Below are positions 1 to 29,467 of a stretch of DNA of 29,467 nt, one piece after another. This DNA is from Clostridia bacterium. Its GTDB lineage: Bacteria > Bacillota > Clostridia > Oscillospirales > Butyricicoccaceae. The stretch covers positions 1 through 29,467 of the forward strand of contig JAFZPW010000120.1 in assembly GCA_017552495.1 (NCBI GenBank), read 5' to 3'. The notes under the pieces were generated by a model. That model was not told the origin of the DNA and did no database searches. It saw nothing but the letters and a program-made list of their open reading frames with translations. The translations under genes and the position numbers were made by a program. Every line of letters begins with the position of its first letter. Position 1 is the first letter of the stretch.

Positions 1-276
1 CATGCCGCAGATCACCACGGTGTCGGCGTCCTCCGGCGAAAAAGCCGCCAGCCCGGGGCACAAAACGGCGTCGATCTTATCCGTAAGCCCCGCCCGGGCG
101 ATATTTTCCCGCGCCGCACGGAGCGGCCCCGGCCGGAGATCGGAGGCATAGGCGTGCTCCGCCCCCTGTCCGACGAGCGCCAAACAGAGATACCCGTGGT
201 CGCAGCCCACGTCAATGATCCTGCGGCTTTTTTCACAAAAGCGCGCCGCCAGCGCCAATCTGGGTGTCAGCTCCAT
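1..276 (-). CDS. trmK: tRNA (adenine(22)-N1)-methyltransferase TrmK, N-terminal part (runs off window start)
   Basis: Manual translation from ATG at 276: MELTPRLALAARFCEKSRRIIDVGCDHGYLCLAL...ASDLRPGPLRAARENI...VVICGM; the DVGCDHGYL SAM-binding motif and ICGM motif are typical of TrmK. Not in the ORF track because it has no stop in the window. Confidence 0.9.
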   Translation of the reverse strand, partial: MELTPRLALAARFCEKSRRIIDVGCDHGYLCLALVGQGAEHAYASDLRPGPLRAARENIARAGLTDKIDAVLCPGLAAFSPEDADTVVICGM

Positions 277-299
277 TTTGCCCCCTTTTCCGAATACAA

Positions 300-329
300 A
301 CAAACCAAGGGTGAGGCCCCTTGGTTTGT
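300..329 (-). terminator. Stem-loop between the DUF1858 gene and trmK (possible partial terminator)
   Basis: 12-bp inverted repeat ACAAACCAAGGG (300-311) / CCCTTGGTTTGT (318-329); only a weak U-rich tail on the minus strand. Confidence 0.45.
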
Positions 330-348
330 CGTTTTGCGCGTTTTGTTC

Positions 349-555
349 TTACGCCTGCTTAGACGCCAAAAAGGCGTTGATCTTTGCCACCAGCGCGTCG
401 GCGTCGGTGCCGTGCGCGGCGCAGGCGTCGGCGATGGATTCTCCTCTGGACGCGGGGCAGCCCAGACAATGCATTCCGATCTCAAAGAAAAACTCCGCCG
501 TTTCGATGTCGGCGTTGAGCACGTCCGCGATCAGGGTGTCCTTGGTTACGGTCAT
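349..555 (-). CDS. DUF1858 domain protein (hybrid-cluster-protein-associated redox disulfide domain), 68 aa
   Basis: MTVTKDTLIADVL...FFEIGMHCLGCPASRGESIADACAAHG; GMHCLGC..S..ES..AC..HG signature; AAGGAGGA RBS upstream of ATG 555. Confidence 0.88.
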   Translation of the reverse strand: MTVTKDTLIADVLNADIETAEFFFEIGMHCLGCPASRGESIADACAAHGTDADALVAKINAFLASKQA

Positions 556-590
556 GACGGTATCCTCCTTCAATTCTGTTTTACAGCATT

Positions 591-619
591 ATTATACAAC
601 GGCTTTTTCCCGTTTGCAA
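591..619 (-). promoter_or_regulatory. Sigma-A-type promoter for the DUF1858 gene
   Basis: Minus strand TTGCAA (619-614), 17 bp spacer, TATAAT (596-591). Confidence 0.7.
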
Positions 620-717
620 CCGTTATCTTTCCCAAAACCGCTCTTGCGATCCGCAAAAAGAAACAGGTCAAAATTGCCGGATCCGTGATTTTATTTCCCA
701 ACCTCTTCGGCCGGCCT

Positions 718-750
718 TGAAAAAAGCGCCCCCGCGGGGGCGCTTTTTCA
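718..750 (-). terminator. Rho-independent terminator downstream of the zinc-ribbon gene (symmetric, potentially bidirectional)
   Basis: AAAAAGCGCCCCC / GGGGGCGCTTTTT GC-rich stem with A/T tracts on both sides. Confidence 0.85.
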
Positions 751-766
751 GGATGCTTGTTTGGAC

Positions 767-1045
767 TCAGGCCTGCTCGCGCATCTTGGCGAAGCACTCA
801 GAGCAGTAGACCGGACGATCGGTCTTGGGCTCGAAGGGAACCTTGGCCTCTTTGCCGCAAGCGGCGCAGACAGCGGTGAAATACTCTCTGGGGCCACGGG
901 CAGCCTGCTTTCTGGCGTCACGGCAGTTCTTGCAGCGCTGGGGCTCGTTCTGGAAGCCGCGCTCTGCGTAGAATTCCTGCTCGCCGGCGGTGAAAACGAA
1001 TTCGTTGCCGCACTCTTTGCACACTAAAGTCTTGTCTTCGTACAT
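767..1045 (-). CDS. Zinc-ribbon domain protein with C-terminal CxxC-x17-CxxC domain, 92 aa
   Basis: MYEDKTLVCKECGNEFVFTAGEQEFYAERGFQNEPQRCKNCR...CAACGKEAKVPFEPKTDRPVYCSECF; RBS AGAGAGGT before ATG 1045. Confidence 0.92.
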   Translation of the reverse strand: MYEDKTLVCKECGNEFVFTAGEQEFYAERGFQNEPQRCKNCRDARKQAARGPREYFTAVCAACGKEAKVPFEPKTDRPVYCSECFAKMREQA

Positions 1046-1097
1046 GGTTTTTACCTCTCTTTTCCGCGTTGCGGTGATAGTATATTGCGAACAGGTT

Positions 1098-1649
1098 TTA
1101 CCTGCTGTCGCCTTGGGAAAGATAACGTGCCAGCTTCCGCCGGATCCGCAGGACGGCGTTTCCCACGGATTTTTCCGCACAGCCGAGCTGTTCCGCGATC
1201 TCGCGGACGGAACAACCCTCTAAATAAGGGCTGAGCACCGAGGCCTCAAAAGCAGACAGCAGACCTTGCAGGGCAGCCTTGATCTCTTTTTCGGTTTCGT
1301 TTGCCAGGCATTGCGTTTCGGGATCGGGCGTTTCCGCCCCGGTAAAGCCCAGTTTGCGCAGCGCCTCCTCTTCTTTTTGAGAAAGGCGAGCCGAGGCGCG
1401 CACCGCGTCGTAAAGCTGACGGCGGACGCACAGCGCGGCATAGGCTTCAAATCGGTCGTTTTTCGCGGGGTCGTAGCTGCGGATGGCCTTGAGCAAGCCG
1501 ATCATCCCCTCCTGATACAGATCGTCCTGATCGCCGCCCTGCAAAAAAAACGGGCGAACCAGACGGGATACCAGCCGGGAATATTGGGAAGCAGACCGTT
1601 CCTCTTCAAAAGCGGACCGCAAAGGCTCCGCAGGCAACGATATGGTCAC
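1098..1649 (-). CDS. Sigma-70 family RNA polymerase sigma factor, SigH-like
   Basis: Region 2 motif PFFLQGGDQDDLYQEGMIGLLKAIRSYD...FEAYAALCVRRQ and region 4 motif YLEGCSVREIAEQLGCAEKSVGNAVLRIRRKL; GTG start at 1649 after AAAGGAGAAG. Confidence 0.85.
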   Translation of the reverse strand: MTISLPAEPLRSAFEEERSASQYSRLVSRLVRPFFLQGGDQDDLYQEGMIGLLKAIRSYDPAKNDRFEAYAALCVRRQLYDAVRASARLSQKEEEALRKLGFTGAETPDPETQCLANETEKEIKAALQGLLSAFEASVLSPYLEGCSVREIAEQLGCAEKSVGNAVLRIRRKLARYLSQGDSR

Positions 1650-1696
1650 GGCTTCTCCTTTCGGACATACTGCCACTATCGCATACTAACAAAAGC

Positions 1697-1726
1697 AGTA
1701 TAGCCCCATTCCACAGGATTTGTCAA
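1697..1726 (-). promoter_or_regulatory. Sigma-A-type promoter for the sigH-like gene
   Basis: Minus strand TTGACA (1726-1721), 18 bp spacer, TATACT (1702-1697). Confidence 0.7.
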
Positions 1727-1776
1727 GCAAATATGCGTTTTTTTGTAAAACAGTTCAAAATTTCCCTTTTTTTCAG

Positions 1777-2235
1777 TCATTTCAGCAATTCATCGGGGTC
1801 TACCGAGTGTTCATCCTTCACCGTAGACAGAATCAGGATGGTGCGGGTATTTTGCACGCCGGGGATGGATTTCACCGTGTTGAGCAGCCGCTCCAGGCTG
1901 GGCGTGTTGTCGGTGACCACCCGCAGAAGGAAATCAAAATCGCCGGTAATGTAGTGACATTCCAAAATTTCCCGGTTTTCCCGCACCACCGACTGAAAGC
2001 GGTCGATGTATTTCGGGTGCTCCAGACTCACCTCGAAAAAGGCGTTCACATCCTTTCCCGCTTTGGCGCTGTTAAGGATGGTGGTGTGCCGCTCGATCAG
2101 TCCCGAGGATTCCAGCTTTCGGATACGCTCGATGACCGCCGACACCGACATATTCACCCGTTCACTGATTACGCTGGCGTTTTCCCGGGCGTTGGCGCGC
2201 AGACATTTGAGAATTTTTACATCTATTTCATCCAT
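1777..2235 (-). CDS. Lrp/AsnC family transcriptional regulator
   Basis: MDEIDVKILKCLRANARENASVISERVNMSVSAVIERIRKLESSGLI HTH; C-terminal ECHYITGDFDFLLRV ligand-binding (RAM) motif. Confidence 0.95.
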   Translation of the reverse strand: MDEIDVKILKCLRANARENASVISERVNMSVSAVIERIRKLESSGLIERHTTILNSAKAGKDVNAFFEVSLEHPKYIDRFQSVVRENREILECHYITGDFDFLLRVVTDNTPSLERLLNTVKSIPGVQNTRTILILSTVKDEHSVDPDELLK

Positions 2236-2265
2236 ATGGGCAACCTCCGTTACAAATTCCTTTCT

Positions 2266-2293
2266 ATTATAACACTGTTCCGAAAATTTTCAA
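2266..2293 (-). promoter_or_regulatory. Promoter for the Lrp gene (extended -10)
   Basis: Minus strand TTGAAA (2293-2288), 16 bp spacer, TGtTATAAT (-10 at 2271-2266). Confidence 0.6.
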
Positions 2294-2351
2294 CTCATTT
2301 CCTGATTTTTCATGAATTTTTCATTTTCGTCATTTTCCCGCCTGCTTTTCC

Positions 2352-2386
2352 CGAAAAAACGACGGCAGGCGTCTTTGCCTGCCGTC
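2352..2386 (-). terminator. Rho-independent terminator of the rpmH-jag operon
   Basis: GACGGCAGGC / GCCTGCCGTC 10-bp stem followed by GTTTTTT on the minus strand just after the jag stop. Confidence 0.85.
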
Positions 2387-2403
2387 AGATAAGAATTCGG
2401 TTT

Positions 2404-3141
2404 TCAGCGCTCGGCCGCGGGCCTGTTCCCCGCGGGTCTGCGGGGCCCTCTGCGCCGGTGATTGCCCGAGCGGGGCTTGCCGGAATTGCCGCTCGCCGGC
2501 TTCACCTGCTCCATGCCCTCCGGCGCCACAACCACCTTGCGATTGGGCTCGGTGCCCACGGAATAGGTGGTGACGCCCGCCGTTTCCTGCAGCGCGGCGT
2601 GGATGGTCCGGCGCTCCAGAGGATTCATGGGCTCCAGCGCCACCGGCTTGCGGTATTTCAGCGCCTTCTGCGCGGTTTTCCGCGCCAGGGCGATCAGGCT
2701 CTCTTCCCGCTTGGCACGATATTGCTCGGTATCCACCGTCACCCGCCAGCGATCCCCCTCTTGTCGGTTGGTGACGATATTGGTCAGATACTGGATGGCG
2801 TCCAACGTGTCGCCGTGATGGCCGATGACCTGATTCATGTTTTCTCCGGTCAGTTCAATGGCCACGGTGCGCGCCTCGGGATCCTCCGTGACGTGGAGCT
2901 GCGCCGGAGTGCCGAACCGCTGGAGCAGACCCTCCAGAAATTCCACGGCCCGCTGGGCGGGGGCGGGCTCGTCCTGATAAGCCACCCGCACGATGGCGGG
3001 CTGCTTGCCCAGACCCAAAAATCCCGATTTGGCCTCCTGCAGCACCTCGACGGACACATCGTCGCGGCTGAGGCCCAGTTCCCGCAACGCGTTTTCAATG
3101 GCGGCCTCGCGGGTCTCGCCCTTTGCTTCAAAATACTTCAT
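2404..3141 (-). CDS. jag: RNA-binding cell elongation regulator Jag/EloR (KhpB): Jag_N, KH and R3H domains
   Basis: Jag_N (AIENALRELGLSRDDVSVEVLQEAKSGFLGLG), KH (VIGHHGDTLDAIQYL), R3H (LEPMNPLERRTIHAAL); position after yidC. Confidence 0.95.
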   Translation of the reverse strand: MKYFEAKGETREAAIENALRELGLSRDDVSVEVLQEAKSGFLGLGKQPAIVRVAYQDEPAPAQRAVEFLEGLLQRFGTPAQLHVTEDPEARTVAIELTGENMNQVIGHHGDTLDAIQYLTNIVTNRQEGDRWRVTVDTEQYRAKREESLIALARKTAQKALKYRKPVALEPMNPLERRTIHAALQETAGVTTYSVGTEPNRKVVVAPEGMEQVKPASGNSGKPRSGNHRRRGPRRPAGNRPAAER

Positions 3142-3156
3142 GGTTTTTCGTCCTCT

Positions 3157-4005
3157 TTAATTAAACTCGTGCTTCTGTTCCTTTTCCGCCTGCTTTTGTG
3201 CCCATTTGCTCAAAAACAGTTCCTGCACGGCGGTAAGAATGTTGTTTGCGATCCAGTAAATACCCAGTGCGTTGGGAAGCATAAAGGAGAACCACAGCGA
3301 CATCAGAGGCATCATCAGCAGCAGGGTCTTGCCGGCGCTCTGGGTCTGCTCGCCCCCCATCTGGTTCCGGTTGAGCTTCTGCTGCATCAGCGACAGCAGC
3401 AGCGCGGTCAGGCCGCTCAGCAGCGGGATGATCCACAAAAGCGAGGGCTGCCGGAAATTTGCCGTCTGGGTCAGGTCGATGGCGCCCAGGTGGAAATCCA
3501 CCTTGAGCAGGCGGCTGGAAATGTCGGCCACCTTGTCGAAATTGTCGTGGATCACACCGGCCAGACCGATCTGCGAGGTAAAGCCGGTCATTTCATAGCC
3601 CAGGCGCGTTGCGATCTCGGAGATCTGGGCGGCGGTAAGCTGCATAAAATAGGTCAGCGGCTGAATGACCACGCCGTACAAACCGATCATGATGGGAACA
3701 ATGAGAAGCTGCGTGCCGCAGCCCGACATGGGCGAAACGCCCTCTTTCTCATAGAGCTTTTGCAGCTCCTCGTTCATCCGGCGCTGATCCCGGCCATAGG
3801 TCTTCTGAATCTGCTGAATTTGGGGATTGATGCGCTGCACGGACATCATGGCCCGCTTGCTCTTCATCTGGAGCGGCAGCGTCAGCACTTTGACCAGCAG
3901 CGCGAACAGAAAGATCGACAGCGCGTAGTCTCCCACGAACTGATAGATGTAGCGCATCACATAGCCAAAGGGCGTGGAAAAGATTTTGTAGAGAAACTGA
4001 TACAT
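3157..4005 (-). CDS. yidC: Membrane protein insertase YidC/Oxa1
   Basis: YALSIFLFALLVKVLTLPLQ...INPQIQQIQKTY...ELQKLYEKEGVSPMSGC...ALGIYWIANNILTAVQE motifs. Confidence 0.95.
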   Translation of the reverse strand: MYQFLYKIFSTPFGYVMRYIYQFVGDYALSIFLFALLVKVLTLPLQMKSKRAMMSVQRINPQIQQIQKTYGRDQRRMNEELQKLYEKEGVSPMSGCGTQLLIVPIMIGLYGVVIQPLTYFMQLTAAQISEIATRLGYEMTGFTSQIGLAGVIHDNFDKVADISSRLLKVDFHLGAIDLTQTANFRQPSLLWIIPLLSGLTALLLSLMQQKLNRNQMGGEQTQSAGKTLLLMMPLMSLWFSFMLPNALGIYWIANNILTAVQELFLSKWAQKQAEKEQKHEFN

Positions 4006-4254
4006 TTAGCGGTTCTCCTTTTTTCGAAAAAGATGGATTTCCTCCGGCACGGGATCATAGCCCCCTTTGCACAGGGGATTGCATCGCAGGATCCGCCAGA
4101 GTGCCAGCGCGCCGCCGCAAAGGGCGCCATGGCGCTGGATGGCCTCCGCCGCGTATTCCGAGCAGGTGGGCCGGAACCGGCAGGTTGGCCTGCCCTTATA
4201 GGGCGAAAGATTCTTCCGGTAAAACCGGATCAGCCACAGCAAAAGCTTACGCAT
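4006..4254 (-). CDS. yidD: Membrane protein insertion efficiency factor YidD
   Basis: [19 protein letters not shown]...[17 protein letters not shown] signature. Confidence 0.97.
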
Positions 4255-4597
4255 CTTTATCCTCCGTCAGGCCAAGCTGCCCACACAAACGGAAAAGATC
4301 GCGCATAAGCTGATTGAAGGGCGCCTCCAGCGCCGCCCGTCGTCCCACGATGACGATGTCAAATCCGCTTTTCAGGCGGGCCTCGCTAAGACGATAGGCT
4401 TCCTTCAGCCGCCGGCGGATACGATTGCGTTCCGCCGCGCAGCCCAGCTTCACGGAAACGGTGATCCCCAGTTGGTTCACCGCGCTGTCCCGGTGCTTTC
4501 GCACATAAAGCACCATGCTCCTGCACGCCGCGGACTTTCCCCGGGCATACAGGGCGCGAAAGACATGATTTTCTTTGATGGAACGGGTTTTTTTCAT
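4247..4597 (-). CDS. rnpA: Ribonuclease P protein component
   Basis: [11 protein letters not shown]...[27 protein letters not shown] (RNR motif). Confidence 0.96.
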
Positions 4598-4627
4598 CGG
4601 TCAACTCCCCGAAGCGCTGCTAAAATA

Positions 4628-4652
4628 TAAGACCGCAACTCCTGCGGTCTTA
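4628..4652 (-). terminator. Internal attenuating hairpin between rpmH and rnpA
   Basis: TAAGACCGCA / TGCGGTCTTA 10-bp stem followed by TATTTTA on the minus strand. Confidence 0.6.
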
Positions 4653-4663
4653 ATTGAGCATCC

Positions 4664-4798
4664 TTAAGCAGACAGACGGGCTCTGCCCTTGGCACGGCGG
4701 CGAGCCAGGACCTTGCGGCCGTTGCGGGTCTTCATGCGCTTCATGAAGCCGTGCTCTTTCTGACGCTGACGCTTTTTGGGCTGATACGTACGAAGCAT
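4664..4798 (-). CDS. rpmH: 50S ribosomal protein L34
   Basis: [44 protein letters not shown]; GGAGG RBS upstream of ATG 4798. Confidence 0.98.
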
Positions 4799-4887
4799 GA
4801 TCCACACCTCCTGATCTAAGCTGTTATTGACACCGGCATGGGCTCGAAATCGGTCAAGCCCATGCCGGTGACGATAACGCACCATGT

Positions 4888-4917
4888 ATTATAATGGATT
4901 TTTCCCCTCCGTGTCAA
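4888..4917 (-). promoter_or_regulatory. Consensus sigma-A promoter of the rpmH operon
   Basis: Minus strand TTGACA (4917-4912), 18 bp spacer, TATAAT (4893-4888). Confidence 0.85.
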
Positions 4918-4959
4918 CAGTTTTTCAAAGTTTTCCTGCCATTCTTCCACGGTTTTCGG

Positions 4960-4988
4960 TTGAAGGCGCAAAAAAGGTATGATACAAT
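4960..4988 (+). promoter_or_regulatory. Promoter for the SLOG-cls operon
   Basis: TTGAAG (4960-4965), 17 bp spacer, TGaTACAAT (-10 at 4983-4988). Confidence 0.6.
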
Positions 4989-5051
4989 AGGATCATTCAG
5001 GCAGCATAACCGACACGTTCCCCATCGCTGCCGCCGTGAAAAGGAGCCGTC

Positions 5052-5531
5052 ATGGGAAAGATCTGCATATTTACGGGGCATCGCCAGCTCCCCTCTTCCG
5101 TTTCTCCGCTTCAGCAAGCCCTCGCTCTGCGAATCGAGGCGCTGGCCAGGGAAGGCTATACCGACTTCCTCAGCGGCGGCGCCGTTGGCTTTGATCTGCT
5201 GGCCGCCGAGGCCGTTTTGCGGGCCAGAGAGCGTTTTCCCGCTCTCCGGCTCCTGATGATCCTCCCTTACGAGGGGCAGGACCGCTTTTATCCCACCACC
5301 GACCGCCGGCGCTATCAAGCCCTGCTGGTGCGAGCCGATCTGGTGCGCTATACCGCCCGGGACTATTACAAGGGCTGTCTTCTGACCCGGGATCGGGTGT
5401 TGGCGGAGGCCGCCGACGGCTGCGTCTGCTATCTCACCCGCTCCACCGGCGGCACGGCCTATACCGTCCGTCACGCCGTCGCCCGGGATGTTCCCGTCTG
5501 GAATCTGGCCGACGATCTCTCCGCCCGCTGA
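5052..5531 (+). CDS. SLOG family protein (YpsA/DUF1273-like)
   Basis: CIFTGHR at the N-terminus, FLSGGAVGFDLLAAEAVL, RDRVLAEAAD...GGTAYTVRHA: SLOG/YpsA-type motifs; AAGGAG RBS. Confidence 0.85.
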   Translation: MGKICIFTGHRQLPSSVSPLQQALALRIEALAREGYTDFLSGGAVGFDLLAAEAVLRARERFPALRLLMILPYEGQDRFYPTTDRRRYQALLVRADLVRYTARDYYKGCLLTRDRVLAEAADGCVCYLTRSTGGTAYTVRHAVARDVPVWNLADDLSAR

Positions 5532-5544
5532 GAAAGGAAATTTT

Positions 5545-7119
5545 ATGTCCGCATCCGCTCCCGAAAAAAACAATCCACTGCTCACCCGCAGTAAGCGGGG
5601 CCTGCTTCAGATCGTCTTCAGCCGCACGGGCGTGGTGGCGCTGCTTCTTTTGCTGCAAATCGCCATGGGGCTTACCGTTCTCCGCTATTTCGGCAATTAC
5701 TGGCCGCAATATCATGCCGTTTTGTCGGCGCTCAGCCTTTTGATGGGCATTTATCTCATCAACACCGATTCGCCCCCTTTTTACAAGACCACCTGGCTGC
5801 TCTTTCTGGCGCTGGCGCCGGTAACGGCCGTCCCGCTTTATTTTTACATCAATCTTGATGTGGGCCACCGTCGGCTGGCCCGCCGGCTGCGCAGGATCAC
5901 TCAAGCCTCGTCCCACGCCATTCCCCTGACGGCGGCCAGCAGACGGCTGCGGGAAGAAAGCCCCTCCGACGCCGCCCTTGCCCATTATCTGCGGGAGGCG
6001 GGCGGCTTTCCTGTCTACGACCGGACAGCGGTGGAGTATTACCCCTCGGGCGAAGCCTTTTTCCCCGCCTTTCTGGAGGCGCTGGAAAGCGCCCAGCGCT
6101 TTATCTTTCTGGAATATTTCATTATCGACCGGGGCGAAATGTGGGAAACCGTGCTGGAGGTGCTCGCCCGCAAGGCCGACAAAGGCGTGGATGTGCGCCT
6201 GATCTACGACGGCACCTGTGAATTTTTCCGCCTTCCCCGCCGCTATGCGGACACGCTGCGCGCCCGCAACATCCAGTGCCACGTGTTCGCCCCCATCCAT
6301 CCCTTTGTCTCCACCCGTTATAATTACCGGGATCACCGGAAGATCGCCGTGATCGACGGCCGTGTGGCCTTTACCGGCGGCCTCAATCTGGCCGACGAAT
6401 ATATCAACCGCTTTTCTCCCTTCGGCCACTGGAAGGACAATGCCGTCCGCCTGCAGGGCGAGGCGGCAAAGACCTTTACCCTGCTCTTTCTCCAGCTCTG
6501 GCAAATGGATGAAAAGGATCTGCAATTCGAGCCCTATCTCTCGGCGCCCGCTGAGGAGCACCCCCAGGCGCGGGGCTTCGTAATCCCCTATGGCGACCAT
6601 CCGCTGGACGATCAGCCGGTGGGCCAGTCGGTCTATCTGCACATTCTCAATCAGGCCACCCGCTACGTCCACATCATGACGCCCTATCTCATTTTGGACA
6701 GCGAACTGGAATCGGCGCTCAAATTCGCCGCCCGGCGCGGGGTGGACGTTTCCATTCTGCTGCCTCACATCCCCGACAAAAAGCTGGCCTTTGCCCTTGC
6801 AAAGAGCCATTATCCCGCCCTCATCGCCGCGGGGGTAAAAATCTACGAATACACGCCCGGCTTCCTCCACGCAAAAACCTTTGTCAGCGATGACCTCCGC
6901 GCCGTGGTGGGCACCATCAATCTGGATTTTCGCAGCCTGTTCCATCATTTTGAATGCGCCGCCTATTTTTACAAAACCGACTGCGTGGACGCGGCAGAGG
7001 AGGATTTTCAAAAAACCCTGAAGCAAAGTCACCGCATTACCCGCAAAGAGGCCGCCTATCCCGGCTTTTTCTACAAACTTATGGGAATTATAATCAAAGC
7101 CTTCGCCCCGCTGATGTAA
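5545..7119 (+). CDS. cls: Cardiolipin synthase (phospholipase D family)
   Basis: N-terminal TM segments plus PLDc_N; two HKD motifs NYRDHRKIAVIDG and GFLHAKTFVSDD...GTINLDFRS; GAAAGGA RBS before ATG 5545. Confidence 0.93.
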   Translation: MSASAPEKNNPLLTRSKRGLLQIVFSRTGVVALLLLLQIAMGLTVLRYFGNYWPQYHAVLSALSLLMGIYLINTDSPPFYKTTWLLFLALAPVTAVPLYFYINLDVGHRRLARRLRRITQASSHAIPLTAASRRLREESPSDAALAHYLREAGGFPVYDRTAVEYYPSGEAFFPAFLEALESAQRFIFLEYFIIDRGEMWETVLEVLARKADKGVDVRLIYDGTCEFFRLPRRYADTLRARNIQCHVFAPIHPFVSTRYNYRDHRKIAVIDGRVAFTGGLNLADEYINRFSPFGHWKDNAVRLQGEAAKTFTLLFLQLWQMDEKDLQFEPYLSAPAEEHPQARGFVIPYGDHPLDDQPVGQSVYLHILNQATRYVHIMTPYLILDSELESALKFAARRGVDVSILLPHIPDKKLAFALAKSHYPALIAAGVKIYEYTPGFLHAKTFVSDDLRAVVGTINLDFRSLFHHFECAAYFYKTDCVDAAEEDFQKTLKQSHRITRKEAAYPGFFYKLMGIIIKAFAPLM

Positions 7120-7135
7120 GGCAGGCAAACGAACC

Positions 7136-7170
7136 AACGCCCCCGCGCAGCACGCTGCGCGGGGGCGTTT
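7136..7170. terminator. Bidirectional terminator between convergent cls and M20 peptidase genes
   Basis: 16-bp inverted repeat AACGCCCCCGCGCAGC / GCTGCGCGGGGGCGTT. Confidence 0.8.
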
Positions 7171-7183
7171 ATCCTGCTTTTTC

Positions 7184-8329
7184 TCAGTTTTCCAAATAAT
7201 GCCCGAAAAACTCCAGAAACAGACGGCACCCGTCGGCAAGGCTGGCGGGATCCAGCCATTCTTCCCGGGTGTGGCATCCGCCTCCCGCGCATACGCCCAG
7301 ACAGACGGCGGGAATCCCAGCCGCAAGGGGGATGTTGCAGTCGGTGGAGCCGGAGGTGAAGACGGGCTCCCGCCCCGTCGCCTCCCGAACGGCCGCGGCG
7401 GCGCGCCCGATCAGGTCGTCCATCGCGCCCTCGTCCACCTGGCCGGCGCAGGGCCGTTCTCCGATCCGCTCCGCCGAAAGCGTTCCCGCTTCCGGGCTGC
7501 ATTTTGCCAGAACGGCTTGAAAAATTCCCTCCATTTCCGCCAGACAGCGGGGATCGTCGGATCGGTATTCATACAGCAGCTCCGCGCTCTGGGCAATGGT
7601 GTTCACCGAGGTTCCCCCGTTTATCACGCCCACGTTATAGGTGGTGCGACTGTCTCCCGCCGCAGGAACCTCCACCCGGTAAAGCTCGCGCACCAGTTCG
7701 GCCAGAATCGCGATGGCGCTGGGCTTGCCAAAATCCCGGAAGGAATGTCCTCCCCCGGTGGCCGCCCGCACGCGATAACGATGCGAGCCCACGGCCCGGG
7801 TGACGACGGCGGTAAGATTCGCGCCGTCCAGCGTCACCAGCTCCTTCACGCGGGAGCCGTATTCCGCCACGATGGCGCGGCTGCCCTTCAGGTTGCCAAG
7901 CCCCTCTTCGCAGGAATTGGCGACAAAGAGCACGCCGGTTTTGGTGGGCGGCGCCTTTTGCAGAATATAGCGGGCGCAGATCATCATCACCGCCAGATTG
8001 GCCGTATCGTCGGTCACTCCGGGACAGAGCATTCTGCCGTTTTCCTCGCGGAAGGGCATGGGCGCGATGTCGGGAAAGACGGTGTCGGTGTGGGCCATGA
8101 TGACCACCAGTTCGTTGTCCTCCGTCACGCGATAGGGGCAGATGACGTTCTGCGCGGCGTCGATCATTACGTTTTTCCCGCCGTTTTTTTCAAACCACGC
8201 TTTGCAGAAGGCCGCCCGCTTTTCCTCGTGATGGGATGGCGCCGGGATGGCGCACAGATCCCGGATCAGTTGCTTCAGTTCCTCCTGTGAATCCAAAATG
8301 TATTGCTCTGCCTCGCGGCTCAGTTTCAT
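7184..8329 (-). CDS. M20/M25/M40 family metallo-hydrolase (peptidase)
   Basis: Metal-ligand motifs MAHTDTV, GVTDDTANLA, CEEGLG, GSTDCN, CHTREEW; dimerisation domain NVGVINGGTSVNTIA. Confidence 0.9.
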   Translation of the reverse strand: MKLSREAEQYILDSQEELKQLIRDLCAIPAPSHHEEKRAAFCKAWFEKNGGKNVMIDAAQNVICPYRVTEDNELVVIMAHTDTVFPDIAPMPFREENGRMLCPGVTDDTANLAVMMICARYILQKAPPTKTGVLFVANSCEEGLGNLKGSRAIVAEYGSRVKELVTLDGANLTAVVTRAVGSHRYRVRAATGGGHSFRDFGKPSAIAILAELVRELYRVEVPAAGDSRTTYNVGVINGGTSVNTIAQSAELLYEYRSDDPRCLAEMEGIFQAVLAKCSPEAGTLSAERIGERPCAGQVDEGAMDDLIGRAAAAVREATGREPVFTSGSTDCNIPLAAGIPAVCLGVCAGGGCHTREEWLDPASLADGCRLFLEFFGHYLEN

Positions 8330-8366
8330 GGTCTTCCTCCTTTGCCGCCGCGCAGGCGGCCGTTTC

Positions 8367-9629
8367 TTATTTCCCCTTGATTTTTTCCCAATACTCCCGG
8401 GCGGCCTGCTCGGTGCGGTTGTCGCCGTATTCGTAATAGCGGGCGTCCTTCAGCTCGTCGGGCAGATATTGCTGGGCCACCCAGTGGCCGGGATAGTCGT
8501 GGGGATAGCGGTAACCCTGCTCCCGCTCAAAACCCGTCCCGTCGGCATGGACGTTCTGCATCTCCCGGGGGACGGTGCGCGCCTTGCCTGCCCGCACATC
8601 GACCCGCGCTCTGGATATGGCGGTCATGGCGGTGTTGGATTTGGGCCAGGTAGCCAGCAAAATCACCGCTTCGGAAAGGGGGAGCTGCGCCTCGGGCAGA
8701 CCCAATTGCAGCGCGCTGTCCACGCAGGCCTTGACGATGGGAACCGCCATGGGATAAGCCAGACCGATGTCCTCGCTGGCCGAGCACAGGATCCGGCGGC
8801 AGGCGCCGGTCAAATCTCCCGCCTCCAAAAGCCGTGCCAGATAATGCACCGCCGCGTCGGGATCCGAGCCCCGCATGGATTTCATCAGGGCCGAAACGAT
8901 GTCGAAATGCGCGTCGCCGTCCCGGTCATAGCGGTTGGAGGATTTCTGCGTCACGCTCTCGGCGTCGGCCAGCGCAACCTTCATGCAGCCGTCCTCCACG
9001 CTTGACGCGGCGCACAGAAGCTCCACCGCGTTGATGGCCTTGCGCACGTCGCCGCCGCAGGCCACGGCGATGTGATCCACCACGCCCTCCTCCAGTTCGA
9101 TTTTGAAATGCCGCTCCCTGGCGCACAGGCGGAAGGCCCGGCGGGCGGCCTTTGCCACGTCCGCCGGCGTCACCGGCTTGAATTCAAAGATGGTGCTGCG
9201 GGACAAGATGGCGTTGTAAACGTAAAAATAGGGATTTTCGGTGGTGGAAGCGATGAGCGTGATCTTGCCGCTCTCAATAAATTCCAGCAGGCTCTGTTGC
9301 TGCTTTTTGTTGAAATACTGGATCTCGTCCAGATAGAGCAGCACGCCTTCGGGCGCCAAAAGCGTGTCGAGCTGAGCCGCCACGTCCCGAATGTCCGCGG
9401 TGGTGGCGGTGGTGGCGTTGAGCTTGACCAGCCGGCGGCTGGTCTTGTTGGCGATGATCTGGGCCAGGGTGGTCTTTCCGATGCCCGAAGGGCCGTAAAA
9501 AATCATGTTCGGCACGCTGCCGCTGGCCAAAATGCGCCGCAGAAGGCCGTTTTCTCCGATGATATGCTGTTGTCCCACCATATCGTCCAGCTCCATGGGC
9601 CGGATCTTGTCTGCCAGCGGCTGATACAT
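8367..9629 (-). CDS. rarA: Replication-associated recombination protein A (MgsA/RarA AAA+ ATPase)
   Basis: LADKIRP..LDDMVGQQH, Walker A GPSGIGKT, LYLDEIQYFNKKQQ, ASTTENPYF, SALMKSMRGSDPDAA, YPHDYPGHWVAQQYLP. Confidence 0.96.
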   Translation of the reverse strand: MYQPLADKIRPMELDDMVGQQHIIGENGLLRRILASGSVPNMIFYGPSGIGKTTLAQIIANKTSRRLVKLNATTATTADIRDVAAQLDTLLAPEGVLLYLDEIQYFNKKQQQSLLEFIESGKITLIASTTENPYFYVYNAILSRSTIFEFKPVTPADVAKAARRAFRLCARERHFKIELEEGVVDHIAVACGGDVRKAINAVELLCAASSVEDGCMKVALADAESVTQKSSNRYDRDGDAHFDIVSALMKSMRGSDPDAAVHYLARLLEAGDLTGACRRILCSASEDIGLAYPMAVPIVKACVDSALQLGLPEAQLPLSEAVILLATWPKSNTAMTAISRARVDVRAGKARTVPREMQNVHADGTGFEREQGYRYPHDYPGHWVAQQYLPDELKDARYYEYGDNRTEQAAREYWEKIKGK

Positions 9630-9659
9630 AGGCTTCTCCTTTTTCTCATCGCAAAGGCG

Positions 9660-10424
9660 TCAATGCTTCTGCTGCTTCATCCAGATCTTCATAATCAGTT
9701 TATGGGGCAGCAGCTTGGTGGCTACCACCTGCAGCTTGTTGCTCAAACCGGGGACGCATACATCCCTGCCCTTTTCGCTGTCGCGCATGGCAACCCGCAC
9801 CACCTCTTCGGCGGTATAAATTTTATTGTAATTGGTGACCGCCGTTTTCGAGGTCTCCCACGCATGGTCGAAAAATTCGGTCTGCACCCAATAGGGGCAG
9901 AAGGCCATCACCTTAATGTTGCGGGGCCGCAGCTCCACATTGAGACTGCGGGCATAACTCAAAACAAAAGCCTTGGTGGCGCCGTAGATGCTCATATAGG
10001 GCACCGGTTGAAAGGCCGACATGGAATCCACCTGCACGATGCGCCCCCCCGCTTTCATGTAGGGCAGGGTCAGCGTGGTCACGCGCACCATGGATTTGCA
10101 GTTAAGCTCGATCATGTTCACGCTGTCCTCCAGCGGGATCTCGTCATAGCGGCCGAACTTGCCGAAACCGCTGGCGTTCACCAGAAACGCCACATCGGGC
10201 TTGTGCCGCTCCAGCAGGGCGCTGTATTCCCCATAGCTTTCCTCCCGCGTCAGATCCAGCGGCAAAAGACGCAGCGGGACGCGCACCTCTGTTTGCAGCG
10301 CCTCCAGCCGCTCTTTTCTGCGGGCGATGACCCAAATCTCGTCGATCCCACCCCGTTGGGCGGTCATTTTCACAAATTCTCTCCCCATGCCGGAGGAGGC
10401 GCCGGAGATAACGGCAACGCGCAT
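9660..10424 (-). CDS. Short-chain dehydrogenase/reductase (SDR)
   Basis: SGASSGMG Rossmann motif, LVNASGFG, catalytic YGATK; RBS GGAGTGG before ATG 10424. Confidence 0.93.
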   Translation of the reverse strand: MRVAVISGASSGMGREFVKMTAQRGGIDEIWVIARRKERLEALQTEVRVPLRLLPLDLTREESYGEYSALLERHKPDVAFLVNASGFGKFGRYDEIPLEDSVNMIELNCKSMVRVTTLTLPYMKAGGRIVQVDSMSAFQPVPYMSIYGATKAFVLSYARSLNVELRPRNIKVMAFCPYWVQTEFFDHAWETSKTAVTNYNKIYTAEEVVRVAMRDSEKGRDVCVPGLSNKLQVVATKLLPHKLIMKIWMKQQKH

Positions 10425-10596
10425 AAGACTTCCACTCCTGTCAACGATTTTAGTTTGATTTATTGTATCATACCCCGTGTTGGATTTCCAATCCTTTTTA
10501 CCCATTTTCCCCGTCGCGGCGTGTTTCTGTGGATTTTTCTGTGGGTTTCGTGGATAATGTCTAAGAAACACAAAAAAATTTTGTTGAATTTTTTGT

Positions 10597-10663
10597 CGAA
10601 CAACCGTTTGCATTTGTCGAACAAATGTGCTATACTGTTTTCAAATAAACGAACACTTGTTTG
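10597..10663 (+). promoter_or_regulatory. Sigma-A promoter overlapped by three putative LexA (SOS) boxes
   Basis: -35 TTGCAT 10608-10613, 17 bp spacer, TGcTATACT (-10 at 10631-10636); boxes CGAACAACCGTTTG 10597-10610, CGAACAAATGTGCT 10618-10631, CGAACACTTGTTTG 10650-10663 compared with the Firmicute GAAC-N4-GTTY motif. Confidence 0.8.
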
Positions 10664-10682
10664 TATTTTGGAGGCGATCACC

Positions 10683-10928
10683 ATGAAGAAACACGGTCAA
10701 CGGATGGAGCTTTTGGGCGGCTTGGGCCTGCTGTGGCTGGCCATGGCCTCCGACGGCGGCATCATCGGCGTCCTGCCCACTGTTTTGCTGGGGCTTCTGT
10801 GCGTCTCTGTTCTGCTTTTGGGCGATCTGTTTACCCGTCCCCGCAAAAGGCGCGCCCGCCGCGCTTCCCCGGCGGCCCGGCCCGTTCCCGCCAACGTGGT
10901 GCCCTTCTCCGCCTCCCGCGCCGCCTGA
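10683..10928 (+). CDS. Small hypothetical membrane protein, 81 aa (putatively SOS-regulated)
   Basis: GGAGG RBS, ATG 10683; two hydrophobic segments then a basic tail (RPRKRRARR); has its own promoter and terminator. Confidence 0.8.
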   Translation: MKKHGQRMELLGGLGLLWLAMASDGGIIGVLPTVLLGLLCVSVLLLGDLFTRPRKRRARRASPAARPVPANVVPFSASRAA

Positions 10929-10942
10929 TCCCGGAAAAATCA

Positions 10943-10980
10943 CTCGCCTGCCTCGTTCGGCAGGCGGGTTTTGCTTTTTG
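10943..10980 (+). terminator. Rho-independent terminator of the small membrane protein gene
   Basis: CTCGCCTGCC / GGCAGGCGGG stem followed by TTTTGCTTTTT. Confidence 0.8.
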
Positions 10981-10988
10981 TTCCGGTT

Positions 10989-12128
10989 TTACGCTCCCGC
11001 CAGCTTTTTCAGTTCCCGCAGGAGGCATTCGCACTTTTTCGTGCCAATATAACCCCGGTCGCCGCATAGGGCACAGTCGGGTTTGTCCGCGAGATAGTCG
11101 GCGGGCTTGCCCAGTTTTTCCAGGATCTCTCGCTGAAGGGCCAGACTTTCCCGGTATTTGGCCTCCAGCGCCGCACGGGCTTCGCCGGTGCTCCGGGCCA
11201 TTCGCGAGGCGCACAGACGCATGGCGCTCTCGTTTTCGGCAAAGGCTTTGGATTCCCGCCGCAGCTCCTCCCGCCGCTTTTCCAGCGTCACGGCCCGTTT
11301 TTGCCGTTTTTCCTGCATTTTTTGCAGGATCACCGTTTCGGCGCTTTCGGGCTTTTTTCCGGCCTGCGGCGTCTTCGGCCCCTCCCGCATTTCCCGCTCG
11401 GCCTGTTCCGGCGCAGTGATACCTTTCTCGTGCCATGCGGTAACGATCTTGTCCAGATAGGGCCAGCTCATGCGTCCCGCGCCCAGTAGCGTCCGGTCAT
11501 GGGCCAACTTCAGAAGAGCGTCGGAAACGCCCATCTTGTCCCATTTGTCGATGTACTTCTGTTCGCTCTCGCCAGGCTGCCTGTCCCGCATACCGAAAAG
11601 CGCCAGCACCTTGGCGCCCCGCCCGCGGCGCTCCCGCTGCCGCTGGAGATACGCCTCGGCGTCGGCATACCCGGTCAGCCCCATGTCATGCCAGCGATAG
11701 GCTACCCGCTCCACCTCTCGGGCGCTGAGCCGGCCCCGCTGTGCGCAATCGCTGATGAGCAGGGTCAGCACCTCGGGCTTCATTTGCAGACTCTCGTGAA
11801 CGTTGAGCAAAGTCTCCATTTCCCGGCGGTTGAGGATGCGCCCGATGGACGATTCAAAATAGCCGCACAGCCCGGCAAACGCCGGGTCGCCCTCCCGGGC
11901 GCGCACTAGCTCGCCCGCGCTGTAAGCCGACTCCTGCCGCGGGGGCGGCGCAAGCTCCCGGGCCGTCAGCCCGTAGACCACCGTCAGTTCGGCCGCCTTA
12001 TGCACCTGCTCCGGCGCGAGTTCCAGCACCCGTGCCGCCTCCGCCTCGGTGCAACCGCCGTCCTTCGAAGCGGCATAGGCGTAAAGCAGCGCCGCCAGCG
12101 GGTCGCGCAGTCTCGCCAGCGTCGCCAT
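10989..12128 (-). CDS. DnaD/DnaB-family primosomal protein (two DnaB_2-like domains) with C-terminal coiled coil and Zn-binding motif
   Basis: FESSIGRILNRREMETL...EVERVAYRWHDMGL and YIDKW...SWPYLDKIVTAWHEKGITAPEQAE are DnaD-type repeats; the C-terminus has CALCGDRGYIGTKKCEC. Confidence 0.82.
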   Translation of the reverse strand: MATLARLRDPLAALLYAYAASKDGGCTEAEAARVLELAPEQVHKAAELTVVYGLTARELAPPPRQESAYSAGELVRAREGDPAFAGLCGYFESSIGRILNRREMETLLNVHESLQMKPEVLTLLISDCAQRGRLSAREVERVAYRWHDMGLTGYADAEAYLQRQRERRGRGAKVLALFGMRDRQPGESEQKYIDKWDKMGVSDALLKLAHDRTLLGAGRMSWPYLDKIVTAWHEKGITAPEQAEREMREGPKTPQAGKKPESAETVILQKMQEKRQKRAVTLEKRREELRRESKAFAENESAMRLCASRMARSTGEARAALEAKYRESLALQREILEKLGKPADYLADKPDCALCGDRGYIGTKKCECLLRELKKLAGA

Positions 12129-12346
12129 GGCCTCTTTTCCCTCTTTTTGCACGATCAATCTCTGCCCGTCCAAGGAGATCCCCTGCCTCTTTTCTCTGTT
12201 TTTTCTCAGTATAACAAAAATAGTTGCCCGCGTAAAGCAAAAAGGGATGGAAATTTCCCCGCCGATTTGCTATACTGGATTCAGTGGGGCGCCGTCCTCT
12301 TTTTTCCGTGCGCCCAAGCCTTTCATTTTGAGAAAGGAGCGGTTTT

Positions 12347-13450
12347 ATGGATCGCTTTTACGCGCTGGCGCGAGCCTGCGGCAAAGAAGAAGTCTTCGGG
12401 CGGGAAATCCTCTCCTGCACCGTTTTCCGTCATATGGCTCTGGCGGTGGAGGCCGCCGGAGGCACGGCGTATCTGGAATCCGACGTCTGCGCGGGCGCGC
12501 GCATCACCCGCGAGGCTTTTTGCGCCGTGGCAAAGGACGCCCCCGTCCTGCTGCTGCGGTCTCCCGCGGCGGCTCTTTCCGCCGAAACGCTGATCCGGCT
12601 TACCGACCGGCCCGAGACCTCGGCGCTGGTGGCCGGCCCCAACGTGCTGGCTCTGTGGGGCGGCGCAGGCGAGGTCTTTTCCCTGGATCCCGGCGCGCTG
12701 CCCGACACGGTGGCCCGGGTACAGGCTCTGCCCGTGGAATCCATCCCCGTCACCGATCCTGAGAGCGCTTATGCCGTACAGGAGCAGCTTCGCCGCCGGA
12801 TCAATCTAAGCTGGATGCAAAAGGGCGTCTTTCTCACCGACCCCAACACCACCCACATCTCGCCCCAAGCGGTGCTGGAGCCCGGCTGCACGCTTTTGCC
12901 CGGCTGCCTGATCTACGGAGAAAGCACGGTGGCCGCGGGCGCCGTCATCGGCCCCAACACGCTGCTGAAAAACGCCCGCGTGGGGGAAAACTGCACCGTC
13001 AATTCCTCTCAGATCACCGACAGCACCGTGGGCAGCGGCACCACCGTGGGCCCCTTTGCCTATATCCGCCCGGGCTGCGTCATCGGTTCCAACGCCCGCA
13101 TCGGCGATTTCGTCGAACTGAAAAATTCCGCCGTGGGCGACGGCACCAAGATCTCCCACCTCACCTATATCGGCGACAGCGATCTGGGCAAGCGCATCAA
13201 TGTGGGCTGCGGCGTAGTCACCGTCAACTACGACGGCAAGCGCAAATACCGCACCACCGTGGAGGACGACAGTTTCGTCGGCTGCAACGTTAATCTGGTC
13301 TCGCCGGTGAAGATCGGCCGGGGCGCCTATCTGGCCGCCGGCGGCACCATCACCGAGGACGTGCCGGAGGAGGCGCTGGTCATCGCCCGCGCCCGGGCCA
13401 CCGTCAAACGTGACTGGGTGAAAAAGCGCAAAGAGGCCGGAAAGCTCTGA
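12347..13450 (+). CDS. glmU: GlmU-like glucosamine-1-phosphate N-acetyltransferase with degenerate N-terminal uridyltransferase domain
   Basis: C-terminal hexapeptide LbH domain GPFAYIRPG, GDFVELKNS, KISHLTYIGDS, TVNYDGKRK; lies upstream of prs as usual; the N-terminus lacks the LAAGxGTRM motif. Confidence 0.85.
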   Translation: MDRFYALARACGKEEVFGREILSCTVFRHMALAVEAAGGTAYLESDVCAGARITREAFCAVAKDAPVLLLRSPAAALSAETLIRLTDRPETSALVAGPNVLALWGGAGEVFSLDPGALPDTVARVQALPVESIPVTDPESAYAVQEQLRRRINLSWMQKGVFLTDPNTTHISPQAVLEPGCTLLPGCLIYGESTVAAGAVIGPNTLLKNARVGENCTVNSSQITDSTVGSGTTVGPFAYIRPGCVIGSNARIGDFVELKNSAVGDGTKISHLTYIGDSDLGKRINVGCGVVTVNYDGKRKYRTTVEDDSFVGCNVNLVSPVKIGRGAYLAAGGTITEDVPEEALVIARARATVKRDWVKKRKEAGKL

Positions 13451-13508
13451 CCGGCGCCCGCAACCGCAGATAACAGTCAAATTATTAATATATTGGGGGT
13501 AATCGCAT

Positions 13509-14468
13509 ATGATTTCTCACGGCACCAAGATCAAGCTGTTCGCAGCCAATTCCAATCCCGCGCTGGCGCAAAAGATCGCCGACAAGCTGGGCATGCCGCT
13601 GGGCGACTGCGTGGTCAAGCAGTTCTCCGACGGTGAAATTTCGGTCTCCATCAACGAGACCGTTCGTGGCTGCGACGTTTTCGTCATCCAGTCCACCTGC
13701 TATCCCGTCAACGACAATTTCATGGAGCTGCTCATCATGATCGACGCCTTCCGCCGGGCCTCCGCCGGGCGCATCACCGCCGTCATTCCCTATTTCGGCT
13801 ATGCCCGGCAGGATCGCAAGGCCAAGCCCCGCGACCCCATCTCCGCCAAGTTGTGCGCCGAGATGCTGGAGGCCGCCGGCGCGAACCGGGTGCTCACCAT
13901 GGATCTTCACGCCAGCCAGATCCAGGGCTTTTTCAACATCCCGCTGGACAATCTGGTGGGCGCCAGGCTGCTCTCGCAGTATTTCTATGACCGCATCGGC
14001 GCCGGCAACCCCGATTATGTGGTGGTTTCGCCCGATCTGGGCTCGGTGACCCGCGCCCGCAAGTTTACCGACAAGCTGGATCTGCCCCTGGCCATCGTGG
14101 ACAAGCGGCGTCCCAAGCCCAACGTATCCGAGGTCATGAACATCATCGGTGACGTCAAGGGCAAAAAAGTTATTCTGGTGGACGACATGGTGGACACCGC
14201 CGGCACTCTGTGCCACGGCGCGAAGGCGCTCATTGAGCGGGGCGGCGCCACTGAGGTAATCGCCTGCGCCACCCACGGCGTTTTGTCCGGCCCCGCCATC
14301 GAGCGGCTGCAGAACAGCGTCATTTCCAAGCTCATCTTGCTGGACACCATCCCCATCGAGGGAGAAAAGGCCATCGACAAGATCGAGGTGTTGTCCGTGG
14401 CCGGCCTGTTCTCCGAGGCCATTCGCCGCGTCTTTGACGAAACGGCCATGTCCGATCTGTATAACTGA
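13509..14468 (+). CDS. prs: Ribose-phosphate pyrophosphokinase
   Basis: [46 protein letters not shown]. Confidence 0.98.
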
Positions 14469-14477
14469 TGTTATAAT
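14469..14477 (+). promoter_or_regulatory. Extended -10 promoter upstream of pth
   Basis: TGtTATAAT immediately after the prs stop codon; no good -35. Confidence 0.55.
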
Positions 14478-14539
14478 TGATGTTTTCCGGCGGAGCCGTA
14501 TCCCGGCTCTGTCCGGTAATTTGAAAAGGGGCGCTTTCT

Positions 14540-15184
14540 ATTTTTCGACGGAAAAAGATTTCGGAACCGAAGCAGATCGATTTCATCGTCTGCGGACTGG
14601 GCAATCCCGGCGGCAAATACGAGATGACCCGCCACAACGTGGGCTTCTGCGCCATTGACCTGCTGGCGGAACAACTGGGTCTGGGGCGGCTGAAAAGCGC
14701 CAAATGCAAGGCGCTTTACGGCGTATGCGCCGCGGGCGGCAAGCAGGTGCTTTTGATGAAGCCCCAAACATATATGAATCTGTCCGGCGAGGCGGTACGG
14801 GATATGCTTCGCGCCTATGGCCTCCCGCCGGAAAAGCTGCTGGTGATCTTCGACGACGCCGACCTGCCCGCAGGGCGCATCCGCATCCGCAAAAACGGCT
14901 CGGCGGGCACCCACAACGGTATGCGCAGCATCCTCTACCTGCTGGAAAGCGATCAATTCCCCCGCATCAAGGTGGGAATCGGCCATCCCGGCCGGGAAGA
15001 GGGCGAGGATCTGGCGGATTATGTCCTTTCACCCATGGATAGCGACGCCTGGGCGGCGGTGAAGGCCGTTCCCGGCGCGGTGATCGATCTGCTGGAACAC
15101 GGCGTGGAGCACGCCATGCAGGAATACAACAGATTTTCTCCCGGGCCCGCCCCGGTGAAAACAGAAAACCCGGAAAAGGAGTGA
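14540..15184 (+). CDS. pth: Peptidyl-tRNA hydrolase (start assigned to non-canonical ATT)
   Basis: IVCGLGNPGGKYEMTRHNVGF, LMKPQTYMNLSG, DDADLPAGRIRIRKNGSAGTHNGMRSI. In-frame TGA at 14522 and no ATG/GTG/TTG before the GLGNPG motif; AAGGGG RBS precedes ATT 14540. The ORF-track start (14624) lies inside the conserved motif. Confidence 0.9.
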   Translation: MFRRKKISEPKQIDFIVCGLGNPGGKYEMTRHNVGFCAIDLLAEQLGLGRLKSAKCKALYGVCAAGGKQVLLMKPQTYMNLSGEAVRDMLRAYGLPPEKLLVIFDDADLPAGRIRIRKNGSAGTHNGMRSILYLLESDQFPRIKVGIGHPGREEGEDLADYVLSPMDSDAWAAVKAVPGAVIDLLEHGVEHAMQEYNRFSPGPAPVKTENPEKE

Positions 15185-15188
15185 CAAA

Positions 15189-16346
15189 ATGCTGCTGATT
15201 AAAAACGGACACATCAAAACCATGGCCGGTCCCGACATCGAAAACGGCTGCGTCCTCATTGGCGACGATGGAAAAATCGCCGCCGTGGGCAAAGCCGTCG
15301 CCTGTCCCGAGGGGGCGCAGGTCATCGACGCCCAGGGCCGTCTGGTGACCCCGGGCTGCGTAGAAGCGCACTGCCACATCGGTCTGGACAACGAGGGCAT
15401 GGGCTGGGAGGGCCACGATTACAACGAGATCGTGGACCCCATTACCCCGCAACTGCGCGCCATTGATTCCATCAACCCCATGGACGAGGCATTCGGCAAC
15501 GCCCTGCGGGGCGGCGTCACCACCGCCTGCACCGGCCCGGGCAGCGCCAATGTGGTAGGCGGCACCTTTGTCGCAGTCAAACTGGCGGGCAAGCGAGTGG
15601 ACGATATGATCGTCAAAGAGCCCCTGGCCATGAAATGCGCCTTCGGCGAGAATCCCAAGCGGTGCTATGGCCAGTCCAGCGGACACAAGGCCCCCATGAC
15701 TCGCATGGGCGTAGCCGCCCTTTTGCGGGAGCTTCTGTTCAAGACCCGCCGCTATCTGGAGGACAAGGAAGCGGGAAAAAATCCCGCCTTTGACATGAAG
15801 CTGGAGGCCATGATCCCCGTCCTCAAGGGCGAGATTCCCCTGAAGGCCCACGCCCACCGGCACGACGACATCCTCACCTCCATCCGCATCGCAAAGGAGT
15901 TCGGCGTGCGCCTGACGCTGGATCACTGTACCGACGGCGCCCTGATCGCCGGCGAACTGGCCGAAGAGGGCTTCCCCGCCTTCGTGGGTCCCACGCTGGG
16001 CGGCAAAAGCAAGATCGAGCTGCAAAACAAGAGTTTCGACACGCCGCGGGTGCTCTTTGAAGCCGGGGTGGACATCGCCATCATCACCGACGCGCCCGTC
16101 ATTCCTCTGCAAAATCTTCCTCTGTGCGCCGGGCTGGCCGCCAAAGCCGGCCTGCCCATAGAAGAGGCGTGGAAGGCCGTCACCATCAACGCCGCCCGTC
16201 TGACGGGCATCGACAGCCGCGTGGGCTCGCTGGAGCCCGGCAAGGACGGCGACGTGGTCATCTGGACTGCCGACCCGCTGGTCTATCTGGCCGGAGAGGC
16301 CGCTTGCACCGTGGTCAACGGCAAGGTGGTCTATCAGGCCGAATAA
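15189..16346 (+). CDS. Amidohydrolase family protein (imidazolonepropionase-like)
   Basis: TPGCVEAHCHIG (HxH), KAHAHR, LDHCTDG, ITDAPV, GSLEPGKDGDVVIW. Confidence 0.92.
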   Translation: MLLIKNGHIKTMAGPDIENGCVLIGDDGKIAAVGKAVACPEGAQVIDAQGRLVTPGCVEAHCHIGLDNEGMGWEGHDYNEIVDPITPQLRAIDSINPMDEAFGNALRGGVTTACTGPGSANVVGGTFVAVKLAGKRVDDMIVKEPLAMKCAFGENPKRCYGQSSGHKAPMTRMGVAALLRELLFKTRRYLEDKEAGKNPAFDMKLEAMIPVLKGEIPLKAHAHRHDDILTSIRIAKEFGVRLTLDHCTDGALIAGELAEEGFPAFVGPTLGGKSKIELQNKSFDTPRVLFEAGVDIAIITDAPVIPLQNLPLCAGLAAKAGLPIEEAWKAVTINAARLTGIDSRVGSLEPGKDGDVVIWTADPLVYLAGEAACTVVNGKVVYQAE

Positions 16347-16448
16347 TCGAACGTTCTTCCTCTTTTGACATTTGCCGACACCCCGTTCCTTTTGGAAACG
16401 GGGCGCTCGGCGTTGCCTGCAAACCAATGAAAAGGAGTGCTTCGCCCC

Positions 16449-19400
16449 ATGGATCTCCTCTCGCTTCCCCGATCGCTTCCCGACTACCAAAAGCTGCTCT
16501 CCGCCGCCCGGGAGGGACAGATCGCCTCGGTCTACGGCACCGCCCCGGTGCATCGGGCTCATTTGGCGGCGGCGCTGTGCGCCGATCTGCCCGGAAAGAC
16601 CTTTTGCGTCGTTTTCCGGGACGAGGCTGCCGCCCGCGCCTTTGCCGACGATCTGGCGGCCTTCGGCGGCCCAAAAGCCGCGATCCTGCCCTGCCGCGAG
16701 CCGGTATTTCACAACGCGGAAAGCGTTTCCGCCGGTTATTCCCAGCAGCGGCTGGCAGCGCTCCATGCTCTGCGTGCCGGCGCGTGCCGGGTGTTGTGCG
16801 CCCCGGCCGACGCGCTGATGCTGCACACGCTCCCCCCGGAAGCGCTGGAGAAGGCTTCCATTTCTCTTGCCGAAGGCGCGACTTTTGGGGTGGAGGAGCT
16901 GGCGGAACGGCTGGTGCTGGCGGGCTATACCCGCTGCGCCCAGGTGGAGGGCCCGGGCCAGTTTGCCCTGCGGGGCGGGATCCTGGATGTTTTTCCCGCC
17001 GGGGACGAAGCCCCCGTCCGCGCCGAGTTTTTCGGGGACGAGGTGGATTCTCTCAGTCGCTTCGACCCCATGAGCCAGCGGCGCACCCAGCGAATGGATT
17101 CAGCCGTTTTGCTCCCCGTGCGCGAGGTGCTGCCCCAACTGGCCGAGGGCGGGATCGACGGGCTTGTTGCCGCGCTGGAAAAACTGGCGGCGCGCAAAAA
17201 CTGTCCCGACGCGCTGCGGGCCAATCTCCGTGCCGACGCCGAGCAGCTTACTCAACTCCGCGCCCTGCCTGCCGCCGACCGCTATCTCTCGCTGATTTAT
17301 CCTCACGCCGCCACGGCCTTTACCTATCTCCCCGCAGACACGGTTTTTCTCTGCTGCGACACTCCCGCCGTGCTGGAATGTGCCGAAGGCGCCGCCCATC
17401 GGCAGGCCGAAACGCTGGAGCACCTGCTGTCCGAGGGCATTTTGCCCCCGTCGAAAACCGGCTATTCGCTGGACGAGCGGCAGTTCCGCGCCTCGCTGTC
17501 CGGCGCCGTTTTACAGTTCGACAGTTTCCTTTCCTCCTCCGATCTTGCGCCGCAGGTGCTTGTGTCTTTGCAGGCCAAGCAGCTCTCCGCCTCATCCGGC
17601 GGCTTTGAAAACCTGCTGCGGGACGTGAGCGATTATCTGCGCCTCCACTACACCGTCTATCTTCTGGCGGGCGGCGAGGCCCGGGCGCAAAGCCTTTGCC
17701 GACTGCTGGAGGAGCAGGAGATCCCCTTCGTCCGCTCGCCGGAGCAGGCCGCGCCCCGCCGGGTTTGCGTACTGCCTCAAGGGCTCAGCGCAGGTCTGGA
17801 ATACCCCGCTCTGCGGGCGGCCATCCTGTGCGAGGGACGCCCGGTCAGACGTAAGCAGGCGAAACGTCGCAGCAGCCGGGATCGGATCCAGAGTTTCGCC
17901 GACCTGCACCCCGGCGATCTGGTGGTTCATGAAAACCACGGCATCGGCCGCTTTGTGGGGGTGGAACGCATTCAGGTGGACCGGGTGTGGCGGGATTATA
18001 TCAAGATCGCCTATGCCGGAACGGATTTTATCTTTGTCCCCGCCACCGCGCTGGATCTGGTGAGCAAATACATCGGTACGGCAGAGACCGAAACCGTCCG
18101 TCTGGCCAAGCTGGGATCGGGCGCCTGGCAAAAAGCCAAGCAGCGGGCAAAAAAATCCGCCGCCGATCTGGCGGAACAACTTCTTAAACTCTATGCCGCC
18201 CGGCAAAAGGCCGCGGGCTATCCCTTCGCCCCCGATGACGACTGGCAGCGGGCCTTTGAAGAGGCCTTTCCTTATGAAGAAACCGAGGATCAGCTCCTCT
18301 GCGCCCAGGAGATCAAAAAGGACATGGAGCGCCCCGTCCCCATGGATCGTCTGCTCTGCGGGGACGTGGGCTTCGGCAAGACCGAGGTGGCCTTCCGCGC
18401 CATCATGAAATGTTTGCTGTCCAACAAGCAGGCCGCCGTTTTGGTGCCCACCACCGTGCTGGCCCGCCAGCATTATTTCAGCGCCATCGAACGGTTTTCC
18501 GGCTATCCTGTCAAGGTGGAGGTGATGAGCCGCCTCCGCACGCCAAAGCAGCAGCAGGAGATCGCCCGCCGGGTGAAAACCGGGCAGGTGGATCTTTTGA
18601 TCGGCACCCACCGCATTTTGCAAAAGGACGTTTCCTTCAAGGATCTGGGGCTTTTGGTAGTGGATGAGGAACAACGCTTCGGTGTGGCGCACAAGGAGCG
18701 CATCAAACAGATGGCCACGGGCATCGACGTACTCACCCTGACGGCTACGCCTATCCCCCGCACCCTGAATATGGCGCTTTCCGGCATCCGGGATATGAGC
18801 GTTCTGGAGGAGGCCCCCATGGGCCGCCAACCGGTGCAGACCTTTGTTCTGGAGCAGAACGACGCCGTTTTGCGGGACGCCATTCGGCGGGAGCTTTCCC
18901 GGGGCGGGCAGGTCTATTATCTTCACAATCGCATTGAGGATATCAGCCGCATCGCGGCGCGGCTCCAGTCCGACTTCCCCGGCACCGCTATCGCCGTGGC
19001 TCACGGGCGCATGAGCGAAGAGGAGATGAGCGACGTGATGATCCGTTTTTATCAGGGCGAGATCTCCATTCTGGTCTGCACCACCATCATCGAAACCGGC
19101 ATCGACGTGCCCAATGTCAACACCCTCATCGTGGAAGACGCCGACCGGATGGGCCTTGCCCAACTTCATCAGCTCCGGGGCCGGGTGGGCCGCTCCAGCC
19201 GCCACGCCTACGCCTATCTCACCTACCGCCGGGGCAAGGCGCTCAGCGAGGTGTCGCAAAAGCGCCTCTCCGCCATCCGCGAGTTTGCCGAGTTCGGCTC
19301 GGGCTTCAAGATCGCCATGCGGGATTTGGAGATTCGGGGCGCGGGCAGCGTGCTGGGCGCCGAACAGAGCGGCCACATGATGGATGTTGGCTATGACCTC

Positions 19401-19904
19401 TATCTCCAGCTTTTGAGCGAGGCCACCGCCGAACTGCGGGGTGAGGCTCCCGTCCGCCGAACCGACTGCGCCGCCGACCTGCTGGTGTCGGCCGGCCTGC
19501 CTCAGAACTATGTTTCCGACGCCGCCACCCGCGTGGATCTTTACCGCCGCATCGCCATGATCGCCTCCGCCGACGATCTGCAGGATATGACCGACGAGCT
19601 CATCGACCGCTTCGGTGATCCTCCCGCCTCGGCCATGGCGCTTTTGGAGATCGCCCTGCTGCGGGCCGACGCCTCCCGGGCCGGAATTTTTGAGATCACC
19701 CAGAAAAACGGCGCACTGCTGCTCTATTTCCGTGCCGAAACGCTTAAGCGGGCCGCCGCCGTCTGCGCCGAGCCCTCGCTGCGGGGACGGATTTTCCTTT
19801 CCGCCGGCGACAAACCCTATATCACCCTCAAGCTGCGCCCCATCGACGATCCGCTTAAGCAGGCAAAGGCCGTGGTGGCGCTTTACACCGCCGCCGAAAC
19901 GTGA
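16449..19904 (+). CDS. mfd: Transcription-repair coupling factor
   Basis: UvrB-like N-terminus (FALRGGILDVFP), RID (GDLVVHENHGIGRF), CGDVGFGKTEVA, VDEEQRFGV, QLHQLRGRVGRS, TRG motif; AAGGAG RBS favours ATG 16449 (ORF track opens at GTG 16437). Confidence 0.97.
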   Translation: MDLLSLPRSLPDYQKLLSAAREGQIASVYGTAPVHRAHLAAALCADLPGKTFCVVFRDEAAARAFADDLAAFGGPKAAILPCREPVFHNAESVSAGYSQQRLAALHALRAGACRVLCAPADALMLHTLPPEALEKASISLAEGATFGVEELAERLVLAGYTRCAQVEGPGQFALRGGILDVFPAGDEAPVRAEFFGDEVDSLSRFDPMSQRRTQRMDSAVLLPVREVLPQLAEGGIDGLVAALEKLAARKNCPDALRANLRADAEQLTQLRALPAADRYLSLIYPHAATAFTYLPADTVFLCCDTPAVLECAEGAAHRQAETLEHLLSEGILPPSKTGYSLDERQFRASLSGAVLQFDSFLSSSDLAPQVLVSLQAKQLSASSGGFENLLRDVSDYLRLHYTVYLLAGGEARAQSLCRLLEEQEIPFVRSPEQAAPRRVCVLPQGLSAGLEYPALRAAILCEGRPVRRKQAKRRSSRDRIQSFADLHPGDLVVHENHGIGRFVGVERIQVDRVWRDYIKIAYAGTDFIFVPATALDLVSKYIGTAETETVRLAKLGSGAWQKAKQRAKKSAADLAEQLLKLYAARQKAAGYPFAPDDDWQRAFEEAFPYEETEDQLLCAQEIKKDMERPVPMDRLLCGDVGFGKTEVAFRAIMKCLLSNKQAAVLVPTTVLARQHYFSAIERFSGYPVKVEVMSRLRTPKQQQEIARRVKTGQVDLLIGTHRILQKDVSFKDLGLLVVDEEQRFGVAHKERIKQMATGIDVLTLTATPIPRTLNMALSGIRDMSVLEEAPMGRQPVQTFVLEQNDAVLRDAIRRELSRGGQVYYLHNRIEDISRIAARLQSDFPGTAIAVAHGRMSEEEMSDVMIRFYQGEISILVCTTIIETGIDVPNVNTLIVEDADRMGLAQLHQLRGRVGRSSRHAYAYLTYRRGKALSEVSQKRLSAIREFAEFGSGFKIAMRDLEIRGAGSVLGAEQSGHMMDVGYDLYLQLLSEATAELRGEAPVRRTDCAADLLVSAGLPQNYVSDAATRVDLYRRIAMIASADDLQDMTDELIDRFGDPPASAMALLEIALLRADASRAGIFEITQKNGALLLYFRAETLKRAAAVCAEPSLRGRIFLSAGDKPYITLKLRPIDDPLKQAKAVVALYTAAET

Positions 19905-19965
19905 TATGATAAGGCAAACGTTTCCTCCGGGAGATTGTTTCAAACGTTTGACAAGGAGCTTCTTC

Positions 19966-20946
19966 ATGAAAAAAATCCTTTCCCTCCTCTTCTGTGCCGC
20001 GCTTCTGTCCGCGCTTTTTGCGGGCTGCAGCCCCAGTCCCACCGCCGTCACCGTAGGCGGACGCAAGGTGGACGCTGCGGAATACGCCTTTTATCTCAGT
20101 TACAACCGCATCCGTTCCGGCGAGCCCTCGGGCACCATCCTCCACAGCGCGGAGGGCACCGCCCGCGCCCGGGAGGCCGCGCTGGAGCAGATCGTCACCA
20201 ACGAGGTGGTGCGTCTCAAGTGCGCCGAGCTGGGGCTGCGCCTTTCCGACGAGACCCGGCGCCAGCTTTCCGAAGAAAAGGCCTCGCTCATCGAATCGCT
20301 GGGCGGCAAGGCCGCCTATCTGGACTATCTGAAGCAGGCCAATCTCACCGACCGTTCCTATGACAAGCTGGCGGAAAACGAAGCGTGGTACAACCTGCTT
20401 TACGACCACATGCAGGAGGAAGGCCGCCGGTATTACACCGACGAAAAGCTGCGGCAATATTTTGCCCAGCACTACGCCACCGTGAAATACATCTTTTTCA
20501 CCATGCTGGACAACGAAGGCGAACTCCTCCCCCAAGAGGAGCGGCAGCAAAAGCGGATCCTGGCCGAATCCGTTCTGGAGCAGGCACAGGCTCCCGACGC
20601 CGATTTTGATGCGCTGATGGCCCAGTATAACGAGGATCCCGCCATGACCGTCGGCTTCCCGGTGGGCGAGCTGGAGGCCGCCAGCACCTATTATCTCACC
20701 ACGCTCTTTTCCCTGGAGGAAAACCAGGTGAGCGAGCTGCTCGTGCAGCAGGACGGCTGGTATATCCTCAAACGCTGCCCCGTTTCGGCCACGGTTTACG
20801 ACGAAAATCAGCAGGACATCGCCGACGCCGCGCTGGACTGGCGCTTTGACCAGACGTTGCAGCAGTGGAAAACGGAATACTCCGTCACCGTTCACGCCGT
20901 GGTAGACAAGATCGACCTGAACAATCTGTCTGACTATGTAAAATGA
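19966..20946 (+). CDS. PrsA/SurA-like foldase lipoprotein (parvulin-like domain)
   Basis: Lipoprotein signal MKKILSLLFCAALLSALFAG-C; SurA_N-like region; FDALMAQYNEDP and LFSLEENQVSELL..DGWYILKR parvulin-like core; conserved position after mfd. Confidence 0.8.
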   Translation: MKKILSLLFCAALLSALFAGCSPSPTAVTVGGRKVDAAEYAFYLSYNRIRSGEPSGTILHSAEGTARAREAALEQIVTNEVVRLKCAELGLRLSDETRRQLSEEKASLIESLGGKAAYLDYLKQANLTDRSYDKLAENEAWYNLLYDHMQEEGRRYYTDEKLRQYFAQHYATVKYIFFTMLDNEGELLPQEERQQKRILAESVLEQAQAPDADFDALMAQYNEDPAMTVGFPVGELEAASTYYLTTLFSLEENQVSELLVQQDGWYILKRCPVSATVYDENQQDIADAALDWRFDQTLQQWKTEYSVTVHAVVDKIDLNNLSDYVK

Positions 20947-20955
20947 CCCATATCG

Positions 20956-20992
20956 AAAAAACGCCCCGATCCGGCTTGCCGGATCGGGCGTC
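20956..20992. terminator. Terminator-like hairpin after the prsA-like gene
   Basis: ACGCCC(C)GATCCGGC / GCCGGATCGGGCGT stem with an upstream A-tract. Confidence 0.65.
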
Positions 20993-21156
20993 TGCAAAAG
21001 GCCCGTTTCTTGCTGTATCCCACGGCATATGCTGTAATAACACCGCCGTTGCCGGGACCCGGAAATCAAAAAAGGGGCGCTCTGCATAGAAAAACGAATC
21101 GCGCACAGAGGGCGGCGAGATCTGACCCTCCGAATTACAACATGGAGGAGTTCCCT

Positions 21157-21645
21157 ATGCTCAAACTCACGGAAGTAACCGAAGAAAACTGGCTGGACAT
21201 CCGCGCCTTGTCTGTGGACGACAGTCAGAAGTCCTTTCTCGACAGTGCCGTCGGCATCCTGGCGAGAGGCTATGTTTACCGCTTTTGCCGCGCCAGAGTC
21301 ATCGGGATCGCCAGCGATGACGTCATCGTCGGCATCGCGCTGGTGCGGGATCTGGACGACGAGCCCGCCTGTTATGATTTACAGCAGTTCCTGATCGGCC
21401 GGCAGTATCAGGGGCGGGGATACGGCACAGCCGCCCTGCGCATGATCCTTTCCGTGCTGGAGCAGGAACGGAAATACGACTGTGTGGAGGTCTGTGTCAA
21501 AAAAGACGACGCCGCCGCCCTTCGAGTTTACGAAAAGGCGGGATTTACCGATACCGGCTATGTGGACAAAGACGCGCCGGATTCCCGGAATCTGATGTAT
21601 TTTTTTCAAAAAACCCAGCCAGATCGTGCGGATGCGCGGAATTGA
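21157..21645 (+). CDS. GNAT family N-acetyltransferase (spermidine/diamine acetyltransferase-like)
   Basis: MLKLTEVTEENWLDIRALSV; FLIGRQYQGRGYGTAAL acetyl-CoA motif A; AALRVYEKAGF motif B; GGAGGAG RBS. Confidence 0.9.
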   Translation: MLKLTEVTEENWLDIRALSVDDSQKSFLDSAVGILARGYVYRFCRARVIGIASDDVIVGIALVRDLDDEPACYDLQQFLIGRQYQGRGYGTAALRMILSVLEQERKYDCVEVCVKKDDAAALRVYEKAGFTDTGYVDKDAPDSRNLMYFFQKTQPDRADARN

Positions 21646-21748
21646 AGCCGAACAAGCGGCGCGCCGGTCGATCTTTTTGTTTCCACTGTAGGGGTATGTG
21701 TGGGTATGAACATAAGGTTCCTCACGCCTTCGGCATGTTGAATTCCGT

Positions 21749-24136
21749 TTATTCCGCGCTCTTGAGCGCTTCCACCATGTCGATCTTCCGGTTTTTGCGC
21801 GCCAGCATCCAACCGACGAACAGCGAAACGCCGAAGGTCAAAACCACGGACACGGCATAGGTCAAAGGCCCAAGCATGAGCTTTCGCTCATATTCCGAGG
21901 CCAACGCCCACAGCAGCCAGTGCAAAACGCCCACGCCAGCGGGAAGGCCGAGAATAACGCCGATCACGGTCAGCCAGATATTCTGGGTAATCAGCAGCCG
22001 GCCGATCTTCCGGCTTCGGAAGCCGAGCACCTTTAGCGTGGCAAGCTCGCGGGAACGCTCCACATAACGCATAACCCCCAAATTATATAACACCACAATG
22101 CCAAGTATCACCGCGGCGATGACAAGGATAAACACCATGCCGTCCATGATCTGGGTGAAGCTTTTGAAGCTGTCCATCAATTGGCCCTTGTCCTGTTTGC
22201 CTGCAATCAGCTCCGAGGACGGGATATCAGCGGATGCCCGCTCTGTATAAATGGCGGAAACGCTGTAATCGATGCCCAATTCATCGGCGAGCGCGTCGCT
22301 CATGGTGATGCATTCGGTCATAATGGAGCGGTGATAGCCAAGCACCTTTACCCGATAGCTGTCCTCGCTGCCATAGGGCGAAAACTCGATATACTCCCCA
22401 ATTCTTGCCCTGTCGGCCAGCCGCAGGCAGAGATACACGCCGTCATGACGCAGCGCCATCGGCTGATTATCCTCATCTATAACGCTGAAGCGGCCTTTGT
22501 CGTTGTGGACGATATTCAGCGTTGCGGTATAACCGCCGACGCTGATGCCTGAATTGCTCTCCCAGTCGCCGTCAAGCGCCGCGATCAAATCGGCGGCGTC
22601 TGCCTGCGTTGTGTTTTCCATGAGATTGACCTTTGTCGTGTAGTGGGATATGCCGTTGTCCAACAGATCCAAAAACCCCGCCATGGTATCGCGCATCCCG
22701 AGTCCGCCTACCAGAAGGACCATGCAGCCGACGATTCCGACGAGGGTCATGGCAAAACGACTCTTGTGACGCAACAGATCCCGGATGTTCCACTTTGTGG
22801 AAAAGCGCAATCGTTCAAAGAATGGGAAACGCTCCAAAAAACTCTTCTTCATCGTTTTCGGCGCATAGGGCCGGAGCGCGTCAGCCGTCGTTCCTTTCAA
22901 CTGGGCGCGTACCGAAAGAAAACTGATAAGCGAGAGCAAAAGAACGGCGCCAACCATGACGGGATAGCAAAACGCGGGGGTCGCCACCGACCAGTCCGGC
23001 ATATCGAAATAGGTGCCCATCATGCCGTTCTCGCTCATGACCGCTTTACAGACAAAGACGCCCAGCACAGCTCCCAGCGCCGTGCCGACCGCGCCGATCA
23101 ACAGACCATAACAGGAGTAATGCAGCAAAATCGTCCGGTTTTTGAATCCCAGCGCCTTCAATATGCCGATCTGTGTTTTCTCCTTGGTGGCGATGCGATG
23201 CATCGTGGTCACCATGGTGAGTACGGCGATGGCGAGAAAGAGCACCGGCAAAATGGAGCCCATGGCCTTTCCTTCGTCCGCCTCTCCCATGGCCTGCTTG
23301 TAGACCACATGATCCGTTTTCGGAACAACCATCAGCGTTTTGCCCAGCGCGTCCTTGACCGCGTCCTCCAGATCCGCTTTTTCCAAGCCGGAACAGAGGT
23401 TGACTTGCGAAAATGCCTTGTCGGCGGCCTGCTCCAGTACCGCTTCCGTTATCATCGCCTCCGCCTGCGTCTTCACGGTTTCTTCCGGAAGTCCGGCGTT
23501 TCGCAGCTCTTCGGAAACAGTTTGAACGGTTTTTTCTTTCAAAACGGCTTTCAGTTTGGCCGGAGAGATATAAGCATAGCCAAAGGTCGTATAGTCCGGC
23601 ATGAGTTGATTGCTGTCGGCCAGACAGATCATGTGCTCGCCGGCTTTGATCAGGCCGACGATCTCCCCGGTAATTTCCAGCCCTTGAAATTCCAGGGTCA
23701 GCGTATCTCCCAGGGAAAAGCCATTTGTTTTGGCAAACTGATCGGACAGCCAAATGCCGTCGCCGCGTTCGTCATAGCCCGCGCCGTCCATCAGCACAAA
23801 GGTTGAAACGCTGTAATTCTCCGAAACGTCAAGCGCCAGCGCCTTTTTGCCGCCGCCCCTGATTTCAAGATTGACCGAAAGAAAGCGGGTGGCCGCCTCC
23901 ACCCCGTCGATGGCGGCAATTTTCTCGAAATCATCTTTTGTAAAGCCTCCCTCGGCGTAGAGGCGGTAATCGGCGTAGTTGGTGTCCGCAAAAAAGCGCG
24001 AGACGTCGTATTCGATGGTGCGCCATTCCATATTGAAGCCGAGAAAAATTCCAATGCCCATCGTCATCATAATGACCATGGAAATAAACTGAGCTTTATA
24101 GCTCCACGCGGTACGCAGCAGTTTTCTGAAAAGCAT
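21749..24136 (-). CDS. ABC transporter permease (FtsX/MacB-like, duplicated)
   Basis: Two FtsX-type modules: EKTQIGILKALGFKNRTI and ERSRELATLKVLGFRSRKI; start ATG overlaps the upstream gene's TGA (TGATG). Confidence 0.92.
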   Translation of the reverse strand: MLFRKLLRTAWSYKAQFISMVIMMTMGIGIFLGFNMEWRTIEYDVSRFFADTNYADYRLYAEGGFTKDDFEKIAAIDGVEAATRFLSVNLEIRGGGKKALALDVSENYSVSTFVLMDGAGYDERGDGIWLSDQFAKTNGFSLGDTLTLEFQGLEITGEIVGLIKAGEHMICLADSNQLMPDYTTFGYAYISPAKLKAVLKEKTVQTVSEELRNAGLPEETVKTQAEAMITEAVLEQAADKAFSQVNLCSGLEKADLEDAVKDALGKTLMVVPKTDHVVYKQAMGEADEGKAMGSILPVLFLAIAVLTMVTTMHRIATKEKTQIGILKALGFKNRTILLHYSCYGLLIGAVGTALGAVLGVFVCKAVMSENGMMGTYFDMPDWSVATPAFCYPVMVGAVLLLSLISFLSVRAQLKGTTADALRPYAPKTMKKSFLERFPFFERLRFSTKWNIRDLLRHKSRFAMTLVGIVGCMVLLVGGLGMRDTMAGFLDLLDNGISHYTTKVNLMENTTQADAADLIAALDGDWESNSGISVGGYTATLNIVHNDKGRFSVIDEDNQPMALRHDGVYLCLRLADRARIGEYIEFSPYGSEDSYRVKVLGYHRSIMTECITMSDALADELGIDYSVSAIYTERASADIPSSELIAGKQDKGQLMDSFKSFTQIMDGMVFILVIAAVILGIVVLYNLGVMRYVERSRELATLKVLGFRSRKIGRLLITQNIWLTVIGVILGLPAGVGVLHWLLWALASEYERKLMLGPLTYAVSVVLTFGVSLFVGWMLARKNRKIDMVEALKSAE

Positions 24137-24838
24137 CACCACTCCACCTCGTCTGCGGAAAGGGGATTCTCCTGCTCCTCCATGGAGTGGATCTTTCCGT
24201 TCTTAACGCGGATCACCAGATCCGCCATTTTTGCGATATTTTGATTGTGGGTAACGATCACGATGGTCTTTCCGCCCTTTTTCGCCATCTCCAGCAGCAG
24301 TTTGAGCACCATCACGCCGGTCTCGGAGTCCAGCGCCCCCGTCGGCTCGTCGCAAAGCAGAATTTTTGGATTTTTTGCAGAGGGCGCGGGCGATGGAGAT
24401 GCGCTGCTGCTCGCCGCCGGAGAGTTCGGAGGGGAAGTTGTTTTTATGATCCAGCAACCCGACCCTGCCGATCATCTCCGCGGCGTCCAGGGCATTTGGA
24501 GAGATTTCGGAAACCAGCTTTACATTTTCGTACACCGTCAGCGTCGGGATGAGATTATAAAACTGGAACACAAAGCCCACCGTGGATGCCCGATAGTCGG
24601 CAAGTTCGTTGTCGGAAAGCTGCGAGATGTCGGCGCCCGCGACGGTGATCGTGCCCTCGCTGGGGCTGTCGAGCCCGCCCAGCAGATTCAGCAACGTGCT
24701 TTTCCCGGCGCCGGAGGGCCCCAGAATGACCACGAATTTCCCCTCATCCAAGGCAAAGCTCACCCGATCCAGCGCACGGAGCTCATGATCGCCGCTGGTA
24801 TAGATTTTAGACACGTTTTCAAATTGAACGATTGACAT
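24136..24838 (-). pseudogene. ABC transporter ATP-binding protein (LolD/MacB-like) with a +1 frameshift in an A6 run
   Basis: GPSGAGKST, LSGGEQQR; the frame breaks at TGC AAA AAA TCC (plus-strand T6 24371-24376); removing one A restores CKNPKILLCDEPTGALD...VTHN to TGA at 24136 (233 aa). Confidence 0.88.
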
Positions 24839-24921
24839 AGGATCCTCCTTTGACTGTTGTTTTTTTTCGGGGCAAGGGAAGTCGGAAACGCTCGTTCCAC
24901 ACCAAAACAGGCAAAACACAT

Positions 24922-25728
24922 TTACGCTCGATAGGGGTTTTTTTCCGCCTCGCGGCAAAAAACAAAGCCTTTTTTCCTCCAATGAGGCGATTTGTCCGCA
25001 TACCGGAAGGCTTCCTCCCATGACAAACAGCCGGAGTGCGAGGTAAGCACATATTTGGCGTGGAGCTTGCTGTCCCGGAGTTTTTGCACGCTTTCTCTGT
25101 TCAACGCCGGGTCCTGGTTCCAAAAATCATAAAAGAGCCATCCGCCCTCTTCATTTGCGATGATACAGTCGCCGAAAAACAGATAGATCCCTTTGGCCAG
25201 AAATGCCGTGTGCCCAAGGGTGTGTCCGGGAACGGCGACGGGAAGGATCGATATACCGTTCACCCGCAGCGCCTCCCCCGGTGCAAAAACCTTGTATCGC
25301 GGCAAGGCAATCGGCAGTTTGCACCGATGTCCGGCAATGGTCTTCCGGCTGTATGCGCCGGTCAAATAGGTTTCCTCCTGTGCGCTGATATGGATCTCGG
25401 CATTTGGATAAATCGGCTGGCTTTCGGCGCACACACCGCCCGCGTGATCGATGTCCAGATGGGTCAGAAATACATCCGTAACCTGCTCCGGGGCAATCCC
25501 CAGCATTTTCAGCCCCGCTGATGTGTTTTGGCTGTTTTGATAGCCGCTGTCAATGGCGAGGTATCCGTTTTGGCCTTGAATCAAAAAGCAGTTGACATCC
25601 TTGTCCCGCAGGCAGAAAACGTCGCCGAATACCGTCTGGGTTGGCCGCGGATTCCACATGCCTTTTCCTTTTGTGATTTGGGGTTTTACCACCAGTCCAA
25701 ATAGTTTTATCCAGTTTATTGCTTTCAT
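24922..25728 (-). CDS. MBL-fold metallo-hydrolase
   Basis: AIDSGY, FLTHLDIDHAGG, PGHTLGH, FFGDC, LTSHSG. Confidence 0.88.
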   Translation of the reverse strand: MKAINWIKLFGLVVKPQITKGKGMWNPRPTQTVFGDVFCLRDKDVNCFLIQGQNGYLAIDSGYQNSQNTSAGLKMLGIAPEQVTDVFLTHLDIDHAGGVCAESQPIYPNAEIHISAQEETYLTGAYSRKTIAGHRCKLPIALPRYKVFAPGEALRVNGISILPVAVPGHTLGHTAFLAKGIYLFFGDCIIANEEGGWLFYDFWNQDPALNRESVQKLRDSKLHAKYVLTSHSGCLSWEEAFRYADKSPHWRKKGFVFCREAEKNPYRA

Positions 25729-25827
25729 AATCGTCGTTGTTTCTTCTTCGTTCTCTGTTAGTCAAGTCTAACATGCGGGCCTTTTTGTGCCCCGCCATGA
25801 CAGCGGGGCAGGGTCGCACGGAACTGT

Positions 25828-25946
25828 TTATAAGCCAAACAGCGCTTTCCACGCGGGAAGATAAAATTTTTCCAGCGTTAATTCAAGAATTCTTGGAGGG
25901 CTGCCGCGATCATCTTTTCGTGGTTTTCCGTCTTGTCTCTCGACAT
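25828..25946 (-). pseudogene. TetR-family regulator remnant (large internal deletion)
   Basis: GGGGAAG RBS plus MSRDKTENHEKMIAAALQEFLN* (TetR helix-1-like), followed immediately in another frame by TLEKFYLPAWKALFGL* (resembles the C-terminus of clostridial TetR regulators, from recall). Confidence 0.7.
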
Positions 25947-26002
25947 GGGCTTCCCCTGTTTTGTTCAAACACAAAGTGAACATCGTTCGCTAACGCACCA
26001 TG

Positions 26003-26031
26003 AGAATACACCGTTCGCCAAAGTTTGTCAA
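26003..26031 (-). promoter_or_regulatory. Promoter of the tetR-MBL-ABC operon
   Basis: Minus strand TTGACA (26031-26026), 17 bp spacer, TATTCT (26008-26003). Confidence 0.7.
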
Positions 26032-26163
26032 GAGGGTATTTTTGTTTTTATCCTACGGTTTGCGATGCTGAATTCCCCGCACGTTCTTTCTCAACCACAC
26101 AGTATGTTTGCGTTTTCCGCCCTTTTCCATGCTGCCCAACGCACAGACAATCGGCAGATAAAC

Positions 26164-26206
26164 CACGGCGTCACAGACCGCTTTGATCTGTGACGCCGTT
26201 CTTTTT
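26164..26206. terminator. Hairpin/terminator downstream of the PTS IIC-like gene
   Basis: 13-bp stem ACGGCGTCACAGA / TCTGTGACGCCGT; T-tract follows on the plus strand. Confidence 0.7.
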
Positions 26207-26244
26207 TCCTTTGGAAAACGCCGCTTCCCGCTCCACTTTATGGC

Positions 26245-27315
26245 TTACAGTTTCAGGTCGCCCGCTTTGATCCAGCCCAGTTTGCGGCAGATCACGCCGA
26301 ACAGCAGGCACAAAAGAGCGGGCAGCACAAAACTGATGAGGATGAGCCCGATCCAATCCATGGCGGCGGGGGCAACGACAGAAGCGCCGTGCTCCAGCGC
26401 CTTGGCGCTGGGCGCCAGCCAGCCTGTCCACACGCCGATCTGCCCGCACAGACCGCAGGTGCCCATACCGGAATTGATGGGCTCGCCGTTCATCTGAAGC
26501 TGGAACAGGCAGGTGGCCAGCGGCCCCGTGATGGCCGAGGTCAGGATCGGCGGGATCCAGACCCGGGGATTGCGGACAATGTTGGGCATCTGCAGCATGG
26601 AGGTGCCAAGGCCTTGGCTCACCAGACCGCCCCAGCGGTTTTCCCGGAAACTCATCACGGCAAAGCCCACCATCTGGGCGCAGCAGCCGGCCACCGCCGC
26701 GCCGCCCGCCAGCCCGGTGAGCCCCAGCACCGAGCAGATGGCCGCCGAAGAGATGGGCAGCGTCAGCGCCACGCCCACCAGAACAGATACCGCAATGCCC
26801 ATCCAGAAGGGCTGGAGCTTCGTGGCCTGATCAATCACGTCGCCGAACGCCTTTGCCGCAAGGCCGATGGGCGGCGCGATGAGCTTCGCCAGCAAAACGC
26901 CCACAAAAATGGTGACGGCGGGGGTCACAAGTATATCAATCTTTGTCTCTTTGGAAACCGCTTTGCCGCATTCGGCGGCGATGACGGCGATGATCAAAAC
27001 GGCCAGCGGGCCGCCCGCGCCGCCCTCGGCATTGGCCGCCCATCCCACCGCCGCAAGAGAAAACAGCACCATGGGCGGCGTTTTAAGGGCAAACCCGATG
27101 GCCACCGCCATGGCCGGGCCGGAGACCGCCATGGCGTAAGCGCCGATGTCGGTAAGGGTCTGCCAGCCGATCTGCTGCCCCATCGTGCGCAAGATCGTGC
27201 CGATGAGCAGCGAACAGAACAATCCCTGCGCCATGGCGCCCAGCGCGTCGATGCCATAGCGCCGCGCCGAGATCTCAATATCCTTTCGTTTCAAAAACGC
27301 CTTGAGCTTTTCCAT
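26245..27315 (-). CDS. PTS transporter subunit IIC-like membrane protein (PfoR / PTS_EIIC_2 family)
   Basis: YGIDALGAMAQGLFCSLLIGTIL, LTLPISSAAI, GLGTSMLQMPNIVRNP, SGMGTCGLCGQ signatures. Confidence 0.88.
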   Translation of the reverse strand: MEKLKAFLKRKDIEISARRYGIDALGAMAQGLFCSLLIGTILRTMGQQIGWQTLTDIGAYAMAVSGPAMAVAIGFALKTPPMVLFSLAAVGWAANAEGGAGGPLAVLIIAVIAAECGKAVSKETKIDILVTPAVTIFVGVLLAKLIAPPIGLAAKAFGDVIDQATKLQPFWMGIAVSVLVGVALTLPISSAAICSVLGLTGLAGGAAVAGCCAQMVGFAVMSFRENRWGGLVSQGLGTSMLQMPNIVRNPRVWIPPILTSAITGPLATCLFQLQMNGEPINSGMGTCGLCGQIGVWTGWLAPSAKALEHGASVVAPAAMDWIGLILISFVLPALLCLLFGVICRKLGWIKAGDLKL

Positions 27316-27371
27316 AATGACTTCCTCCTGCGGATCAGATTCCCCCTTGGGGTGTATGCTGTCTATGGCAT

Positions 27372-27400
27372 ATCATATCATGGAACAGATCAAATTGCAA
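27372..27400 (-). promoter_or_regulatory. Promoter for the PTS IIC-like gene
   Basis: Minus strand TTGCAA (27400-27395), 17 bp spacer, TGaTATGAT (-10 at 27377-27372). Confidence 0.65.
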
Positions 27401-27457
27401 TTGCCGCATCATAGAGCGATTCTCCTGTTTTTTTCGATTTTTTGTGAAAAATCCATA

Positions 27458-27485
27458 TTGCAGTCAGGCAAAATATGACTATAAT
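27458..27485 (+). promoter_or_regulatory. Promoter for the antiporter gene
   Basis: TTGCAG (27458-27463), 16 bp spacer, TATAAT (27480-27485). Confidence 0.55.
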
Positions 27486-27532
27486 AATTATTTGTTCGTT
27501 TCTTTCACCATACGTGGAAAAGAGGTTTTACC

Positions 27533-28834
27533 ATGTACGATCTGATCTCGGTGGCCGTCGCTCTGCTGGCCGGCCTTTTGATGACCCGTGTTTTCAAGCT
27601 GCTGCGCGTCAGTTTTCCCGACGTAACAGCCTTTTTGCTGGCCGGTCTTGCCATCGGCCCCTATGGCCTGGGCCGGCTGCAGGTGCCCGGTCTGGGCTTT
27701 CCCGACGATGCCTCCATCGGGCGTTTGAGCATTCTCTCTACGGTGGCGCTGGGCTTTATCGCCTTTGCCATCGGCAACGAATTTCGCCTTTCGCAACTGA
27801 AAAAGACCGGCAAACAGGCCGCCGTCATCGGCGTATTCCAGGCTGTGGTGGCCATGGTGATGGTGGATATCGCCCTCATCCTCCTGCATTTTGCGCTGGG
27901 CGAGGCCGTTTTGCCGCTCTCCGCCGCCATTACCCTGGGAGCCATCGCCACAGCAACCGCTCCCGCCGCCACCCTGATGGTGGTGCGGCAGTATAAGGCA
28001 AAGGGCCCCCTCACCGATCTTCTGCTGCCTATCGTGGCGCTGGACGACGCGGTGGGCCTGGTCTGCTTCGCCGTGTCCTTCGGCATCGCTCAGGCCATGC
28101 TCAGCGGCACCGTCAGCGCCGCCACCGTAATCCTCGAGCCCCTGCTGGAGATCGCCGGCTCACTGGCGCTGGGCGCCGTGATGGGCTGGCTGCTGACGCT
28201 TTTGGAGCGGCTGTTCTTCTCCAACACCAACCGTCTGTCTCTGACCATCGGCTTTGTTCTCGTGACCATCGCCCTTTCTTCTCTCCGGATCGATTTGGGC
28301 TTTGCCGAGCTGCATTTTTCCGCGCTTCTGGTCTGCATGATGCTGGGAACGGTATTCTGCAACCTTTGCCCCCGCTCCGGCGATATCATGAACCGCGCCG
28401 ATAAGTGGACCGCCCCCATTTACGCCCTGTTCTTTGTTCTCAGCGGCGCGCAGCTTGAACTATCGGTGTTCCGCAGCGTCGCCGTAGTGGGCATCGGCCT
28501 GCTCTACATTCTCGCCCGGTCGGCGGGCAAATATCTGGGCACTCGCGTTTCCGCCGCCGCGACAAATTGCGCGCCCTCTATCCGCCGCTATCTGGGCATC
28601 ACGCTTTTGCCCCAGGCGGGCGTGGCGCTGGGCATGTGCACCACCGCTGCCGCTTTGATGGGCAGCTATGAGGGCACGCTGGTCCGCAACATCGTATTGT
28701 TCGGCGTGCTGATCTATGAACTGGTGGGGCCCTCTCTCACCCGCTGGGCGCTGGTCCGGGCCGGCGACGTTTCCCCCACGCCCGAGGAGAAAAAGTCCTA
28801 CGCCCGCTTCAATACGCCAAAATCCAGCCGCTAA
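27533..28834 (+). CDS. Cation:proton antiporter (Na+/H+ exchanger, CPA2-type)
   Basis: Multiple TM helices; ALGFIAFAIGNEF, ATATAPAAT, IVALDDAVGL, LFFVLSGAQL, LLPQAGVALG. Confidence 0.92.
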   Translation: MYDLISVAVALLAGLLMTRVFKLLRVSFPDVTAFLLAGLAIGPYGLGRLQVPGLGFPDDASIGRLSILSTVALGFIAFAIGNEFRLSQLKKTGKQAAVIGVFQAVVAMVMVDIALILLHFALGEAVLPLSAAITLGAIATATAPAATLMVVRQYKAKGPLTDLLLPIVALDDAVGLVCFAVSFGIAQAMLSGTVSAATVILEPLLEIAGSLALGAVMGWLLTLLERLFFSNTNRLSLTIGFVLVTIALSSLRIDLGFAELHFSALLVCMMLGTVFCNLCPRSGDIMNRADKWTAPIYALFFVLSGAQLELSVFRSVAVVGIGLLYILARSAGKYLGTRVSAAATNCAPSIRRYLGITLLPQAGVALGMCTTAAALMGSYEGTLVRNIVLFGVLIYELVGPSLTRWALVRAGDVSPTPEEKKSYARFNTPKSSR

Positions 28835-28842
28835 GCGCGCCT

Positions 28843-28880
28843 TCCCGCAGATCCTTCCGATCTGCGGGTTTTTCTTTTTT
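28843..28880 (+). terminator. Rho-independent terminator of the antiporter gene
   Basis: CCCGCAGATC / GATCTGCGGG stem followed by TTTTTCTTTTTT. Confidence 0.9.
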
Positions 28881-28965
28881 CGGAATTTACCCGCCGTTTA
28901 ACCAACTTTCGGTTTTCTGTGCTATACTATGGATAACCGTCATCTTTTTGCCCGGAGGTGTTCCC

Positions 28966-29467
28966 ATGTCTGTAAAAAAACGGCTGTTCTGGTCACACAT
29001 TCTGATGTTTGCCCTGCCCGTGGCGGCCTATTGGCTGATCTCCTTCGCCGCCGACCGGCTGACGCTGGCCTGGCTGCTGCGACAGAACTATGCTTCGGTG
29101 CAGGATTTCCGCCGGCAGTATTCGGTCACCACCTTTAACAATTCCTATTCCCCCTACCGCGACAGCATTCCGGAACGGTTCGACGAACGGTACTACGCGC
29201 TGCGCGAAGGGCTGCTCGGCGGCGCGGTGACCTCGCCCTCGACCGAAATCGCGGGCGACCTGACACAGGTCCGGCTCGACTGGCTGAACCGGTGGCAGAC
29301 CAAACGCGGCCCGGTCGGAAACCGCCATATCATCGACTGGATCACGCTCGATACCGGCGTCAGCCTCTATCCGAAAAAGGAGCAGGACTACGGCAAGTTT
29401 ATCGGGCTGGTCGATTACGATGCCCGCTGGCATGTCGGGGACCGGTTCAGCGTCCTTTCGAGCGGCC
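28966..29467 (+). CDS. Open frame to window end: N-terminus resembles a clostridial sensor histidine kinase; after about 29110 it resembles a Planctomycete LptD/OstA-type protein (probable chimera)
   Basis: GGAGGTG RBS, TGcTATACT -10 at 28920-28928; MSVKKRLFWSHILMFALPV...QDFRRQ then ...RFDERYYALREGLLGGAVTSPSTEIAGDL...RWQTKRGPVGNRHIIDWITLD...DYDARWHVGDR. Confidence 0.55.
   Translation, partial: MSVKKRLFWSHILMFALPVAAYWLISFAADRLTLAWLLRQNYASVQDFRRQYSVTTFNNSYSPYRDSIPERFDERYYALREGLLGGAVTSPSTEIAGDLTQVRLDWLNRWQTKRGPVGNRHIIDWITLDTGVSLYPKKEQDYGKFIGLVDYDARWHVGDRFSVLSSG

Follow-up and report, generated by a model that had tools for sequence, protein, structure and literature searches.

Does a small gene with three operator-like boxes in its promoter encode the DNA-damage checkpoint of a clostridial lineage? 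Bacterial damage checkpoints are small proteins that are unrelated between lineages, and they must therefore be found lineage by lineage. Outside the SulA lineage, the division inhibitors induced by damage are small membrane proteins with no relationship to one another (PMC13689564, PMC6051672); the known SOS division inhibitors range from 29 to 165 aa, and most of the Gram-positive inhibitor genes adjoin lexA (PMC13689564). A lexA mutant of C. difficile is filamentous, in a paper that names no inhibitor (PMC4689574), and the literature that we searched contained no named clostridial SOS division inhibitor. The gene considered here lies in a stretch of 29,467 nucleotides that was analysed as a whole (the window). 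It is part of a 1.47-Mb MAG, 71% complete, of an uncultured rumen Clostridia bacterium, the relatives of which are recorded as rumen and gut "Clostridia bacterium" or Oscillospiraceae MAGs.

Transcription unit and protein family

The gene is equipped with a promoter, a ribosome-binding site and a terminator of its own. The −35 hexamer TTGCAT (10608–10613, + strand) is followed, after a 17-nt spacer, by the extended −10 TGcTATACT (10628–10636, + strand); the latter was read directly, and the whole promoter, TTGCAT-17-TGcTATACT, was recovered by a promoter scan. The Shine–Dalgarno sequence GGAGG (10670–10674, + strand) stands 8 nt 5′ of the ATG at 10683, which opens the coding sequence of an 81-aa micro-protein (P0001; 10683–10928, + strand) that ends with a TGA at 10926–10928. 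Downstream, an intrinsic terminator (10942–10979, no strand assigned) consists of a hairpin at 10942–10969, with an 11-bp stem containing 8 GC pairs, and then a T-run. This element scores as a terminator on both strands and is therefore probably shared with the convergent DnaD-like gene, which it would also end.

Three putative LexA operators, none assigned to a strand, are laid over this promoter at positions where RNA polymerase would be blocked. Operator 1 (CGAACAACCGTTTG, CGAAC-AACC-GTTTG; 10597–10610) overlaps the −35 hexamer, operator 2 (CGAACAAATGTGCT, CGAAC-AAAT-GTGCT; 10618–10631) overlaps the extended −10, and operator 3 (CGAACACTTGTTTG, CGAAC-ACTT-GTTTG; 10650–10663) falls at ~+7 to +20, counted on a transcript with its predicted 5′ end at about 10643. 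Operators 1 and 3 match GAAC-N4-GTTY, and operator 2 deviates from it by one mismatch. The intergenic DNA at the locus is AT-rich (~42% GC vs 58% genome-wide). The divergent SDR gene was considered as an alternative target of the boxes and was rejected: the promoter-like site of that gene (10491–10462) lies ~100 bp away, and the boxes are kept at two loci from which the SDR gene is absent (L011 and L036).

A preliminary description of this DNA had proposed a stand-alone transcription unit with an 81-aa ORF; three CGAAC-N4-GT boxes (two matching GAAC-N4-GTTY exactly, one with a single mismatch to it) over the −35, in the spacer and 3′ of the start; replication-related flanking genes; and no adjacent lexA. 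Each of these points was borne out, the second box extending from the spacer into the −10. Promoter, Shine–Dalgarno sequence, ORF of 81 codons and terminator are all present as described, the flanking genes are a convergent DnaB_2/DnaD-like gene downstream and rarA two genes upstream, and lexA lies on another contig (C187).

The same description had been unable to place the protein in a known family and had seen no LysM domain in it, and the database searches agree. The Pfam search showed no LysM and no credible domain, its one match (BatA, 13.6 bits vs a cut-off of 25.9) being noise; NCBIfam offered nothing credible, with PspM at 13.8 bits vs a cut-off of 80 and for one homologue only. PHROGs and PADLOC searches returned no match to the micro-protein, and the one match among PDB sequences, a viral glycoprotein (E = 0.16), was rejected. 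The ESM Atlas held unnamed clusters only. When 1.84 billion representatives were searched exhaustively with a profile, 10 proteins came up, which comprised eight relatives of 75–87 aa, one protein of 150 aa (C-terminal half only) and one spurious match of 584 aa. With the clade of a paralogue included, the family amounts to 39 unnamed clusters (90% identity), and its members carry the database name "hypothetical protein". Judged by these searches, the family is new and essentially restricted to one genus.

The LexA motif of the lineage and conservation of the operators

Whether the boxes are operators of LexA can be judged from the promoters of genes that LexA would be expected to control. The lexA promoter of this genome (G000, contig C187) carries CAAACAAATGTTTG together with the same TGTGCTATACT −10, and by sequence the encoded LexA is a self-cleaving repressor of the canonical type (Ala-Gly site, GESM serine, VKRL lysine). 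The recA gene is absent from this MAG. Among five near-complete relatives, the recA promoter has CGAACAAATGTTGC fused to the −35 in four and the lexA promoter has CAAACAAATGTTTG in all five; both kinds of promoter share the box-on-−35 design with that of the micro-protein gene. Two of the five (G010 and G011) have an extra CGAAC-N4-GTGCTATA box on the −10 of lexA, and this two-box design is that of the micro-protein promoter. Both boxes, including the CGAAC-N4-GTGCTATA design, also occur in the recA promoter of a sister genus. Further sites were found at a putative radical-SAM DNA-repair gene, with CGAACA[AG]ATGTTCT just 3′ of the −10 (this genome and G002), and at uvrB of G015, with a LexA-type box in the promoter spacer. 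The preliminary description had identified GAAC-N4-GTTY with the LexA operator and had named, as an objection to its proposal, that the LexA of this genome might recognise a different motif. The comparison with the lexA and recA boxes disposes of that objection: the same motif stands at the genome's own lexA, at the recA of its relatives and at the radical-SAM gene.

Single LexA-type motifs are not rare in the window, and their counts there are unremarkable; it is their clustering that is non-random. CGAACN4GT occurs four times in the 29-kb window, and three of the four lie within 66 bp at the micro-protein promoter. In a scan with an SOS position matrix built solely from the sites at lexA, at recA and at the radical-SAM gene, box 2 ranked 4th, box 1 9th and box 3 16th over the 1.47 million positions of this genome. 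By rough arithmetic, three such matrix matches within 66 bp have a chance expectation of ~1e-6 to 1e-5.

The complete 1.9-Mb genome of a relative (G002) places these numbers in a regulon. It contains 18 CGAACN4GTT sites, two of them in the micro-protein promoter; the only other intergenic ones are those of recA and of the radical-SAM gene. Since intergenic sites are so few, the strict-pattern SOS regulon looks very small. Counting lexA, which has a variant box, G002 has four operator-bearing promoters in all, among which that of the micro-protein gene bears the heaviest operator load. The micro-protein is also the sole small membrane protein that we saw under LexA boxes.

An alignment of the upstream DNA of 15 orthologous loci of the genus revealed which positions are held. 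Invariant columns comprise CGAACA / GTTTGC in box 1, CGAACA / GTGCTATA in box 2 and AAC / GTT.G in box 3, and GTGCTATA in the extended −10 is invariant across the 15 promoters. The four-base spacers of the boxes and all flanks drift among the loci, whereas the half-sites and the −10 are fixed. Thus the conservation of the boxes in homologues, which the preliminary description had left to be checked, extends to position and half-sites at 15 of 15 loci. The distance between boxes 1 and 2 is 21 bp at all 15, and that between boxes 2 and 3 is 31–33 bp (32 bp here, between centres). As these spacings amount to about two and about three helical turns, three LexA dimers may sit on one face of the DNA, an arrangement that would favour cooperative repression. 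In box 3 the better half-site changes side between species (CGAAC..GTTTG vs CAAAC/AAAAC..GTTCG), as expected of a palindromic operator. The Shine–Dalgarno sequence is kept in the orthologues as GGAGG or GGGG.

The tandem arrangement is also specific to the gene. In a pattern search across 151 genomes of the bacterial family, tandem boxes matched the micro-protein locus in all 14 genomes of the genus that bear the gene. The match was unique within the genome in 13 of these, G011 having a second one that looks unrelated. Elsewhere in the bacterial family, a recA promoter was the sole convincing tandem-box match.

These data also bear on the idea that some regulator different from LexA binds the boxes, or that they have no function, and that the gene stands outside the DNA-damage response. 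Its footing is that the box of lexA itself in this genome has CAAAC rather than CGAAC half-sites. However, box 3 interconverts CGAAC and CAAAC half-sites among orthologues, selection in the footprint falls exactly on the half-sites, and the same motif and box-on-promoter design recur at lexA, recA, the radical-SAM gene and the uvrB of G015; we therefore consider this idea very unlikely. By the comparative evidence, the operator is the LexA motif of this lineage and is conserved, and the pattern of boxes makes it highly probable that the micro-protein gene is LexA-repressed and damage-induced.

A predicted membrane hairpin and its paralogue

Orthologues of the micro-protein were found in 14 of 16 genomes of the genus, at 55–98% identity, and not in any of the 44 further genera sampled. 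Weak matches in G017 and G020 proved spurious, as they contain stop codons and lie inside other genes. One member of the genus, G015, has no copy although its genome is 96% complete, and a scan of it for LexA boxes found the boxed uvrB and no obvious replacement micro-protein. Being confined to about one genus, the family cannot be a general clostridial solution. Codons 1–54 have a median pairwise dN/dS of 0.30 and a GC3 of ~0.8; on this sequence evidence the ORF is under purifying selection and the gene is real. The gene order rarA–SDR–gene–dnaD-like–glmU-like is kept across most of the genus, with different neighbours in some relatives (L015, L016 and L034), and by this synteny the gene is a core, monocistronic chromosomal gene and not prophage cargo.

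AlphaFold2 with the family alignment modelled two helices (residues 3–24 and 30–51) and a disordered tail, at a mean pLDDT of 64. The N-terminus is basic (K2, K3 and R7), the turn between the helices reads SDGG, and the tail of ~30 residues contains nine basic residues (+9) and no acidic one and ends in -RAA. From the positive-inside rule, the protein is predicted to form a hairpin with both termini in the cytoplasm. The invariant residues G12, L16 and A20, spaced i, i+4 and i+8, share one face of helix 1; S23, D24 and G26 (SD.G) and G47 are likewise invariant. Beyond FTRPR and the -AA end, little of the tail is conserved: the C-terminal Ala-Ala is present in 15 of 15 orthologues, and the 25 residues before it vary freely. 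We presume the -AA end to resemble ssrA-like C-terminal signals, and it is possibly a degron for a cytoplasmic AAA+ protease.

Size, two hydrophobic helices, a charged C-terminal tail and SOS-type control would superficially also fit a holin-like or prophage-derived SOS lysis protein of the class II holin type. That reading is largely refuted and we regard it as extremely improbable, as the micro-protein gene is a core gene in housekeeping synteny with no endolysin or phage genes adjacent, its product has no PHROG match, and no relative was found in 2.9 million viral contigs or in 50,697 phage records.

A paralogue of 72–94 aa is encoded in the genus, including this genome (C71:3945-4226, outside the window). 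It has the same two-helix layout and an xAMxSDGG turn. Its promoter contains no LexA box and instead a different palindrome, TCCGTTTTA[AT]CGGA. Each of the three genomes with exact matches (G000, G002 and G012) contains just three copies of it, the other copies being located at MATE-transporter loci. Since the paralogue is without LexA boxes, what the family does at the molecular level would not be bound to DNA damage as such. The neighbours of the paralogue in relatives are a MATE gene, divergent from it, and a second SEDS (RodA-like) gene, which is convergent (the second SEDS gene is at L069:1453-2616). As the paralogue and the SEDS gene converge and are not co-transcribed, their adjacency is no more than suggestive.

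One could build from the paralogue a two-input checkpoint, in which the LexA-controlled copy and the copy under TCCGTTTTA[AT]CGGA would both dock on a SEDS peptidoglycan polymerase in the plane of the membrane, would inhibit it with no extracellular domain involved, and would both be cleared from the cytoplasmic side through a degron in the C-terminal tail, which in the SOS copy would be -AA. We rate this scheme as quite unlikely. If true, it would mean a mode of SEDS inhibition and of reset distinct from those of YneA, SosA and ChiZ.

The position of the paralogue between the MATE gene and the second SEDS gene, and its sharing of a non-LexA operator with other MATE loci, can be read in another way as well: the micro-protein could be an SOS membrane adaptor that tethers or regulates a repair or replication-restart factor, a transporter or an elongation SEDS protein, with no arrest of division. 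The slot of the gene between rarA and the DnaB_2/DnaD-like gene, conserved across the genus, agrees with such a role, and the polybasic disordered tail could offer a binding surface for nucleic acid or for acidic partners. However, the neighbours are separate convergent or divergent units beside a gene with its own promoter and terminator, they change in the three relatives named above, and the tail sequence varies outside FTRPR and -AA. We know of no precedent for an SOS membrane adaptor of this kind, and we consider the adaptor role unlikely.

Proposed mechanism and comparison with known SOS membrane proteins

The arrangement of the locus suggests how its product might act. In the undamaged cell, LexA dimers on the three operators would shut the strong sigma-A promoter very tightly. 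DNA damage would lead to RecA-stimulated self-cleavage of LexA, the promoter would open and the 81-residue protein would be made. It would insert into the membrane as a helical hairpin with just the SDGG turn outside and the polybasic tail inside. There it might bind a late component of the divisome in the plane of the membrane, for which FtsW, a SEDS polymerase, is a guess based on precedent, and septal wall synthesis would be paused until repair is complete. The ftsW gene in question belongs to the mraY-ftsW-murG cluster (orthologue at L067:1477-2706). An AAA+ protease of the ClpXP or FtsH type would afterwards clear the protein by way of its cytoplasmic tail and -AA end. Division inhibition, its target and the degron are the parts of this scheme that we only infer.

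By analogy with known inhibitors, we give the micro-protein a probability of roughly 0.45 of being the SOS division inhibitor, and thus the damage checkpoint, of the genus. A division inhibitor was also what the preliminary description had proposed. This is the leading hypothesis because the gene is the only LexA-boxed one that we saw for a small membrane protein and because lexA has no yneA- or sosA-like gene next to it: the neighbours of lexA in the genus are the S10 leader/operon and recG, and no small membrane gene occupies that slot. Against a checkpoint stands the lack of an extracytoplasmic domain, unlike YneA, SosA and ChiZ. The transmembrane helix of YneA docks on TM7 of FtsW, and SidA, SosA and ChiZ have been modelled likewise, but YneA cannot inhibit without its extracytoplasmic domain (PMC13396833). 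Further points against a checkpoint are the distance of the gene from lexA, the restriction of the family to about one genus, the missing copy in G015 and the paralogue free of LexA boxes.

Repression from three operators would suit any toxic product, a depolarising toxin among them. TisB is an SOS-induced membrane toxin that induces dormancy (PMC11575346). A toxin of the TisB/DinQ type encoded here would dissipate the proton-motive force and lower ATP, and the outcome after DNA damage would be growth arrest or persistence instead of a block aimed at septation. For this reading speak the small, hydrophobic, LexA-controlled product with its unusually tight repression from three operators, and a protein without any extracellular domain able to act on peptidoglycan synthesis. 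It is nevertheless improbable on several grounds. TisB and DinQ have ~27–29 aa and one helix, and the micro-protein, with 81 aa and two helices, is much larger. Toxins of type I rely on an antisense RNA and a structured leader, whereas the promoter scan predicted no antisense promoter inside or 3′ of the micro-protein gene, the leader (~40 nt) had no significant structure compared with shuffled sequences (z = 0.53), and an Rfam search over 10300–11100 gave no match. The polar and small residues conserved along one face of a helix point to specific packing more than to a generic pore. To our knowledge, LexA-controlled type I toxins have so far come solely from proteobacteria.

The division-inhibitor reading makes the gene a clean candidate for a clostridial SOS division inhibitor, and the strongest that this lineage offers. 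Should it indeed act on division, a target among the SEDS or divisome proteins would be blockable purely within the membrane, which would be relevant to inhibitor design.

Of the known proteins, SidA of Caulobacter crescentus (29 aa), which binds FtsW, comes close in kind: it is likewise a LexA-controlled, all-membrane, lineage-restricted orphan. As neither SidA nor the micro-protein has an extracytoplasmic effector domain, the action of both would have to be in the plane of the membrane. SidA differs in having 29 aa and one helix, compared with 81 aa, two helices and a 30-residue basic tail, there is no sequence similarity between them, and its host is Caulobacter, whereas the micro-protein belongs to a Gram-positive-type Clostridia lineage. 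Caulobacter has in DidA a second small inhibitor, independent of SOS and under another regulator (PMC13689564), and the SidA/DidA pair parallels the LexA-boxed gene and its paralogue without LexA control.

YneA (Bacillus, Listeria) and ChiZ (Mycobacterium) are likewise small membrane proteins under multi-box LexA control, and their transmembrane helix serves for targeting. They consist of a single transmembrane segment and an extracellular LysM domain, whereas the micro-protein is a predicted two-helix hairpin lacking LysM; YneA requires its LysM domain to inhibit, and the two mechanisms must therefore differ in detail. Extracellular proteases clear YneA (PMC6051672), whereas clearance of the micro-protein would be cytoplasmic. 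Loci of the YneA/SosA type are divergent from an adjacent lexA, and the micro-protein gene is not so placed. SosA of Staphylococcus aureus (77 aa) is also a LexA-repressed orphan membrane protein and is of similar size. It has a single N-terminal transmembrane segment, and its extracellular C-terminal part is needed for activity (PMC13396833); both termini of the micro-protein are predicted to be cytoplasmic, the sosA gene is divergent from lexA, and the two proteins have no sequence similarity.

TisB and DinQ of E. coli resemble the micro-protein in being small, hydrophobic and very strongly repressed by LexA, but they are three times smaller, have one helix and come with antisense sRNAs and structured leaders, of which the searches at the micro-protein gene found none. 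Class II holins share with the predicted topology two transmembrane segments, N-in/C-in orientation and a charged C-terminus, but are encoded in a phage lysis cassette with an endolysin, which the locus does not have. The micro-protein is not filed under YneA, SosA, SidA, TisB or the holins, because a defining feature of each was looked for and is lacking. It most probably works like an SOS-induced membrane effector: its regulation follows a classical logic, and its protein family is new, with an architecture of its own.

The promoter-proximal DNA

An AT-rich element, AAATTTTGT[TCG][GC]AA, lies at 10570–10590 of the window, about 10–25 nt upstream of box 1 (10597–10610), the first of the three LexA operators in the micro-protein promoter. 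The element is partially conserved across the 15 orthologous promoters, and its counterpart at one extracted locus (L008) forms a complete additional CGAAC half-site. Two readings are possible: an UP element, or a degenerate fourth half-site for LexA. The short-chain dehydrogenase gene, which is transcribed divergently (CDS 9660–10424, minus strand), is served by its own promoter-like site, TTGGAA-18-TACAAT with a TG, at 10462–10491 on the minus strand; this site is separated from the LexA boxes by approximately 100 bp and does not overlap them.

LexA boxes elsewhere in the genus

The strict pattern (a CGAACN4GTT-type box) detects very few members of the SOS regulon. One is a putative DNA-modification/repair radical-SAM gene (protein start MEKLTILADAAKYDAAC...), in which the box CGAACA[AG]ATGTTCT sits directly 3′ of the −10 element (C117:2457–2470 in the source genome, G000; C46:10447, locus L057, in the complete genome G002). 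A weak LexA-like box, AAAAC-ATTC-GTTTT, ranked 20th in the matrix scan of G000 (C156:1282–1297) and is located near the −35 element of an 81-aa soluble zinc-ribbon-like ORF that starts at 1354; this ORF could be another SOS gene, or the box a chance match. In G015, the larger genus member lacking the micro-protein, uvrB carries a LexA box, CGAACAACTGTTC, inside its promoter spacer (L108, G015:C35:46250–49261), whereas no strict LexA box was seen at uvrB of G002. Therefore, SOS regulon content seems to differ between members of the genus.

The lexA neighbourhood and a micro-protein paralogue

At the lexA locus (L001, G000 C187:2283–4881; also L045), lexA is followed by recG on the same strand and preceded, on the other strand, by an S10-Clostridia ribosomal leader and the rpsJ operon. 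No small membrane gene lies beside lexA in this genus. A paralogue of the micro-protein occurs in G000 (C71:3884–4226, equal to L072:1501–1843) and in relatives (L022:1465–1728, minus strand; L023:1474–1758 and L069:1095–1379, plus strand). It is 72–94 aa long, shares the two-helix layout and the xAMxSDGG turn with the micro-protein, ends in -KAS or -KAG and has no LexA box. In relatives it is flanked on one side by a divergent MATE (MatE/MurJ-like) transporter gene and on the other by a second SEDS gene, RodA-like, that is convergent with it.

A second palindrome

The sequence TCCGTTTTA[AT]CGGA, distinct from the LexA box, is an exact palindrome present in three copies per genome in G000, G002 and G012 (in G000, C71:3884–3897, C134:4636–4649 and C138:5373–5386). 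The copies overlap promoter regions: one at the paralogue/MATE locus, one 5′ of a 39-aa ORF and another MATE gene, and one near an XRE-family regulator gene. The palindrome looks like the operator of a repressor with a small regulon.
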